A stretch of DNA of 64,000 bases. Source: an uncultured virus (IMG/VR IMGVR_UViG_3300021599_002910) (taxonomy: Duplodnaviria; Heunggongvirae; Uroviricota; Caudoviricetes). The stretch lies in the IMG/VR virus record IMGVR_UViG_3300021599_002910, positions 62,001 to 126,000 of that record. The stretch is one strand, 5' to 3'. A program made the position numbers and the translations under genes. Under the pieces are notes generated by a model. It was given only the letters and a program-made list of their open reading frames with translations, did not search any database and was not told the DNA's origin. Positions 1 through 64,000 of the stretch are shown piece after piece (the first letter of the stretch is position 1; each line of letters opens with the position of its first letter).

Positions 1-600
1 GGTTCAGGGATAAATTGGTATGATTTATCTCCAAACGCTTATACCGCAACACTAACAAATGGGGTTGGATATTCTGCGATAAATGGAGGAACTTTAACTT
101 TTGCGGGAACTCAATATGTTGATACAAATAACTTCCTCAACGCTGAAACTTTTAGCGTTTCTGTTTGGTATAAAACATCACAAGGTGGGATACAAATGAT
201 TATTTCCAAAGAAACTAATGGTGGATACCCATGGAATTACAGAATTTGGCTAAATGGTGGTCAAATTATAGGGGACATTAGGCAGAGTAGTGGAATAAGT
301 CAATCAATAAACTCACCACTTTCTTCATACAACAATGGTAATTGGTATAATGTAGTTTTTACTAGAAATAGTTCAACTATGAAATTGTATGTGAATGGTG
401 TGGAAATCAGTAGTGTTGCAAATACTTTAGTTGGTTCAATTACTAATAACCAAACTGCTTGGATTGGAAAATCTGCATATTTGGGTGGAAGTTATCAATT
501 CACAGGTAATGTGTCTGAGGTTATGATATACTACGATGTTTTGACAGCCTCAGAAGTAGTACAAAATTTTGACGCAACCAAAACAAGATTTGGTTTCTAA
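1..600 (+). CDS. LamG/concanavalin A-like jelly-roll domain protein, 5'-truncated by the window edge
   Basis: Frame 1 is open from base 1 (GSGINWYDLS...). It carries LamG-type motifs: WYNVVFTR, KLYVNG, WIG, F-x-G-x-V-x-EVMIY-x-x-VLTASEV. Confidence 0.7.
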   Translation, partial: GSGINWYDLSPNAYTATLTNGVGYSAINGGTLTFAGTQYVDTNNFLNAETFSVSVWYKTSQGGIQMIISKETNGGYPWNYRIWLNGGQIIGDIRQSSGISQSINSPLSSYNNGNWYNVVFTRNSSTMKLYVNGVEISSVANTLVGSITNNQTAWIGKSAYLGGSYQFTGNVSEVMIYYDVLTASEVVQNFDATKTRFGF

Positions 601-623
601 TTTTATTTACTATTTATTCATAT

Positions 624-1991
624 ATGAGAGATTTGATTAAAAAATTACTAAGGGAAGAAGTTGACAGGAAAGAACTCGAAACAAAAATCCGAAGATGGGT
701 TGGTGATACAGATGACCCCGAGGTAGGTAATAGATTGAAGAATATTCAAGCAAAGTTACAACTCAAAATACCAATTGAAGATGACGAGTATGTTTTTTTC
801 GAAGATTTTTTGAAAAATGAAATACAGAGGAGAAAAACTTCTACAAATACAATGTCTGGAAAAATGATGAGGACAAAGCAGAATTTTTTCAATCCACCAA
901 AAGACCAACAAAACAAAATTACAGAATTAGGAAGAAAGGCTTATTTAGATTTAATACAAACAAATCTCTCAGTTTTCTTTAACCAAGCTTTTAATCCCAA
1001 ATTTAATATGAGAATAGGAAAGCCAGGGAAAGGATGGTTCAAACAAAATCTAATTTTATTAAATCGTTTCGAAAAAGATGTTGAACCTTGGAAAAATAAT
1101 TTTGTAAAATGGGTAGAAGGCCCTGCTATGACCATCGGTGAGAAAATAACCGAACTAAAAAATAAGTTGGAAAATGAAAATTGGTTTGGACTCATCGAAG
1201 AGGATGATTGGAGTATTCTGAACCATGTAGATACAAACTACACATTTTGGGCGGACGAAATAACAAAAAGACAAGAAGGTGGAGACTTACCTATGGGTTC
1301 GGACATTAAAGTTATCGAATTATATTTCACCCCAAAAAGACTCGAATCTGCTCTACCTAAAAAATGGCAACCTATTTTGGATAGAATGATGAAAGAAAAA
1401 AATGTCGACATAAAGTCAATCAGTATGGCTCATGTGGATTTATTGGAAAAATTTCATGAAGAAAAAGAGAAAGATTTTCAGGATATGAAAAGAAAACTGA
1501 AATTTACTACAACACTTGGTGAGACGGCTGAAAAAAACTTTGTTGATTTAATCCAAAATGCTCCAACTAAAGTTACTGAAATAAAGAAATATTCTACATG
1601 GGGTAATGTAATTGATATGGTATTTGGTGTTGATATGACAGCAAAATTTATTGACGGATTCAGATTAGTTCAAGTTAAAAATGGAGAAGGTAAAGCCAAA
1701 AGTGCTTTTGTTAAGAGTCTGAAAATCCCTTATCTCTCTGTATTTCCAGGAAGACTTCCTGAGCCAGGTGTTAGAAGAAGAAAAAACCCTTATGAATTTT
1801 TATATTTTTCCGAACAAAATAACAAAGAATCCAAAAGTTTCAATCAGAATTATCTAAGAACAGACAAAGAAGTTGATTTACCTTTGTCGGATGAAGAAAA
1901 AAAAGCTAAGTATTCAGAAAAAGAAATAAGGGCTTTGGAAAAAGTTTTAGGAAAAACTTTACCCGACGATTATTTTGCTATGAACAAATAA
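624..1991 (+). CDS. hypothetical protein with possible C-terminal PD-(D/E)xK nuclease-like fold
   Basis: 455-aa ORF with TATTTAT at 611-617. The GETAE...GVDM...VQVK pattern resembles the restriction-endonuclease fold. Confidence 0.45.
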   Translation: MRDLIKKLLREEVDRKELETKIRRWVGDTDDPEVGNRLKNIQAKLQLKIPIEDDEYVFFEDFLKNEIQRRKTSTNTMSGKMMRTKQNFFNPPKDQQNKITELGRKAYLDLIQTNLSVFFNQAFNPKFNMRIGKPGKGWFKQNLILLNRFEKDVEPWKNNFVKWVEGPAMTIGEKITELKNKLENENWFGLIEEDDWSILNHVDTNYTFWADEITKRQEGGDLPMGSDIKVIELYFTPKRLESALPKKWQPILDRMMKEKNVDIKSISMAHVDLLEKFHEEKEKDFQDMKRKLKFTTTLGETAEKNFVDLIQNAPTKVTEIKKYSTWGNVIDMVFGVDMTAKFIDGFRLVQVKNGEGKAKSAFVKSLKIPYLSVFPGRLPEPGVRRRKNPYEFLYFSEQNNKESKSFNQNYLRTDKEVDLPLSDEEKKAKYSEKEIRALEKVLGKTLPDDYFAMNK

Positions 1992-2006
1992 TCTTTATTT
2001 TTGTGT

Positions 2007-2228
2007 ATGCCTTTTGAAAAAAAACCAGAACCGAAACCCACGAAATACGAATATGTGTTTGAAGATGAGGATTGCATTTCAATTTGGAGATATAATTCTA
2101 AAATTACTACTAACGGTCCTGTAGAAGTTGAGTATAAATATAAAAGAGGTTATGTTCACCCTGGAACTAAGAAAAAAACATTGGGTGAATTGGCAAAAGA
2201 ATCTAAGAAGAAGAAAGTTTCTGATTAA
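2007..2228 (+). CDS. hypothetical protein
   Basis: Small basic ORF; ATG at 2007. Confidence 0.5.
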   Translation: MPFEKKPEPKPTKYEYVFEDEDCISIWRYNSKITTNGPVEVEYKYKRGYVHPGTKKKTLGELAKESKKKKVSD

Positions 2229-2823
2229 TTAGATTTCTTAATTCTATCAAAGTCTCTTTATCCAAATTATTCAATATTTCTTTCGTATTTTCGACAACCA
2301 ATTTGGATAAAATTGGTTTTTTGGATTCGCTAAGTGTTCTAACATCCGTTATATCAAAATTATCGGGTTCGAAATTATCTGTTTCGTATTCTTCGTAATT
2401 TCCATCATAATAATCGAATGTCCCTTCATTATATGAGTGTCTGATATTTGCACTTACCCATTTTCTATCATAACTTTGCCAAGTTGTAGAATATTTTTCA
2501 GTCAAAGTTGCTGGACCCCAAATTTCATAGTAAATTTTGTATTTCTGAAGTTCAGGTAAAGTTAAATTTGCGATTGCTTCTTTTATAGATATAGAACCCT
2601 CTTTCAGTTGTTGAAAAATAGGTTCATTTATATTGATTAATGCCGCCATAAATTCCATGTCCTCAATCTCAGAATTTACCCCCGTCCAAGAAGATTTCTC
2701 TTTCAATATTTTGTAATTTTCATCAGCATCATCCCAAGGTCTTGAAAAGTCAAAATCCGTTGAGTAAAGCGATTCCGCAATAGTTACAAGAATTTTTAAT
2801 GGTTGAAGGGTAAAATAACTCAT
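2203..2823 (-). CDS. hypothetical protein
   Basis: 206-aa ORF with a TATTTAT motif just upstream on the minus strand. Confidence 0.7.
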   Translation of the reverse strand: MSYFTLQPLKILVTIAESLYSTDFDFSRPWDDADENYKILKEKSSWTGVNSEIEDMEFMAALININEPIFQQLKEGSISIKEAIANLTLPELQKYKIYYEIWGPATLTEKYSTTWQSYDRKWVSANIRHSYNEGTFDYYDGNYEEYETDNFEPDNFDITDVRTLSESKKPILSKLVVENTKEILNNLDKETLIELRNLINQKLSSS

Positions 2824-2835
2824 ACATATAAATAC

Positions 2836-2865
2836 AAAAAAAGGTGAGAATTATCTCACCTCTTT
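2836..2865. terminator. intrinsic terminator, probably bidirectional
   Basis: AGGTGAGA/TCTCACCT hairpin flanked by an A-run and T residues. Confidence 0.6.
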
Positions 2866-3184
2866 AATCATTAAGTTTACGTTCAAAACTTTTGAGAATT
2901 TGAATTATATTATCTCGACCCACGGGATTTGCGGAGTGGACATTATAATTTGGGATTGGTAATCCATTTCCCCAACAATATTCACAAAACCACTTAGCGC
3001 AATCGTATCCTGTTTTTGTATTTTCCCCTAAATCGTGGTCAAATGAAATTTCATCAGGTAATCCATTTTCATTAATATATTTGACAAATTCATCATAATT
3101 TCTGACAATTGTCCACCCTTCAGTTTTTGGGTTTCTTACGTCGTCTAAGTATAACTTTTTCAATTGGGTTATTTTCTTTTTCAT
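2864..3184 (-). CDS. cyclic-phosphate-processing receiver-domain protein
   Basis: LYLDDVRNP...ISFDHDLG...TGYD...HSANPVG motifs. Start moved to MKKKITQ. Confidence 0.75.
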   Translation of the reverse strand: MKKKITQLKKLYLDDVRNPKTEGWTIVRNYDEFVKYINENGLPDEISFDHDLGENTKTGYDCAKWFCEYCWGNGLPIPNYNVHSANPVGRDNIIQILKSFERKLND

Positions 3185-3371
3185 ATGATTTCTGACCAAC
3201 AATTTGGTATGCCTCAATCAAGGTCCAACTTGCATTGTCAATCAACTTTTTTACTTTTTTTATTTTTTTTGTTAAGGGATGATTTACTAAATGCTCCTCA
3301 ATCATCGAAGATTGAACGTGAAGTCTATCCATCAATTCCAAATAATGACCATTGTTGATTTTATTTTTCAT
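3120..3371 (-). CDS. hypothetical protein
   Basis: 83-aa ORF coupled to its neighbours. Confidence 0.55.
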   Translation of the reverse strand: MKNKINNGHYLELMDRLHVQSSMIEEHLVNHPLTKKIKKVKKLIDNASWTLIEAYQIVGQKSYEKENNPIEKVILRRRKKPKN

Positions 3372-3843
3372 CTTCAGTGATTTTAGTAATTATTGAATCA
3401 GAGTTTTCTATAACCATTGTGTGAATACTTCCGGTTCCAAAGTTTAGTTCAGAGTCTGTAATTTCGGAATCCCAATATAAGTCCATAGGACTAAATTCTG
3501 ACTCTTCCTCTTCAGTCAATGGTTCTTCCCACTCAATATTTGTTACGTCAACGTCGCCGTCCGTAGATGTCTCTATTGACAAATCAGGAAAGTCCACATC
3601 TTGCATTTCGATTAGGTCTTTTGATTCCAAAAGTTCTAAAAGTTCAGAAACAACAAATTGTTCACAAACAAGGCTGGCACCTCTCCAAGTGGTTTCAGTA
3701 TCACAGGTAAATGTTTTATCAAATTTGGAACCTGTGTGGTAACAAATTTCGAGTAATGACTTTCTATAAAGGTCAATTGTAACTTTTACGTAATCATCGG
3801 AATTTAGTTTTTTTAATTCCTCGATTGCATTTTGATTTTTCAT
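3361..3843 (-). CDS. hypothetical acidic protein
   Basis: 160-aa ORF whose start overlaps the upstream gene's stop. Confidence 0.7.
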   Translation of the reverse strand: MKNQNAIEELKKLNSDDYVKVTIDLYRKSLLEICYHTGSKFDKTFTCDTETTWRGASLVCEQFVVSELLELLESKDLIEMQDVDFPDLSIETSTDGDVDVTNIEWEEPLTEEEESEFSPMDLYWDSEITDSELNFGTGSIHTMVIENSDSIITKITEDEK

Positions 3844-4514
3844 GGATAATCTATTTGTTTTGTTTCAATATCAAAATCTACAACAATTGGTTTGTTTTCA
3901 TATTCGTATCTTTCATTGAGAACAGATGCGTTCAAGAACTCAACACCATTGAAATTTTTTTGTCCGTATGCACAGTGGATGTGTCCACAAACATGAATTT
4001 TTGGTTGAACTTCCATAATCCTTTTGAATAAATCCTCACAACCAACTCTTTGACCTGATGGAGTCCAATCGAGCATTCCATGAGCAGGTCCGTGAGTGAT
4101 TAAGATATCGGTATTACCAGGGATTTTAGCCCATTTTTCCGCAAGTTTTTCCCCTCTAGGCAAATTGAAAGCCCAATCGTAAAACTCGGGTTGCCAAGGG
4201 CTACCATAGAATTTTACACCATCGATTACAACTTCACTATCAAAAAGATATATGACACCTCTATCTTTGAATTCTTCAGCAATGTCAGTGTGAGTTTCAA
4301 AACCGAAATCGTGATTACCAGCAATGAAGATTTTATGTTTAAAATCAGTCATACTGAACCAATTCAGGAAATTTGTAATCTCATGACTCTTTCCCATGCT
4401 AGTGCAGTCACCAGCATGAACAAGAACGTCTCCACCACCAAGAATGTTATTGTAGGCATTACTTGTCAAGTGATTATGTTTGTTGTGTGTGTCGCTGATG
4501 AATGTTATTTTCAT
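3840..4514 (-). CDS. calcineurin-like metallophosphoesterase (MPPED/239FB-like)
   Basis: DTH, HAGD, GNHD, THGP and GHIH metal-binding motifs. Confidence 0.9.
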   Translation of the reverse strand: MKITFISDTHNKHNHLTSNAYNNILGGGDVLVHAGDCTSMGKSHEITNFLNWFSMTDFKHKIFIAGNHDFGFETHTDIAEEFKDRGVIYLFDSEVVIDGVKFYGSPWQPEFYDWAFNLPRGEKLAEKWAKIPGNTDILITHGPAHGMLDWTPSGQRVGCEDLFKRIMEVQPKIHVCGHIHCAYGQKNFNGVEFLNASVLNERYEYENKPIVVDFDIETKQIDYP

Positions 4515-4523
4515 AAAATATGT

Positions 4524-4724
4524 TTAGTGAAACCCACCTTCAGTATGAACTTGATTGTCATCCCATTCGTTAGTTTCAGTTTCTTTTTTCATTTCGTTCT
4601 CACCCCAATTTAGAAAATCTTCGCCTTTATAATCAGGAAAATTTTCTTTCATATTGTGAATTAGATGAGCCCAATAAACCGATATTGGAACCACGAAGAT
4701 AAGTGTTATTAGTATTGCTGCCAT
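4524..4724 (-). CDS. small membrane protein
   Basis: N-terminal hydrophobic helix. Confidence 0.55.
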   Translation of the reverse strand: MAAILITLIFVVPISVYWAHLIHNMKENFPDYKGEDFLNWGENEMKKETETNEWDDNQVHTEGGFH

Positions 4725-4752
4725 ATTATTTAACTATTTGTTTATAAATTTT

Positions 4753-5355
4753 CTAATCCCACCAATTTTTTATACCTGAACCATCAAACCATTTTTCCCA
4801 ATGAGAGTGATTTGATTTTTCATCATCCGATAAATTTTTATAAATTTCAATAAATTCATCTTTATTTTGTCCCTTAAGAATTTGCCAAAGTTCTTCGAAT
4901 TCCTGTTTTTCGAGTTCAGTTGACCTATCGTATATTCGTCGATTGTGTTCTTCTTCCTCAGGTGTATCTTCACGGTCATCAATCCATCCCCAAACATTTT
5001 TAAGTTCACCCAATTCATTCTCAGCCAATGTAATGTAATTACTCTCATCTAAATTTTTAATAATTTCTATTACTCTTTTCATTTTGGAAACCTTTTTCAT
5101 TCTAGTGATTTCTACCTCGTTTCCATGAAATTCAAGGGTATGGGCACTTTTTTCCAAAGAACGAGCAAAGATGCTTAGATTGAATGTGTAATCCCAAGAC
5201 CTAAAATACCACAGTTCTTTTCTAAAATACCATAGATTTTCAAAAAACATTGGTATTTTATATCTAAAAACTTCGTAGGTTTTATACCACCAAGTTTGGT
5301 GCATGGAAAGCCTTTTCAAGGATTTCCAAAAACTATCTGAGAATGTAATTTTCAT
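4753..5355 (-). CDS. hypothetical protein
   Basis: 200-aa Trp-rich ORF ending in WWD. Confidence 0.7.
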   Translation of the reverse strand: MKITFSDSFWKSLKRLSMHQTWWYKTYEVFRYKIPMFFENLWYFRKELWYFRSWDYTFNLSIFARSLEKSAHTLEFHGNEVEITRMKKVSKMKRVIEIIKNLDESNYITLAENELGELKNVWGWIDDREDTPEEEEHNRRIYDRSTELEKQEFEELWQILKGQNKDEFIEIYKNLSDDEKSNHSHWEKWFDGSGIKNWWD

Positions 5356-5591
5356 TTTGAATTTTTTATAATTTCAATAATTTGTCTAGTCAATGTTCCT
5401 GCAGTTTTTGTCCCATCGTTTGACCAAGAAATTATGAGTTGTTCTATCTTTCTATAAATTTCTTCTGGGTCATCAAAAATTTCACCACACTCATTACACA
5501 TAACGTCAATTATCGGTCTGTTCTGTTTGGACCAATCGTAGTTGAAATGAAAATTTTCTTTGTTTCCACAATTTGGACAATTATAACTCAT
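5352..5591 (-). CDS. zinc-ribbon protein
   Basis: CPNC...CNEC; TACATTTG upstream on the minus strand. Confidence 0.65.
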   Translation of the reverse strand: MSYNCPNCGNKENFHFNYDWSKQNRPIIDVMCNECGEIFDDPEEIYRKIEQLIISWSNDGTKTAGTLTRQIIEIIKNSK

Positions 5592-5606
5592 AGATTACAA
5601 ATGTAA

Positions 5607-5688
5607 TAAAAAAATAAGACCCGACAAATAAATTTGACGGGTCTTTTGAGAAAGGGATATATGAGAACACTCCTTAAGAGTGATGTAA
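5607..5688 (-). ncRNA. candidate small RNA (promoter motif, hairpin, C/U-rich linker, terminator)
   Basis: Minus strand: TATTTAT (5697-5691), CACTC/GAGTG hairpin, TTCTCATATATCCCTTTCTC, then AAGACCCG/CGGGTCTT hairpin and a T-run. No ORF. Confidence 0.4.
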
Positions 5689-5724
5689 GAATAAATATAT
5701 CCAAGAATTGAAAAAAAATCAATT

Positions 5725-5979
5725 TTACATAGTCTGTGAAGACAAAAACTGAGTTTCTTTAGTTTTATATACAGCCCAAAACTTACTTTTCAAGGTAGAT
5801 TTCAGAGGGTTGTAATTGTGAGTAGCATCATGTTTCAAATCCCACAATAAAAAACATTTGAGAACAACTTCTAATTGTTGTTTAGTCTGAACTGACTCAA
5901 TCATTTTGATAACCCAAGAAATCTCTTTGTTTGCTTTGTTGATATCCACGATGAGTGTCATTTTTTTTTTAGATTTCAT
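5725..5979 (-). CDS. hypothetical protein
   Basis: ORF track; start uncertain. Confidence 0.5.
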   Translation of the reverse strand: MKSKKKMTLIVDINKANKEISWVIKMIESVQTKQQLEVVLKCFLLWDLKHDATHNYNPLKSTLKSKFWAVYKTKETQFLSSQTM

Positions 5980-6014
5980 CAAAATTACAAACAAAAACTG
6001 TCTTTACAAAAAAA

Positions 6015-6854
6015 CTAAGACAGAAGTTTGTAATATTCTTTGAAGTGTTTTAATCTATCGGGTAGTCCGATAGTTCCTCCATTGACACACTTTGTGACAG
6101 AGGTTACCGTTGCATCAGAAGCGTCAACACATTTTTTCAAGCAATTTTTACTGAAGAACCAAGCTGCAGACAATAATGGATATTTCGTCGATACCAAATC
6201 AGGGTTAGATACAACATCTTCATTTATTGCTTTTCCAAAAGCAGTGTAGTTGTCTTTACCTGTCAACTGAATATATCCTCTACCTCTAAATTTAAAACCT
6301 TCTCCTGTTGACTCAGGTCCATTTCCCATTCTTCCCCCATAAACTCTACTTGCAATCTTCTGAGGATTTCTTTGATATGACTCAGCCAATCCTGATTCCT
6401 TAAAATATTTTCCGAAAATACCTTTCAAACCACTCGCGGAATAGTTCAAATTTTCGTTTACAACTTTGAAACCCGCACTCTCATGACCACATTGTGCCAA
6501 GAAGTGAGCAAGTTTCAAGGGAGTGTCGATTCCGAATTTAGATGCTGTATCAGGTATTTGTGCAATTACATTGTCAGGTATATGACCTTTCAATTTTTCT
6601 AATTTTAATCCTCCGACTTGAGGGGCAACTTGAGAAGCAACTTGAGGGGCAACTTGAGGGGTGGTAATACCTTGTCCCATAATCTTTTGCCAAGTATTCG
6701 GACCAACAATCCCATCAGGGTTCAAACCATTTTTTAATTGAAAAGCTTTAACCGCTTCTTCGGTTCCCCTTCCGAATATACCATCGGCGCCCAACCCTAA
6801 TTTCTGTTGGAGTTGTTTTACGTCCTCTCCTTTAGACCCAACTTTTAGTATCAT
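6015..6854 (-). CDS. endolysin: peptidoglycan-binding domain plus glycoside hydrolase family 19
   Basis: N-terminal LKVGSKGEDVKQLQ...DGIFGRGT...DGIVGPNTW; PQVA repeat linker; HFLAQCGHES, FRGRGYIQLTG, VNGG. Confidence 0.9.
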   Translation of the reverse strand: MILKVGSKGEDVKQLQQKLGLGADGIFGRGTEEAVKAFQLKNGLNPDGIVGPNTWQKIMGQGITTPQVAPQVASQVAPQVGGLKLEKLKGHIPDNVIAQIPDTASKFGIDTPLKLAHFLAQCGHESAGFKVVNENLNYSASGLKGIFGKYFKESGLAESYQRNPQKIASRVYGGRMGNGPESTGEGFKFRGRGYIQLTGKDNYTAFGKAINEDVVSNPDLVSTKYPLLSAAWFFSKNCLKKCVDASDATVTSVTKCVNGGTIGLPDRLKHFKEYYKLLS

Positions 6855-6882
6855 AGTAATTTACTTTACAATAAATATTATT

Positions 6883-8316
6883 TTATTGTGAAGAATGAGA
6901 AAGATTGACATCACCCAAAATACAATATTTTATGTTTTGAGTTACATTCGAAGTTGTAACTGTGACTGAAAAAAAAGTAACGGGGCTCACAGAACCAAAA
7001 TTGTTCTTGGTGATTGAGTCATATGATGAAGGTTGAAACCACAATACCTTCGTTATCGGTCTAAAATTAGTTATGTGTGCGGCAACTAGATAAGCGTCGG
7101 CTAAATTAACTAAACCATCTTCGTTGACATCTGCAGCTTTCCATTGTTTAGTCCCTGTCATAATCAAACCTGACTGTGTGATTGGAGGTGTATTAACATT
7201 TTTGATTTCATCAAAAACTAAATTGAAATCTACATTAGATATACCTTGAGTCGTTAATGAAGGGACTAATTTATAGGTCGAATTTTGAGACGGCAGAGTA
7301 AATGAGTATGTTCCATTGGAATTAACTGTTTTCGTCTCTACAAACACGTCAGAATTGCTCACAACCCTATATAGTGATAACGTTGGTAGTGGGGATAAAG
7401 ATGGAATTGAGACAGTTCCTGAAAGAGTGTTAGTTATTGCGACATTATTAGTTGTGTTTGCAACATAAAAATCGGTGAAAGTCGCATCTTGAGGATTGGA
7501 CCATGTTCCAAATTCTACGATATAGGGGTTCGACCAACTTCCAGGTAAGTCGTTCCAACAACCTCCACTACCCCATTTAGTTACCGCATAATCCTCCCCA
7601 CCCGCATCATTAGGTTCACCACCACACCAATTTTGGTAAGTCCCTGATTGTGGATTCCCGTTGTAATTTCCAATATTGATAAGTGTTCCATTCTCAGGAC
7701 CAGCATCTACTCTCCAATAACCCTCTTGTAATCTATCGCTGAGTGCAAACCAAATGTTACTCTGAGGGACGTTAGCAAAAATGAAGTTCTCCTCTGTAGA
7801 AGAGGTAATTGTGACGAGATACCCTGTTTGACCTTTAAATGTTTGTTGATTTGATAAGACCTTCGAATTGTCATATGTGGCGGGTGAAGAAATTGGTCTG
7901 TAAAAGTGTCCGTTGGTTGGGTTATAATAATAACCTACAGGATTTATTGTTGTTGAAACCGATATTTGAACATTACCAGTCGATGAACCCGTATTAATTT
8001 TAAGTGATGCAAGTGCATTATTGATACTTGTCATGGTTCCCGTGAAACTTATCCTTGTCAAATTATTCCATGAGTTATATCCCGTGGTAAATGAGAGACC
8101 TAATGTTGTGGTTATTGAAAATGTAACCCCCGCAGGTGGATTTACCAAACCGATAGAAGTTAGAAGCGTTTCAGAACCAAATCCGTTAATAACAAATCCA
8201 CTAGCGTCCTGACTCGAAGTATTAACTTGATATGTTCTCGATACAGGGGCCGTTATTGATTGAGAAAATCCAACCAAACATGATAGTAGAAGAAATAATA
8301 GAATTAATTTTCTCAT
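6883..8316 (-). CDS. secreted protein with C-type lectin-like and dockerin-like domains
   Basis: Signal peptide; GHFY...YLVTITS..EE...W..GEPN...ED...WND (C-type lectin); ADVNEDGLVNLADA and LGDVN (dockerin-like). Confidence 0.7.
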   Translation of the reverse strand: MRKLILLFLLLSCLVGFSQSITAPVSRTYQVNTSSQDASGFVINGFGSETLLTSIGLVNPPAGVTFSITTTLGLSFTTGYNSWNNLTRISFTGTMTSINNALASLKINTGSSTGNVQISVSTTINPVGYYYNPTNGHFYRPISSPATYDNSKVLSNQQTFKGQTGYLVTITSSTEENFIFANVPQSNIWFALSDRLQEGYWRVDAGPENGTLINIGNYNGNPQSGTYQNWCGGEPNDAGGEDYAVTKWGSGGCWNDLPGSWSNPYIVEFGTWSNPQDATFTDFYVANTTNNVAITNTLSGTVSIPSLSPLPTLSLYRVVSNSDVFVETKTVNSNGTYSFTLPSQNSTYKLVPSLTTQGISNVDFNLVFDEIKNVNTPPITQSGLIMTGTKQWKAADVNEDGLVNLADAYLVAAHITNFRPITKVLWFQPSSYDSITKNNFGSVSPVTFFSVTVTTSNVTQNIKYCILGDVNLSHSSQ

Positions 8317-9689
8317 AGATTTATTTTACTTCCGATTAAAAAGAACGACAAGATTGGAAATTCAGGGTTTGTGCTAAGGTTTGCTTTATAATTAACGTTT
8401 ATTTTAAATCTTCTTGTAAGTTGATAATCAAAACCCGAACCCAAAAATCCACTAAACGTTCTATCACTTACAGTGACTTTATCGACCGATGAATAAACAA
8501 GGGGTGTTGATATTATGTATAATTCGGGTGAAATAATTAATCTTTTTCCCGATTTGAAAGGTCTTGTATAAAAGGCGGTAATGGATGGACTTATGAAAAG
8601 ATTATTATCGTCGGTGACTTTTGTTATCATACCACTCACGTTCATACCCGTTACTCCATATTTTCCAGCATTCAAAATTGCACTATAACCAACAAATCCC
8701 ATGTAATTACCATAGGTATACAAGCCAGTCAGATTGATGTTGTGAATCCATTTCAGTTTTCCATTATTACTGAAATGAATTTTGGTGTATCTCCCATTCA
8801 AAGCGAATTGTTTAAAATTAAACCAAACCATGGAAGTTATCCCCCAACTCGATGCTCCAGTCATCGAGGACTGTGACATTCCAACATTAATGATACCCGT
8901 AAATGATTTATCTAAATTTTGTGCACTTGTTAAATCGGAGGATACTACAACAGGATTATTCCTTGTTGCCTTCGAACCCCCATTACTACCACCCTTTTCG
9001 TTCTTTGAGTCAACGTTCATCTGAGTAGTAACAGCTACTTCTTCATTTTGATTTTTTGAATTAGTTGAAGAATTTTCACCTTGATTATTTTGATTCCCTC
9101 CTTGAGAAGTTGAAGATGTGCTATTCCCACCGCCACCATTAGAACTATTGCTGTTTTTATCCCCCGAACTATTGTTCGAACTGCTACCGCCAAGTCCGCC
9201 AGTAGACCCAACATTCCCAGAATTACCACTATTAGAAGAGGGAGAGATATTAGAATTATTACTATTTTCATTGTTCTTTTTTGTTTTTTTACTATCTGAT
9301 GATTTTGAATTGTCCGTTACTAAGTTTCCTGATGTTTCGGATGCCAAAGCCCCAACAACACTTGAGATTACGTTCCCGATAACTTGCGAAGTTATTTGAT
9401 TTCTTATTACATTCGTAGATTGAACCGAACATGGGGAAACTTTTCTGTATTCCCCATAAACTTGGTTGGTCCAATTGGTAAATTCACCGCTGGCAACATC
9501 TGCTGCGGTGAATGTTCTTGATTGACCATAAAAATATATCACAGTCCCTCCTTGGAGAGGTATTGTAAAATTAGTGACAGCTTTGGTACACGGGTCAGTA
9601 AATGATGTGGTCATAACTTGACCCTCAACTTTCGAGCTGAGAAATAAGATAAAGAATATACTTAAAAAAGTTCTTAATCTTTTGCACAT
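8313..9689 (-). CDS. secreted protein, probable C-terminal outer-membrane beta-barrel
   Basis: Signal peptide, Ser/Gly/Asn-rich linker, amphipathic beta-strands to the C-terminus. Confidence 0.55.
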   Translation of the reverse strand: MCKRLRTFLSIFFILFLSSKVEGQVMTTSFTDPCTKAVTNFTIPLQGGTVIYFYGQSRTFTAADVASGEFTNWTNQVYGEYRKVSPCSVQSTNVIRNQITSQVIGNVISSVVGALASETSGNLVTDNSKSSDSKKTKKNNENSNNSNISPSSNSGNSGNVGSTGGLGGSSSNNSSGDKNSNSSNGGGGNSTSSTSQGGNQNNQGENSSTNSKNQNEEVAVTTQMNVDSKNEKGGSNGGSKATRNNPVVVSSDLTSAQNLDKSFTGIINVGMSQSSMTGASSWGITSMVWFNFKQFALNGRYTKIHFSNNGKLKWIHNINLTGLYTYGNYMGFVGYSAILNAGKYGVTGMNVSGMITKVTDDNNLFISPSITAFYTRPFKSGKRLIISPELYIISTPLVYSSVDKVTVSDRTFSGFLGSGFDYQLTRRFKINVNYKANLSTNPEFPILSFFLIGSKINL

Positions 9690-10441
9690 TATCTTGGGAA
9701 TTTACCCTTTTTAATTAATCTCACAAGAATTCTACTACAAGCAATATCTAATGCTTTTTTCGTGGTAATTCCTATAGTTGATTGATTGAACTTTACATCA
9801 CTTAGATTGTCATCGTTAAGTAATGTTAGCTCTCTCACTGTTTTTGCTTCACCAAGACCACTTGCAGCAACTATTTCACCTGTTTCTGCATCTGTAAATC
9901 TAACTTGAAGACCAAGTCTCGTATTGACAGTATTCTTGACACCATCCTTTAAATTTACCGTTTCATCTTCCGACACAGAAAAATCATAGACCTCTACAGT
10001 GACAAAATAATGTGCTAATCTTATTTTTCCCCTGCCATCTAATTTGTCTTGAGAAATTCCACTCTGAGAAGCCTGAAATTGTTTAACCATTCTGTTTTTA
10101 ATTTCAGTTTTATCTTCAGTGAATGTAAATCTATTCAAGTCGGACAAGTATTCCAAAACAATATTCGCAACTCCCAAACCAACTTTCTTCTCTTTAAGTT
10201 CAGGGTATTGTTCATATACCTCATCACTTATTCCAATTGTTAATATTTGAATAGGAACTTGAGGACCATCATAGTCTATCAATGAGTCAATATTGATTTT
10301 TGTTTCAAAACTTGCTTTATATTGTTCAGTCTTTGTTGTTCCAACAGTCTGGGCAGGTAAATTAATTGCAATCAAAAACATTAACAGAAACCAGATTATT
10401 GTAATGATTGCATACTGATTTCTTTTGAAAAAGTTTTTCAT
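9689..10441 (-). CDS. CsgG/HfaB-like protein
   Basis: Signal peptide; GLGVANIVLEYL..LNRFTFTED; LGLQVRFTDAETGEIVAASG is typical of the CsgG fold. Confidence 0.65.
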   Translation of the reverse strand: MKNFFKRNQYAIITIIWFLLMFLIAINLPAQTVGTTKTEQYKASFETKINIDSLIDYDGPQVPIQILTIGISDEVYEQYPELKEKKVGLGVANIVLEYLSDLNRFTFTEDKTEIKNRMVKQFQASQSGISQDKLDGRGKIRLAHYFVTVEVYDFSVSEDETVNLKDGVKNTVNTRLGLQVRFTDAETGEIVAASGLGEAKTVRELTLLNDDNLSDVKFNQSTIGITTKKALDIACSRILVRLIKKGKFPR

Positions 10442-10442
10442 T

Positions 10443-10988
10443 TTAAATATTTTTAATTAGACCACATTTTAGACATTCTTCATCCCCATCACCGTCCATG
10501 TCTCCCCATACGTGTTCACACTGACGATGTTCGAAATACATGTCGATTATACCATCACCATCTTCATCTATACCATCCATTATACCATCACCATCCTCGT
10601 CTATCTCTACACCCGTTTTTGATGGTGTGGTTTGGTATTCCTCAGATTTTGGTAGTATTGCTACTGATTCTTCTTTTGGTTTTACGGTCCCGTCTTGAGT
10701 GTTTGAAAATGAGATACCATCTTCCTCATCCATTTTCTGAACTAACATTTTGTCTTTATCCGTATCACTAAACCAATAGTCGATGATTTTACCATATGAC
10801 CCGATAAATGCCCCGAGTAATAAAAGTAATAATTCTTTCCATTCGCCGCTAATTGCACTTTGTTCAAAAATTGCCATGAAAATGGCCCCGATTATCACCA
10901 CAAATCCACCAAGGACTAATGCGGTAATCCACCATCTTCTTTTCATCATGGAACTCAAGAGTTCTCTAAATCCATTATTAGGTTGCAT
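10443..10988 (-). CDS. two-TM membrane protein with DxDGDG calcium-binding repeats
   Basis: Two hydrophobic helices; DEDGDG twice and DMDGDG; C-terminal CxH...CxxC. Confidence 0.65.
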   Translation of the reverse strand: MQPNNGFRELLSSMMKRRWWITALVLGGFVVIIGAIFMAIFEQSAISGEWKELLLLLLGAFIGSYGKIIDYWFSDTDKDKMLVQKMDEEDGISFSNTQDGTVKPKEESVAILPKSEEYQTTPSKTGVEIDEDGDGIMDGIDEDGDGIIDMYFEHRQCEHVWGDMDGDGDEECLKCGLIKNI

Positions 10989-10991
10989 AAA

Positions 10992-11321
10992 TTACCATTT
11001 TGGGTCTTCTTTAGTCCAGTCATCTTTTTTTGGTTTCGGCTCTTCCTTTTTTGGTTGAGCAGGTGAAGATGAAGGACTTACTTCTTTTATGACTACTGTC
11101 TTACCAGCTGGTGCTTGTTGCTGTTGTTGAGTGTTGTTGATGATAATGTTTGGTGTTGCAGGTTGAGGTTGTTGAGAGCCCTCATCCGAATTTCCACCAA
11201 ATAATAATGTGCTTAACCACACACCTCCCCCAGCAACTACTGTTCCTAATGTTCCTACGATTGTTTTTTTAAGACCTGACCATGTTCCGTCATTATGCTC
11301 TTGTGTTTGTTCTTCTGACAT
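10992..11321 (-). CDS. small membrane protein with Gln/Pro-rich tail
   Basis: One hydrophobic segment followed by a low-complexity tail. Confidence 0.6.
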   Translation of the reverse strand: MSEEQTQEHNDGTWSGLKKTIVGTLGTVVAGGGVWLSTLLFGGNSDEGSQQPQPATPNIIINNTQQQQQAPAGKTVVIKEVSPSSSPAQPKKEEPKPKKDDWTKEDPKW

Positions 11322-11325
11322 TTTT

Positions 11326-13233
11326 TTAAATTTTTATAAATTGTTTAGTTGTTTTATTCTTGGAGTCAAAAATTACTAATTGATAAACTCCATTGGCTAA
11401 ACCTTGAACGTTCAATCTTTTAATTATTTTCACGTCAACATCATTAGATTGGATTTTACCTAAATTAAGTATTTCTTTACCACCTATATCATAAATAGAT
11501 GCATTGACCACTGTTTGTTTTGGTAAATTTATTTCTAAGTTAATCGAACTCTCTGTTGGATTTGGAAAAAGTCTAAACGTGATTTTGTCTGTTTCTGACG
11601 GTGTTACAACCATCATGGCTCTATATGTAAGGACTGTTACACTTGAATTTAGTGTTATGTTGAAGTGGTCACCATTCGAATGCGACGCATCCATTAATTT
11701 TCTTACATAAACTGATGTGGCGATATCCTCACTTGGATTGACAGCGGTAAATTTTAATTTAAACGGGGTCACCGCTCCAATCAGTGCCCCCGTTTTTTGA
11801 TTATTCATTCCACCGAAACGGATTATTCCTTTTTGAGGGTCGTGATTCACATATTGTAACCACGGGCCACCCAAATTGGATTGTATTTCTTCAAATTTAA
11901 CCTTGTTGATATCGTAAGACATTTCGAACTGTAGACCTGTGTTTTGTAATCCATTTGTTTGAATATTGAATGGAACATACATTGGTTGACCAACAACATA
12001 TTGATTTGGTATATCAATATTGAAATTTCCTGAGAAATTTGCAGCCATAATTTCACCACCTTGTGCATCAAACACTGGAGAAGAGTGAGTTCTATCAACG
12101 TCTCCTAGTATGAAGTATTTCAAATCTAACGTAAGATTTGTCAGTCCAACAGAATCTGTAACTATTATACCTCGATTAGAGTATGAGCTCCAAGTTGACC
12201 ATGTAGAGGATACTGTAACTAAACTATCATACTCACTCTTTTTGAAAACATTAATCAATTTTGTTAAATCAATTGGTCTAAGACCTGATACTGATGCGTA
12301 AATTCCATATGGGTCTCCAGCATCCAAAGTTCCTGTCAAATTCAAATCTGCTATCAAATATGAAAGAGGATGTCTTAAAAACTGTCGACCATAAACTTGA
12401 TTTACATCTGTTGAAGTGAATTCATTATATGTTTTTACCGCATCTGAAATTGTAACAGCTCTATCTCTCAAAGAAGCCAAACTATCTTGTGGGAATTTCA
12501 ACTCAATCTTGTATTTCTTATTTTCATCAATATTTGTTAAAGTGTAATTACCTGTAGATGAATTAGGAACTGTAGAGGAAATTAGTTGATTTGTATTGAA
12601 ATCATAACAATTGATTGTTGGTAATAAACCTGATGAAGTCACTGAGCTAGGTAAAAAGACTTTTCCAGAGATTGTTAAGTTACCAAGAAGTTTAACTGCT
12701 AATTTTTTATATGATAGTGTTGCTACGTTATCACCTATTGATGTCCCATCTAATTTTATCATCCTAGCCCAATTTAAGGTTATGGAATCTGAAACGTAGT
12801 TCGGACCTACGTTATTAATTTTGTATTTGTTGTGAATTATATAACCATTTGAACTTACGGAATTACCATTTGATAAAATCAAATAGTTTCTTCCGATGGT
12901 CCAATCTGCGTCAGCTGTATAGTTGTAATTCCCATTGGAGTAGGAATCGAACTTGAAGCTTTCCCATGATTTATAATCAACAACAGGTGTATTGCTATTC
13001 ACTGAAGCATCCACCGTGGTTGAAATGTGGGTAAATAGGGTTTTCTTAAACTGCCAATCGACTTGGAAACCACGGATGTCTACACCTTGTGCTGGTTTGT
13101 AATACCATGCAACATCCAATGTGTCTCCTCTTCGCACTGTAGCGAGTTGTTGAAAATGCCCTATTTCTGGGGTTTGTGCGTAACCATTAATACCACTTAT
13201 TAATAGTAACAACCCCAAAAGGGTTTTTTTCAT
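11326..13233 (-). CDS. secreted protein with dockerin-like, cohesin-like and T9SS type-A C-terminal sorting domains
   Basis: Signal peptide; ADLNLTGTLDAGD and LGDVD; GLQFEMSYD..KVKF; C-terminal LFPNPT...IYDIGGK...LANGVY...TKQFIKI. Confidence 0.75.
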   Translation of the reverse strand: MKKTLLGLLLLISGINGYAQTPEIGHFQQLATVRRGDTLDVAWYYKPAQGVDIRGFQVDWQFKKTLFTHISTTVDASVNSNTPVVDYKSWESFKFDSYSNGNYNYTADADWTIGRNYLILSNGNSVSSNGYIIHNKYKINNVGPNYVSDSITLNWARMIKLDGTSIGDNVATLSYKKLAVKLLGNLTISGKVFLPSSVTSSGLLPTINCYDFNTNQLISSTVPNSSTGNYTLTNIDENKKYKIELKFPQDSLASLRDRAVTISDAVKTYNEFTSTDVNQVYGRQFLRHPLSYLIADLNLTGTLDAGDPYGIYASVSGLRPIDLTKLINVFKKSEYDSLVTVSSTWSTWSSYSNRGIIVTDSVGLTNLTLDLKYFILGDVDRTHSSPVFDAQGGEIMAANFSGNFNIDIPNQYVVGQPMYVPFNIQTNGLQNTGLQFEMSYDINKVKFEEIQSNLGGPWLQYVNHDPQKGIIRFGGMNNQKTGALIGAVTPFKLKFTAVNPSEDIATSVYVRKLMDASHSNGDHFNITLNSSVTVLTYRAMMVVTPSETDKITFRLFPNPTESSINLEINLPKQTVVNASIYDIGGKEILNLGKIQSNDVDVKIIKRLNVQGLANGVYQLVIFDSKNKTTKQFIKI

Positions 13234-13234
13234 T

Positions 13235-13735
13235 TTACTTGAAAAGATTTAAAATTAATGTCTCTGAGGACTTTTTTATAACATTCGAAACGGACTGCTG
13301 ATTTATTGAACCCCCTTCTGAAATTATCAGTGTAGACATAGAGATTTCCGAGGATTTTCCTGTAGATAGGTAATCGTTTAATTTTTTACCTGATTGATTA
13401 TACAATGTTCCTTTAATTCTAAGGATTGTTTCATTATCGTTTTTATGGAACACAGATATTCCCGTATTTGTTTGCATAATGTCGAAATAAACAATTTCTA
13501 TCTTCAAAGAAAAGTCTGATTTATGTAATGAATCTGAGAGGGTGTAATTTAATTCTTGGAGATTTTCTAAGACTATATTTTTAACACCAAACGTCAGGTT
13601 ACGATTTTTTGCCATCGGACCTATGACAATTTTATTTTCGATTGGTAATAAAAATACCTTTTTAGGTTCTTGAATTTTGTGGTGGCCAGGGATTAGCAAA
13701 AATGTTGCTAATATGAAAGAGAATAATAATTTCAT
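13235..13735 (-). CDS. secreted hypothetical protein
   Basis: N-terminal hydrophobic segment; first gene of the module; TATTTAT upstream. Confidence 0.6.
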   Translation of the reverse strand: MKLLFSFILATFLLIPGHHKIQEPKKVFLLPIENKIVIGPMAKNRNLTFGVKNIVLENLQELNYTLSDSLHKSDFSLKIEIVYFDIMQTNTGISVFHKNDNETILRIKGTLYNQSGKKLNDYLSTGKSSEISMSTLIISEGGSINQQSVSNVIKKSSETLILNLFK

Positions 13736-13805
13736 ATCGATAGTATCTTGGTATCAATAAATACTTTCAAACTACATCTTATGGAGTATTTATAATAAAC
13801 TTTAC

Positions 13806-14912
13806 ATGAAATTATTGTCAGAAATAGATAGGTTTAAATCTTTGATGGGTGTTGTAAATGAAGAAAATTCATTGGAGGGAGCAAAGATGAATGTGAACCT
13901 GAAATCATTCGTGGAGACACTCCAATTTTTGAAATTATTTAGCCCGAAAGTTGTAAGAATGTTAATTGATATATCAAAATTTGCGACCAAACAAATTATT
14001 GATTTTGATATGATGAATCGTGGACTAAGAAAAGTTTTGTTGAAAAAAGGGGACAAGAAAAAAAATGTTGAGGACTACCTCGGTAAAATAATCTCATCTC
14101 TCAGATACAGAGATAGAAGTGGATATGGCATAGAACCTGAAAGTGAAGACTATGAGTTCGAAATTGAAGAGCCTTCAATTATACCAAAAAAGGTTTTCAG
14201 GAAGGAGCTTTATGAATTACAAGTTGAATTATTGAAACTACAGGAATGGTTGAAACACACAGGAAAGACAGTGATTATAGTTTTCGAAGGTAGAGATTCC
14301 GCAGGTAAAGGTGCAACAATCAAAAAATTTGTCGAAAATTTAAATCCAAGATACTATAATGTAATTGCTTTAGGAGTTCCGACACCTGAAGATAGAAAGG
14401 ATTGGTGGAATCGTTACAGAAAACAAATCAGACCAGGAATGATTAACTTGTTTGACAGAAGTTGGTATAATAGAGGATTAATAGAACCTGTTATGGGATA
14501 TGGAAACCCTGAAGAGTATGAAGATTTTATGGAGAATGTAGCCGATTTTGAGAATGATTTGGTAAAAGACGGAGATTATTTATTCAAACTTTGGTTTTCA
14601 ATCGACAAAGACACTCAAGCAAGAAGATTCAAAATGAGACAACAATCTCCTCTCAAATATTGGAAATACTCACCTAACGACTCAAAAATGCAAGACTTGT
14701 GGGATAGATTCACAGAGTTCAAAGAAAAATTGTTCGATAAAACATCCACACTTAATCACCCTTGGGTTATAATTGATGCTGAAGACAAAAGAGTGTCTGG
14801 ATTAAATGCCATTAGATATGTTCTACAAAACATACCATACGAAGGGAAAAATGAAAAAGTTCTTGATAAAGAATTTCCTGAAGTGTTGGCAGTTCTAAAA
14901 CCAAATTCTTAA
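13806..14912 (+). CDS. ppk2: polyphosphate kinase 2 with ~120-aa N-terminal extension
   Basis: LQVELLKLQ, FEGRDSAGKG (Walker A), FDRSWYNR, PLKYWKYSPND, PWVII. Confidence 0.93.
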   Translation: MKLLSEIDRFKSLMGVVNEENSLEGAKMNVNLKSFVETLQFLKLFSPKVVRMLIDISKFATKQIIDFDMMNRGLRKVLLKKGDKKKNVEDYLGKIISSLRYRDRSGYGIEPESEDYEFEIEEPSIIPKKVFRKELYELQVELLKLQEWLKHTGKTVIIVFEGRDSAGKGATIKKFVENLNPRYYNVIALGVPTPEDRKDWWNRYRKQIRPGMINLFDRSWYNRGLIEPVMGYGNPEEYEDFMENVADFENDLVKDGDYLFKLWFSIDKDTQARRFKMRQQSPLKYWKYSPNDSKMQDLWDRFTEFKEKLFDKTSTLNHPWVIIDAEDKRVSGLNAIRYVLQNIPYEGKNEKVLDKEFPEVLAVLKPNS

Positions 14913-14914
14913 TT

Positions 14915-15532
14915 ATGAAAAACCTAAGAAAAATAATTTCTGAAACATTGAATGCAGAATTAGAAAAAACACTAATCCTAAGGGAAGAAGTTAAAATTTC
15001 AGAAGCACTAAAATATCATATAGAAAATAAATTATCCCTTACCAACAATATTTTTAGAGTTTATTCGGAGGGATATTTTGATTTGGTAAATGAAGTGAGA
15101 AATTTATGGAAACAAGGTAAGATTAGATTAAATGAAGAAGATACTATGATGGTTGAATCTGATTTGGGTAAGAGAGTTCAGATTGGTGAACAGATTGTTT
15201 ATTTAGATGCCCCATTTGAGTTAGATGATGAGGAAGTTTTGGGAGAGGCTAAACATAGAGGAAAAAACGTTAAATTAGGTAAACCATTCCGAACACCAGG
15301 TGGACCAAAGAAGTTTGCAGTATATGTAAAATCTAAAGGTGGTGGAGTAAAAAAGGTTACTTTTGGTGACCCTAATTTGAAAGTTAGAAATAGAAATAAA
15401 GGGGCGGCTAAATCTTTTAGAGCCAGACACAGATGTGACCAAAAGAAAGATAGAACTACAGCAGGATATTGGTCCTGTAATGTGGGGAGATATGCTAAAC
15501 AACTCGGACTTTCATCTTCAAACTCATGGTAA
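14915..15532 (+). CDS. hypothetical phage protein with basic C-terminal domain
   Basis: KKFAVYVK...KVTFGDP...SFRARHRC...AGYWSC. Confidence 0.65.
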   Translation: MKNLRKIISETLNAELEKTLILREEVKISEALKYHIENKLSLTNNIFRVYSEGYFDLVNEVRNLWKQGKIRLNEEDTMMVESDLGKRVQIGEQIVYLDAPFELDDEEVLGEAKHRGKNVKLGKPFRTPGGPKKFAVYVKSKGGGVKKVTFGDPNLKVRNRNKGAAKSFRARHRCDQKKDRTTAGYWSCNVGRYAKQLGLSSSNSW

Positions 15533-15822
15533 TTAAGTCAGAGGAAATAACAAATTTTCCATTTGAACAAGAATTTATCGATGGTAAAATTCGAAGGGTT
15601 TTCAATATTGATGTTGATTCAGAAGAACTAAAATGGCATCAAGACCTTAAGGATAGAAAAGTTACTGTTGTTGAAGGAGGTGGATGGGAATTTCAAATTG
15701 AAGATTGTTTGCCAACTAAGTTAGAGGATGCCAAACAATTTTACATCCCTAAATTAGTTTGGCATAGAGTTATAAAAGGTAACAGACCTTTAGTGGTGGA
15801 AATAGAAGAAATTGAATCATGA
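15526..15822 (+). CDS. cupin-like protein
   Basis: WHQD...IPKLVWHRVIKG. Confidence 0.6.
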   Translation: MVIKSEEITNFPFEQEFIDGKIRRVFNIDVDSEELKWHQDLKDRKVTVVEGGGWEFQIEDCLPTKLEDAKQFYIPKLVWHRVIKGNRPLVVEIEEIES

Positions 15823-16394
15823 AATTACAATCCGATTTGATACCCCATGAAAAGTTTCACAAAGGATTTTGGTTAAAAACAGAACAATGTCCTTGGTTTT
15901 TTTTCTATGAGGCACCAAGAGAATACAAAATACCGAAAAACAAAAACTTTTATTCCACGTTGGACGATGATTTAAAAAATCTTGTCATTCATCTACATTC
16001 GAAAAATATTCCGACAACTCCATCGTGTTCAGGACACATCAAAGATGACAACCACTACAGTGATGTTTACGACAAATTAGCTAAAACCTCTAAAGAAATC
16101 AGGGGAAGTGGTGTAGAATTGATGAATCCTGAAACAAATAAGAAATTCTTCTATCATAACCCGACTTACAAACTCCCTTTGAAGAAAAATGATTTTTTAG
16201 AAGAATTAAGAAAATACCAAAGAAAAGGGGTGTTAGGTTTTGTTGATAACCAAAATTTATATCACAAGTTAAAACATGAAATACCGGTTGACAGGTATGA
16301 TGATGTCACACTGATAATGACTGAAGGTAAAACCCAAAATCAAATCTCGAGAAACTGGAAAAATATAGAAAAAATTATTAAGGGACTAAATTAA
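15819..16394 (+). CDS. hypothetical protein
   Basis: 191-aa ORF with a TTPSCSGH motif. Confidence 0.6.
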   Translation: MKLQSDLIPHEKFHKGFWLKTEQCPWFFFYEAPREYKIPKNKNFYSTLDDDLKNLVIHLHSKNIPTTPSCSGHIKDDNHYSDVYDKLAKTSKEIRGSGVELMNPETNKKFFYHNPTYKLPLKKNDFLEELRKYQRKGVLGFVDNQNLYHKLKHEIPVDRYDDVTLIMTEGKTQNQISRNWKNIEKIIKGLN

Positions 16395-17153
16395 ATCTCT
16401 TATATCGAATTTTTCAACAAACTTAGGGAAAGCCTCCTTATAAGATGTTTGTGTCTCATCCGAAATCTTGTTCGTAAATTGCCAATTCCAATAGAAAGTG
16501 TCGTTCGGTCTGAATCCGTAATAGAAGTGAACTCTTTTTTGAGTGTCGACAACATCAATACCTTTCCAGTTTTGACCAACACATATGAAACCGCTCTGAA
16601 TATCTTTTATTATATTTGATTCTCCTAATGTTGTATGTCTATTTTCTAACCAAGTCAATCTCTCAATAAGTTTTTGATAAAACATATTTGCCTGACCCCA
16701 CCTCACAGATGAGAAAAATATTACAGCATCAGATTCAAGGAGTTCTTTAGATATTTTCCAAAGTTCATCGTCTTTGTTATTCAAACTAGCCCAACATCTG
16801 TGCTCTCCTGAAGGATTTTTTGTTTTGTCGTTCAATTTGGCTTTCTTAAGTCCACATGAGTTTCCCTCGGCTCTCGAAACATTCCCTTCACAGGGATAAA
16901 TTTTCAATTCAGGAACATCAATCAAAACAGACTTTTCACCCAAGTATTCATCAATCACCATTGCTAAGATTGTAGATTTGGGTATATCCATTTTATTTAA
17001 ATCCCAATTATAACGATTCGAACAAGGTAATAGTAGAACTTTATCCAATTTTGAAAGTTCATCGATTGTTTTTTCCAACGCTTTTAAATTACCAAGCGAA
17101 CCATTTTTTTCACTTACGTTGTATTTGTCCAATATTTCGTTGAGTAATGACAT
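16386..17153 (-). CDS. flavodoxin-fold protein (FMN reductase / iron-sulfur flavoprotein-like)
   Basis: LKIYPCEGNVS..C...C; ESDAVIFFSSVRWG; KLIERL. Confidence 0.7.
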   Translation of the reverse strand: MSLLNEILDKYNVSEKNGSLGNLKALEKTIDELSKLDKVLLLPCSNRYNWDLNKMDIPKSTILAMVIDEYLGEKSVLIDVPELKIYPCEGNVSRAEGNSCGLKKAKLNDKTKNPSGEHRCWASLNNKDDELWKISKELLESDAVIFFSSVRWGQANMFYQKLIERLTWLENRHTTLGESNIIKDIQSGFICVGQNWKGIDVVDTQKRVHFYYGFRPNDTFYWNWQFTNKISDETQTSYKEAFPKFVEKFDIRDLI

Positions 17154-17211
17154 ATGTTATAAATACCATGAATGGAGTATTAAAAAACCCACAGTTATGT
17201 GGGTCTTAATT

Positions 17212-18201
17212 TTAAGCTATTCCAATTTCATTAGGGATTATCATTTGTTCATATTCCCGAGCGGCTTCTCGTAATCTTGCCATAACCATTACATCCGTTT
17301 CCTGTGAAATTAATCTTTCAAGTCTTGGAACATCTTCAACGTAAGCTGGTTCAGGTTCCTCAATTGAAATTGGCATTACTTTGGCATATTCATCAATACA
17401 TTCTTTGTGAACTTGCTCTTGGATTTCATCTGAAGATAGATTCTTATTACTCATATCGGATGAAAATATTTTCCTAACATGAGAAAACATATAATCATCG
17501 ATTTCTAAATCTAAGTAATCAACACGATTGTCTGCGGCATTCCAAAAACTCATTTCTTTATTTTGTAAATCTCTATATCCTGCAAACTTATATCCCGTTT
17601 TTTTGTTGATAAAATAAACAAGAATACCTTGTCTCCAATACTTTTCAAAATAATTTTTTTCTTTTTGATAAGTTGTGCACCATCTTGTCCCTGCACCATA
17701 TTTTGTTGATGATGAGAATGTTAATGGCCTCACACATACCCAAATATTATCCTCATATTCGGATATGACCTGACCCTCGAGTTCTTTATTCCATTCTTTA
17801 ATAGAAGCCAAGGTAATAGCACCCCTCAATTCATCAATTGTGGAATAAGATGTTACATCGTTATTTTCAATCTGATTTTTATCCATGTAATGAATGAATT
17901 CTTTCATGGTGAAAAAATAATCTTGAGAAAAAAATTCACTCAAAGTATGAAAAACGTATAGTTCATTGTCCGACAAATTGTTGGTCGAAATTCCTTTATT
18001 AATTAAAGAAATTTCAGCCTCAAGTTTAATTTCTGAAAAATTTTCACTAAATTCTTTTTTCATATTGAACCTTTTCCCGAAAATTTTACAAAGGAGGGGT
18101 AGGTATTTGTATGACTTTGACGAGTCCAATTTAATTAAGACATCGAATAAACTAACGTTGAGTTCAGGGTATTGTTTTTTTAATTCATCTAATCGAGACA
18201 T
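17212..18201 (-). CDS. hypothetical protein with a KYG..T(R/K)WCTT motif (paralogous to 48865..50346)
   Basis: SSTKYGAGTRWCTT; start moved to MSRLDELKK. Confidence 0.7.
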   Translation of the reverse strand: MSRLDELKKQYPELNVSLFDVLIKLDSSKSYKYLPLLCKIFGKRFNMKKEFSENFSEIKLEAEISLINKGISTNNLSDNELYVFHTLSEFFSQDYFFTMKEFIHYMDKNQIENNDVTSYSTIDELRGAITLASIKEWNKELEGQVISEYEDNIWVCVRPLTFSSSTKYGAGTRWCTTYQKEKNYFEKYWRQGILVYFINKKTGYKFAGYRDLQNKEMSFWNAADNRVDYLDLEIDDYMFSHVRKIFSSDMSNKNLSSDEIQEQVHKECIDEYAKVMPISIEEPEPAYVEDVPRLERLISQETDVMVMARLREAAREYEQMIIPNEIGIA

Positions 18202-18251
18202 GACTTCTTTTTTGTAAAAATTATGAAAAATAAAACTTGATGTCAAATGAA

Positions 18252-18824
18252 TTATTCAAACCAGCAGATAAACGCTTTTCTCACCCCATTTGTGGTTGGC
18301 ATAACACCATGAACAAATTTCTCATCGCAACCAAATCCAAGAATTTTATTTTTTTCAGGTTTAACTAAAATGTCTAAAACAGGGAAATGAGTTTCACCAC
18401 CATCAAAACCTTCGTTCAGATATAAGACAGTAGTGTATTTTCTATTCGGAACATAATTCGGTATCCAATTTCCTTGATAGTTTGAATATGTGTTATTTTC
18501 TTTGGATGGAAGACCCATGACTCTATTTTCAGGGATTTCTGGCCAAACTGAATCTGCGTGATAATCGAAACCTCTTGTTTGATTCGCAAATCCACAGTAA
18601 TGTAATTTTAAATTTGTGCCATATGAATTTCTTACAAAAAAAAGATTTCTGTTGAAGATTCTCAAAAAAAGTGGAGAGTTGAAAATATCATCATCTTTAG
18701 AAATTTCATACCATTCATAAAAATTTTCCTCAGTGGAAAAAGATTTGTTGGTTTTTTCATTAAGAAAGGAAAACAGGAAGTTATTTTCTGTTTCATCGAT
18801 AAAATTATTTTTTATATGAACCAT
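18252..18824 (-). CDS. 2OG-Fe(II) oxygenase (prolyl-4-hydroxylase-like)
   Basis: YHAD, TTVLYLN..FDGGET.F, HGV..TTNGVR. Start moved to the ATG at 18824 because the upstream stretch is a tRNA-like RNA. Confidence 0.85.
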   Translation of the reverse strand: MVHIKNNFIDETENNFLFSFLNEKTNKSFSTEENFYEWYEISKDDDIFNSPLFLRIFNRNLFFVRNSYGTNLKLHYCGFANQTRGFDYHADSVWPEIPENRVMGLPSKENNTYSNYQGNWIPNYVPNRKYTTVLYLNEGFDGGETHFPVLDILVKPEKNKILGFGCDEKFVHGVMPTTNGVRKAFICWFE

Positions 18825-18826
18825 TG

Positions 18827-18984
18827 CTGTAAGGGAAGGATTCGAACCTTCATGCTGTGATTCGGTGGTGGACACATTTAGCGCGCTTTGTGGTCAACCC
18901 ATATCCAACACCTATCTCAAATTCAGCGCCCCCGAGACGAGGGGGTGTGTATGCCAAGTCCGCGGGACGTTTCACCACCTTACA
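18827..18984 (-). ncRNA. 158-nt tRNA-like RNA with enlarged D-loop and very long variable arm
   Basis: Acceptor stem TGTAAGG/CCTTACA; T-arm GAAGG-TTCGAAT-CCTTC; CCCCC-TCGTCTC-GGGGG arm. Confidence 0.7.
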
Positions 18985-18989
18985 AAGTG

Positions 18990-19077
18990 CGGAAAGAGTA
19001 GGATTCGAACCCACGGAACAGTTCCCCGTTCTCCTGATTTCAAGTCAGGTGCAATCGACCAGCTCTGCCATCTTTCC
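18990..19077 (-). tRNA. tRNA-Ser(TGA)
   Basis: Cloverleaf; CCTGA-CT-TGA-AA-TCAGG; long variable arm; G73. Confidence 0.95.
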
Positions 19078-19170
19078 ATTTAATTTTTTTTACCCCTACG
19101 ATTTTTATATGTAGTAGTTAGGAAAACTAATACATTTTGTTATGTTCTACAAAGATATTATATTTGTTGT

Positions 19171-19605
19171 ATGAAAACAATAATTACTTCTATATTTTTA
19201 TTTATCACGATTCTATGTAAAGGACAAACGAGTGATGTTATGTATGTTCCCGACCAAAAAACATTGGTTGTGACCTATCACAATAATTTCAACGGAGTCG
19301 GATTCTATGTTGGTGGTTATCTTGTTGCGACCTTCCCCGCACCATACATATATACAACCCCAATGTCTCGAATTAATCGTGTGGGTCTAAGTTTAACAAA
19401 TCATCAGATATCAATTATGGGTGGTATTTTCGGTGAATCTTATTACGATAGTGTATCAATCAAACCTGATATTTGGCTCAAAATTCACCCCATAAGAATC
19501 CTTACCAAGACCAATAAAGGAATTGACTTGTCTTTGGGTGTTAATTACATGAAAGGTGTGAGATATGGTGTTGGTTTATCAATCCCTTTCCGTGGTATTT
19601 ATTAA
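19171..19605 (+). CDS. small secreted protein, possibly a beta-barrel
   Basis: Signal peptide; beta-rich; TATATTTG upstream. Confidence 0.6.
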   Translation: MKTIITSIFLFITILCKGQTSDVMYVPDQKTLVVTYHNNFNGVGFYVGGYLVATFPAPYIYTTPMSRINRVGLSLTNHQISIMGGIFGESYYDSVSIKPDIWLKIHPIRILTKTNKGIDLSLGVNYMKGVRYGVGLSIPFRGIY

Positions 19606-20192
19606 TGATGAAAGATAATATTAATGAAGGTAAATTGGATAGCGTTACAAGACAGATTGTAAGAGATATTATCACAATTTATAGAACAAACAAAACAGGG
19701 GAGTTTGGTTTACCCGAAGACTTAAATTCAAATCTTCATGCATACGAATTCAAACAATTACAAAATCCAATCCAGGTTTTTTTGGAAATAGAGGACGATG
19801 AGAATGTTGAGGGTTTCGATGCGGATGCGGATTATTATAGAGATGAAGACCTAATCCACGTTACTATTGTTTCCAATCCAAAATTCCACACAAGTGTAAT
19901 TTATGATTTGATAGGTGAGTTAAACGAATTGATTGCTCATGAGTTAGAACATGTTAAACAACATGAAAGTGGTTATGAGTTCCCAAAACGTGAACCTAAA
20001 AAACCTTTAAAATACTATACTCAACAACATGAGTTAGATGCCCAAAGAAAAGGATTTAAAAGAAGGTCAAAAATAGCCAAAAATGATTATGAAAGTTTAG
20101 TTAGGAGATGGTTTGAAGAGAATAAACATAAACATAACTTGAGTCCAAACGAGGCAGAAAAGGTAATTCAAAAAATTCTTAGTGAAAAATGA
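19605..20192 (+). CDS. HExxH zinc-metallopeptidase-like protein
   Basis: AHELEH...HELDA. Confidence 0.6.
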   Translation: MMKDNINEGKLDSVTRQIVRDIITIYRTNKTGEFGLPEDLNSNLHAYEFKQLQNPIQVFLEIEDDENVEGFDADADYYRDEDLIHVTIVSNPKFHTSVIYDLIGELNELIAHELEHVKQHESGYEFPKREPKKPLKYYTQQHELDAQRKGFKRRSKIAKNDYESLVRRWFEENKHKHNLSPNEAEKVIQKILSEK

Positions 20193-20950
20193 GTGAAAAT
20201 TATAAGGTGTTAAATTTTTTGAAAAAATTTTTCAAAGAACCAATCAAAGAATACGGTTTAATTTTTCAATATTTTGATATCAACATAGAAAAAGATTTTG
20301 CCAACGCATTTAGCTTTAAGGTTGATGTTCTTCTTCCTGAACCAAAACAATCCTATATTGCTGCGGTGCTGAATGATATAATCCAAAGTCAAATATATGA
20401 ATCTTTCAAATTTTTAGGGCAGACTTATTCCTACTCAATTACAATTACAATAAATGGTCAGGAATTGTTTCCATCAACTTATACACACATCAGAAAAGAT
20501 TCCCTTATCAATATAATGCAAGTTTGTAATGAAAAGTTTTCAAGAATTGGTATTTCAGTTGACTTTGGTGAAGGGGATAAACCACTCGATATGAATTGTA
20601 GAATGAGTTGGGAAAAATTTCCCTATAATTCTCATGATGACAACGTTAATTTTCATATCAAATTGGAGTTATCAGATTTTGTATTGGATGGTGTGAAAGT
20701 TGTTCCCAATCCCGAAATCAAAGAGGATGTTGCGGGAACTTTATATACAATTTTATCTGACAGAGATTGGTTTGTTCCTGTAATCGAAGATATCATTTAC
20801 ACTGAAATTATACCTGAAACAAAAATTGATAAAGTAAATGATGTTTATGCTCAGGTGATGATTCGTGTAAACAGATTAAATGGTGAACTTGTAAAGCAAA
20901 AAGAGAGTTATTGGAAAATACAACCCGACTTTTTTATTGAAATTTCTTAA
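20189..20950 (+). CDS. hypothetical protein
   Basis: 253-aa ORF. Confidence 0.7.
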   Translation: MSENYKVLNFLKKFFKEPIKEYGLIFQYFDINIEKDFANAFSFKVDVLLPEPKQSYIAAVLNDIIQSQIYESFKFLGQTYSYSITITINGQELFPSTYTHIRKDSLINIMQVCNEKFSRIGISVDFGEGDKPLDMNCRMSWEKFPYNSHDDNVNFHIKLELSDFVLDGVKVVPNPEIKEDVAGTLYTILSDRDWFVPVIEDIIYTEIIPETKIDKVNDVYAQVMIRVNRLNGELVKQKESYWKIQPDFFIEIS

Positions 20951-21557
20951 TTAATTTTCGAATAAGTTCGAATAAAAATTCTTTGGAAAGTAGAATTGCA
21001 CCTGAGGCAACAAGTCTTTCAGCAATCATTAATGCTGTTTCAGATAAATTTACAGAGTCAGTAGAATAATTTTGAATATCCACAATTATTGGAATAAGAA
21101 AGGCATATGAAATGATTTCTAATACCTGACTCGATATAATTCTAAAAGAACGTAGGAATCCAACGAATGAATCTTTAAGTTCATAACCTTTCATTAGAGT
21201 GGTATCAAAAACTTCCTCCAACCCCTGCTCTTTGATTTTATTTAAAAGTTTAATCATTCCTCTTTTTCCTTCAAAAAATATAAGAAATGCCACACCAGCT
21301 AAAACCAAATATCTCTGACTTTCTGTCAATCCAAAGTTACCTGTTTTCAAAAATTCATCCAAGGGCATAACTAAACCCGCAATTGAAGTTCCCCACGTAA
21401 GGAACATTCTCAAATTCAAACCATAACTTTTTCCAATTCTATTAACGAAATTGTTCATAAAGGAAGACATCCTCTTAAGTGAATTGGTTAAATCACCTTC
21501 GGATTTATTCTCTTTGATAATTCTCAACAATTGTGATTCTGTTAAAATAAACTCCAT
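20934..21557 (-). CDS. membrane protein
   Basis: Several hydrophobic helices; N-terminus MEFILTESQL. Confidence 0.65.
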   Translation of the reverse strand: MEFILTESQLLRIIKENKSEGDLTNSLKRMSSFMNNFVNRIGKSYGLNLRMFLTWGTSIAGLVMPLDEFLKTGNFGLTESQRYLVLAGVAFLIFFEGKRGMIKLLNKIKEQGLEEVFDTTLMKGYELKDSFVGFLRSFRIISSQVLEIISYAFLIPIIVDIQNYSTDSVNLSETALMIAERLVASGAILLSKEFLFELIRKLIKKFQ

Positions 21558-21590
21558 ACAATTATAAATACTCGTGTTATATTTATTGTT

Positions 21591-22208
21591 ATGGACAAAA
21601 AAATAAACGTCATTCCTGGTTTAGGAGATAAGGTTATGTGTCTTCACATGGAAGGGGAAACGGGAGTTCCACCTGGAACCGTCGGAATAGTTAAAAAAGT
21701 GGTTAGAGACCCGTTTGAAGAAAACGATTTTTTAATTGAAGTTAATTGGGATAACGGGAGTTCATTATCTTTAGTGACTTCCTCCGATGCTTGGAGAATA
21801 GTCGAAGCAAAAAATATTCAAGAGCAAAAGGGTGACACAGTTTGGAACACAATTACAAAAAAAGAAGATATTTTTGAAAATTTCGATTGGAGATGGTTAG
21901 AAAAATTTTTGTATAAGTTGAGAGATACAGGAATTGTAAACATGATGGGCTCATTTCCATTGTTATATTCGGGAAGTGAACATATCGACAGATACTATGG
22001 TGAAGGTAGAGAGGATGACGAAGATTTTCAAGAATTTTTGAAAGAAGCCGACATTGCGAAAGATAAGATTATTCAGGGAGTTGTAAATTACATGGTAAAG
22101 CACAACAAAGATTTGGAAAACATGGACCAAGTAAATTTTTATGCAAGAAAATTCTCAAAAGATATTTTGGAACTTTACATTGTATTATCGGGTCTTAGAA
22201 ACAATTAA
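21591..22208 (+). CDS. hypothetical protein with N-terminal DUF4314-like SH3-type domain
   Basis: GDKV...M...VPPGTVG.V...VNWDNGSSLSLV...D.W. Confidence 0.6.
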   Translation: MDKKINVIPGLGDKVMCLHMEGETGVPPGTVGIVKKVVRDPFEENDFLIEVNWDNGSSLSLVTSSDAWRIVEAKNIQEQKGDTVWNTITKKEDIFENFDWRWLEKFLYKLRDTGIVNMMGSFPLLYSGSEHIDRYYGEGREDDEDFQEFLKEADIAKDKIIQGVVNYMVKHNKDLENMDQVNFYARKFSKDILELYIVLSGLRNN

Positions 22209-23299
22209 TTACTCAGAGGGGCTTTGATTGGTGGAGCTGAAAGGTAATTCATCAATTCGATATCAGTTACACGTATTTTGTTCCAGTCCACTAAATAACC
22301 ATCTCTATATTGGAACTCGAAATTTAAATTAACCCAAGGAAGCTCGTAGGATTGTCTCGACTTTTGCTCTATTGCTTGGTCTAAATGATTCATATAAAGA
22401 TGTGTATCACCCAAATTTCCAATTAACTGTTCTGGGACCATGTTTAAAAGTTTGCCGAACAAAGTCAGTAGTAAACCGTAAGATGCAATATTGAAGGGCA
22501 AGCCTAAGAAAGTATCAACTGAGCGTTGATTCCACATTAAAGAGATTGCTCGGGTTGGTACATTACAACTATCTAATAATCTCTTATCAATTAATTTACC
22601 ATTTGCTGGTTTGCCATAATTAAAAGGTGGAGAATTTTTTAAATCACTTCTTTCTTGATGACTCAACTCTCTCGTATAAACTTGAAATCCATAATGACAT
22701 GGGGGTAGAACCATTTCATCAATTTCTGCCACGTTCCACGCAGAAACCATTATTCTCCTACTGTCGGGGTCGGTTTTCAAAAGTTGAATTGCTCTTGAAA
22801 TTTGGTCAAACCACAACGAGCCCTTTTTATTCTCATCATAAGTCATCCATCCTTGCCATTGTCTCCATTGCTTACCGTAGATTGGTCCTAGTTCACCATA
22901 TTCTTTTGCAAACTTCTTATCGGTTTTAATTTTATCAATGAAATCCTCTTTGGTTTTCAAATTGAAATGAGGATGACTCGACATCGACGAATTCAATTCG
23001 AATTCACGTTTGGTGACCTTCAAATAGTTTTTATATGCATCTCCATCCCAAATATGACAATTGTTATCTACAAGAAATTTGATATTGGTGTCTCCCCTTA
23101 AAAACCATAGTAACTCCGTAACCATTGTTTTCCAAGCCATTTTTTTTGTGGTCAGGAGTGGAAAACCATCCTTCATGTTATGTCGAATGGTATAACCAAA
23201 GATTGATTTGGTACCTGTGCCGGTCCTATCAGTTTTTTCTACGCCATAATCAATTATGTCTTGTAAAAGTTGTTGATATTGTTTGTCCAAATTGTTCAT
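22205..23299 (-). CDS. thyA: thymidylate synthase
   Basis: DRTGTGT, FPLLTTKK, ELLWFL, LGPIYGKQWR, SRR, LPPCH, QRSVD.FLGLPFN, HLY.NH. Confidence 0.97.
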   Translation of the reverse strand: MNNLDKQYQQLLQDIIDYGVEKTDRTGTGTKSIFGYTIRHNMKDGFPLLTTKKMAWKTMVTELLWFLRGDTNIKFLVDNNCHIWDGDAYKNYLKVTKREFELNSSMSSHPHFNLKTKEDFIDKIKTDKKFAKEYGELGPIYGKQWRQWQGWMTYDENKKGSLWFDQISRAIQLLKTDPDSRRIMVSAWNVAEIDEMVLPPCHYGFQVYTRELSHQERSDLKNSPPFNYGKPANGKLIDKRLLDSCNVPTRAISLMWNQRSVDTFLGLPFNIASYGLLLTLFGKLLNMVPEQLIGNLGDTHLYMNHLDQAIEQKSRQSYELPWVNLNFEFQYRDGYLVDWNKIRVTDIELMNYLSAPPIKAPLSN

Positions 23300-23517
23300 G
23301 ATAAAACGATTATTTCACCTGTGTTATGTGCGGGTATGTCATAAGTAAATTTATGTTTTTGGAGAATGTTTACGGTCATGTTTCTCATTCTTTCCGAACC
23401 TCCTGTAATAATTCTAATTGGTAATTCAGTAGAATAAAGTAAAACAAAATTTTCAACTTTGTCTCGAGCCTCAAGATTTGTGAGACCATGTAAATCAAGT
23501 TCTTTTATTTTACCCAT
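23296..23517 (-). CDS. stand-alone Smr domain protein
   Basis: LDLHGL...IRIITG. Confidence 0.8.
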   Translation of the reverse strand: MGKIKELDLHGLTNLEARDKVENFVLLYSTELPIRIITGGSERMRNMTVNILQKHKFTYDIPAHNTGEIIVLS

Positions 23518-23663
23518 TCTTCAAATGCCATTTGATATGCGACAACCCTATCAATTTTGGGGTCTTCCAATATGATTAGTCTTGCGGTCTCACGAACTTC
23601 ATCCATAAGACCGAACGAGTGTGCTTCGAATAATATTTCTTGAACAATGTCTTCGCTAGTCAT
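23505..23663 (-). CDS. small hypothetical protein (52 aa, not in ORF track)
   Basis: MTSEDIVQEILFEAHSFGLMDEVRETARLIILEDPKIDRVVAYQMAFEEWVK*; fills the gap within the operon. Confidence 0.6.
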   Translation of the reverse strand: MTSEDIVQEILFEAHSFGLMDEVRETARLIILEDPKIDRVVAYQMAFEEWVK

Positions 23664-23665
23664 TT

Positions 23666-23869
23666 CTATCGGTTTTGATTATTCCATTCGTCAACAATAT
23701 ATTGAATGTTGTCAGAAAGGTGTTTATTTTCTAATAACCATTTTATAACATCTTCATTTCCCAATTTATATGATTGATACATGCAGCTCTTTATCGCACT
23801 TTCACTTAAGAAGGAACCATGAGGAATTGTATTCTCAAAAATCTCTGTAAATCGGGAGTCTTTTATCAT
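23666..23869 (-). CDS. hypothetical protein
   Basis: 67-aa ORF within the operon. Confidence 0.55.
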   Translation of the reverse strand: MIKDSRFTEIFENTIPHGSFLSESAIKSCMYQSYKLGNEDVIKWLLENKHLSDNIQYIVDEWNNQNR

Positions 23870-24078
23870 TTGCTTATAATCATATTAGTATTCGCAATTG
23901 GAACTCTGAGAACGGGGTATTTTTTTTCAAATTCGTCACTTTGGATAACCTCATAATAACCCTCCAAAACTTTTACTGTTGGAATATTTGAATATTCTAA
24001 AAGGAGGGAACCAGTTGCTGTTTTGGAATCGAGTAATTTTACAGTTTTTGTTGTTGTGTTGAAAACTAATGTTTGCAT
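23866..24078 (-). CDS. hypothetical protein
   Basis: Start moved to MQTLVFNTT. Confidence 0.6.
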   Translation of the reverse strand: MQTLVFNTTTKTVKLLDSKTATGSLLLEYSNIPTVKVLEGYYEVIQSDEFEKKYPVLRVPIANTNMIISK

Positions 24079-24091
24079 TTTTTTTTGTTTT

Positions 24092-24325
24092 TTATAATCT
24101 TTCAAAATTTATTGTATCATCTTTCTGAATATCGTCAAAGGGTTTCCAGTTAGTGAATTTACGTTCAACTCTTGGGAGAGGGTGGTGTTCTCTGTGTCCA
24201 CACCAAACACATTCTCTAACAACTACGCGGATGTATTCACGATTTTGAGGATGACCTTCAACTTTATGTTTTTCTTTTCTATACTCCCAATTATGAGCAC
24301 CTATAAAACAGAATGGATTTATCAT
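24092..24325 (-). CDS. small Cys/His protein
   Basis: C...H.W...R.C..CG pattern. Confidence 0.55.
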   Translation of the reverse strand: MINPFCFIGAHNWEYRKEKHKVEGHPQNREYIRVVVRECVWCGHREHHPLPRVERKFTNWKPFDDIQKDDTINFERL

Positions 24326-24326
24326 T

Positions 24327-24515
24327 TTAATAACCTTTTTGTAATCCGAAATACCATTTCCATTTTATCCAACCAATTTGAAACCCAAAAGCGGGAGAAC
24401 CAACACCGGTTTCTAAAAAATAGTTTCTATCATACCAAAAACATAGTTCGGGTAATAGATGTAAGCTATTTTTTGTTTTTATAAACCTATTATGTGTAAT
24501 GAACCAATTTTTCAT
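24327..24515 (-). CDS. hypothetical protein
   Basis: Start moved to MKNWFITH. Confidence 0.5.
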   Translation of the reverse strand: MKNWFITHNRFIKTKNSLHLLPELCFWYDRNYFLETGVGSPAFGFQIGWIKWKWYFGLQKGY

Positions 24516-24552
24516 TCTGAATACAAATATATAGAAATTGAAAGTATTTTCC

Positions 24553-24626
24553 AAAAAAAAAAACAGGTCAATCTAAAGGGCGATAAGTAAATTACCAAGA
24601 TACTATCATTTTGTAGACCAACCTGT
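24553..24626 (-). ncRNA. structured hairpin RNA or terminator with long T-tail
   Basis: 13-bp stem ACAGGTTGGTCTA/TAGATTGACCTGT with an inner GATAG/TTATC helix, followed by a T-run. Confidence 0.4.
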
Positions 24627-24707
24627 CAAACAATATTAATAGAAGGAGTTTATCAAGTAAAATCTAAAATTTAAAAATTCTGTGGTATTTATTGAAAATA
24701 TCTTTTT

Positions 24708-25940
24708 ATGAACGCATTTTTTGCCGCAAATAGATTGTCTCCAAACGAGAAAGAAGACATTCTAAAACAACACAGAACTTTATATGATGGTTATAGAACT
24801 ATGCAACCACATGTTAATAACGAACAACCACTTTATGTTCAGGATTTTGCTAAAGATAAAGAAGGTGCGGTTCTTAATAACAAAGGAGTCGTAAAACCAT
24901 ATACAAACGTTGGAATCAACGAACAAAAGGAACAAAAAGAAGTTTGCGATAAATGTGGTTCAATGATGATGGAAGGAGAATGTATGGAGTGTGGTTGGAA
25001 AGGTGAAGTGGGTGCAATGGAAGAGTCTAAAGAATTAATGTGTTCAGAATGTGGAGGTGCCATGACGGAAGGAGAATGTATGGAGTGTGGATACAAAATG
25101 GAAGAAATCGAAGAAGTTGGACACTTAGATGATATCTACAACGTAGAAGATTTGGGTGATGATGAATTTGATTATGTTGAAGGTGGTGGAAACAAATACG
25201 GAACATTTGAAAAAATGCATCATATGAAGGGAATCAAAAATGAACAAGTAGAAGATGATTACGAGGACCCTGATAATGAAGATGATGGTTTTGAAGATTT
25301 GCAAGCGGATGGTGGTGAGATGTATGAACAAGGATATACAGGTGGTGGAAATGCACCCGACATGGATATAAGTAATATTGACCCAGCATATGATTTTGAA
25401 TCAGAGGGACCTAAAATTGGAGATGGTCCATTCGATATAGAAGCGGATGATATGGATTTGGATAAAAGTGAGGAAGGAAAGGCATACGAATTCCAAAGCA
25501 ACGGACCTGATTCAGTTTATCCAACTGAAAGTGAATTGGATGAAGAAGATGACTTTGAATTTATGGAATCTGCTTTTGAAGACGATGAGCTCGAAGAAGC
25601 AAATGATATCTCAGGAGTTCAAGGAATATATGGTGATATGGAACCAGCATATGATTTCGATAGTGAAGGGCCAGGAAGTGCAGGACCATACCAAACGTCA
25701 AGTTACGGTGAAACAAATAGTGATGATACTGCAGAAGATGATGTATATTGGAAAAAAGATTTGGCTAAAGATGAACTTGATTTAGATTTGACAAAATTTA
25801 ATCCTGAAGATAAATCATGGGAAGAAATCAAAGCTCATACAGGAAATTGGGATGAAATTGATGAGGACCTCAGAGAGAATTTCATCAATAAGAAAAATAG
25901 AATAATGGAAATGATGTTAAGAATGAAAGTTATCAAATAA
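24708..25940 (+). CDS. acidic protein with duplicated Zn-ribbon and AY(D/E)FxSxGP repeats
   Basis: CxxCG-x-M-x-EGECMECG twice; AYDFESEGP, AYEFQSNGP, AYDFDSEGP. Confidence 0.75.
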   Translation: MNAFFAANRLSPNEKEDILKQHRTLYDGYRTMQPHVNNEQPLYVQDFAKDKEGAVLNNKGVVKPYTNVGINEQKEQKEVCDKCGSMMMEGECMECGWKGEVGAMEESKELMCSECGGAMTEGECMECGYKMEEIEEVGHLDDIYNVEDLGDDEFDYVEGGGNKYGTFEKMHHMKGIKNEQVEDDYEDPDNEDDGFEDLQADGGEMYEQGYTGGGNAPDMDISNIDPAYDFESEGPKIGDGPFDIEADDMDLDKSEEGKAYEFQSNGPDSVYPTESELDEEDDFEFMESAFEDDELEEANDISGVQGIYGDMEPAYDFDSEGPGSAGPYQTSSYGETNSDDTAEDDVYWKKDLAKDELDLDLTKFNPEDKSWEEIKAHTGNWDEIDEDLRENFINKKNRIMEMMLRMKVIK

Positions 25941-25953
25941 TTTAAAACCCCTC

Positions 25954-26874
25954 TCATGAGGGGTTTTTTAATTCCATTGAAATATGAATGGTCATTTTTT
26001 CGTCTTCATATTTTAAAAATATTTCATCATTATCCTGTGTTGGTAGAAAATTTAAAATTCTCAAAATTTCATTTTTCAAATAACTTTTCAAAAAATTTGG
26101 TGATTCATACATCTCGTTATTTGGAACAAATATCTTCAAACGATTAACTTTATGTTGTGGGTCATAGTAGGTCGATTCAGGAAACGTATGGACAGGTTCT
26201 ATTTCAATTATTTTATCGTATGAATCAAATTCATATTCGAAATTATCATCAAAATTGATTAGAATTTTTTTTGAGTCTGTTTCACTATTTTTTTCATGAA
26301 TCCATAAGACATCAATATTCGAAATCGGACAAAGATAGGTTGAGGAAGTTTTTTCAATTTTTATTCCCTTCGGTTCTGTTTGTAGAAAATCAAAAACTTT
26401 GTTTTTATTTTTTTCCAAAATTGTGAGAAAATCTTTTTGGTATACTATGAAACTGTAATCCATAATTGCAGTGCCCAACTCCAAAAATTTACGTCTTTTT
26501 TCAAAAGTCGAATCGATTACTTTATGAGAATTGAATTTATATGCATAAAAATCAAGGTCTTCGTCTTTAAAATTTTTGATATAGGGGATTGAAAATTCAT
26601 CGGAAATTAGTATCAAATCCTCAAAATTTTTGAACAACGGTTTTATAGTTTCTTTTATTAATTTAGATAATTTTAAATTATCAAACTCATTTGTAGTTTT
26701 AAAAATTATATTGGGATACGTCTTAATCAAATCTTGTATTTCATCAATTAAATTTTCTTTACCGATGATAATAAAATGGTCGATGTAATCTTTATTTTCT
26801 TGTATCCGTATATCTATTAGGCTCGAATTTTCTTTCAGGATTACTACATCAAAAATTATTTTTTTTTGAAACAT
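25954..26874 (-). CDS. divergent glycosyltransferase family 17-like protein
   Basis: N-terminal IFD...E..LIDIRI.E..DYIDHFIII and ILISDE resemble GT17. Start moved to MFQKK. Confidence 0.45.
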   Translation of the reverse strand: MFQKKIIFDVVILKENSSLIDIRIQENKDYIDHFIIIGKENLIDEIQDLIKTYPNIIFKTTNEFDNLKLSKLIKETIKPLFKNFEDLILISDEFSIPYIKNFKDEDLDFYAYKFNSHKVIDSTFEKRRKFLELGTAIMDYSFIVYQKDFLTILEKNKNKVFDFLQTEPKGIKIEKTSSTYLCPISNIDVLWIHEKNSETDSKKILINFDDNFEYEFDSYDKIIEIEPVHTFPESTYYDPQHKVNRLKIFVPNNEMYESPNFLKSYLKNEILRILNFLPTQDNDEIFLKYEDEKMTIHISMELKNPS

Positions 26875-26920
26875 ACTATTGAAATAGTATCGGATTAAAC
26901 CTAAAATTAAAGAAAAAAAC

Positions 26921-27523
26921 ATGGCCAACGAAAATAAATTTGTGTCTAACCAAAGAAACAATGTAAATCACTTCAATTATTATTATTTCACAAACGCTTT
27001 CAGTTCTGAGGAACTTGATTCTATAATCAAATACGGTGACTCTCTTAACAAAATCAAGGGGACTGTCGTTGGTGATGACGGAAACTCTGAAAGCACATCT
27101 GACTATAGAGTAAGTGATATTTCTTGGATGGGAAAAAACACAGAATCTCAATGGATATTTGATAGAATTTCAGATTTAGCAATTAAGGCAAATGCTGAAA
27201 TGTGGAATTTTGACATTTGGGATTTTCAGGATGATTTACAATATACAACATATTATGGTAATGGTGGTCATTATGATTGGCATGCTGATTTGGGTGTTGG
27301 CATCTCCAACAGAAAGTTGTCTGTTGTTTTACAACTATCAGAACCCACTGAGTATGAAGGAGGCGATTTACAAATGAATTTGGGTGGTAGCATTCTTTCA
27401 GTTCCAAGAGAAAAGGGGTTAATATGTTTTTTCCCTTCATTTGTTTTACACAGAGTAACACCTCTTTCTTCTGGTTTGAGAAGGTCACTTGTAACTTGGC
27501 TGTGTGGAGCTAATTTGAGATAA
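26921..27523 (+). CDS. 2OG-Fe(II) oxygenase (PKHD-type)
   Basis: HYDWHAD, RKLSVVLQLS...YEGGDL, FPSFVLHRVTP...G.RRSLV.W. Confidence 0.9.
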   Translation: MANENKFVSNQRNNVNHFNYYYFTNAFSSEELDSIIKYGDSLNKIKGTVVGDDGNSESTSDYRVSDISWMGKNTESQWIFDRISDLAIKANAEMWNFDIWDFQDDLQYTTYYGNGGHYDWHADLGVGISNRKLSVVLQLSEPTEYEGGDLQMNLGGSILSVPREKGLICFFPSFVLHRVTPLSSGLRRSLVTWLCGANLR

Positions 27524-27933
27524 TGATTAATAATAAAATTGAAGTTAAAGACTTCAGGAAAATAAGTGTATCTAACCAATATTGGTTATGGCATCTTACC
27601 CCTAATACAAGGAATGAACTTTTAGACATTCAACCAATTTCGGAACCGCCATGTGAAAAAACTGATTATCACACTTTCAAAGAAATAATTCAGCAAGTCC
27701 AAATTCCCGTTTACGAAACAAGAATCAGTGATGCATTAGATTTTTTAGTAAATTTGGATGATTTTTTCTTGAAACCAATATCGGAGGGAAAGGATATTGG
27801 TGCATCTGTTTTAGGATTTAATTATGGAAGGTTCGTTTGGAGCACCTCACATTTATGTTATTGTTCTGAGGGGATAATGGAGGTTATAGCAAAACTAAAT
27901 CCCGAGTTATTGTTAAAATTTGAGTTAGATTAA
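27523..27933 (+). CDS. hypothetical protein
   Basis: 136-aa ORF coupled to the upstream gene. Confidence 0.6.
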   Translation: MINNKIEVKDFRKISVSNQYWLWHLTPNTRNELLDIQPISEPPCEKTDYHTFKEIIQQVQIPVYETRISDALDFLVNLDDFFLKPISEGKDIGASVLGFNYGRFVWSTSHLCYCSEGIMEVIAKLNPELLLKFELD

Positions 27934-28526
27934 CGTTCAGTATTGAAGAAAAAAACTTGAAACAATCTTCCATCATTCATGTCTTTACCAAAATAATCTA
28001 AAGAAACATGATAGTTGTCGGCACGATACATTATTAATCTGTTGAAAACATTTCCAATTCTATCAACAATTTCCCATTTAGTGTAATCTTGCATGTCGTA
28101 ACCGGGAGGAGCAGATTCTTTATATCCTACCTCATTTTCTCTTTTGTAATCATAACGCATCCACCCTGTCGATTTGTGTCTGAAAATGCCTGTTCCAGAA
28201 CTCAATGGTGCATTAGGAGTTAAATAACAAACTGCCGCCCAATCGGTTGTAGAGTCTGCATGAATCCAAGACCTATCGGATGCTAATGTGTATTGAAAAG
28301 AACCCGTGTAGTTATTTTCAGGGTCATCACTTCCCCAATAAGTAATTTCACCCGCGAATGGGTATAAAATGTCCCTGAGTTTCTTTTTTAACGGTTCATT
28401 CAGAAAGGACCTTGTTCTTTGTCCTGGATAATTTCCTCTCACTTTGAATTCTTGACTCAAAGCAAAATTTCTTACATCCATTGGGTTAGCGTAAAAATCA
28501 TCTATTGTAAGTGAATTAAATCTCAT
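27930..28526 (-). CDS. 2OG-Fe(II) oxygenase-like protein (DUF6445-like)
   Basis: IDDFY.NP, NYPG.R, WIHAD, AAVCYLTP, GT.IF, FNRLIMY...YH, RLFQVFF. Confidence 0.75.
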   Translation of the reverse strand: MRFNSLTIDDFYANPMDVRNFALSQEFKVRGNYPGQRTRSFLNEPLKKKLRDILYPFAGEITYWGSDDPENNYTGSFQYTLASDRSWIHADSTTDWAAVCYLTPNAPLSSGTGIFRHKSTGWMRYDYKRENEVGYKESAPPGYDMQDYTKWEIVDRIGNVFNRLIMYRADNYHVSLDYFGKDMNDGRLFQVFFFNTER

Positions 28527-28640
28527 CTTAAAGTTTTTATAATAAATTATAACAATAAATACAGTTAAAAAAAATGGTAAAATAAAATTTCAAGGAATGA
28601 CTTTTATGTGATTTTATAATATTTCTTATAAAAACAAATT

Positions 28641-28943
28641 ATGGAAGTAAAAGAAATTATTTCTTATTTCTTTAACAACGAGAGTAACATCGTAGAAGTT
28701 GTATTTAGAACAATAAGTGACAGTGATGAGGAAATAAGAACGGATAATATTGACTATAGAATTATAGAAGAATATGGATTTGATTTGATTACAGAATCAT
28801 TTAATTTTTTTGAAGATGAATTCGAAGATGACGTTGTGGCAGGTGAAGAAAAAATTGAGTTGGACGAAGAAGAGTTAATAATATTTTTGAATGAATATTA
28901 CACAATTAACCCTAAATTTCTTCCGAAATCACAATCGTATTAG
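28641..28943 (+). CDS. hypothetical acidic protein
   Basis: 100-aa ORF. Confidence 0.65.
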   Translation: MEVKEIISYFFNNESNIVEVVFRTISDSDEEIRTDNIDYRIIEEYGFDLITESFNFFEDEFEDDVVAGEEKIELDEEELIIFLNEYYTINPKFLPKSQSY

Positions 28944-29470
28944 GGTCCAACTCTTGTGAGAGAAAATATTAATCGATATCTTGGACCATTAGCTCCAAGG
29001 GGAGTGTATTCCAAACCTGAAAGTTGAAGTGTTTCGAATCTATCACTATCAACCTGTAATATTACTGGAAAGACTACCCCTTTATTTTTAGGAATATAAT
29101 TGAATTGTATCTTGCCGAGAGCATAAGCATCGAATGTCCAAGGTATTCTATTATAAAAAATTGGCTCAGTCTGAGGATTTCCGTATTCCCAACGTTCATA
29201 ATATCGTTCCCACCCAATCATAACATTTGAATAAGTAAAATGGATATAAAAATCGTTTATTTTGATTGTGTCAAATGGGTCGGGGAGACTTTTTTCGATA
29301 AAAATTTGATTTGATAGGTATGTAGAATCTTTACTAACAGGATTAACTATTTGAATAACCTGTAATTTAGAGACAACATACTTTCCACTCATTGTAAGGT
29401 CAGAGACCTCAGTCACATATCTTTCACAAGAAATTAAGAAAAGCGAGAGAATCAGAATATATTTTTTCAT
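28940..29470 (-). CDS. lipoprotein
   Basis: MKKYILILSLFLISC lipobox; TACTTTTG upstream. Confidence 0.7.
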   Translation of the reverse strand: MKKYILILSLFLISCERYVTEVSDLTMSGKYVVSKLQVIQIVNPVSKDSTYLSNQIFIEKSLPDPFDTIKINDFYIHFTYSNVMIGWERYYERWEYGNPQTEPIFYNRIPWTFDAYALGKIQFNYIPKNKGVVFPVILQVDSDRFETLQLSGLEYTPLGANGPRYRLIFSLTRVGP

Positions 29471-29518
29471 GTTTGCAAAAGTAGAGTTTTTTTATCGAAT
29501 ACAAAAATATTTATTTGA

Positions 29519-29824
29519 ATGATATTAGACGTAGATTTTTTAATTAATTTTTTTGAGAAACATTCCTCTAAAGGAAAAGGAAAGGAACTTGATGAACAGG
29601 ATACTCCTCCACCTTCAGGTGAGTCTGGTTCAGCCGGAGGTGCATCAACAGGTAAGGCGATAAAAAAATGGGAAACTGGTCTCGCTCGTGGAAAGTCAAA
29701 TCAAACTGCAATTACCAAATGGGAATCAGGGAGAAAGTTTGGAAAAACTTACATGAATGACCCAAAATACGTTTGGAAGTCGGATAGAGTTATGGGAAAA
29801 ACTGGCGGAACTGATTTTGTATAA
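29519..29824 (+). CDS. hypothetical protein with KWE(T/S)G..RG repeats
   Basis: KWETGLARG, KWESGRKFG, VWKSDRVMG. Confidence 0.65.
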   Translation: MILDVDFLINFFEKHSSKGKGKELDEQDTPPPSGESGSAGGASTGKAIKKWETGLARGKSNQTAITKWESGRKFGKTYMNDPKYVWKSDRVMGKTGGTDFV

Positions 29825-29862
29825 AAATAGGGAATATCGTAATATTTATAAAGAAAAATCTT

Positions 29863-30714
29863 ATGTATAGGAAAAAACTAAATCCACAAGAATCACTAGA
29901 TGCAATTTTATTGAGGATGAAATACGATTCCAAAAAAACTCTCAATGAAAACCTTGAAATGACCGAAGCGTCATTACCAAGGACAGACCCAGATTACAAA
30001 ATTGCGAGTGAAATTTGGAATGGAGTTGGTGGTGCTGGAACTAATGAAAATATGTTTTTGTCAGGTCTAAAAAAAATTAAAACGCCGGCCCAATTTCAGA
30101 GAGTAAATTCTCAAGTTGCTTATTTTAATAGTAATTTGGCTATTGATGAATGGGTCAATAATGACTTCGGAAGTGACAATACTGATTCAGTGAATCAAAT
30201 AATCAATCATCTAAAATCTATAGGTGTTGACGCAACTGCGGAGTTCAACAGCCTCGGTAAGTTTAAAGAAAATACTTTTAAAATTACAAATATCCCAACA
30301 ACAACATCTACAGCCAACACTGCTGTTGGTGACGTGGCCAAAGGGATTACTGCGGGACTAGATGCTACTAAAAAAGCAATAGAAACTGGTGTAGCAAAAA
30401 AGAAACAAACTACTGTTACAAATCCTTCAGCCCCAGCTGGACTTGACGTGAAAAAGTTTCAAGATTGGCTCGATAAAAATAAGGCAGGATGGGCAACAGG
30501 TTATAAAGATGGAATTTTAAACCAAGGTCAGAACGGAGGTGGATATGGAAGGTTTGGACCGAGAACACAAAAACAATGGAATAATCAAGATGTCAGAAAA
30601 GAATATGAAAATTATTTGAAAGGTGGAACAACTACTAAAACAACAAATGATTTTGCTAAAGAATCCGAATCAGTCTTCGGCTTAACTCCTGACGAATTTC
30701 TACAAAATAATTAA
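29863..30714 (+). CDS. hypothetical protein with annexin-like motif and possible peptidoglycan-binding C-terminus
   Basis: GVGGAGTNE; KKFQDWL...GRFGPRT. Confidence 0.55.
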   Translation: MYRKKLNPQESLDAILLRMKYDSKKTLNENLEMTEASLPRTDPDYKIASEIWNGVGGAGTNENMFLSGLKKIKTPAQFQRVNSQVAYFNSNLAIDEWVNNDFGSDNTDSVNQIINHLKSIGVDATAEFNSLGKFKENTFKITNIPTTTSTANTAVGDVAKGITAGLDATKKAIETGVAKKKQTTVTNPSAPAGLDVKKFQDWLDKNKAGWATGYKDGILNQGQNGGGYGRFGPRTQKQWNNQDVRKEYENYLKGGTTTKTTNDFAKESESVFGLTPDEFLQNN

Positions 30715-30715
30715 T

Positions 30716-31678
30716 ATGAAAAGTTTAAGAATAGACGAAAGTTACAAAATTGAAATCTTGAAAATGCATGGTTTCATTAAAGAACAGGCAAGTGGTTTAG
30801 GACCTGATGATGTTGCACCAGGAGACCCTGCATCACCATACAACGCTGACGGAACGACTAAAACAACAACGCCCACTATTTCAACTGTTGAGACAACAAA
30901 AACAGACTCGAAAGTAGAAACTAATACATTAACCAAAACTGATGCGGATGTTCTAAACAACTTCATAAAAGTGGTTGAGTCAAAATGTCTCGGTGGTAAA
31001 AGGAGTGAGATAAGGAAATTAAAAGATGGGATATATTTTGTGTCAAGAAAATCAAGACAGGGACTAACATATTATTTTACAAGTGATATGAACATTCTGA
31101 ATCAACAAGGTAAAGTTTACGATAAATTTTACTGTCCTGAAGCAAATGTTTCTACCGTATCTTCTCAAAACACTGGTCAAACTAATCAGGCAGGACAGAC
31201 CGCAGGAAAACCAAGTTTAGATAATAGTCAAAAAGATATAATTAAACAACTCAGAACGGAAAATTGGTTCGAAATGGCACAACCCCCATCAGAATATCAA
31301 TTAAGGGACGGCGGTGAGTATGAGAAATTAGATTTAACAGGTAAAGATGCTGAAAATAATGGTAAGATAAGCGGAGACTATAGTCAGTATTATCCTTATT
31401 TCGAAAAATTGAAAGACAAATTCTACGTATACAGAAAGATACAAAAAGTTGCAGATGCTAAACAAGGAACAAAACTTGAGGTAAATTCACAAAATTGTAA
31501 GACGGCTATCGAAACACTTTGGAATAATCAAGAGTTAGGTTCTAGAACATATCCTTTGGGTGATGCAGAAAGAGCTAATCTGAAAAGTGTTGTTAGAATT
31601 TGTAAAGAAAGGGCAAACAAAGGAATGTTCAACTTCAGATTCGAATTGAAGAAAAAATTAAAAGATTTAAAAGTTTAA
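30716..31678 (+). CDS. hypothetical protein, possibly virion-associated
   Basis: 320-aa ORF in the TATTTAT-led operon. Confidence 0.65.
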   Translation: MKSLRIDESYKIEILKMHGFIKEQASGLGPDDVAPGDPASPYNADGTTKTTTPTISTVETTKTDSKVETNTLTKTDADVLNNFIKVVESKCLGGKRSEIRKLKDGIYFVSRKSRQGLTYYFTSDMNILNQQGKVYDKFYCPEANVSTVSSQNTGQTNQAGQTAGKPSLDNSQKDIIKQLRTENWFEMAQPPSEYQLRDGGEYEKLDLTGKDAENNGKISGDYSQYYPYFEKLKDKFYVYRKIQKVADAKQGTKLEVNSQNCKTAIETLWNNQELGSRTYPLGDAERANLKSVVRICKERANKGMFNFRFELKKKLKDLKV

Positions 31679-31687
31679 AAAATTTTT

Positions 31688-32341
31688 ATGGTAAATAAAA
31701 TTGTAAGAAAAAAATTACTCGAGGAAAAAAAGAAAAGAGATAATAGACTTGTTGAAACAACATTAGTTGAAAGTAGATTGAAAGTTATTGTTGAATCTAA
31801 ATCAAAATTCAGGTCTTTATCTGAGGAAAAACAAAAAAAGGTTTTCATTCAAGTATTGAAAGAGATTAATGTTCTTGAATCACAAGGTCTAATTAATGAG
31901 GAATTCAAATTCACAGATATATTAGATAAACTATTTGGACAAGGATGGAGCGTATTAGGACAGGCAATTGTAGAACCTATGATTGATTCTATTTTTGGTT
32001 GGTTCAATATGAAAGGTCCTTTCGCAAAATTTGTATCATCATTCATTGCATCAGACCCAAGAAGATTAGCAAATGCATTATCCGACTGTAGAGAATTAAC
32101 AAAATTGGTTGCTGAGAGTTTAGCAGAGGCTTTGGTCAGAACTATGATGCAATCGAAAGGTATGGACGGGACAGGTTACGGTATAATAAGAAACTTATTG
32201 GGTGGAGCAATCAAAGATACTGAATTCATCAAGGGCCTCGAAAAACAAATGTCAGATGGTGTATGCAAGCTCTTTGGAAGTTTCACGGACAAAGCTGAAA
32301 ATGTTTTAAATAAAGTTCAGGCAAAACCTGCGGTGGCTTAA
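31688..32341 (+). CDS. hypothetical helical protein
   Basis: 217-aa ORF. Confidence 0.65.
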   Translation: MVNKIVRKKLLEEKKKRDNRLVETTLVESRLKVIVESKSKFRSLSEEKQKKVFIQVLKEINVLESQGLINEEFKFTDILDKLFGQGWSVLGQAIVEPMIDSIFGWFNMKGPFAKFVSSFIASDPRRLANALSDCRELTKLVAESLAEALVRTMMQSKGMDGTGYGIIRNLLGGAIKDTEFIKGLEKQMSDGVCKLFGSFTDKAENVLNKVQAKPAVA

Positions 32342-32407
32342 TAATGAAACCACCATAAAGTGGTAAAAAACAAAAAGGGGGGTGTTCAAAAAAACGAAAA
32401 GAAGGGG

Positions 32408-33085
32408 TTAACCCTTCTTTTTTGTTTTAACAATCTCGTCAATAATACCATATTCAACGGACTCTTCAGCAGATAACCAAAAATCTCGAGAGGAGTCTTC
32501 CATAACTTGTTCGGGAGTTTTACCACAAAACTCACCTAATAATTCAAACAATATTTTGTTGGTTTTTTCCCACTCAATGAAATTGATTCTCGCATCTTGA
32601 ATATTTCCGCCCGCACCACCTGATGTCTGGTGAAGCATCGTTTTAGAGAACTTGAGGGAGGAGCGTTTGCCTTTGGTTCCTGCACCAAGTAAAACTGAAC
32701 CCATAGAAGCCGCCATACCTGTGTTAACAGTTCGGATATCACAAGTGACATATTGCATGACATCAACCATTGAGAGTCCTGATTTCACGCTGCCACCTGG
32801 TGAGTCAATGTGCATCGTTATGTCAGTTTTATCACTATTATCTAAGAACATTAATTGTGCTTGAACTACGGTCGACATTCTATCATCAACACCACCAGCC
32901 ACCCAAATTATTCTGTCTCTCATCAAACGTGAGAATATGTCAATCTGAGTTGCTCTCATCTCCCTTTCTTCCAAAATATATGGAGTCATTGAAGATTCAA
33001 TTTGTTGATTGAAGTAGTGTAGGTCAAGTGAACCTTTCCCTAAATGTTTTGTGTAATAGGATGTAAATTCGTTACCGATATTCAT
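32408..33085 (-). CDS. clpP: ATP-dependent Clp protease proteolytic subunit
   Basis: DIFSRLMRDRII, DSPGGSV, AASMG (Ser), MLHQ (His), RDFWLSAEE...YGIID (Asp). Confidence 0.95.
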   Translation of the reverse strand: MNIGNEFTSYYTKHLGKGSLDLHYFNQQIESSMTPYILEEREMRATQIDIFSRLMRDRIIWVAGGVDDRMSTVVQAQLMFLDNSDKTDITMHIDSPGGSVKSGLSMVDVMQYVTCDIRTVNTGMAASMGSVLLGAGTKGKRSSLKFSKTMLHQTSGGAGGNIQDARINFIEWEKTNKILFELLGEFCGKTPEQVMEDSSRDFWLSAEESVEYGIIDEIVKTKKKG

Positions 33086-33120
33086 AATTTATTATTTGTA
33101 ACAAAATTAGATAAAAAAAG

Positions 33121-33771
33121 TTACAAACCCAAAATATCGTCTACAATTTCTTGGCTTGATAAAGATTTCCATAATCTTGGATGTTGGTAAGACCAAAAAG
33201 TTTTCCAATTACCGAACCAAATGACACCCTCTTTTCTCGGGTCTACTGTTTTCCAATCATTACTGTTCTTTGGAAATTTACCTATCCTGTATGTCTTATA
33301 AGGTGTCAGATTTCTATCTTTGAATCTTGTTTCTGAGTATGAGTTAATTTCATCAAAATTTGAAATAATTTCTACGTGACATTCATTTCTTTTTTTGTAT
33401 GTCATACATCTTTTCAACCACACTGAAGCTTCGTCTAAATTATCCGTATCCAAAATAAATCTAACAAGTTGGTCTCGGTCATTATATCTGTGAGAGTAAA
33501 TTCTTTTCAATCCAAAAGTATCATCAAACTTATAAATTATGATTTCGAAGTCCATGTAAAACTCTATAGGTAGATGAAACTCTTTCATATACCAGTCATT
33601 CATAGTTGTGAAATGAATTCCCTCAACGATATAAGGTTGTTGGTCCCCTTTTTTAAATTCATGTAATTCAACATAATATAATTGTTCGGGTCCACCAACT
33701 CTGACTGTAATTCCTTTGTTAAAGTCAATCACAATTTTTTCATCACCTATTTGTGTAAACATAATTTCCAA
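33121..33771 (-). CDS. hypothetical protein
   Basis: 216-aa ORF directly downstream of the carbamoyltransferases. Confidence 0.65.
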   Translation of the reverse strand: MEIMFTQIGDEKIVIDFNKGITVRVGGPEQLYYVELHEFKKGDQQPYIVEGIHFTTMNDWYMKEFHLPIEFYMDFEIIIYKFDDTFGLKRIYSHRYNDRDQLVRFILDTDNLDEASVWLKRCMTYKKRNECHVEIISNFDEINSYSETRFKDRNLTPYKTYRIGKFPKNSNDWKTVDPRKEGVIWFGNWKTFWSYQHPRLWKSLSSQEIVDDILGL

Positions 33772-35335
33772 TAACTAATTTATCTAAAGTTTTATCTTGT
33801 AATTTAGAAAAGGCTTGTTCGGGGTTATCTACAATTGGTTCATTGTGAGTGTTGAAAGAAGTATTTAACAAAACAGGTATATTTGAAATTTTATAGTATT
33901 CATCAAGTATTTCCCAAAATTTGTAGTTCTTCTCTCTTTTTACAATCTGAGGTCTCGCAGTCTTATCTGATTTTTGGATTACCGCAGGTATTTTTTCAAT
34001 CCAATTCTCTTTAGTTTGATAACAAATAGTCATAAATTCTGCGGAGTATTTTGACTTTGTTTCAAAGAAAATTTCATCAAAATATTCTGACATTACAATA
34101 GGTGCAAATGGCATCGAATCATGTCTTTTCAACCTTTTGTTTAATTTACTATGAGTGTCTGAGCTTGTTGGTCTCATAAGAATACTTCTACCACCCAAGG
34201 CTCGTGGACCAAATTCAAATCCGTGTTGAAACCAACCGATAATTTCACCCTCATCAATATTCTTAGCGATTTCAGAAGGGTTATATATCTTTTTCTCAAA
34301 ATTATATTTTTGACTAATCAATGAAATTTGGTCATCATCATACTCTTTACCAAAAAAAACATTATCCAATTTGAATGGTTTTGTGATTTCACCCAAGTCT
34401 ACTGCTTTCTTTATACATGCACCTAAGCTTAACCCTTCGTCTCCCATAGGTGGAACAATATATATTTCCTCAACCCAAGGTAGTTGATTAATTTTTTGAT
34501 TTAATTTTACGTTGGCAAACAAACCACCAGAAAAACATAATTTTTTATAATCGGGAAATCTAGTGTGAAGGTCGTCTAAAAAATTAAGGAAAAGGTCTTC
34601 AGTTAATTTTTGTAAGTTAAACGAAAAAACCTGAAGTTTCTCTTGTGAGTCGAAATAACCTTTCCTGAACATTGTGTCTACAACAAATCTAGCTTTCGCA
34701 CCCGTATTCGATGGGAAAAATTTGAAGTCTTTGTAATCGATTATTGAATTCAGAATTTTATATATCCTCTCATCGTAAAACCCATCAGGTGCCATTCCCA
34801 TAAGTTTCCCTTCGTCTTTACACATTTTCCAAATGCTCTCTCCATTCTCGTTATATCCTCTAATTGAGGTCACACTGAATGCCCAAAGATGAGGTATACT
34901 TCCCGTTGTTGCAAAATCATAAGAATATGCCAAATTCATTTTACCATCTTCACAAAGGTAGACTTTCATTACGGTTTTGTCTCCTCCACCGTCGTATGAA
35001 ATACTTAAAACTTTTCCATCCATACCACTTGTAAAATAAGAACCATAGCAATGAGCATCGTGATGACCAACTCTCTCAAAATTATCCTTGGTCAATTTTT
35101 TTGCGAACGCATCGATTACCGGCTCAACAAAAACCCTATAATCAGCATCGTGAACATTAAGACCTGTGTATTTTTGAATTTCTTCTGAGGATAATTCTGG
35201 AAAACTGTCGAAGTTGTCACCAGCCTTAATTCTGGTTAATCTTTCTTCTTCTATACATGATACAATCTTTCCATTTCTAATTAAACACGCGGATGGACTA
35301 TGAGAACCACCAAAAAAACCATAAATCGTGCTCAT
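33743..35335 (-). CDS. carbamoyltransferase (CmcH/NodU family)
   Basis: EEERLTRIK, HHDAH, DGGGD, EGKLMGMA, GGLFANV, GDEG, EFGPRALG.RS, PFAP, LLNTSFN. Confidence 0.92.
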   Translation of the reverse strand: MSTIYGFFGGSHSPSACLIRNGKIVSCIEEERLTRIKAGDNFDSFPELSSEEIQKYTGLNVHDADYRVFVEPVIDAFAKKLTKDNFERVGHHDAHCYGSYFTSGMDGKVLSISYDGGGDKTVMKVYLCEDGKMNLAYSYDFATTGSIPHLWAFSVTSIRGYNENGESIWKMCKDEGKLMGMAPDGFYDERIYKILNSIIDYKDFKFFPSNTGAKARFVVDTMFRKGYFDSQEKLQVFSFNLQKLTEDLFLNFLDDLHTRFPDYKKLCFSGGLFANVKLNQKINQLPWVEEIYIVPPMGDEGLSLGACIKKAVDLGEITKPFKLDNVFFGKEYDDDQISLISQKYNFEKKIYNPSEIAKNIDEGEIIGWFQHGFEFGPRALGGRSILMRPTSSDTHSKLNKRLKRHDSMPFAPIVMSEYFDEIFFETKSKYSAEFMTICYQTKENWIEKIPAVIQKSDKTARPQIVKREKNYKFWEILDEYYKISNIPVLLNTSFNTHNEPIVDNPEQAFSKLQDKTLDKLVIGNYVYTNR

Positions 35336-35336
35336 A

Positions 35337-37007
35337 CTATCTTTTGATTAAATAATTTCCTATTACTAAGTAATCGAGTTTACAACTTAACATGGTGTCA
35401 ATTGCATTCTTTGGAGTTTCAACAATTGGTTCATGAGGGCCATTGAAACTCGTGTTGAGTAAAACTGGAACTCCTGTTTTGTTATAAAAACTCTCGATTA
35501 ATTTATAAAATTTATAATTAGATTTTTCTGAAACCGATTGATGTCTAGCGGAACCGTCAATGTGAGTTACTGCAGGTATTTTATCTCTCCAAGATTCTTT
35601 TACGTTAGTCGTAACCAACATATATGGAGAAAAAACATTAGAATCAAAAATTTCACTTTGGTGTTCAAATAACACGGCGGGTGCAAACGGTCTATACCAT
35701 TCTCTTTTTTTGATGTCTGAATTAATGTGACCTGTCATCCATTTGTTGATAGGTGATGCTAAGATTGAACGATTACCAAGAGCTCTAGGTCCAATTTCAG
35801 ATTGGTCTTGAAACCAGCCTATGACCCTATTTTGAGTTAACCAATGTGAGACTTTATCAACAAGTTCGTCAAAATCATCAAATCTTTCATGATATAAATT
35901 TGGGTATTGGTTTATTGCTGAAACAATATCATTGTTAGAATAATTTTTACCTATGTAAGGAGAAAGAAAATTATTTTTTTCAATCGGACTCATAAGTTGA
36001 TAACCATACCAGGCGCACCCTAAAGGGATTCCACTATCGTCAGAGGGAGGTATGAAGTAACAACCCTCAAACAATCCTGAGTTGAGGATTTTTTCGTTAG
36101 AATTACAATTAAGGAAAGACCCACCTGCCACGCAAATATTTTCAGAATCGGTCAATTCCTTTGCTTTCTTCGCTAACATTAGAGATACCCTTTCTTGTTC
36201 CCTTTGATATATTCCAGCAACACAAGCTCTTGAGAAAAAATCTGAATCATATGTCACTTTGGGATATATTCTATTATTTGGAATGAAAATATCTCCATCT
36301 TCTGTTTCAACAATATAATGTGGAGCTTCCTCGACTATGTCCTTGTCAGCATATGACGCAAGTCCCATCAGTTTACCTGCAGGCCAAGAATTGGTATTGG
36401 GTTCATAAATTAATTGAAGTGAACCTTCAGAGTAAACGGTTCCGACAGAAACATCTTCGTTAGTATCAATCGGAACAGGATATTTTATCCATTTCTTATA
36501 AACCTCTTTGTAATCATTTTTATTAAAATGATAAATTGAAATTGCTTCTGTCCAATCTTCTTCGTGATTGAGACCTTTCCTACTAACTTTCGGATACCAC
36601 TCAGGTAATTTATTTTTTTCATTCAAAATACTACCCGATGCGTCTGCAACAACCACAACGGCATCATCGAATCCTGAACTAAAAAAAGAAGAATATGCGT
36701 GGGCCAAATGATGAGGTAAAAACTCGAATTTACCCGTAGGGTCAAACTGAAATTCTTCGATAAACTTTTTTTGAACGTCATCAACAATTTCAGTTGTGCT
36801 GTAGACAAATAAATCGATATCTCTAAAAGTATATCCTGAATTTTCAAGACAATATCTTATAGATTCGGCAGGAATTAATCCACCTTGATGTGCTCCATCA
36901 TGTTTGATTCTTGAAATTCTTTCTTGAGTAATTCCAATCAAGACTTTTCCATTTTCAACAATAACAGCACCTTTGTCGTGTCCGACAGAAAATCCTAATA
37001 CCCTCAT
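35337..37007 (-). CDS. carbamoyltransferase (CmcH/NodU family)
   Basis: GHD, ERISRIKH, HHLAHAYS, AGKLMGLASY, GGSFLNC, EIGPRALGNRS, RPFAP, HIDGSAR.Q, LNTSFN. Confidence 0.93.
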   Translation of the reverse strand: MRVLGFSVGHDKGAVIVENGKVLIGITQERISRIKHDGAHQGGLIPAESIRYCLENSGYTFRDIDLFVYSTTEIVDDVQKKFIEEFQFDPTGKFEFLPHHLAHAYSSFFSSGFDDAVVVVADASGSILNEKNKLPEWYPKVSRKGLNHEEDWTEAISIYHFNKNDYKEVYKKWIKYPVPIDTNEDVSVGTVYSEGSLQLIYEPNTNSWPAGKLMGLASYADKDIVEEAPHYIVETEDGDIFIPNNRIYPKVTYDSDFFSRACVAGIYQREQERVSLMLAKKAKELTDSENICVAGGSFLNCNSNEKILNSGLFEGCYFIPPSDDSGIPLGCAWYGYQLMSPIEKNNFLSPYIGKNYSNNDIVSAINQYPNLYHERFDDFDELVDKVSHWLTQNRVIGWFQDQSEIGPRALGNRSILASPINKWMTGHINSDIKKREWYRPFAPAVLFEHQSEIFDSNVFSPYMLVTTNVKESWRDKIPAVTHIDGSARHQSVSEKSNYKFYKLIESFYNKTGVPVLLNTSFNGPHEPIVETPKNAIDTMLSCKLDYLVIGNYLIKR

Positions 37008-37018
37008 GTATTTAAATT

Positions 37019-37294
37019 TTATTCAGAGTCCATCGGTGGTTCACCCATCATAACAGCGGTTCCCTCAGCCAAATCCTCTTCGCATTTATAGATGTGAATT
37101 TGTTCTTGAAATTTAAAAACAATTACTTTGGATGTGTCATCACCTAAATCCAAATTATTTAAAAGGTCAACAACAATCCCTTGGTTTTCTTGAAGTATGA
37201 GACTAAGTGCTCTAGCAAGTATGAGGGATGATGTTAGTGTGTCTTGGGGGTTTTTCGAATCTTGTAATTCGTTTAGTTCATTATTATTTTCCAT
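37019..37294 (-). CDS. hypothetical protein
   Basis: 91-aa ORF within the operon. Confidence 0.6.
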   Translation of the reverse strand: MENNNELNELQDSKNPQDTLTSSLILARALSLILQENQGIVVDLLNNLDLGDDTSKVIVFKFQEQIHIYKCEEDLAEGTAVMMGEPPMDSE

Positions 37295-37295
37295 A

Positions 37296-37595
37296 TTATT
37301 CGGTTTCTTGTGAGATTATGTCACCATACTGTGACGCGGCTTTTGGATTCCTTTCCATGAATATTTCATAAGCCACTTGGAATCTACCAAGTTCAACTTG
37401 TATAGGAAATAATTCATAATAAAGTGAATCACTAACAATCTTTAAACTATCCAAACTTTTTTTTGTTTGAACTAGTTCCATTTTCGTCGGCTCAATATTT
37501 TGTTTTTCGTTAGACAATCTAATGCTAGTCCAAATGAGACAAATACTTAAAAAAACGATTACAATCTTGAGTGATTTGTTTGACATAGTATCCAT
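37296..37595 (-). CDS. small membrane-anchored protein
   Basis: N-terminal TM helix followed by a coiled segment. Confidence 0.6.
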   Translation of the reverse strand: MDTMSNKSLKIVIVFLSICLIWTSIRLSNEKQNIEPTKMELVQTKKSLDSLKIVSDSLYYELFPIQVELGRFQVAYEIFMERNPKAASQYGDIISQETE

Positions 37596-37612
37596 AATTA
37601 TAGTTTTTTATT

Positions 37613-38101
37613 TTAATAAATGAATGATTTTTGGAAATCCTCCCAAACTTTGCTCACGGTTACATTCTCCCCCACTAATGTTGGGGCAAAAGGTTTATGT
37701 CTCATTGGCATTTTAGCCTCTTCTGGTGTTTTATTAGATTTCTTCAAGTTACATTTGAAACAAGATGTTACAAGATTCATCCAATCATTTTTACCTCCCC
37801 TAGATTTTGGAATTACGTGGTCCAAAGTTAAGTGCTTACTTGACCCACAATAAACACATTGATAGTTGTCTCTCTTATAGATTCTATTCCTATTTGCGCG
37901 AAGATTCCTTGTGAAATGTTTGATGTATTTCAGTAATCTAATAATCACAGGTCGGACATATGTTTTGAATCCAGCAGTAATAGGGGATTCATCAGACTTG
38001 ACAATTTCTGCCTTACCCTTATCCACTAAAACAAATCCTCGTCGAATAGTAGTTACATTCAACGGGGTGTAATCATAATTTAAAACCAATACACTTCCCA
38101 T
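37613..38101 (-). CDS. HNH endonuclease (McrA-like)
   Basis: VLVLN.DY.PL, RD...CVYCG, TLDHVIPKSRGG...W.NLVTSC..CN..K. Confidence 0.9.
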   Translation of the reverse strand: MGSVLVLNYDYTPLNVTTIRRGFVLVDKGKAEIVKSDESPITAGFKTYVRPVIIRLLKYIKHFTRNLRANRNRIYKRDNYQCVYCGSSKHLTLDHVIPKSRGGKNDWMNLVTSCFKCNLKKSNKTPEEAKMPMRHKPFAPTLVGENVTVSKVWEDFQKSFIY

Positions 38102-38186
38102 TTTGTAATTTTTTGCAATAATAGTTTATTTTCTAATAAAAAACAAAAGGGGTCCAAAAAATGAACCCCTTAGATATGTAACGTTT

Positions 38187-38294
38187 TTAGCAATAGTTTA
38201 TGGTTCGGGGTATCCTGCGTTCCATCACCCAAGGGTTCTCATATGAACTTGTAGTTCCCAAAAGACACGAAATGTTATTGTCTAAATCCATCAT
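38187..38294 (-). CDS. 35-aa small ORF followed by a terminator
   Basis: MMDLDNNISCLLGTTSSYENPWVMERRIPRTINYC*; TATTTAT upstream; AAGGGGTTC/GGACCCCTT hairpin at about 38146-38172. Confidence 0.35.
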   Translation of the reverse strand: MMDLDNNISCLLGTTSSYENPWVMERRIPRTINYC

Positions 38295-38330
38295 TTACAT
38301 AAATATTAAAAAAACGGTGTATTTATCAAT

Positions 38331-38999
38331 ATGAAATTTTTTCTTTTTTACGAAGACTTATTATCCGAAGCAAGATTGATGTCGGATGAAAAATTCGATT
38401 GGATTGTTAAGAACCTCGGAGAATGGTTATTCGAGGAATTATATTCGAAACCCCAGTTGATTAATTCCTTACCAAATATGGAGCAATTCAGAACATTCGT
38501 AAAATTTAAAACGACTGAAAAGGCAAATACAGATTCAGAGTTGGTCGGTGCATTGTATAGACTTGGCGATTTCTTGAATATGTTGAGTCCCAAAGAATCA
38601 CAAACTTTCATCAAATCAGTAAGCTCAACGTTTCCCAAAATTGCATCCAAGATATTAAGATATGGAAAACCTGAACCAACAGGAAAAAGAGGAAGACCCG
38701 CAGGTTCAAAAAATAAAGAAAAACAATTTGAACCCGAAATAAAAACTGACATTGCTTTTATTCCGAAAAAACAGGAAATACCTCAACCTTCAGAACCAAA
38801 GAAAAGAGGGCGAAAACCTCTCGAAAGTCCTTTAACATCTATGGAAAGATACCTATATAAAAAAGAGGGACCTGAAAAAATCCAAAGCCTCGAAATGAAA
38901 GTTAAAGAACTTGATTCAGAGATTGACCAAACTGTTCAGAGAATCAAGAAAATAATGCAAGACATAGAAAAAAGAAAAAACTTTTTTGGTATTCAATAA
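38331..38999 (+). CDS. protein with AT-hook-like motifs and C-terminal coiled coil
   Basis: GKRGRPAG and KKRGRKP. Confidence 0.65.
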   Translation: MKFFLFYEDLLSEARLMSDEKFDWIVKNLGEWLFEELYSKPQLINSLPNMEQFRTFVKFKTTEKANTDSELVGALYRLGDFLNMLSPKESQTFIKSVSSTFPKIASKILRYGKPEPTGKRGRPAGSKNKEKQFEPEIKTDIAFIPKKQEIPQPSEPKKRGRKPLESPLTSMERYLYKKEGPEKIQSLEMKVKELDSEIDQTVQRIKKIMQDIEKRKNFFGIQ

Positions 39000-39029
39000 T
39001 TTTTCATAACTTTGTGAAAATTATTAAAA

Positions 39030-39302
39030 ATGCCATACATAGATATTGATATCGAACCATACGAATTCGTTCGAGCTTGTAACAAAAGTGACATCAAAGA
39101 ATTGATTAAAGAACTTGTAGATGATGGTCATCTACCTCAGGCTCTCTATAATGAAAAAGGTGATGTTAAAAAGTCCATCAAACCTACAGGGTATGGTGAA
39201 AGGGAATTTGAGGAAAAACTCGATAAGTTAAAATCAAAATATTATTCGTTAACCAACGAAGAGGAAGAATATTTTGAAAAAGTCTTCAGTAGACTTTTAT
39301 AA
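39030..39302 (+). CDS. hypothetical protein
   Basis: 90-aa ORF; TAACTTTG upstream. Confidence 0.65.
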   Translation: MPYIDIDIEPYEFVRACNKSDIKELIKELVDDGHLPQALYNEKGDVKKSIKPTGYGEREFEEKLDKLKSKYYSLTNEEEEYFEKVFSRLL

Positions 39303-39324
39303 AATCCTTTGTATTTATTAGAAT

Positions 39325-39426
39325 ATGAAACAACTTTTTGTTAATACGAATTTAGTGTTCAGACCTACAACACCTAATGGTGATGGGGGTAATCTATGCT
39401 TAGATTCAGATACAGATGTAGGATAA
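39325..39426 (+). CDS. putative leader peptide of tRNA array 1 (33 aa)
   Basis: MKQLFVNTNLVFRPTTPNGDGGNLCLDSDTDVG*; TATTTAT at 39312-39318. Confidence 0.65.
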   Translation: MKQLFVNTNLVFRPTTPNGDGGNLCLDSDTDVG

Positions 39427-39447
39427 TAAAAAACAAAGCCAAACATT

Positions 39448-39481
39448 AAAACCCTGAATCTTGAAAGTTCGGGGTTTTTTT
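39448..39481 (+). terminator. intrinsic terminator / putative attenuator before tRNA array 1
   Basis: AAAACCCTGAA/TTCGGGGTTTT stem plus T-run. Its 5' arm CTGAATCT is complementary to AGATTCAG (39402-39409) in the leader. Confidence 0.75.
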
Positions 39482-39499
39482 ATTACCTTTGTTTAATAA

Positions 39500-39573
39500 T
39501 GGGAAGTGGCTCAGCCCGGTAGAGCACCTGGTTTGGGACCAGGGGGCCGCAGGTTCGAATCCTGTCTTCCCAA
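39500..39573 (+). tRNA. tRNA-Pro(TGG)
   Basis: Cloverleaf; CCTGG-TT-TGG-GA-CCAGG. Confidence 0.95.
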
Positions 39574-39579
39574 CAAAAC

Positions 39580-39651
39580 GTCTTCTTAGCTCAGCGGTAG
39601 AGCATCTCGCTGTTAACGAGAGGGTCCATGGTTCGAGCCCATGAGAGGACG
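39580..39651 (+). tRNA. tRNA-Asn(GTT)
   Basis: Cloverleaf; TCTCG-CT-GTT-AA-CGAGA. Confidence 0.93.
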
Positions 39652-39654
39652 CAA

Positions 39655-39841
39655 AACAGGTGAAGACTGTGGTGGAACCCCACGGTATATGAATCCCAAA
39701 GACGCCGTCTTGATTCGCGGTATCAGAGCGGTGAGGGTAGTGTTTACTATAAGTCAGGAGTAATTAACCAAAGACGAAAATGTAACCACCAATGTAGTAA
39801 TATGTTGGTCATGATGTGTAAAAGGACACAAAAAACCTGTT
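39655..39841 (+). ncRNA. unknown ~187-nt multi-hairpin RNA within tRNA array 1
   Basis: Closing stem AACAGGT/ACCTGTT with several internal hairpins; GC-richer than the genome; no long ORF. Confidence 0.6.
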
Positions 39842-39846
39842 CAAAT

Positions 39847-39920
39847 GGAGCGGTAGTTCAGTTGGCTAGAATGCTTGCCTGTCACGCAAGAGGTCGCGGG
39901 TTCGAGCCCCGTCCGTTCCG
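39847..39920 (+). tRNA. tRNA-Asp(GTC)
   Basis: Cloverleaf; CTTGC-CT-GTC-AC-GCAAG. Confidence 0.95.
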
Positions 39921-40039
39921 CTGGTAGAGTTTGTCCGTGGTAACGGTCTAATGGGAGAAATCCTTGCAGACTTCTCCATCCAAAATCCAATCATTGTTTC
40001 ACTGGTGATTGGGCTAAATGTGAAGGAAAAACGGAATAT

Positions 40040-40112
40040 GCGGGAGTAGCTCATTTGGTAGAGCGATAGCCTTCCAAGCTATAGGTGGCCAGTTCGAGCC
40101 TGGTCTCCCGCT
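40040..40112 (+). tRNA. tRNA-Gly(TCC)
   Basis: Cloverleaf; ATAGC-CT-TCC-AA-GCTAT. Confidence 0.95.
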
Positions 40113-40121
40113 CAGAAAATT

Positions 40122-40194
40122 GCGGAAGTAGCTCATTCGGTAGAGCACGACCTTGCCAAGGTCGGGGTGGCCAGTTCGAGCCTGGTCTTCCGCT
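40122..40194 (+). tRNA. tRNA-Gly(GCC)
   Basis: Cloverleaf; CGACC-TT-GCC-AA-GGTCG. Confidence 0.95.
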
Positions 40195-40200
40195 CACATC

Positions 40201-40273
40201 GCCTCCTTAGCTCAGCAGGTAGAGCAACTGATTTGTAATCAGTAGGTCGTTGGTTCGATTCCGACAGGAGGCT
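40201..40273 (+). tRNA. tRNA-Thr(TGT)
   Basis: Cloverleaf; ACTGA-TT-TGT-AA-TCAGT. Confidence 0.95.
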
Positions 40274-40279
40274 CAAATA

Positions 40280-40352
40280 GGGGAATTAGCTCAGTTGGTA
40301 GAGCACTTGATTTGCATTCAAGTTGTCGTGGGTTCGACTCCCTCATTCTCCA
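40280..40352 (+). tRNA. tRNA-Ala(TGC)
   Basis: Cloverleaf; CTTGA-TT-TGC-AT-TCAAG; G3:U70. Confidence 0.93.
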
Positions 40353-40368
40353 CTAAAATTTGAAAGTT

Positions 40369-40602
40369 ATGGAAATTTTTTGGTCTTATTATTTAATCTG
40401 TTTGGCTTATTGTCTTGTCATGTCAGTAAGAAAATGGAACAGAGATGTTATGGCAGGTGGTCTTGGTATCTCACCTGGATTAGATACTTTAGGTTTGATT
40501 ATCATGTGTTGGGTGTTAGCACCTGTTGATATTACTCTAACTTGGATACGTATCTATAAGGAAGCGGAAGAGGCAAGAAGAAACAACACAAAAATTTACT
40601 AA
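40369..40602 (+). CDS. small membrane protein
   Basis: Two hydrophobic helices; ATG at 40369. Confidence 0.6.
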   Translation: MEIFWSYYLICLAYCLVMSVRKWNRDVMAGGLGISPGLDTLGLIIMCWVLAPVDITLTWIRIYKEAEEARRNNTKIY

Positions 40603-41201
40603 TGCATATCTCAGAGAAACACAAAGTTTATTGGTTTACCCCACAAAGAACAGGAACACGTTCAACTAAAGAACTTCTTCGTGTTATGGGTTTTCAAACT
40701 TTTGACCATCATTTTACATTTGATTCCAACAAAAAAGACTATTTCTTCGTATCAAACGTTAGAAACCCTTACTCTAGACTAGTATCCCTGTTTTATTTGT
40801 ATTCACATCATTTGAATGATTTTCAAAAACATTTCAAAACTTGGGTTTTCGAATCCCTCGAAAACCCGAAAATAATTAATGATTATCAATTACAATATCA
40901 TAAAAATTATGAAATTTTGGGTAGACCATTTGATAAATTCATAAAACAGGAAAATTTGGAGAATGACCTCAAGTCTTTGAAATTTTTGGATTTGGAGAAT
41001 TCCGATATCAAGAAAACCTTTGATGAGTTCATAAGTAATAACAAATTCAAAACAGAATTTGAAGGACAAATGAATGAAAAAAGGAAACCATGGAAGGAAT
41101 TTTATGATGAAGAAGTATCCAACTACGTTTATAAAATTTTTGAGGAGCAATTTCATTTATTTGGTTATCGAAAAGAATCTTGGAGAAATGTCACACCCTA
41201 A
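40602..41201 (+). CDS. sulfotransferase family 2-like protein
   Basis: PQRTGTRS (5'-PSB-like loop); VRNPYSRLVS (3'-PB); FGY at the C-terminus. Confidence 0.75.
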   Translation: MHISEKHKVYWFTPQRTGTRSTKELLRVMGFQTFDHHFTFDSNKKDYFFVSNVRNPYSRLVSLFYLYSHHLNDFQKHFKTWVFESLENPKIINDYQLQYHKNYEILGRPFDKFIKQENLENDLKSLKFLDLENSDIKKTFDEFISNNKFKTEFEGQMNEKRKPWKEFYDEEVSNYVYKIFEEQFHLFGYRKESWRNVTP

Positions 41202-41541
41202 TTTACATGCAAAAAGTTCCGCTAAAAAGTTTGGTGGAAAACCTGAGGATTATATTCATTTACATGAGTGGATGGATGAGACCAAAGGTTGGTTCGGGGA
41301 TTCTTTACACAGAATGTTTAGACATCATTCGGAAGGGATTTTCGAAATGGAAAAGAGGTTTGGTCCTGAATTCAAAAACAGTGATGGTAAGACAGTCTAC
41401 ACCCGATATGTTGGTGAACAACACGTAAAGGAAGATTGTAATAATTATATCCCTTCCGCAAAAGAATGGATAAACAACATGGTATCGAACACAAGGCCAT
41501 CTTGGATGTTGAAAACAATAAAATTAGAGTTCGAAGATTGA
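41188..41541 (+). CDS. conserved phage protein (DUF6915-like)
   Basis: MSHP..HAKSS.KKFGG...DY...H.WMDE.K...HR..RHH.EGIF...EQHV.ED. Confidence 0.7.
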   Translation: MSHPNLHAKSSAKKFGGKPEDYIHLHEWMDETKGWFGDSLHRMFRHHSEGIFEMEKRFGPEFKNSDGKTVYTRYVGEQHVKEDCNNYIPSAKEWINNMVSNTRPSWMLKTIKLEFED

Positions 41542-41554
41542 TATTTATATTATC

Positions 41555-42259
41555 ATGAAAGATTTATTAACTAAAGACGAAAAAAAGTATTTAAATCGTA
41601 TCTGTCGTTATTTAGGTTCCATCGGAATGGAAGATGCATTTGTCGAATTCGAAATGAATACCTCTTATTTTGATTGTGACGATATCGATTGGAAAAATGT
41701 AACACATTTTTCAAATAATTACGTTGCGGAAATTCCTGAAGGATTAATTCCAATTTTTCAGAAAAGCATTTATTATGTTTGTGAAAATGAACTAATTAAA
41801 CAACCCGAATATGACGATATCAATTGGGGAAGAGTTATGATTGAGATTGATTGTAAAACTAGAGAAATTTCAATCTCCTATGACTATAGCTACTATGATG
41901 TTGGGAATACCGAATCTATTACTCATTCTTTGGAAGAAGACGACAATGAGGATTTAATGGAGCTTTTTGATACGTTAGAAAACGACGAGGAAATTAGTGA
42001 TAGAGTCCTTCAACTTGACTACAATGGAAGTGGTGACTCTGGTTACTTGGAAGACGATTTTACAAATGGTGATTCTGTTCCTGCGGTGGTTTCAGACTAC
42101 GCATACAGAATGCTTGAAAATAATTTTGGTGGATGGGAAATCAACGAAGGTTCTCAAGGTAATTTCGAAATTGATTTGGACCGTAAAGAGATAACCTTAA
42201 ATCACACAATGAATATTGAAGAAACAGAAAGAGATACTGTTTGGGAAGAAAAGTTCTAA
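41555..42259 (+). CDS. acidic protein with DUF6878-like C-terminal domain
   Basis: YNGSGDSG...GWEINEGSQG.F. Confidence 0.65.
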   Translation: MKDLLTKDEKKYLNRICRYLGSIGMEDAFVEFEMNTSYFDCDDIDWKNVTHFSNNYVAEIPEGLIPIFQKSIYYVCENELIKQPEYDDINWGRVMIEIDCKTREISISYDYSYYDVGNTESITHSLEEDDNEDLMELFDTLENDEEISDRVLQLDYNGSGDSGYLEDDFTNGDSVPAVVSDYAYRMLENNFGGWEINEGSQGNFEIDLDRKEITLNHTMNIEETERDTVWEEKF

Positions 42260-42301
42260 TTCATTTGTTTTTTCAATACTGATTCCTTACTTTTGTTTTA
42301 T

Positions 42302-42388
42302 ACCTTGGTGGCGAAATCGGTATACGCGCAAGACTTAAAATCTTGTGGACAGAAAATGTCCGTGTGGGTTCAAGTCCCACCTGAGGTA
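42302..42388 (+). tRNA. tRNA-Leu(TAA)
   Basis: Cloverleaf with long variable arm; CAAGA-CT-TAA-AA-TCTTG. Confidence 0.93.
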
Positions 42389-42504
42389 ATGAAATTGGAT
42401 TTGTTGTTGGGAGAGTTTATAATAGTATGACCCAAGAAGAAATAAATGATTTCATAAAAGGGTTTGAACACGGAGTTTCTCTAACAAACGGAACTCACTA
42501 AAAT

Positions 42505-42585
42505 ACCCCGATGGCGTAATGGTAGCCGCGTTGGTCTTAGGAACCAATGACTTCGGTCGTGAGAGTTCGAGTCTCTCTTGGGGTA
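42505..42585 (+). tRNA. tRNA-Leu(TAG)
   Basis: Cloverleaf with long variable arm; TTGGT-CT-TAG-GA-ACCAA. Confidence 0.93.
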
Positions 42586-42596
42586 CAGAAAAATAA

Positions 42597-42627
42597 TTTG
42601 ATTTTTAAAAGAGATTTACTATATTTG
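42597..42627 (+). promoter_or_regulatory. Bacteroidota-type promoter upstream of leader 2
   Basis: TTTG (42597-42600) and TATATTTG (42620-42627) match the -33/-7 consensus. Confidence 0.55.
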
Positions 42628-42644
42628 TAGTAATTATAATAATA

Positions 42645-42725
42645 ATGAGAACAATAGTGCGTAATAAAGTCTATAGTAAACAACAAGAGATTTGTTGGTT
42701 TAAGACACGCGCTGTAGTCTCATGA
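42645..42725 (+). CDS. putative leader peptide of tRNA array 2 (26 aa)
   Basis: MRTIVRNKVYSKQQEICWFKTRAVVS*. Confidence 0.65.
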   Translation: MRTIVRNKVYSKQQEICWFKTRAVVS

Positions 42726-42758
42726 GATAGCCTATAATTCCTGAAGAGTTATATATAC

Positions 42759-42800
42759 AAACCTCGGACTACAGAAATGAAGTTCGGGGTTTTTTTATTT
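42759..42800 (+). terminator. intrinsic terminator / putative attenuator before tRNA array 2
   Basis: AAACCTCGGACT/AGTTCGGGGTTT stem plus T-run. GACTACAG (42767-42774) is complementary to CTGTAGTC (42712-42719) in the leader. Confidence 0.75.
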
Positions 42801-42812
42801 AAGGAGTTTTTG

Positions 42813-42823
42813 GTTCTTTGAAA
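42813..42823 (+). promoter_or_regulatory. boxA-like antitermination element
   Basis: GTTCTTTGAAA; the same 11-mer lies just upstream of the tmRNA. Confidence 0.5.
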
Positions 42824-42848
42824 TAATGGTTGTAAGTTTGTAATTCTT

Positions 42849-42920
42849 GGCCCCGTCGTCTAAAGGTTAGGACGCCACCCTTTCACGGTGGAGATTTCGG
42901 TTCGAGTCCGTGCGGGGCTA
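42849..42920 (+). tRNA. tRNA-Glu(TTC)
   Basis: Cloverleaf; CCACC-CT-TTC-AC-GGTGG. Confidence 0.93.
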
Positions 42921-42927
42921 CAAATTC

Positions 42928-43000
42928 AGTCTCTTAGCTCAGTTGGAAGAGCACTTGCCTTACATGCAAGGTGTCGTAGGTTCGATTCCTACAGGGACTA
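42928..43000 (+). tRNA. tRNA-Val(TAC)
   Basis: Cloverleaf; CTTGC-CT-TAC-AT-GCAAG. Confidence 0.93.
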
Positions 43001-43005
43001 CAAAT

Positions 43006-43079
43006 GGTGACGTAGCTCAGTTGGGCTTAGGCGGAAGTCTGCAAAACTTTCTACGTAGGTTCGATTCCTATCCTGACCT
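43006..43079 (+). tRNA. tRNA-Cys(GCA), with two acceptor-stem mismatches
   Basis: GAAGT-CT-GCA-AA-ACTTT; U73; acceptor GGTGACG/CCTGACC has G:G and C:C mismatches. Confidence 0.75.
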
Positions 43080-43085
43080 CAATAA

Positions 43086-43159
43086 TGGAATGTAACTCAG
43101 TTGGTTAGAGTGCTAATCTGATACGTTAGATGTCGGCGGTTCGAATCCGCCCATTCCAA
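43086..43159 (+). tRNA. tRNA-Ile(GAT)
   Basis: Cloverleaf; CTAAT-CT-GAT-AC-GTTAG. Confidence 0.92.
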
Positions 43160-43173
43160 CAAATAAAATTGTT

Positions 43174-43698
43174 ATGAGACGTAAAATTATTTTTATTGAT
43201 GTAGATGGACCACTGGCATGGGGAACTTGGGGTGATGGGAGAGTTACGCTGAACGAACACAGTAAAACTTTTACAATCCCTTACCCATGGGTTGAAGATG
43301 ATTGTCAAGCACTTCAAAAAATTTGTGATGAAACAAACGCAAGTTTAGTTGTGAGTTCGGATTGGAGAAAACATTTCAGTTTTATACAATTAAAACGTAT
43401 TTTCCAATACTATGGTGTAACAGCTCCGATTGTAGATATCACAACCCATCAGGACCTTTGGAATAAACTTAGTAGACCTTCAATTGAGTGGGAAAGAGCA
43501 GCAGAAATCACAAAGTGGGTAAAAGATAATAAAATCTCAAATTGGATTTCAATCGACGACATGAAACTTGATGGTCAATATAAATGGATGAAACCAAGAG
43601 TTCCGATGTGGAGACACGTTCAGGTAGATGGTGACTTCGGGTATGGTGGTAGATTAAGAGATAAAATAGATGAATGTATAAAAAAACTTGAGAGATAA
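43174..43698 (+). CDS. HAD-superfamily phosphatase (Swiss-Army-knife RNA-repair-type HAD)
   Basis: IIFIDVDG.L, LVVSSDWR, R..EI..W, WISIDD. Confidence 0.8.
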   Translation: MRRKIIFIDVDGPLAWGTWGDGRVTLNEHSKTFTIPYPWVEDDCQALQKICDETNASLVVSSDWRKHFSFIQLKRIFQYYGVTAPIVDITTHQDLWNKLSRPSIEWERAAEITKWVKDNKISNWISIDDMKLDGQYKWMKPRVPMWRHVQVDGDFGYGGRLRDKIDECIKKLER

Positions 43699-43726
43699 TT
43701 CGTTATCTTTGTATAAATAAAAAATT

Positions 43727-44275
43727 ATGAAAATCAATAGAGCGGATTTGTTATGGTTCCTGAATAACATCCGAAGAAAACAAGAAGGAAAAGAACTAAG
43801 TGATGAGATGCTTGTTGACCACTTAGCGCATTACATGGAGGCAAATCCAAGATGTGTTGATATGTTAGGTGTAAGCACTCGTGGTAGATTCAGTTATTCA
43901 ACTGTGGGATATGGTGTATTTTCACTCATGGGTGAAAAATACAGAATGGGTAGAATCGAGGTTTTCGACAGTAAAAATGAAAGTGGATATCAGGTTCATG
44001 AAGGAATCTACACAATGCCTTATGAATCGGCAAGTCAATTCGAAGATTTTATCGAATCCTTGGAAACTGACTTACCAATAAACATAGAGATAGGTTCTCA
44101 CAACTGGTGTGAAGAGGAATGTGCGAAATCATTAGGTTTCAAAGATTCCGATGAAATGAGAGACCCCGATAAAGTGAAAGAATATACTCGGAAAAAAAAC
44201 GATGAGTATGCTCGTGAACAAGGATATGAAGATTGGGATGACTTACTCTCTAAAAGTAAATGGACGAAAAAATAA
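43727..44275 (+). CDS. hypothetical protein
   Basis: 182-aa ORF; TATCTTTG upstream. Confidence 0.7.
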   Translation: MKINRADLLWFLNNIRRKQEGKELSDEMLVDHLAHYMEANPRCVDMLGVSTRGRFSYSTVGYGVFSLMGEKYRMGRIEVFDSKNESGYQVHEGIYTMPYESASQFEDFIESLETDLPINIEIGSHNWCEEECAKSLGFKDSDEMRDPDKVKEYTRKKNDEYAREQGYEDWDDLLSKSKWTKK

Positions 44276-44280
44276 GTCAC

Positions 44281-44353
44281 GCGTGCGTAGCTCAATTGGT
44301 AGAGTACTAGTCTCCAAAACTAGGTGTTGTAGGTTCGAGTCCTACCGTGCGTG
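44281..44353 (+). tRNA. tRNA-Trp(CCA)
   Basis: Cloverleaf; CTAGT-CT-CCA-AA-ACTAG. Confidence 0.93.
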
Positions 44354-44358
44354 CAAAT

Positions 44359-44491
44359 AGGTTGATTGGGGAATGGTGATACTAATGACTCGAGAGTGTA
44401 TTTCGGTCTGTATCATCGGAGTTGGGAGAAATACACCTGAGTAATGCCAATCGTAAAAGGAGATGTCCACGCAACCATCTTCTCCTTTCCT
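44359..44491 (+). ncRNA. unknown ~133-nt structured RNA with a potential pseudoknot
   Basis: GATTGG/CCAATC, ACTC/GAGT, GTGTATTTC/GAAATACAC, AAAGGAGA/TCTCCTTT stems; crossing GGTGATAC/GTATCATC pairing. Confidence 0.6.
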
Positions 44492-44495
44492 TAAT

Positions 44496-44577
44496 GGGAG
44501 TATCGCCTAGTGGCAATGGCAGAAGACTGTAAATCTTCCCTCTTTCGAGTTCGTTGGTTCGAGTCCAGCTACTCCCA
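44496..44577 (+). tRNA. tRNA-Tyr(GTA)
   Basis: Cloverleaf with long variable arm; GAAGA-CT-GTA-AA-TCTTC. Confidence 0.93.
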
Positions 44578-44580
44578 CAA

Positions 44581-44642
44581 AAATGATTGAAGTCCTGAGT
44601 GGTGTCAGGAGGAAGTAACACAACCAAGTGTAACAATCATTT
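44581..44642 (+). ncRNA. unknown 62-nt three-way-junction RNA
   Basis: AAATGATTG/CAATCATTT closing stem; TCCTGA/TCAGGA and ACAC/GTGT hairpins. Confidence 0.55.
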
Positions 44643-44644
44643 AA

Positions 44645-44718
44645 GGACCCTTAGCTCAGTTGGTTAGAGCGGCTGACTCATAATCAGTAGGTCCACGGTT
44701 CAAGTCCGTGAGGGTCCA
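44645..44718 (+). tRNA. tRNA-CAT (probably Ile2; elongator Met not excluded)
   Basis: GCTGA-CT-CAT-AA-TCAGT; paired G1-C72, so not fMet; GGACCCT acceptor resembles Ile2. Confidence 0.85.
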
Positions 44719-44723
44719 CATTA

Positions 44724-44794
44724 TATCCTCTGGTGTAACGGTAACACAATTGGTTTTGGTCCAATTATTCAAGGTTCGAATCCTTGGGGGATAA
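44724..44794 (+). tRNA. tRNA-Gln(TTG)
   Basis: Cloverleaf; ATTGG-TT-TTG-GT-CCAAT; U1-A72. Confidence 0.92.
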
Positions 44795-44889
44795 CAAATT
44801 TTTATTATGAATAATATTTGTGGAATTCACGGAACACTTTTAGACAAAGACGGACTTTGTCCGAAATGTTTAGAAGAAAATAACAGATA

Positions 44890-44962
44890 GGTCTTATCGT
44901 ATAATGGATGAATACACTTCGCTACGGACGAAGAAATTTGGGTTCGAATCCTAGTAAGACCT
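44890..44962 (+). tRNA. tRNA-Arg(ACG)
   Basis: Cloverleaf; CTTCG-CT-ACG-GA-CGAAG. Confidence 0.92.
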
Positions 44963-44974
44963 CGTAAGTAATAT

Positions 44975-45048
44975 GGTGAACGTAGCTCAGTTGGAAGAGC
45001 ACTAGCTTGTGGCGCTAGTTGTCGTGGGTTCGAACCCCATCGTTCACA
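44975..45048 (+). tRNA. tRNA-His(GTG)
   Basis: CTAGC-TT-GTG-GC-GCTAG; G-1 present; discriminator reads A rather than C. Confidence 0.88.
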
Positions 45049-45052
45049 CAAA

Positions 45053-45137
45053 GGAGAGTTGCCTGAGTGGTTAAAGGAGCAGTTTGCTAAACTGTGGTCG
45101 AGCAATTGGCCTATTGGTTCGAATCCAATACTCTCCG
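45053..45137 (+). tRNA. tRNA-Ser(GCT)
   Basis: Cloverleaf with long variable arm; GCAGT-TT-GCT-AA-ACTGT. Confidence 0.93.
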
Positions 45138-45238
45138 CAAAAAAAAGTTTACACTGCTAATTGACGATTCTGAAAAACTTTTCTATATTTATAAACTCAA
45201 GACGTTATTAAAACATTAACAAAAAAAACAAAAAGAAA

Positions 45239-45409
45239 ATGAAAAAAATCCTTGCAATCTTGTCAATCGTAGCATTGGCATCATGTGGAAACGGAGCAAC
45301 ATCAAACGAAGTAAAAACCGATTCAACTGCTGTAGTAGCAGACTCAACATTGGTAGACTCTACAGTAGCTCCAGTTGTAGATTCTGTTAGAGCAGAAGAA
45401 GTAAAATAA
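45239..45409 (+). CDS. small lipoprotein (56 aa, not in ORF track)
   Basis: MKKILAILSIVALASC lipobox followed by DST/DSV repeats; TATTTAT upstream; terminator downstream. Confidence 0.8.
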   Translation: MKKILAILSIVALASCGNGATSNEVKTDSTAVVADSTLVDSTVAPVVDSVRAEEVK

Positions 45410-45432
45410 TATATTCTTCTACAACGAACTAA

Positions 45433-45463
45433 TAAAAAACCCCTCATTTGAGGGGGTTTTTTT
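45433..45463. terminator. bidirectional intrinsic terminator
   Basis: AAAAAACCCCTCA-TT-TGAGGGGTTTTTTT between convergent genes. Confidence 0.8.
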
Positions 45464-46757
45464 ATAATAGTCCTTTTATTCTTTTTATATTTTCTTGTAA
45501 TTTACCTTCGTTTTGTTGTTTTTTCTTATTGAAAACTTTTTTGAAGGCGTTTGCAATCCATGGGTCGACATCTCTTTTTGAGTCCCAATCTTTCCACTTT
45601 TTTGTTTTGAGTTCACCTGTGTCCTTGTCGTATACATTTCCAAAAATCTTTTTTGGTAATAAAATCAAACCAGCAAGTGCAGGGTCCGAATATTGTCTAT
45701 TACTACCTTTTATATATACTTTCTTATTAGGCTCTTTCTCTTTTTGTTTATCAACAAAAGAATCAAATTTTTGCGGGTCTATATTTTTTCTATTATATGA
45801 TTTGTCGAGAAACAACACCTCAGCATTGTCCTTACTATCCATAGTTCCAATATCTTGACCTTGAGAAACAGGGTCACCATTATTTACTTTCTTGGTTGTC
45901 ATTCCACAATACTGTAAAAAAAACTGAGGTTGTGTTGATGACTCAATTGTCACCTCATTTTTACATCCTTGAACAAATCTTTTGTTGTTTACTACACCAT
46001 CTATCGGACTTTTCACTCTTGGATTACTCGAACCAGGAATTACAATAGTTCCCATATTACTTTGGATGTTTTTTCCGAAACCTTCTTTAAGATTAAAAAC
46101 CTTACTACCAATGTCTTTAGCGACTAAGTAAAGTAATGGGTTTTGTTCTTCCGCACTTTTGGATTTTGATTTTGTTCCACCTATATTGATTTTTTCACCA
46201 TAGGCACCTGCCTTGGTTGTGTCTGAAGTTCCATCTTCAGTTGAATCGTCTGAACTTGGTTGGTAGTTGGGGTCTACAGAAGACGGTGAACCAGTTGTAT
46301 TTGAAACGTGAACGTGATTATCGTGGCCTGCAAAACCGAAGGTCAAAACAGCTTTAGGATGTGATGAACCCTCAGCATTCTTATTGTAACCCATACTTAG
46401 AAGAGCATTTACAAACTTGTCAACAACGTCTCTATTTTTTGGACTTACAACTTTTCCTCCTATATAGTCAATGTCTACGGCATTTTGAGACCAGTGTCTA
46501 CTTACATTACCACTTTTTGCATATTTGCCGTGGTCAGTCTTTGCGAAATCAATCGTGATGTCCAAACCTGTCATTTGAGATGCTTTTTGTAAGTCGTCCA
46601 ATAAAGCTTTATTTATCTCATCTTGTCTAGTTCTTTTAGCAAATTTCAAATTTGGATATAAAGACTCATCAGGTTTTATATAGACCTCAGAGACCATATC
46701 CTTATTCTTATCAAATTGATTATAAAGTTTTTGTATGTTAGTTAGTATGTTCGACAT
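45462..46757 (-). CDS. putative peptidoglycan hydrolase: M15-like peptidase plus degenerate M23-like domain
   Basis: SRH...AVDI...H.NHVHV; VKSPIDGVV...V..GD.VSQGQ.IG lacking the M23 His ligands. Confidence 0.6.
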   Translation of the reverse strand: MSNILTNIQKLYNQFDKNKDMVSEVYIKPDESLYPNLKFAKRTRQDEINKALLDDLQKASQMTGLDITIDFAKTDHGKYAKSGNVSRHWSQNAVDIDYIGGKVVSPKNRDVVDKFVNALLSMGYNKNAEGSSHPKAVLTFGFAGHDNHVHVSNTTGSPSSVDPNYQPSSDDSTEDGTSDTTKAGAYGEKINIGGTKSKSKSAEEQNPLLYLVAKDIGSKVFNLKEGFGKNIQSNMGTIVIPGSSNPRVKSPIDGVVNNKRFVQGCKNEVTIESSTQPQFFLQYCGMTTKKVNNGDPVSQGQDIGTMDSKDNAEVLFLDKSYNRKNIDPQKFDSFVDKQKEKEPNKKVYIKGSNRQYSDPALAGLILLPKKIFGNVYDKDTGELKTKKWKDWDSKRDVDPWIANAFKKVFNKKKQQNEGKLQENIKRIKGLL

Positions 46758-46804
46758 AGATACTATAAATACATTTAAAATAAAAAAAACCGAGATATCT
46801 CGGT

Positions 46805-47170
46805 TTATCTATTTGAAGAATAATTTAAAACTTTTTTTCCTGATGATGGTTTCGGTGGAGGAGGTGGTTCAGTGATAGGTAAATCATACTCGTATACTTT
46901 TGGTTGTGATTTTATTTTACCTTCTGTAATTGAATTTTGCTTTCTTTTTTTATCACCCACAAGACCGAATTTAATGTATTTATACCAAATTCTTTCATGT
47001 ATATAATATTGTAGAGGTTTGTAGATAAGTTCAACAATTCCAAAAGCAGCTCCGACTTTGATACTACCTGATGCCCACCACATGGCTAAAAAACCAATTG
47101 ATGTACTTAGAAATCTATAACTAATTGTTTTAGCTAAGTGTCTTTTATATGAAACTTTAATTTGACTCAT
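46805..47170 (-). CDS. DUF2061-like membrane protein
   Basis: KRHLAKTISYR...YYIHERIW. Confidence 0.75.
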   Translation of the reverse strand: MSQIKVSYKRHLAKTISYRFLSTSIGFLAMWWASGSIKVGAAFGIVELIYKPLQYYIHERIWYKYIKFGLVGDKKRKQNSITEGKIKSQPKVYEYDLPITEPPPPPKPSSGKKVLNYSSNR

Positions 47171-47546
47171 AATTTTCTATGTTTGGTGGCCCACCAACCG
47201 AATCAAATCCACCATTTCTTGTAAAGTTTATTCCTACTGCCCTATCTAAATTTGGGTTTTCGGGGTCTTTATCGTTAAATATCACACGAGTTCCTCTTCC
47301 ACAGTCCATAACCAATTTGTGGTATTTCAACCCTATTTTATTTAACTCACCTATCGTATAAGATTCATAAGAACTCGGTCTAGCTGTTGTGACAATTATA
47401 ACCGCACCTTTATCAAACTGAAGATTTAGATAGTCAATTACGTCTTGAATTGGCTCTAATACGGCTGTGGATAATTCGTTAAACTTTCTGTATTTGACAA
47501 TTGTGCCGTCAATGTCTACGAAGAATGTTGGATTTTTTGTTGTCAT
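47157..47546 (-). CDS. small HAD-superfamily phosphatase
   Basis: FVDIDGTI, TTAR, FND. Confidence 0.8.
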   Translation of the reverse strand: MTTKNPTFFVDIDGTIVKYRKFNELSTAVLEPIQDVIDYLNLQFDKGAVIIVTTARPSSYESYTIGELNKIGLKYHKLVMDCGRGTRVIFNDKDPENPNLDRAVGINFTRNGGFDSVGGPPNIENYESN

Positions 47547-47551
47547 AAAGT

Positions 47552-47723
47552 AAAAAAAAAGTGGTCAGGGACTGATGGGATGTTATACCTCGGAGTCGAC
47601 TTCCTTAAACTACTGCAGATAGTTTCATCAGTATGACCACCACACGTTACGGATAGATTTTGTCATCATCACCAATCAAATAAAGTTCTACCAATATTCC
47701 GAACTGATGACTTTCCACAACGT
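47552..47723 (-). ncRNA. two tandem ~80-nt structured RNA elements ending in a T-run
   Basis: ACGTTGTGGA/TCCGTAACGT with GTCATCA/TGATGAC (47644-47723); GTGGTCA/TGACCAC with ACTGATG/CATCAGT (47561-47640). Confidence 0.55.
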
Positions 47724-47756
47724 TATAATTTATTGTGATAGAAATATAATTTATTA

Positions 47757-47948
47757 TTAAGTATTGTCAAAATTTTTTTTATTCAAATCATGTATAGTTA
47801 TTTCATCATTTTTCCAATCTTCCCAAATTTTCCAATTCTTTAAATCTCTCAGAGTATTTTCATGAACTAATACAAATCCCTCAGGTGCAATCCCATCAAA
47901 TTTTCTGATAGGACCCTCTTCATCAATTAGTTTTTTTATATCAATCAT
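47757..47948 (-). CDS. hypothetical protein
   Basis: 63-aa ORF. Confidence 0.5.
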   Translation of the reverse strand: MIDIKKLIDEEGPIRKFDGIAPEGFVLVHENTLRDLKNWKIWEDWKNDEITIHDLNKKNFDNT

Positions 47949-47973
47949 TTTCTCTATTGCAATTATATTTCAA

Positions 47974-48594
47974 TTATTTTTCATATCCAAATAAATGGAA
48001 ATGTGGTTTGAATAATTTGTAAATTATTGATTTGTTTTCTGAAGTCAAAAAATCTTCTTTTTCTATTTCCAAATTTGTTTTGTTAATTTTCTTAACACAC
48101 ATTTTTTGTAAAATACCGAGATGATTCAAATCGGATTCATTGATGAAATTAATTTTACAATAGTCTTCATATAAATTCTCTTTTCTGATAATATAAGTTG
48201 GGGGGACTTCAATTACAAAATTGAGTTGTTTGAAATCATTACTTTCATCATTCAAACCATTGAGAAAATAACTGAAATCACTTGGTGAAACATTTTTGTT
48301 TAGTAAGTAATTCCTCGTGAATAAAAAAAAAGATAAAATTCTTTCGTAAGGGTTTCTTACGGTCAGAATTGTTTTCGGGTTTACTAATTCTTCTGGTATG
48401 AAACAATCATGGGGTTGAACGTGAGAGTTTGTAAAATCTTTGTGTGTTCCGTCATCATAAAAAATTCTTACATGAGATTCAAAGTCAAAGTATTTCAAAA
48501 CCCAAGATACGTGAGTCGAAGCTGTTTTCATTGGCATTAACACACACGTATTGTGTGTATTAGAATACATCCAGTTTTTAGTTTTTTTGAACAT
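47974..48594 (-). CDS. sulfotransferase family 2-like protein
   Basis: PMKTAST, VRNPYERILS, FGY; paralogous to 40602..41201. Confidence 0.75.
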   Translation of the reverse strand: MFKKTKNWMYSNTHNTCVLMPMKTASTHVSWVLKYFDFESHVRIFYDDGTHKDFTNSHVQPHDCFIPEELVNPKTILTVRNPYERILSFFLFTRNYLLNKNVSPSDFSYFLNGLNDESNDFKQLNFVIEVPPTYIIRKENLYEDYCKINFINESDLNHLGILQKMCVKKINKTNLEIEKEDFLTSENKSIIYKLFKPHFHLFGYEK

Positions 48595-48653
48595 TACTAT
48601 TTATTATAAAAATTCTGACTTAGAAATAAATTTGTAATACTATAATATGGACG

Positions 48654-48878
48654 ATGGTAAACAGAATAAAGACTTGGAAAAAAACTTTTCAAGACAATCT
48701 ATCACAAATCTTTTTGATGTTGGCTCTGTTCTTCAATCCTTTTGGATTCGATGCCGTTCAGTATTCCCTAATATTACTGACAGGAGATTTATGGAAAGCG
48801 AACTTCGTTTTGTATTGTATTGCGGGATTATTTTTTGGGTTATATATCTATTTTCGAAGATTGTCTAAAGTGCCTTGA
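48654..48878 (+). CDS. small two-TM membrane protein
   Basis: FFNPFGFD between hydrophobic helices. Confidence 0.55.
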   Translation: MVNRIKTWKKTFQDNLSQIFLMLALFFNPFGFDAVQYSLILLTGDLWKANFVLYCIAGLFFGLYIYFRRLSKVP

Positions 48879-50346
48879 GTTCCCCTTTTTTGAATGCATC
48901 AAAATTAGGACCTTTAATCAAGAAAAAATCCTTTCCAACTTTTCTGTATCCCAAAATACCGGCATTTTTAGCCGCAGCAAAAAATGACGAGTGTTGACCT
49001 CTTAAATCACGTGGCTTGTAAAAATGATTCCCTTTAGATTTTTTATAACCTTTTTGACCATCTTTAATTACAGGTTCAATATATCCAATATCCATAAGAA
49101 AATCTAATTTTGTTCCTATCTTTCCTTTGTCCAAATAATCAACAAGTTTTTTAACCCAACCTTTATTTTTACCAAATTTATATCCATACGTGGGTCTGAA
49201 TACTTTTGTTGTTCCAGCAACCATTTGTATAAGTTTTTGATTGTTTACAATATGGTCTAAAACTCTATGTGCAATGTGTCTTCTAACACCTTCAGCGGTT
49301 TCTGCGGGGGTTTTACCAAGATAGTATGTCGCATCAATTCCCCACCCTTCAAGCCCAAGGTCTACAAAATCGTCACTTGAAACTTCATCAGTACTCCCAA
49401 AACCTATACTAGCTGTAAAGGTTTTTTCATCTTTAGATTTGTATGTGATAAAAATATTATATTCATCAATTAATTTGTTGTCTTCATCTGAACTTAAAGA
49501 TATTGTTAAAACACCTTCTGTATGACCAAAACCTAAATCAGGTATGTTTTGAAATCCTCTAACAAGTGTTGATAAAGTATAAGTTGAGTTCAAGTAGTTT
49601 CTTTTATCTGCTGATGACTCACCAACTTTATCGAATGATTCTGCTAAAAACTTGTCGGTCATTGACCCCACATTCATGTTATAATCGGCTTTTATTACAT
49701 CAACTATTTCGGGAAACGCGTAGTTAAAAATTGCAATTTCTCGTTCACTCATTGGAGAATCTTTCGAATCCCAATATCTCTCAGTTCCTAAGTTGTCAAA
49801 ATGTATTGCAATTTTTGAGTAATCTTTGTTTGTGGAATTGGCTTTGTTAATTATGTAATATAGTCCTTGCCTACCTGAGGTATATCTTTCGAAATGGTCA
49901 GGGGATTGTGCGGTTGTACACCACTTAGTATTCGAACCGTATTTACACGAAGCTTGGTGTGTTTTAGGTTTGATTACAAGAAATTTATCATCTTCGTAAA
50001 TCTTATCTACCTGTTTTTCTAATTCTCTGTCTTTCTGTTTTTGGTGGATAGGGACTAAAACATTGTCTAATTCCTCAAAACCACTGTATTGATTAATATC
50101 TTTTTTTTCGAGTTGGGATTGATATTTGTCAAAACTTTTGATTAAATCAATACCAATTTCAACATCTCCGTCAACATAATCAGGATGTACATGTTTTAAA
50201 ACAAAGTCCGTGTATTTGTGATTGAAATCTTTTAAATCTGCAATGTTCAATATCCAATCCAAAGTCTCTTCGTCAAACTTCTCGGCATATTTTTTCTTTA
50301 AATCTTCTTTACGACCTTCCTTAAGTAAAATGGAAATAAACTTCAT
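48865..50346 (-). CDS. hypothetical protein with a KYG..TKWCTT motif
   Basis: ASCKYGSNTKWCTT; start moved to MKFISILLKE; TATTTAT upstream. Confidence 0.75.
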   Translation of the reverse strand: MKFISILLKEGRKEDLKKKYAEKFDEETLDWILNIADLKDFNHKYTDFVLKHVHPDYVDGDVEIGIDLIKSFDKYQSQLEKKDINQYSGFEELDNVLVPIHQKQKDRELEKQVDKIYEDDKFLVIKPKTHQASCKYGSNTKWCTTAQSPDHFERYTSGRQGLYYIINKANSTNKDYSKIAIHFDNLGTERYWDSKDSPMSEREIAIFNYAFPEIVDVIKADYNMNVGSMTDKFLAESFDKVGESSADKRNYLNSTYTLSTLVRGFQNIPDLGFGHTEGVLTISLSSDEDNKLIDEYNIFITYKSKDEKTFTASIGFGSTDEVSSDDFVDLGLEGWGIDATYYLGKTPAETAEGVRRHIAHRVLDHIVNNQKLIQMVAGTTKVFRPTYGYKFGKNKGWVKKLVDYLDKGKIGTKLDFLMDIGYIEPVIKDGQKGYKKSKGNHFYKPRDLRGQHSSFFAAAKNAGILGYRKVGKDFFLIKGPNFDAFKKGELKAL

Positions 50347-50362
50347 ATGGTATAAATACCAA

Positions 50363-50713
50363 TTATTTCCAAAACAATTGAATACAAAGAACTGCAAAAC
50401 TTAGAATGAGACAAACTATAGTTTTGGTTGTTATTGGTTCTTTCAACATTATCCATGCCATGAAACTAAAGACAAACACACCGAAAACAAATCCTATGAT
50501 TCTGTTTGGCCAAGTTTGTCCTCCATATAGACTTACCATTTCTCTACTTGCAAGAATTACAAAATAACCAACAGGGACACCCATTAAACTCATCAGGAAA
50601 GGGTGGTCTTTAATCCATTTATTCCAAAGATGACCTTGTAGTTGATAAAATGTGAAAATTTGTGAAAAGGTGTAAACCGATAAAATAAAAAAAATTGTAA
50701 CTAACTTATTCAT
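50363..50713 (-). CDS. four-TM membrane protein (DMT/SMR-like)
   Basis: Four hydrophobic helices; LKEPIT motif. Confidence 0.6.
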   Translation of the reverse strand: MNKLVTIFFILSVYTFSQIFTFYQLQGHLWNKWIKDHPFLMSLMGVPVGYFVILASREMVSLYGGQTWPNRIIGFVFGVFVFSFMAWIMLKEPITTKTIVCLILSFAVLCIQLFWK

Positions 50714-50791
50714 TGAAAGAATGATAAGAAATTTTTGTTATAAAAAAAACCCCCATCCGAAGATGAGGGTTTAAAATTTTAATATTCGATA

Positions 50792-53700
50792 TTACTTACC
50801 GAAAGTATATCTAATACCTAACTGTGCACTCCATACGTCAAATACTGATGAGTTGAATTGGTAAGTTTGTTTTGCCAATACTGTTTGTCCATCAAGAATT
50901 TGAGTTGAAAGTCTGTAAGAAGGAACATTGTTCGCGTCTCTACTTACAAAGTTTAACAACTGAGGAACTGCCGCTCTTTGAGAAACACCCCACTTGTTAT
51001 TAACCATGTTTCCGAAGTTAAGGATGTCAGCTCTGATTTGGAAAGTGTTTCTTTTTCCTTTGATTTTTATGAACACATCTTGAGCCACTGAAAGGTCAAA
51101 TCTGTGTAACCAAGGAAGGAAAGAAGCGTTTCTTTCAGCGTACTGACCTCTTCTTGTAGAAAGGTAGTCATCTTGAGAAATAAATGATTCGAAAGCCGCT
51201 TGTTGTTCAGCTTCTGTATAAGTTCTTGTACCTACTGTTAAAGTTGAGAAACGAATGTCAGAACCATTTACAGGTACAAACATAAGTTCGTTGTCTCTAA
51301 CTCTATCACCGTTAAGGTCACCCGCTACAGTGTAAGAGAATGGGTTATTTTGAGCACCTACGTAACCAATAGTGATTGTAGTTGCTCCACCGTATTTCTT
51401 ACCATAATCAAATCTATAACCTAATAAACCTACGATTCTATTCCTAACAACAAAGTCTGAAGTAGAAAGTTGTAAATCGTTGTTTCCGTTGATAGAACGA
51501 GCTGATTGCCATGAACCACTCGCGATTGAACCAGCACTCATGTAATCTTCAGCTCTTGATGTAGTCCAAGCTGCATAACCCCAAACTCCTTTCGAAATTG
51601 GTTTTTCTAATTTCAATGTAAGAGACTTGTTGTAAGCACCTTGTTTGTTTGTTAAAACTGCTGCCATAGAAACATTATCATTTACTCTAACACCAGGGTC
51701 AGTATTTGCAAACAATGCTCTTTTGTCAGGACCACCTAAAGTTCCTACAGGAACATCTTGGTTTGCGTTGTAGTAATGAACTGCGTTTATTGTCTTATTG
51801 TAAAGAACTTCAGCACTTGCCACTAAACCCAACCAAGGTAGTTTTTGGTCGATTGCTAAATTACTTCTCCATACTTGAGGGAACTTGTAATTTGCGTCAG
51901 TGAAAGCTAAATCAAAAGTTGAAGGTAATGTTGGTGTTTGAGGAATAAAATATTGATTAGGATTTGTAGTAAATCCGTATTGTGATGCTTGAGCACCTGA
52001 TACATCGATAAATCCTGTTAATACACCGTTATTTCCGATTTGGTTTGATAAGAAAACAAATGGAGGTCTACCTGTGAAAATACCTGTACCACCTCTAATT
52101 TGAGTTTTCTTTTCACCTTTTAAATCATAGTTGAAACCGAAACGTGGTTCGAATAACAATTGTGTTTTCGGCATCACGCTCGTGTTTAATTTTTCACCAC
52201 CACCAAATGTCATTGATGTGATTGCAGGATTTTCAAGAGCTGTATTTCCAAGTGAAATTACGTTCGCTCTCAATCCCGTTGTTAATTTTAAATTCTTAGT
52301 AAGGTTATACTCGTCTTGAACATAAAGGTCTAAACGATTAGCTTCCAATACCTGCATTGGTTCAACCGCTCCAGGTAAAGCAGAATAACGAAACTGAAAT
52401 CTCGCTGGTGCGAAAGCTGAAGGTCCTCCATTATTAGCAACTGATTGTTTAGCTGCAGTGTAGAAGTCATTCAAACTGTTGAAAATATATACACCGTTCG
52501 AAGCTGGGAAGAATAAATTGTTTGATTGGTACATTTGATAGTTGAAACCACCCACCAAAGTGTGTTTTTCCAAATATTTTGTAACGTTGTTAGTAACGTT
52601 GAATGTCCAATAGTTCAATTTATTTCCTGGTGTGAATGGGTCAAAACCTACAGAAGTGTAAGTTGCTGAACCTTCTCTGATGTCAATTGTTGGGAACATT
52701 TGACTCATGTAAGCTCTGTCTTCAATTTGTTTGTCATAAGAGATAATCAAATTGTTGTGGAGTGTGTTTGAAAACTTAGAATTCAATTCTAATACACCTG
52801 AACGAGTATTATCCATAATAATGTATCCACTGTTTTGGAAACTCATTGCGTTGAATTGAGTAGTTCTGTTTCCAGCACCCGCTGACTGAGAGTTAGAAAT
52901 GTTAATCTCAGCGGATGAGTTGTGATTAACAAAACGTGCCATTAACTTGTGTTTTGGACTAATGTTCCAATCCAAACGAGTCATGAATTTTCTTGAATCG
53001 TTTGTGTTAGAATAACCTTCAAAAGGACCTGTTTCATAACCTAAAGTATCTCTCATGAACTTCGAAAGTCTCACCATGTCATCGTATTTAACACGACTTA
53101 CTTGTGAACCTGTCAAAGGAGAACCGGTAGAAATCCAAGTTGTGCCTGGTTCAGTTCTAACGATGCTTTCATAGTTTCCAAAAATGAATAATTTATTTTT
53201 GATGATTGGTGCACCCAATCTAAAACCGAAAACTTTTTCATCAAATTTCTGAGCAGTTACTGTAGTTCCTCTAGCGTTGTCTCCCACATAAGTTTTTGAA
53301 TTGTTTCTTTGTGTTTGATAAACACTTCCTTCAATTTCGTTAGTTCCAGAACGAGTAACAGCGTTAATACCTGCACCCACGAAACCACTTTGACGAATGT
53401 CAAAAGGAGCGACGTTCACCTGTAATTGGTCAATCGCATCCAAAGAAATTGCTGAAGCACCTGTTCTACCACCAGCAGCCGCTGATGAACCCAAACCGAA
53501 GTTGTTGTTGAACTGAGAACCGTCGATTGTAAAATTATTCAATCGAGAATCCTGTGCTCCAAAAGAACGACCATCACCAAAAGGATTGTATTTGGTAATT
53601 CCGTCAATTGTTCTTGCACCCGTAATTGGAATTGTAGTTAGTTCTCTACGTCCGAATTGTTGAGCTGCCCCTGTTTTGTCTTTTGAGAATAAATTGTTTC

Positions 53701-54067
53701 TCGTTCCAACAATAGTAACTTCTTTCAACTCTTTTGATTCAGAAATAAGAGTTACGTCAACATTACTTGTAACCCCAAGAAGAGTGTTGATGTCAGTTAG
53801 TTCAGCTTTTCTGTAGCCTACGTAACTAACGTGAATAAGATAAGGTCCTCCTACACGTACAGCCGGAATTGAGTAGACACCCGTTTTGTTTGTGGTTGCA
53901 CGGTATTCTGAACCTGTTGGTTGGTGTACCGCATGAACTGTAGCACCTACCAAAGTCTCACCTTTTTCATTTTTAACTACACCTGACAGGGAAGAAGTTG
54001 TAATCTGCCCGAAAGATGTGATTGTCACGAATAAGGTTAAAAGTGACATCAAGATTGCTTTTTTCAT
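50792..54067 (-). CDS. TonB-dependent receptor (Oar-like) with N-terminal carboxypeptidase-regulatory-like domain
   Basis: Signal peptide; SSLSGVV...LVGATV; NNFTIDG, ISLDAI, INAVTRSGTN plug; C-terminal QLGIRYTF. Confidence 0.92.
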   Translation of the reverse strand: MKKAILMSLLTLFVTITSFGQITTSSLSGVVKNEKGETLVGATVHAVHQPTGSEYRATTNKTGVYSIPAVRVGGPYLIHVSYVGYRKAELTDINTLLGVTSNVDVTLISESKELKEVTIVGTRNNLFSKDKTGAAQQFGRRELTTIPITGARTIDGITKYNPFGDGRSFGAQDSRLNNFTIDGSQFNNNFGLGSSAAAGGRTGASAISLDAIDQLQVNVAPFDIRQSGFVGAGINAVTRSGTNEIEGSVYQTQRNNSKTYVGDNARGTTVTAQKFDEKVFGFRLGAPIIKNKLFIFGNYESIVRTEPGTTWISTGSPLTGSQVSRVKYDDMVRLSKFMRDTLGYETGPFEGYSNTNDSRKFMTRLDWNISPKHKLMARFVNHNSSAEINISNSQSAGAGNRTTQFNAMSFQNSGYIIMDNTRSGVLELNSKFSNTLHNNLIISYDKQIEDRAYMSQMFPTIDIREGSATYTSVGFDPFTPGNKLNYWTFNVTNNVTKYLEKHTLVGGFNYQMYQSNNLFFPASNGVYIFNSLNDFYTAAKQSVANNGGPSAFAPARFQFRYSALPGAVEPMQVLEANRLDLYVQDEYNLTKNLKLTTGLRANVISLGNTALENPAITSMTFGGGEKLNTSVMPKTQLLFEPRFGFNYDLKGEKKTQIRGGTGIFTGRPPFVFLSNQIGNNGVLTGFIDVSGAQASQYGFTTNPNQYFIPQTPTLPSTFDLAFTDANYKFPQVWRSNLAIDQKLPWLGLVASAEVLYNKTINAVHYYNANQDVPVGTLGGPDKRALFANTDPGVRVNDNVSMAAVLTNKQGAYNKSLTLKLEKPISKGVWGYAAWTTSRAEDYMSAGSIASGSWQSARSINGNNDLQLSTSDFVVRNRIVGLLGYRFDYGKKYGGATTITIGYVGAQNNPFSYTVAGDLNGDRVRDNELMFVPVNGSDIRFSTLTVGTRTYTEAEQQAAFESFISQDDYLSTRRGQYAERNASFLPWLHRFDLSVAQDVFIKIKGKRNTFQIRADILNFGNMVNNKWGVSQRAAVPQLLNFVSRDANNVPSYRLSTQILDGQTVLAKQTYQFNSSVFDVWSAQLGIRYTFGK

Positions 54068-54094
54068 TGCTTTTTTGTTTATTGGTTTATAAAT

Positions 54095-54128
54095 AAAAAA
54101 ATCCCGAGGACGCTAAGCCAACGGGATT
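54095..54128 (-). terminator. terminator in the 5' leader of the TonB-dependent receptor gene
   Basis: AATCCCG...CGGGATT plus T-run on the minus strand. Confidence 0.6.
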
Positions 54129-54172
54129 CCGATATTACAAGTTTTGAAGTTCGTCAGTAAATAATATTTCAT
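54113..54172 (-). CDS. 19-aa uORF overlapping the terminator
   Basis: MKYYLLTNFKTCNIGIPLA*; the GIP codons form the 5' arm of the terminator. Confidence 0.45.
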   Translation of the reverse strand: MKYYLLTNFKTCNIGIPLA

Positions 54173-54256
54173 AAAATTGCTCTCCGACTAAAATAAGTAT
54201 GGTCTTAATTTCCAAAGTCGTCTAAATAATATTAATAAATCTTTAACAAGTCAAAT

Positions 54257-54283
54257 AAAAAACCCCGAGAGTTTCTCGGGGTT
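54257..54283 (-). terminator. terminator downstream of tmRNA
   Basis: AACCCCGAGA/TCTCGGGGTT plus T-run on the minus strand. Confidence 0.75.
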
Positions 54284-54292
54284 AATCTGCTG

Positions 54293-54685
54293 TGGAGAAG
54301 ACGGGAGTCGAACCCGTGTCTTGTTCGCGACAACTATAAGTGACTACACGTTTATTACAACATTGTTTCTCAATGTTCCGAAATATTAGGTTTGATATAT
54401 GTGAGAAACCCACCTACAAACAACTTGGTCTCAGAATTATTTTAAACGAGCTCTGACCTGTGACCCGTATATTGGACTTCTGTTCCTAGGTTAATGTCCT
54501 AACCGACCCGAGTGTCGTGACTTAAATTAAGCAACAACAGTAGCTTCTTCAGCGATTAAACCGATAGCAGCCATCTTAGCAAAAGTATTGCCATTTGTTT
54601 TTTCAAATCAGTTGATAAAGGAGTTAACTCAGCTCCTACGTGCCACCTATAACTACACACGCCAATCAATTGCCATGACTTCCCC
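54293..54685 (-). ncRNA. ssrA: tmRNA
   Basis: 5' GGGGAAG pairs with 3' CTTCTCC (G3:U70); T-arm GGGTTCGACTCCC; tag ORF at 54592-54527 reads GNTFAKMAAIGLIAEEATVVA*. Confidence 0.92.
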
Positions 54686-54757
54686 AATATTTTCAAAGAA
54701 CACAACAAAGATATACATAAATATTAAATTTCCAAATTAAAAGTCTATTTATACGAT

Positions 54758-55804
54758 ATGGAACCAGGAGATAGTTTTTTTGCTTTAAGAAAATTTGTAA
54801 AAGGAAAAATTAATCAGTATGAATTGGAAGGGGCGGATAAGTCCATTGGAAGAGTTATTGCGAGTAGGGAAAATCCTGCTTTGTCAAAAGTTATTATAGA
54901 ATTCACAGACATGAATGAGTTTGGAAAAATTATTGGTTTGGATGATGATGATATTTGGTTCGAACAGGCAATTAACAATCCGTACAATACTTACGATATT
55001 CAAGATTCAAGTGCATCCGAACAAGATTTTTTAGACGGGTATGGTCCTTGGTACAATTTCGATTCAGATAATAAAGAACTTTTACAAAGAATATCCAAAC
55101 TTATATATAGTAAAAAATTTGACTACGAGGATGAAGAAGACAGAGCTGGTTTTGCAGTGTTTTTAGAAAAGTATTATCCCCGAGAGATTGGCTCAATAGT
55201 GATTGATTGGACCCACGAAAAAAATATTGAAATAAGACACGTTGCATCTGAACATGTAAATTCGGAATTGAATAATTTTTTAGGGGATTTTGGTTTTCAG
55301 AGACATGGAGATGGAATCAAAACAACTGTGGGTGATTTAATATCAAATTTCATTCAATATAATGTTCCACACGTGTCAATCAAAAAATTACTGAAAACTA
55401 TATTCCAAGATTCCAATAGAACAATTGGTGGATGGGATGAAGATAGGTTTGAATATCAAGATGATGATGTATTCGACAATGAAAGTTTTAATAAAGAAGC
55501 AAATAGGTCGTTGGAAAAAATTTTGGAGAGAATTGAAGAAGATTATGAATCAGGTGATTCTAACACCTTTATGGATATGATTGATAGGGTTACAAAAAAA
55601 CATAAAATCGGTATATGGTATGAAATACCAAAAGGGTCGGATTTAATTTTTAGAATCGATGGTTTTGATAGGGAAACAAAAAAAATTGACATATCTTTGA
55701 AAAAGAAGAAAGGGATGTCGGGTATAAATAAATTCAAAATTTCTGAAGACGGTTTCAACAAATTACTTTATCAACCAGAATTATTTAATTTGGTTGAATT
55801 GTAA
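54758..55804 (+). CDS. hypothetical acidic protein
   Basis: 348-aa ORF; TATTTAT at 54746-54752. Confidence 0.7.
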   Translation: MEPGDSFFALRKFVKGKINQYELEGADKSIGRVIASRENPALSKVIIEFTDMNEFGKIIGLDDDDIWFEQAINNPYNTYDIQDSSASEQDFLDGYGPWYNFDSDNKELLQRISKLIYSKKFDYEDEEDRAGFAVFLEKYYPREIGSIVIDWTHEKNIEIRHVASEHVNSELNNFLGDFGFQRHGDGIKTTVGDLISNFIQYNVPHVSIKKLLKTIFQDSNRTIGGWDEDRFEYQDDDVFDNESFNKEANRSLEKILERIEEDYESGDSNTFMDMIDRVTKKHKIGIWYEIPKGSDLIFRIDGFDRETKKIDISLKKKKGMSGINKFKISEDGFNKLLYQPELFNLVEL

Positions 55805-55824
55805 TTTTGTCATATATTTGCAGT

Positions 55825-56670
55825 ATGACAAAAAGTTTAGAGTTACTCAAAGAAGTTTTAAGTGTTCCAACACACACATACAAAGAAGATTTAATGGTTC
55901 TTTATCTAACCAAATGGTTGGAAGAAAATCAAATCGAATATTATCTCGATGAAAAAAATAATGTGTATGCAACAAAGAAACCGGTTGGGGATTTACCTGA
56001 AGGTTTTTATTTCCCTTGTGTAATATCTCACACAGACACTGTACACAAACTTGACACGATTAACGTTGTTGAAGAAAATCTTCCAAATGCTCAAGGAGCA
56101 CTCAAATTATCTTTAAAGGCATATAACGACCAAGGTAATCCCACTGGTATAGGTGGAGATGATAAATGCGGAGTGTTTGCATGTCTTACATTACTCAAAG
56201 AACTTCCATATTTGAAAGCAGCGTTTTTCGTTTCTGAAGAAACAGGTTGTCACGGTTCAAGAAACGCAGACCCTGAATTTTTCGAAAATGTTGGATATGG
56301 AATTCAGTTTGACGCACCTGAAAACTGGATGATTACTGAAAAATGTTTCGGTCAAATTCTATTCGATAGAGATACGGACTTTTTTAAGGCGTGTGACAAA
56401 GTACTAACTGAAGGTATGGTCCCAACGGATATGGAATATATGGTCCATCCATATACAGATGTTTATGCCTTGAGAGGAAAGTTTGATTTTTCTTGTATTA
56501 ATTTCTCAATAGGGTACTATGATTACCACACAAAAAATGAATACGTTGTTGTGGAAGATGTTTACAATGGAATCGATATGGGAAGAAAAATGATTGAAGA
56601 ACTTGGGTACAAACTACATTTTAAAAAGGCTAAGGAATATAGTTACAACCAAAACCCTTATAAGGTTTAG
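55825..56670 (+). CDS. M20/M28-family zinc peptidase-like protein
   Basis: SHTDTV, GGDDKCG, SEETG, QFD, YHT..E; start moved to MTKSL. Confidence 0.8.
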   Translation: MTKSLELLKEVLSVPTHTYKEDLMVLYLTKWLEENQIEYYLDEKNNVYATKKPVGDLPEGFYFPCVISHTDTVHKLDTINVVEENLPNAQGALKLSLKAYNDQGNPTGIGGDDKCGVFACLTLLKELPYLKAAFFVSEETGCHGSRNADPEFFENVGYGIQFDAPENWMITEKCFGQILFDRDTDFFKACDKVLTEGMVPTDMEYMVHPYTDVYALRGKFDFSCINFSIGYYDYHTKNEYVVVEDVYNGIDMGRKMIEELGYKLHFKKAKEYSYNQNPYKV

Positions 56671-57275
56671 ATAAAGTTTTCTAATCTTTCAATATGTGTT
56701 TTAACCATCGGGTGGTCTTGAATATCATTAAATTCACCACCCGATTTTTTTATATGTCGAATTGTGTCTACAATTGACCTGAGGGACATCTGAACACTTT
56801 TTGACATCGATGGATATTGTTCGATATAGTGTGATAAATTGAACTGCCCTTTGGCAAACCAAATGGGTATTTCTAATTTAATAACTAATTTGGCAATCAT
56901 ATTTTTTGCAAACTGGTCTGCATCCAGTTCCATTTCCCAGTATTGATTATATAGTTTTTCAAAATCCTCCAAATCATAATCGGTTAAGGGATTATCCATC
57001 TTAATATCTCGGATTTGTTTTTCGTGACGTATTTCGTGAAATATGGTATAAAGAAAATCACCAATTGTTCTCATGTTCATTGGCGAACAAATGATTACTT
57101 GTTCTTTGGTTCTTACCCCACTGAAACCGGTTCCACATGAATTCAAAAACTTGATTGTGATTTTGTTTTTATTAATATAATCAACAACAAATTTTTCGAT
57201 AATGTCAACTTTTGATTTAAATTCATCAGGAAACTGTTCTTTGAACTGACCTAATAATCTTGAAAAATTACTCAT
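56667..57275 (-). CDS. HExxH metallopeptidase-like protein
   Basis: FHEIRH...ELDADQFA. Confidence 0.65.
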   Translation of the reverse strand: MSNFSRLLGQFKEQFPDEFKSKVDIIEKFVVDYINKNKITIKFLNSCGTGFSGVRTKEQVIICSPMNMRTIGDFLYTIFHEIRHEKQIRDIKMDNPLTDYDLEDFEKLYNQYWEMELDADQFAKNMIAKLVIKLEIPIWFAKGQFNLSHYIEQYPSMSKSVQMSLRSIVDTIRHIKKSGGEFNDIQDHPMVKTHIERLENFI

Positions 57276-57316
57276 ACTTATAAATACAAAAAAAGGGGGA
57301 ATATCCCCCTTTTCTA

Positions 57317-59332
57317 TTATCTTCCTTTCTTAACAACCTTAACAGTATCTTCTTCTACTTTGACAATATAGTTTTTTCCTTCTACTAATTTGTCGGTCAA
57401 AACTTCTTCTGAAATCAAATCCTCGACTTTATCTTGGATTGCTCGTTTGAGAGGTCTTGCACCATATAGTTCATCGAATCCAACTTTTGCGAGATGTTCA
57501 GTCAAGGTCTCATCGTATGTGATTTTATAATTCATTTCGTTGAGACGTGAGATTAACTTATCAAGTTCAATCTTAGTGATTTTTTTAATATCATCTTGAC
57601 TAAGAGAGTTGAATACAATTGTATCGTCAATACGATTCAAAAACTCAGGAGAGAAGAAATTTTTCATTTCCTTCATCAATACTTGTTTCTTGGCCTCTTC
57701 ATTACTATAAGTGCTAGAACCAAACCCAATACCTGTTCCAAAATCTTGTAATTTCTTTACACCGAGGTTTGATGTCAAAATAATCAAGGTATTTTTGAAA
57801 TTGATTTTACGACCTAAGCTGTCAGTTACATGTCCATCATCTAAAATTTGAAGAAGAATTGTGAACACATCTTTGTGCGCCTTTTCAACTTCGTCGAAAA
57901 GAATAACTGAGTATGGTTTATTTTTTACCTTTTCAGTCAACTGTCCACCTTCTTCGTAACCTACGTAACCTGGAGGAGCACCTACTAATTTAGATACGGT
58001 ATGTTTTTCTTGATATTCACTCATATCAACTCTGATTAGGGAGTCTTCACTTCCAAACATTTCTTTTGCCAATTGTTTAGCTAAGTGAGTTTTACCCACA
58101 CCTGTCGAACCCAAGAAAACAAATGAACCGATGGGACGATTTGGGTCTTTGATACCAAGTCTGTTTCTTTTGATTGCCTTAGCAATTTTCCTAACAGCAT
58201 CGTCTTGTCCAATGACTTTACCTATTAATTCCTTATCCAAATTGACAAGAGCTTTAGTGTCATCAACACTCATTTTATTCACAGGGATTTTGGTCATAGA
58301 AGAAACCACATCATACACATCCTCAACGGAAATTTGTTGTTTGTTGTTAATCATTTCTTCTTCGAATTTCTTCTTCTCAGTATCCAATTTGTCCAACAAT
58401 TTCTTTTCCTTATCGCGTAACTGTGCCGCTTGTTCGTAGTTCTGTTTTTTTACTACATCAACTTTTAACTGACGTATTTCAGCCGCCTTCTTTTTCAATT
58501 CTTCGATTGATTCAGGGACCTTGAGTTCTGTCTGCATTCTTGCACCTACTTCATCCAAGATGTCGAATGCTTTATCAGGGAATTCACGGTCGGTGATGTA
58601 TCGGTCTGCAAGTTTAACACATGATTCGATGACCTCATCCGAATATGAAACCTTGTGATAACTTTCATATTTCTCACGGATGTTTTTGAGAATTTGGATT
58701 GTTTCAACAACTGTTGATGGGTCAACAACAACTTTTTGGAATCTACGCTCTAGTGCCCCGTCTTTTTCTATATTCTTTCGGAATTCATCGAGGGTTGTAG
58801 CACCGATAATTTGAATCTCACCGCGTGAAAGAGCGGGTTTGAAAATATTGGAACCATCCATAGACCCCGCCGAGTTACCAGAACCAACCAATGTGTGTAC
58901 TTCATCAATGAATACAACAACGTTCGGATTGGATTGTAGTTCTTCGATGATAACTTTCATTCTTTCCTCAAATTGGCCGCGATATTTTGTTCCTGCGACA
59001 ACAGAGGTAAGGTCTAAGTTTACGATACGTTTGTCAACTAAGTTACGGGGACAATCACCACTTACAATTTTCATTGCCAGTCCCTCAACAATTGCGGTTT
59101 TACCACAACCTGGTTCTCCGATAATAATTGGATTGTTCTTTTTTCTTCTTGAAAGAATTTGTGCAATTCTCAAGATTTCTCTGTCGCGACCTATAACTGG
59201 GTCCAACTTACCTTGTTCTGCGAGCTTATTTAAGTCTCGACTAAAATTATCCAACACAGGGGTTGGACTGTCTGATGATTGTTTTTGTTTCTTGCTCATC
59301 ATTTTTTCGTCGTCATCCATTAAATCATTCAT
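57317..59332 (-). CDS. clpC: ClpC-type AAA+ unfoldase lacking the N-terminal Clp repeat domain
   Basis: LDPVIGR, GEPGCGKT, FIDEVH, UVR-like middle domain, GSTGVGKT, FDEVEKAH, IGF loop, GARPL. Confidence 0.88.
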   Translation of the reverse strand: MNDLMDDDEKMMSKKQKQSSDSPTPVLDNFSRDLNKLAEQGKLDPVIGRDREILRIAQILSRRKKNNPIIIGEPGCGKTAIVEGLAMKIVSGDCPRNLVDKRIVNLDLTSVVAGTKYRGQFEERMKVIIEELQSNPNVVVFIDEVHTLVGSGNSAGSMDGSNIFKPALSRGEIQIIGATTLDEFRKNIEKDGALERRFQKVVVDPSTVVETIQILKNIREKYESYHKVSYSDEVIESCVKLADRYITDREFPDKAFDILDEVGARMQTELKVPESIEELKKKAAEIRQLKVDVVKKQNYEQAAQLRDKEKKLLDKLDTEKKKFEEEMINNKQQISVEDVYDVVSSMTKIPVNKMSVDDTKALVNLDKELIGKVIGQDDAVRKIAKAIKRNRLGIKDPNRPIGSFVFLGSTGVGKTHLAKQLAKEMFGSEDSLIRVDMSEYQEKHTVSKLVGAPPGYVGYEEGGQLTEKVKNKPYSVILFDEVEKAHKDVFTILLQILDDGHVTDSLGRKINFKNTLIILTSNLGVKKLQDFGTGIGFGSSTYSNEEAKKQVLMKEMKNFFSPEFLNRIDDTIVFNSLSQDDIKKITKIELDKLISRLNEMNYKITYDETLTEHLAKVGFDELYGARPLKRAIQDKVEDLISEEVLTDKLVEGKNYIVKVEEDTVKVVKKGR

Positions 59333-59530
59333 AGTAGATATTTTTACAAATTAACATCAAATTTGAGACACAAACAAATGTTTTGACAAATTGACAGGAT
59401 TTATTTTTTTTATTGACACTTTGTCATATTATCTATAATTCCACTTACAAATTGTCATTTGTGGTGGTTTGGTATCAAAGTTGACTACTCAAAAATAAAT
59501 AATAAATTTATAAAACAAAAATTAAAAATT

Positions 59531-59929
59531 ATGTATTACTCAAATTTCTCAAATTTTGAAGACCTTATGGATTCATTCTTTAACAACAAAAGGGGAAATT
59601 ACAATTTCACCACCTCAGTGTTAAAAAATAATTCTGAAGAAAATTATGAAATAAACCACACCAAAGACGGTGCTTATCTTTTTTTCGAAGCACCAGGATT
59701 CAACAAAACAAATTTGAAAGTAGAAATGGAAGATGGTGTTTTACATATTGACGGAATGAGAAACTATAAACTGAATGGTGAAGAAAAAACCAAGAAAATT
59801 TCTAAGGAATTTAAAATTGGTGAAGGTTACAATCCTTCATCAATCGAAGCAACAATTGAAGACGGCATGTTAACAGTTTTTGTTCCCAATTATATAAAAC
59901 AAGAAAAGAAAAGAATTAGTATTCTATAG
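59531..59929 (+). CDS. small heat-shock protein (Hsp20)
   Basis: EAPGFNK..LKVEMEDGVLHI...IEATIEDGMLTVFVP; start moved to MYYSN. Confidence 0.85.
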   Translation: MYYSNFSNFEDLMDSFFNNKRGNYNFTTSVLKNNSEENYEINHTKDGAYLFFEAPGFNKTNLKVEMEDGVLHIDGMRNYKLNGEEKTKKISKEFKIGEGYNPSSIEATIEDGMLTVFVPNYIKQEKKRISIL

Positions 59930-59978
59930 GCTCTGAAAAGGAACATCCATAACCCTCGTTATCAATGGCGGGGGTTTT

Positions 59979-60560
59979 TTATATGTCCAAACATTTCAAT
60001 TTACCATCCTTACTATAACCAAAATTGTAACGATGTGCATCAACAAGTGTCTCATGACCAACAATTTTTTCAATAGCTCTTTCACAATCTTTGAAAAGTT
60101 TAAAATATTTGATAAAAAGACTATAGGTTTGTTTGTCGTAATCTCTCAGTTTCTCTGAAATTTCTGTTATTGTTTTTTGGTCATGCCCATGATTGGTGTA
60201 TATGTCGGTAATATCTCTTCCGTATGAACCATCTTCAGAATCGATAATTCCAATTTCTTCTAATTTTTCTTCAATTTGTTGCCATTCGTTTAAAACCCTA
60301 TTTGTTTCCAATTTTTCTATCTCGGCGTAATAATTCCATTTATCCAATTTTCCTGTTCTGTAAACTTGTGCAAAAATATCAGGATTTGAACGGAATACTT
60401 CGACCCAATATCCTACACCCTCATCTCCCACTTTGAATAGTCTATCGGGGTTAGATTTGGATGCATATATTCTATGTTCCATACCACGATTGAATTCGTC
60501 TTTTTTTTGGGTTCTTACCTCAATTAAAACTTTTTTTATTATTTTTTCTAAAGATGACAC
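59979..60560 (-). CDS. protein-kinase-like fold protein
   Basis: G..HRIY, LFKV, DAHRYN (catalytic-loop-like), CLD. Confidence 0.5.
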   Translation of the reverse strand: MSSLEKIIKKVLIEVRTQKKDEFNRGMEHRIYASKSNPDRLFKVGDEGVGYWVEVFRSNPDIFAQVYRTGKLDKWNYYAEIEKLETNRVLNEWQQIEEKLEEIGIIDSEDGSYGRDITDIYTNHGHDQKTITEISEKLRDYDKQTYSLFIKYFKLFKDCERAIEKIVGHETLVDAHRYNFGYSKDGKLKCLDI

Positions 60561-60602
60561 GATATTAGTAAATAGTAATAATCATCAGAACTATTTAACA
60601 AT

Positions 60603-60905
60603 ATGGAACTATGGAAAAAATTTGTTGAGGATAATTCCTCCTTCCAAGAAATCTTAGAAAAATACTTGGAACTTAGAATTATATTTCAAGAACAAGGTTA
60701 TTCTGATAAGTCTCTTGAAAGTGTATCGTCTGGTCCAATCCGAATTTTTGAAATCAGAGCAGAAATATCCATGCTTGCAGACAATCTTCAAAAACAATTA
60801 AAAAATTATGGGTTTGATGTTTCTCATGATGATTTCATACTTTATTTAAAACCTAAATTATCTAAAATTGATTCATTAACCCCACTCGAAAATGGCAATA
60901 ATTAA
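60603..60905 (+). CDS. hypothetical protein
   Basis: 100-aa ORF. Confidence 0.6.
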   Translation: MELWKKFVEDNSSFQEILEKYLELRIIFQEQGYSDKSLESVSSGPIRIFEIRAEISMLADNLQKQLKNYGFDVSHDDFILYLKPKLSKIDSLTPLENGNN

Positions 60906-61134
60906 AGAAGAAATTAAAGGAACAAAGATTTTGAATGAAATAAAATCTTCAAATATCAAAAAAAGCGAATATGATACTGAAACTAAAAAAATGATTGTTG
61001 AATTTAACAACGGGTTTCGATATGAATACGATGAAGTTCCACATCAGATTTACACAAAGTTCAGAAAATCAGAATCACAAGGAAAGTTTTTCACAACTGA
61101 TATTTCAAAAAAATTCAAATATAAAAAACTATAA
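60892..61134 (+). CDS. KTSC domain protein
   Basis: SSNI...YD...VEF.NG..Y.Y..VP...S.GKFF...I. Confidence 0.85.
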   Translation: MAIIKEEIKGTKILNEIKSSNIKKSEYDTETKKMIVEFNNGFRYEYDEVPHQIYTKFRKSESQGKFFTTDISKKFKYKKL

Positions 61135-61155
61135 CACTCTGACTATTTATTTAGG

Positions 61156-61899
61156 ATGAGTAATTTTCAAAAAATTATAAGTAGTTTTTCGGTTCGTGAT
61201 ACTTTGAATCCAAAAATTTGGGAAAATCCAAATGACCCAAAGGAGGCAACTTTGAAACCTAAAATCAGAAAAGGGTTAATGAAGATTGCTGAAGAATTTG
61301 TGGATGATTTAGGTGATGATGTTTTTGTTGAAGACGTGTTTCTAATGGGTTCTTTGGCAAACTACAATTGGTCTGAGTTTTCAGACTTTGATTTACACGT
61401 TATTATAGATTTTGAGAGATACGGAAAAGAAAAAGAACTTTACGTAGAACTATTTGACTTAAAAAAGAAAATATTCAATTCCAAACACAATATCAAAATT
61501 TATGGATATGATGTGGAAGTCTATGCGCAGGGTGAATCTGACGAACACCACAGTGATGGTGTATTTTCAATAATGAATGACGAATGGATTCATAAACCTG
61601 AAAAAAAGGAATTGAAGCTTAATATGTCAGTTTTGAAAAATAAAATCAAATGTTGGACTGAAAAAATTGACGATGCTGTTGAAGACGCTAAATCAACAGG
61701 TAAAACTGAAGAGTTGAAAAAATTGAAAGAAAAACTCAAAGACTACAGACAATCAGGTTTAAATAAAGACGGTGAATTCTCATATGAAAATTTAGTTTTC
61801 AAATTTTTGAGAAGGTCAGGACACATTGGAAAATTATTCGATGAAAAAACGAAAATCAAAGACAAAGAACTTTCAATTGAAATTAAGTCTCTTGATTGA
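61156..61899 (+). CDS. DNA polymerase-beta-superfamily nucleotidyltransferase
   Basis: GSLANYNW...SDFDLH and DVEVY. Confidence 0.75.
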   Translation: MSNFQKIISSFSVRDTLNPKIWENPNDPKEATLKPKIRKGLMKIAEEFVDDLGDDVFVEDVFLMGSLANYNWSEFSDFDLHVIIDFERYGKEKELYVELFDLKKKIFNSKHNIKIYGYDVEVYAQGESDEHHSDGVFSIMNDEWIHKPEKKELKLNMSVLKNKIKCWTEKIDDAVEDAKSTGKTEELKKLKEKLKDYRQSGLNKDGEFSYENLVFKFLRRSGHIGKLFDEKTKIKDKELSIEIKSLD

Positions 61900-61948
61900 T
61901 AATAATTAGTTATTTTATATAAATCGTATATTTATAAAGAAAAATTAG

Positions 61949-62959
61949 ATGGCTTTAGTTACATATCTTATTGGTGCTTGTAGTGGCGGTCCAGCGATAC
62001 TAGTCGATTTTGATAGTTCAAATCTCCCTGCGGTAAACGGGAATTACTTTTTAAGATTCACAGGAGCTACAGCTGAGGGTTGTTATGACATTATCGATAA
62101 TGCTGAGCCTACAACAGGTTTGGATGTGGTTAGTTTCATGTCATCTGATTATGGTGATTGTGCAACATGTCAAGCGGTTGTCACCCCAACGCCTACACCA
62201 TCAGTTACCACAACTCAAACTCCTACGGTAACATCAACACCTCCTGTAACAGGAACTCAAACACCTACTCCAACAAGAACTCCTTCAGTTACGTCAACAC
62301 CAACTCCGTCGGTAACGGCAACAAACACACCAACGAATACCAATACAGGAACACCTGCTCAAACATCAACACCTACACCATCAGTATCGGCAACATTAAC
62401 TCAAACACCAACAAACACAGGAACTCCAGCGGTTACACCGACAACAACAACTACACCTACTGTGTCTCCGACTGTAACATCAACGCCAACAGGAACACCA
62501 CCTGTGACACCAACAAACACAACAACACCTACGCCAACAAGAACTCCAACTCCAACACCTCCAGGATTCTGGTTAATTACGGATTGTATTGGAACAACAT
62601 GGAGTGTAGAGATTTCAGGAGTTTCACCAACTATTGGTGAAATGTATTTATTCACGTTTGATAACAACAATTTAGATTATAACTGTTATTTCATAACTGA
62701 TACAAGTTATGGTCCAATCGTTGCAACTGCAACATTTGTAGACGGTCCATTTGTTGATTGTGCAGATTGTGGTGTGGTTTATACTGGAACTTCTGTAAAC
62801 CAAAATTATGAATATACTGCTGAAATGTTAGGTTCGTTCAGTGGCGGGACATTACCTGCAGGAACACAAGTACCTCATCCAGCATACGCAACCGAGAATG
62901 GCATTGCGATACAACTAAACGCAATAACCTTAGGAGGGTTTAACGGATTAAACAACTAA
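61949..62959 (+). CDS. Thr/Pro-rich repeat protein with Cys-containing flanking domains, likely virion surface
   Basis: About 130-aa TPTPT/TPTVT tract between two domains ending in DCxxC. Confidence 0.75.
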   Translation: MALVTYLIGACSGGPAILVDFDSSNLPAVNGNYFLRFTGATAEGCYDIIDNAEPTTGLDVVSFMSSDYGDCATCQAVVTPTPTPSVTTTQTPTVTSTPPVTGTQTPTPTRTPSVTSTPTPSVTATNTPTNTNTGTPAQTSTPTPSVSATLTQTPTNTGTPAVTPTTTTTPTVSPTVTSTPTGTPPVTPTNTTTPTPTRTPTPTPPGFWLITDCIGTTWSVEISGVSPTIGEMYLFTFDNNNLDYNCYFITDTSYGPIVATATFVDGPFVDCADCGVVYTGTSVNQNYEYTAEMLGSFSGGTLPAGTQVPHPAYATENGIAIQLNAITLGGFNGLNN

Positions 62960-62978
62960 AAAAATTATAATTTAAGAT

Positions 62979-64000
62979 ATGGCAGACTTAAAACCAATTG
63001 GAAGTGAAAAGCTCACAGGCCAAGAAAAAATTAAAAGAATTATGGAAATAGCTCGTTTCAATGAGTCTATTCCTAATCAAATTAATGAGACAAGTAGAAG
63101 CGAATATTCTATCGGTCTAGCTGACGGTAATTCTTATGAGATTGTAAAAGAAAGACAAGGTTACATCATTAAGAAAATGGTATCTGAAGGTCAGACAGAT
63201 TACATCGAGCCGATGAAGAATAGAAAATATTATTCATCATATTCTCAAGCATTCAAAAGATTGAATTTATTGGCGGGAGAGTTGAATAGAATTAACGAAA
63301 ACGAAGAAGGTGTCTCACTTTATGGTGAGCAAAAAAAAATCGTTTTAAAGACTCCAAAACCCGTTGCTGAACCACAGGATGTTCCACCAGCTGAACCACC
63401 TGCAGTTCCATCTCCTGAATTACCACCATCACCTGATGCTGAAGTTTCTGCCGCAGATGCACCAGATGCAATTGGCGGTGAAGAAATGGGAATGGAAGAC
63501 ATGGGGGCTGATGAAATGGGTGCACCTGAAGGTGAAGTTGAAATGGATGCTGAAGTAGAAATTGGTGGAGAAGAGAAAGTTACATTCAAAACAATACAAA
63601 AACTTACTGGTAAACTCACACAAAAAATAAGAACTCTTGATAGTGAAGAAGGTATGACATCTGAAAACGTGAAATACGTTATCAACATGGTTTTATCTTC
63701 ATTGGATTTAGGTGTTTTAAGTGAAGAAGATAAAGAAGATATTTTATCTAAATTTGAAGAGGTTGAAGGTGAAGATGAAGAAATGGGTATGGAAGAACCA
63801 TCAGCAGAGGAAGATATTACTTATGATACTGAAGTAGAAGATATCCAAACAGATATGGACATTCCAGTTGAAGGTGAGGTAGGTGAACAATGGGATACAA
63901 TTGCAAGAGCAGCGGCACCTGTAGTAGCATCTTATGTAACTTCGAAACTAACACAATCAGACGAGCAAGAAAAGAAATCTACTAATGGAGCAATTTTTGA
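62979..64000 (+). CDS. acidic hypothetical protein, 3'-truncated by the window edge
   Basis: ATG at 62979 (MADLKPIGSEKLTGQEKIKRIMEIARFNES...); Glu/Pro-rich; appears open to the end. Confidence 0.7.
   Translation, partial: MADLKPIGSEKLTGQEKIKRIMEIARFNESIPNQINETSRSEYSIGLADGNSYEIVKERQGYIIKKMVSEGQTDYIEPMKNRKYYSSYSQAFKRLNLLAGELNRINENEEGVSLYGEQKKIVLKTPKPVAEPQDVPPAEPPAVPSPELPPSPDAEVSAADAPDAIGGEEMGMEDMGADEMGAPEGEVEMDAEVEIGGEEKVTFKTIQKLTGKLTQKIRTLDSEEGMTSENVKYVINMVLSSLDLGVLSEEDKEDILSKFEEVEGEDEEMGMEEPSAEEDITYDTEVEDIQTDMDIPVEGEVGEQWDTIARAAAPVVASYVTSKLTQSDEQEKKSTNGAIF

Follow-up and report, generated by a model that had tools for sequence, protein, structure and literature searches.

A candidate codon-matched leader-peptide attenuator in front of a phage tRNA gene unit

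The DNA that precedes a unit of tRNA genes in the window (the whole 64,000-nt stretch of viral DNA analysed here) probably encodes a codon-matched leader-peptide attenuator of the trp type, with four pairing regions, that would act on the transcription of phage tRNA genes; this reading is drawn from the sequences of the locus and its relatives. The locus combines a 26-codon ORF (leader 2), three conserved alternative helices and a cluster-specific match between the codons of the ORF and the tRNAs encoded behind it (Table 1). A switch with this anatomy, consisting of a short ORF, a stop codon just past the antiterminator arm and a competing terminator, had been put forward earlier (the original prediction); it is present in the window and conserved in 47 relatives, and its pairing is accompanied by compensatory changes.

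Table 1. Features of the two leader modules and their surroundings (positions in the window)
Feature	Position	Strand	Description	Basis
Leader 1 module	39325..39485	+	before tRNAs Pro, Asn, Asp, Gly, Gly, Thr, Ala; layout as leader 2
Leader 1 ORF, 33 codons	39325-39426	+	peptide MKQLFVNTNLVFRPTTPNGDGGNLCLDSDTDVG, rich in P/N/D/G/T
Leader 1 region 2	39402-39409	+	AGATTCAG; pairs with region 3
Leader 1 region 3	39454-39461	+	CTGAATCT; in terminator 5' arm
Leader 1 terminator	39448-39478 plus T run	+
-7 box past leader 1 terminator	39484-39491	+	followed by tRNA-Pro at 39500
Promoter-like site before tRNA-Leu	42264-42295		directly upstream of gene	motif match
P1 promoter-like site	42597..42627	+	TTTG-N19-TATATTTG; 17 nt upstream of leader 2 ATG	motif match
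Leader 2 ORF, 26 codons + TGA	42645..42725	+	peptide MRTIVRNKVYSKQQEICWFKTRAVVS	open-frame list
Region 1 (anti-antiterminator arm)	42645..42662	+	start codon included; pairs with region 2	MFE fold
Apical hairpin	42681..42698	+	CAACAA-GAGAT-TTGTTG(G); codons 13-18 (QQEICW)
Region 2	42708..42724	+	pairs with region 1, or via CTGTAGTC (42712-42719) with region 3; stop codon 42723-42725 at 3' edge
Hairpin 2	42733..42753	+	TATAATTC-CTGAA-GAGTTATA; apical part of antiterminator
Region 3	42760..42774	+	terminator 5' arm CCTCGGACT (42762-42770) plus GACTACAG (42767-42774), partner of region 2
Region 4	42781..42796	+	terminator 3' arm AGTTCGGGG (42781-42789), then T7
P2 promoter-like site	42809..42840	+	TTTG-N20-TAAGTTTG; between terminator and tRNA-Glu, 8 nt upstream of tRNA-Glu	motif match
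Putatively gated unit, 11 tRNAs	42849..45138	+	tRNAs Glu, Val, Cys (chimeric), Ile; two ORFs; tRNAs Trp, Tyr, CAT, Gln, Arg-ACG, His, Ser-GCT	ARAGORN
ORF in gated unit, after tRNA-Ile	43174-43698	+	HAD_SAK_2, HAD domain of RNA repair proteins	Pfam, E = 8.8e-20
Second ORF in gated unit, before tRNA-Trp	43727-44275	+
Promoter-like site before tmRNA	54706-54736	-	directly upstream of gene	motif match

The source is a 137-kb IMG/VR virus record, of which the window comprises bases 62001-126000; CheckV rated this record as 45% complete, and its near-identical relatives measure 317-321 kb, indicating a giant phage, which comes from fresh water. In total, 21 tRNA genes and a tmRNA were located in the window by ARAGORN and Rfam. 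The motif TTTG-N17-22-TAnnTTTG, which we take to be the promoter consensus of Bacteroidota, matched at 17 sites in the window compared with 5.6 +/- 2.5 in shuffled sequences. Matches lie directly before tRNA-Leu and the tmRNA, and P2, ahead of tRNA-Glu, is a site of the same type. Between 42841 and the terminator at 45440, the + strand contains no full promoter motif and no convincing terminator, only tRNA-internal or weak terminator-like matches; therefore, a single unit plausibly comprises the 11 tRNAs together with the intervening ORFs. A lone -7 box, with poor -33 spacing, is found inside this unit at 43704.

The tRNA-Cys gene of the window is chimeric, a 154-nt deletion having joined the first ~17 nt of tRNA-Phe to the tRNA-Cys body, and its low Rfam score (40.8 bits) is due to this fusion. 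Genomes L004-L007, whose leader is identical to that of the window, have two more genes, tRNA-Phe and tRNA-Lys, between those for Val and Cys; by this comparison, the matched tRNAs Phe and Lys are deleted in the window. This loss, the P2 site and region 1, which completes the candidate four-region attenuator, were seen in addition to what the original prediction had described.

Relatives were collected by using the HAD protein of the unit as an anchor, which yielded 60 viral loci, 29 of them with a + strand tRNA-Glu. Within these 29 loci, the leader is present in 19, decayed in one (L043) and absent from nine, in which a proximal promoter-like box alone precedes tRNA-Glu; L043 is a divergent variant that has kept the terminator and lost both the ORF and the apical hairpin motif. 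Exact scans with an 18-nt core gave 26 viral matches, 24 of which are true leaders, and 119 matches in metagenomes, 47 of which passed the terminator filter. The deduplicated set contains 47 distinct ATG-to-terminator sequences encoding 37 distinct peptides of 26-30 aa, and their alignment (A2) shows a mean column identity of 77%. Invariance of the core is partly given by construction, most homologues having been gathered via the exact core motif; in the nine leader-bearing variants found via the neighbouring protein, without the core motif, the core is identical except for GAG/GAA. The first downstream tRNA is tRNA-Glu in 43/47 relatives; in three the flank is too short, and in L010 this gene is replaced.

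When the GenBank phage collection was searched by blastn with positions 42300-45200, tRNA-length matches alone were obtained and no homologous leader. Representative prokaryote genomes contain 45 exact core matches, which were rejected as leaders and regarded as chance matches, none of the 45 having a terminator or hairpin-2 motif nearby. At gathering score, Rfam recognised tRNAs and the tmRNA alone in the whole window; at E up to 10, the best match within 42560-42860 reached 25.9 bits against a threshold of 70, with no known leader or small-RNA family found.

The promoter-like sites on both sides of the leader recur in the relatives. A -7 box is located 6-8 nt (26 sequences) or 16-17 nt (18 sequences) upstream of the ATG in 44/47, the motif being absent or the flank too short in the remaining three. 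Because the box ends this close to the ATG, the leader mRNA would be leaderless or nearly so. As for P2, a -7 box is found no more than 70 nt past the terminator in 43 of the 44 relatives with enough flank, and its -33 element adjoins the T run of the terminator in several of them.

The pattern of change in the ORF points to translation. Frame 0 is free of stop codons in 47/47 homologues, and frames +1 and +2, with 118 and 110 stops, are open in zero and one sequences, respectively; column entropies at codon positions 1, 2 and 3 amount to 5.9, 8.0 and 11.0 across the 47 leaders. Indels shift the C-terminal frame among groups, so that the peptides end in VVS, VVR, CSSDV, CGSVV or SSDGRF before the stop codon. 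Despite these frame shifts, the GTAGT(T/C) nucleotides are kept, and the stop always falls 0-10 nt past region 2 in all groups. Since the C-terminal frame varies while these nucleotides and the stop position remain constant, it is the nucleotides and their translation that appear to be conserved, and not the C-terminal peptide. Such a pattern is the signature of a leader ORF whose presumed value lies in the passage of ribosomes over an RNA element and not in the C-terminal product. The block YSKQQEICW, on which the original prediction had laid weight, is conserved in part: QQEICW is invariant in the alignment, whereas the three YSK positions vary (Y/F/I/K, S/C/I/V and K/Q/H/E/S/N/R). As a matter of speculation, the invariant apical hairpin that these six codons form may serve as a pause element synchronising ribosome and polymerase.

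The RNA from 42630 to 42800 has a predicted minimum free energy (MFE) of -47.6 kcal/mol (z = -5.65), which was matched by 0/200 shuffles. In the MFE fold, the first 18 nt of the ORF, AUG included, are paired with its last ~17 nt up to the stop, and hairpin 2 and the terminator lie 3' of this helix. The original prediction had also proposed that CTGTAGTC, near the stop codon, is complementary over 8 nt to GACTACAG in the terminator, and we could verify this pairing (42712-42719 with 42767-42774). CTGTAGTC ends 3 nt upstream of the TGA, and GACTACAG overlaps the terminator 5' arm CCTCGGACT, with GACT common to both.

In the alignment, the antiterminator (columns 69-79 with 128-138) consists of 11 pairs, five of which are changed on both sides, and 92.5% of its cells are paired, compared with 33-45% in slid controls of the whole structure; pair 70-137, as an example, appears as UA in 30 rows, CG in 15 and UG in one, and is unpaired in none. 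Within hairpin 2, pair 100-112 is seen as UG, CG and UA. The terminator (columns 124-133 with 146-155) has a 10-pair stem followed by T7, is 100% paired in 46 distinct rows and shows a nearly invariant 3' arm; its tail GTTCGGGGTTTTTTTAT is common to leader 2 and leader 1. The antiterminator and the terminator share columns 128-133 and are therefore mutually exclusive. The helix between regions 1 and 2, scored in one register, has 74% of its cells paired and four pairs changed on both sides; this register suits groups A and C, and the percentage understates the pairing in group B, whose register is GAACTAC with GTAGTTC.

The full-length MFE fold contains the terminator in 47/47 sequences, with the 1:2 hairpin alongside it in the printed representative folds, and in 47/47 the region 2-3 segment, when folded on its own, adopts the antiterminator. 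Mean energies over the 47 sequences are -21.5 kcal/mol for the 1:2 hairpin, -16.8 kcal/mol for the antiterminator and -17.9 kcal/mol for the terminator. As computed, these energetics are the thermodynamic layout of a classical attenuator. A pseudoknot in which region 2 pairs with the terminator loop while the terminator still forms was set aside, given that the covarying pairs 77-79/128-130 overlap the terminator stem.

The codons of the ORF follow the tRNAs behind it. All tRNAs encoded downstream except His had been counted as having a codon in the 26-aa ORF (10/11), and the same count is obtained with ARAGORN and strict wobble rules, Met being provided by the start codon. The fit of CGT, CGC and AGT to the encoded isoacceptors, likewise noted in the original prediction, calls for a correction of detail: of the two Ser codons only one is AGT, the last being TCA, and AGA accounts for one of the three Arg codons. 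A coverage of at least 10/11 has a chance of P ~0.001 for random codons (window's long ORFs) and of P = 0.0013 among 3148 real 25-codon gene windows; control for base composition, by composition-preserving, open-frame shuffles, weakens it to P = 0.015, at which the anticipated enrichment over shuffled controls is still seen, for a leader that was chosen post hoc. When Phe and Lys are counted, 12/13 tRNAs are covered (P = 0.0006 for random codons, 0/3148 gene windows and 0.006 in shuffles).

Each of the 47 variants was represented by its longest-flanked locus, in which same-strand tRNAs were called with ARAGORN. Downstream tRNAs have their amino acid in their own leader in 214/216 cases and a cognate codon in 213/216, compared with 51/100 and 30/100 for upstream same-strand tRNAs; as the 47 sequences are related, these are not independent events, and it is the difference between downstream and upstream that is informative. 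Among the relatives, too, the codon match holds. The unmatched downstream cases are His in the window's group, Ser in L038 and the Val codon in L270, and in L008, L068 and L070, with 14 downstream tRNAs each, the match is 14/14. In the long-flank loci, Phe codons are present in the leader wherever tRNA-Phe lies downstream and less often elsewhere.

The conserved residues of the peptide, namely M1, H7 (45/47), I8, S11 (AGT, the codon of the downstream Ser-GCT, in 37/47), Q13, Q14, E15, I16, C17 and W18, match the recurrent downstream tRNA set E, C, H, I, W, M, Q and S. The probability that at least 9/10 conserved residues fall within the recurrent set is 1.9e-4, and that of 10 residues covering E, C, H, I, W, Q and S is ~1e-5. 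Conserved Thr and Asn codons are seen near the start of leader 2; their tRNAs are located upstream, in the other cluster.

That other cluster is preceded by a paralogous module, leader 1 (Table 1), in which 18 of the 32 non-start codons specify P, N, D, G or T, a number reached by 0/8000 composition-preserving shuffles. A Fisher test of leaders 1 and 2 against the codons of clusters 1 and 2 gave p = 0.0008. One relative shows a compensatory change, from AGATTCAG/CTGAATCT to AGGTTCAG/CTGAACCT. The leader 1 motif was found in 114 stretches of viral contigs, eight of which passed the terminator filter, five of them distinct. There are four true leader 1 variants, with 5/7, 4/4, 5/5 and 5/5 downstream tRNA codon matches; L189 was rejected as a variant, being a chance match. 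Relatives without leader 1 have a proximal promoter box alone before tRNA-Pro.

From this arrangement we infer that the ORF is translated, that ribosomes stall on it and that read-through depends on starvation or tRNA supply. Transcription would start at P1 and the short-leadered or leaderless mRNA would be translated at once. An unhindered ribosome arriving at the stop would cover region 2, allowing the 3:4 terminator to form, and transcription would end at 42797; if the ORF were not translated, region 1 would pair with region 2 and termination would ensue as well. A ribosome stalled for want of a tRNA called by the ORF (roughly codons 2-16) would instead mask region 1 and leave region 2 free to pair with region 3, so that no terminator would form and polymerase would pass over P2 and transcribe tRNA-Glu and the genes that follow. 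Slow reading of any such codon would lead to more phage tRNA being made, and since the ORF has a codon for almost every tRNA of its unit, the switch would constitute a negative feedback on decoding capacity. Given that P2 is situated between the terminator and tRNA-Glu, the tRNAs need no read-through for their expression, and the switch would at most modulate it, adding to a basal level. With P2 intervening, the gated genes would not depend solely on the leader promoter, a dependence that is usual for the attenuator family and not strictly defining. Other points against an attenuator are that each sensed amino acid has one or two codons and not a run of them, that His is missing though tRNA-His lies downstream, that the conserved Thr and Asn codons near the start have their tRNAs upstream, and that L043 has lost the ORF.

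More tentatively, the leader might be viewed as a checklist with one codon per tRNA that co-evolves with the gated tRNA set. It could then work as an OR-gate sensing the loss of any of ~8-14 tRNAs, whether host shut-off, an anticodon-nuclease defence or codon mismatch is the cause, to be answered by replacement tRNAs and an RNA-repair-type enzyme; the two sensors, with disjoint codon sets, would each serve their own block.

Several observations also have to be weighed under other explanations. It is very improbable, and we strongly disfavour the idea, that a chance ORF lies beside the ordinary terminator of the tRNA-Leu unit: short ORFs abound, and transcripts arriving from upstream would be stopped by this terminator in any case, but a chance ORF would not be expected to stay open in 47/47 diverged copies with the other frames rich in stops, to have a conserved promoter just upstream or to be accompanied by compensatory changes in the alternative helix. 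Unlikely, though to be taken more seriously, is an independent mini-gene: P1, ORF and terminator would be self-contained and yield a micropeptide, a ~150-nt trans-acting small RNA or both, and the terminator would do no more than insulate this unit and the upstream tRNA-Leu unit from the P2 operon. The full consensus of P2 immediately before tRNA-Glu, its -33 element abutting the T run in several relatives, and the leaderless relatives that run on the proximal promoter alone would all agree with such a unit. A precedent is provided by rnTrpL/peTrpL of Sinorhizobium, for which one report (PMC7968998) describes a terminated attenuator transcript and a leader peptide that can have functions of their own in trans; unlike the phage leader, that attenuator sits before trp biosynthesis genes. 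A mini-gene leaves unexplained why a covarying helix competes with the terminator, why the C-terminal frame changes while the nucleotides stay constant, why the codons follow the downstream and not the upstream tRNAs, and why leader and tRNA-Glu are linked as a block in nearly all relatives (43/47).

We also consider it improbable that the switch is real and yet generic, reporting on ribosome availability or movement (as under host shut-off or ribosome-targeting defence) and not on particular tRNAs, with the codon match as a by-product. Single codons per amino acid would suit a sensor of this kind, as would a default fold that terminates when the ORF is untranslated and the presence of Thr, Asn, AGA-Arg and TCA-Ser codons, which belong to tRNAs outside the gated unit. 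It would, however, not account for the 213/216 downstream against 30/100 upstream match, for invariant residues that equal the recurrent downstream tRNA set, for the different, cluster-specific composition of leader 1, or for the Phe codons that accompany a downstream tRNA-Phe in the long-flank loci and are rarer elsewhere. The codon-matched attenuator remains the reading we favour.

Leader-peptide (class I) attenuators control the trp, his, leu, thr, ilvGMEDA and pheA operons of enterobacteria. The phage leader resembles them in having a short, apparently translated ORF, alternative 1:2 plus 3:4 (terminating) or 2:3 (read-through) pairings, a stop codon placed such that a finishing ribosome would mask region 2, and a terminator with a U run; the thr and ilv leaders are, in addition, multivalent, with codons for several amino acids mixed. 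It differs from them in that it would gate tRNAs and an RNA-repair-type HAD protein instead of biosynthetic enzymes, and in having one or two codons each for ~8-14 amino acids in place of runs; moreover, its mRNA would be near-leaderless, its promoter is of the Bacteroidota type, a second promoter follows the terminator, and it belongs to no Rfam leader family. In E. coli, pheST, with its pheM leader, is a case in which attenuation acts on a translation-machinery component and responds to how much charged tRNA is available. The likeness to the phage leader lies in the leader-peptide attenuation of such a component; pheST, in contrast, is cellular and concerns the synthetase of one amino acid, whereas phage tRNA genes would be controlled here. 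T-box riboswitches also let tRNA status choose between terminator and antiterminator ahead of translation-related genes, but they bind the tRNA directly and need no ORF, unlike the phage leader with its conserved ORF; no match to the T-box covariance model was obtained at gathering score in the window, nor within 42560-42860 when E values up to 10 were allowed.

Current discussion sees phage tRNAs as aiding codon usage and as countering host defences that cleave tRNA. To our knowledge, the regulation of the many tRNA genes of phages is largely unknown, and a full-text literature search, with most subscription journals outside its coverage, found no leader-peptide attenuation of tRNA genes; the one paper that brings together a tRNA operon, a leader peptide and an attenuator refers to the tRNA operon just in passing. 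If the attenuator reading, which we hold to be likely, is correct, the design itself is a known one, here applied to tRNA genes with a codon-matched leader: tRNA supply would regulate itself via a switch that ribosomes read and that is spelled in codons of the very tRNAs behind it, classical attenuation would be extended from amino-acid biosynthesis to tRNA genes, and the leader would offer a sensor of decoding capacity that is both simple and portable. The 47 natural variants constitute a ready mutational series.

In RNA libraries, covered as assembled contigs with small word shares, contigs bridging leader, terminator and tRNA-Glu were found in X4 (42613-42846), X5 (42669-42924) and X7 (42657-42890), which may possibly derive from DNA and in which transcript ends and regulation are not visible. 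The leader is not covered by the contigs of X1, and bridging was observed in 3/4 runs.

An attenuator-like module with the same architecture as leader 2, the 26-codon ORF and terminator preceding the tRNA-Glu to tRNA-Ser(GCT) cluster, is present upstream of a further tRNA cluster in the window. This paralogous leader 1 encodes a peptide enriched in P, N, D, G and T and shares its terminator tail with leader 2; in one relative, its antiterminator exhibits a compensatory change. Several relatives lack leader 1 and carry the proximal promoter box alone at this position. Among natural variants of leader 2, the hybrid leader of locus L250 still pairs at 7/8 positions. The coordinates of these and the remaining features are collected in the table.

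Features of the window and of related loci
Feature	Coordinates	Strand	Remarks
Leader 1, second module	39325-39491		upstream of Pro-Asn-Asp-Gly-Gly-Thr-Ala tRNAs
Spacer after tRNA-Leu(TAA)	42389-42505		compare L004:2871-3178
tRNA-Cys, chimeric	43006-43080		compare L004:3679-3907
174-aa ORF within tRNA unit	43174-43698		Pfam HAD_SAK_2 match, E = 8.8e-20
140-nt gap	44357-44495		between tRNA-Trp and tRNA-Tyr
tRNA, anticodon CAT	44645-44719		
27-codon ORF MNNICGIHGTLLDKDGLCPKCLEENNR	44807-44890		between tRNA-Gln and tRNA-Arg
Phage-encoded tmRNA	54292-54736	minus	Rfam 76.4 bits
L043 variant	upstream of tRNA-Glu at 3710		hairpin 2 and terminator retained, ORF and core (QQEICW hairpin) lost
L250 variant	L250:642-790		group-A ORF joined to group-B terminator
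L010 variant	L010:3537-3685		leader retained; other sequence in place of tRNA-Glu and half of P2 (promoter-like site)

Compared with related loci, the window lacks tRNA genes at two places. In relatives with an identical leader, tRNA-Leu(TAA) is followed by a tRNA-Arg(TCT) that is absent from the window, where the spacer measures 115 nt versus 306 nt in those relatives; codon 2 of the leader is AGA, matching this missing tRNA. At the second place, 154 nt present in otherwise identical relatives are deleted; tRNA-Phe and tRNA-Lys are missing, and the first ~17 nt of tRNA-Phe are fused to the tRNA-Cys body. The resulting chimera, whose acceptor stem reads as containing two mismatches, has the lowest Rfam score among the tRNAs of the window (40.8 bits). 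Either a natural event or the collapse of similar tRNA genes during assembly could account for this deletion.

The tRNA with anticodon CAT is not an initiator, since its 1-72 end is paired and its anticodon stem lacks the three G-C pairs. Judging from its identity features, it may be of the Ile2 type, reading ATA, which is codon 8 in 36 of the 47 distinct leader variants aligned. Some relatives carry two CAT tRNAs downstream of the leader.

The gap between tRNA-Trp and tRNA-Tyr may represent inserted sequence or, alternatively, an abundant small RNA. Its contig depth is the highest or near-highest in the RNA libraries, with a maximum of 196 in X7, a library seen only as assembled contigs that may be DNA-derived. 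One relative's contig omits exactly this segment, joining 44356 to 44495. Neither Rfam nor ARAGORN returned a call within the gap, and its fold z-score was only -0.85.

The family matched by the 174-aa ORF, HAD_SAK_2, is the HAD domain found in RNA repair proteins of the 'Swiss Army Knife' kind, and the ORF's synteny with the tRNA cluster is kept in relatives down to ~64% identity. The 27-codon ORF contains two Cys pairs and resembles a mini zinc ribbon. Finally, the phage tmRNA encodes the tag peptide AEEATVVA and is preceded, ~20 nt upstream, by a consensus promoter-like site.
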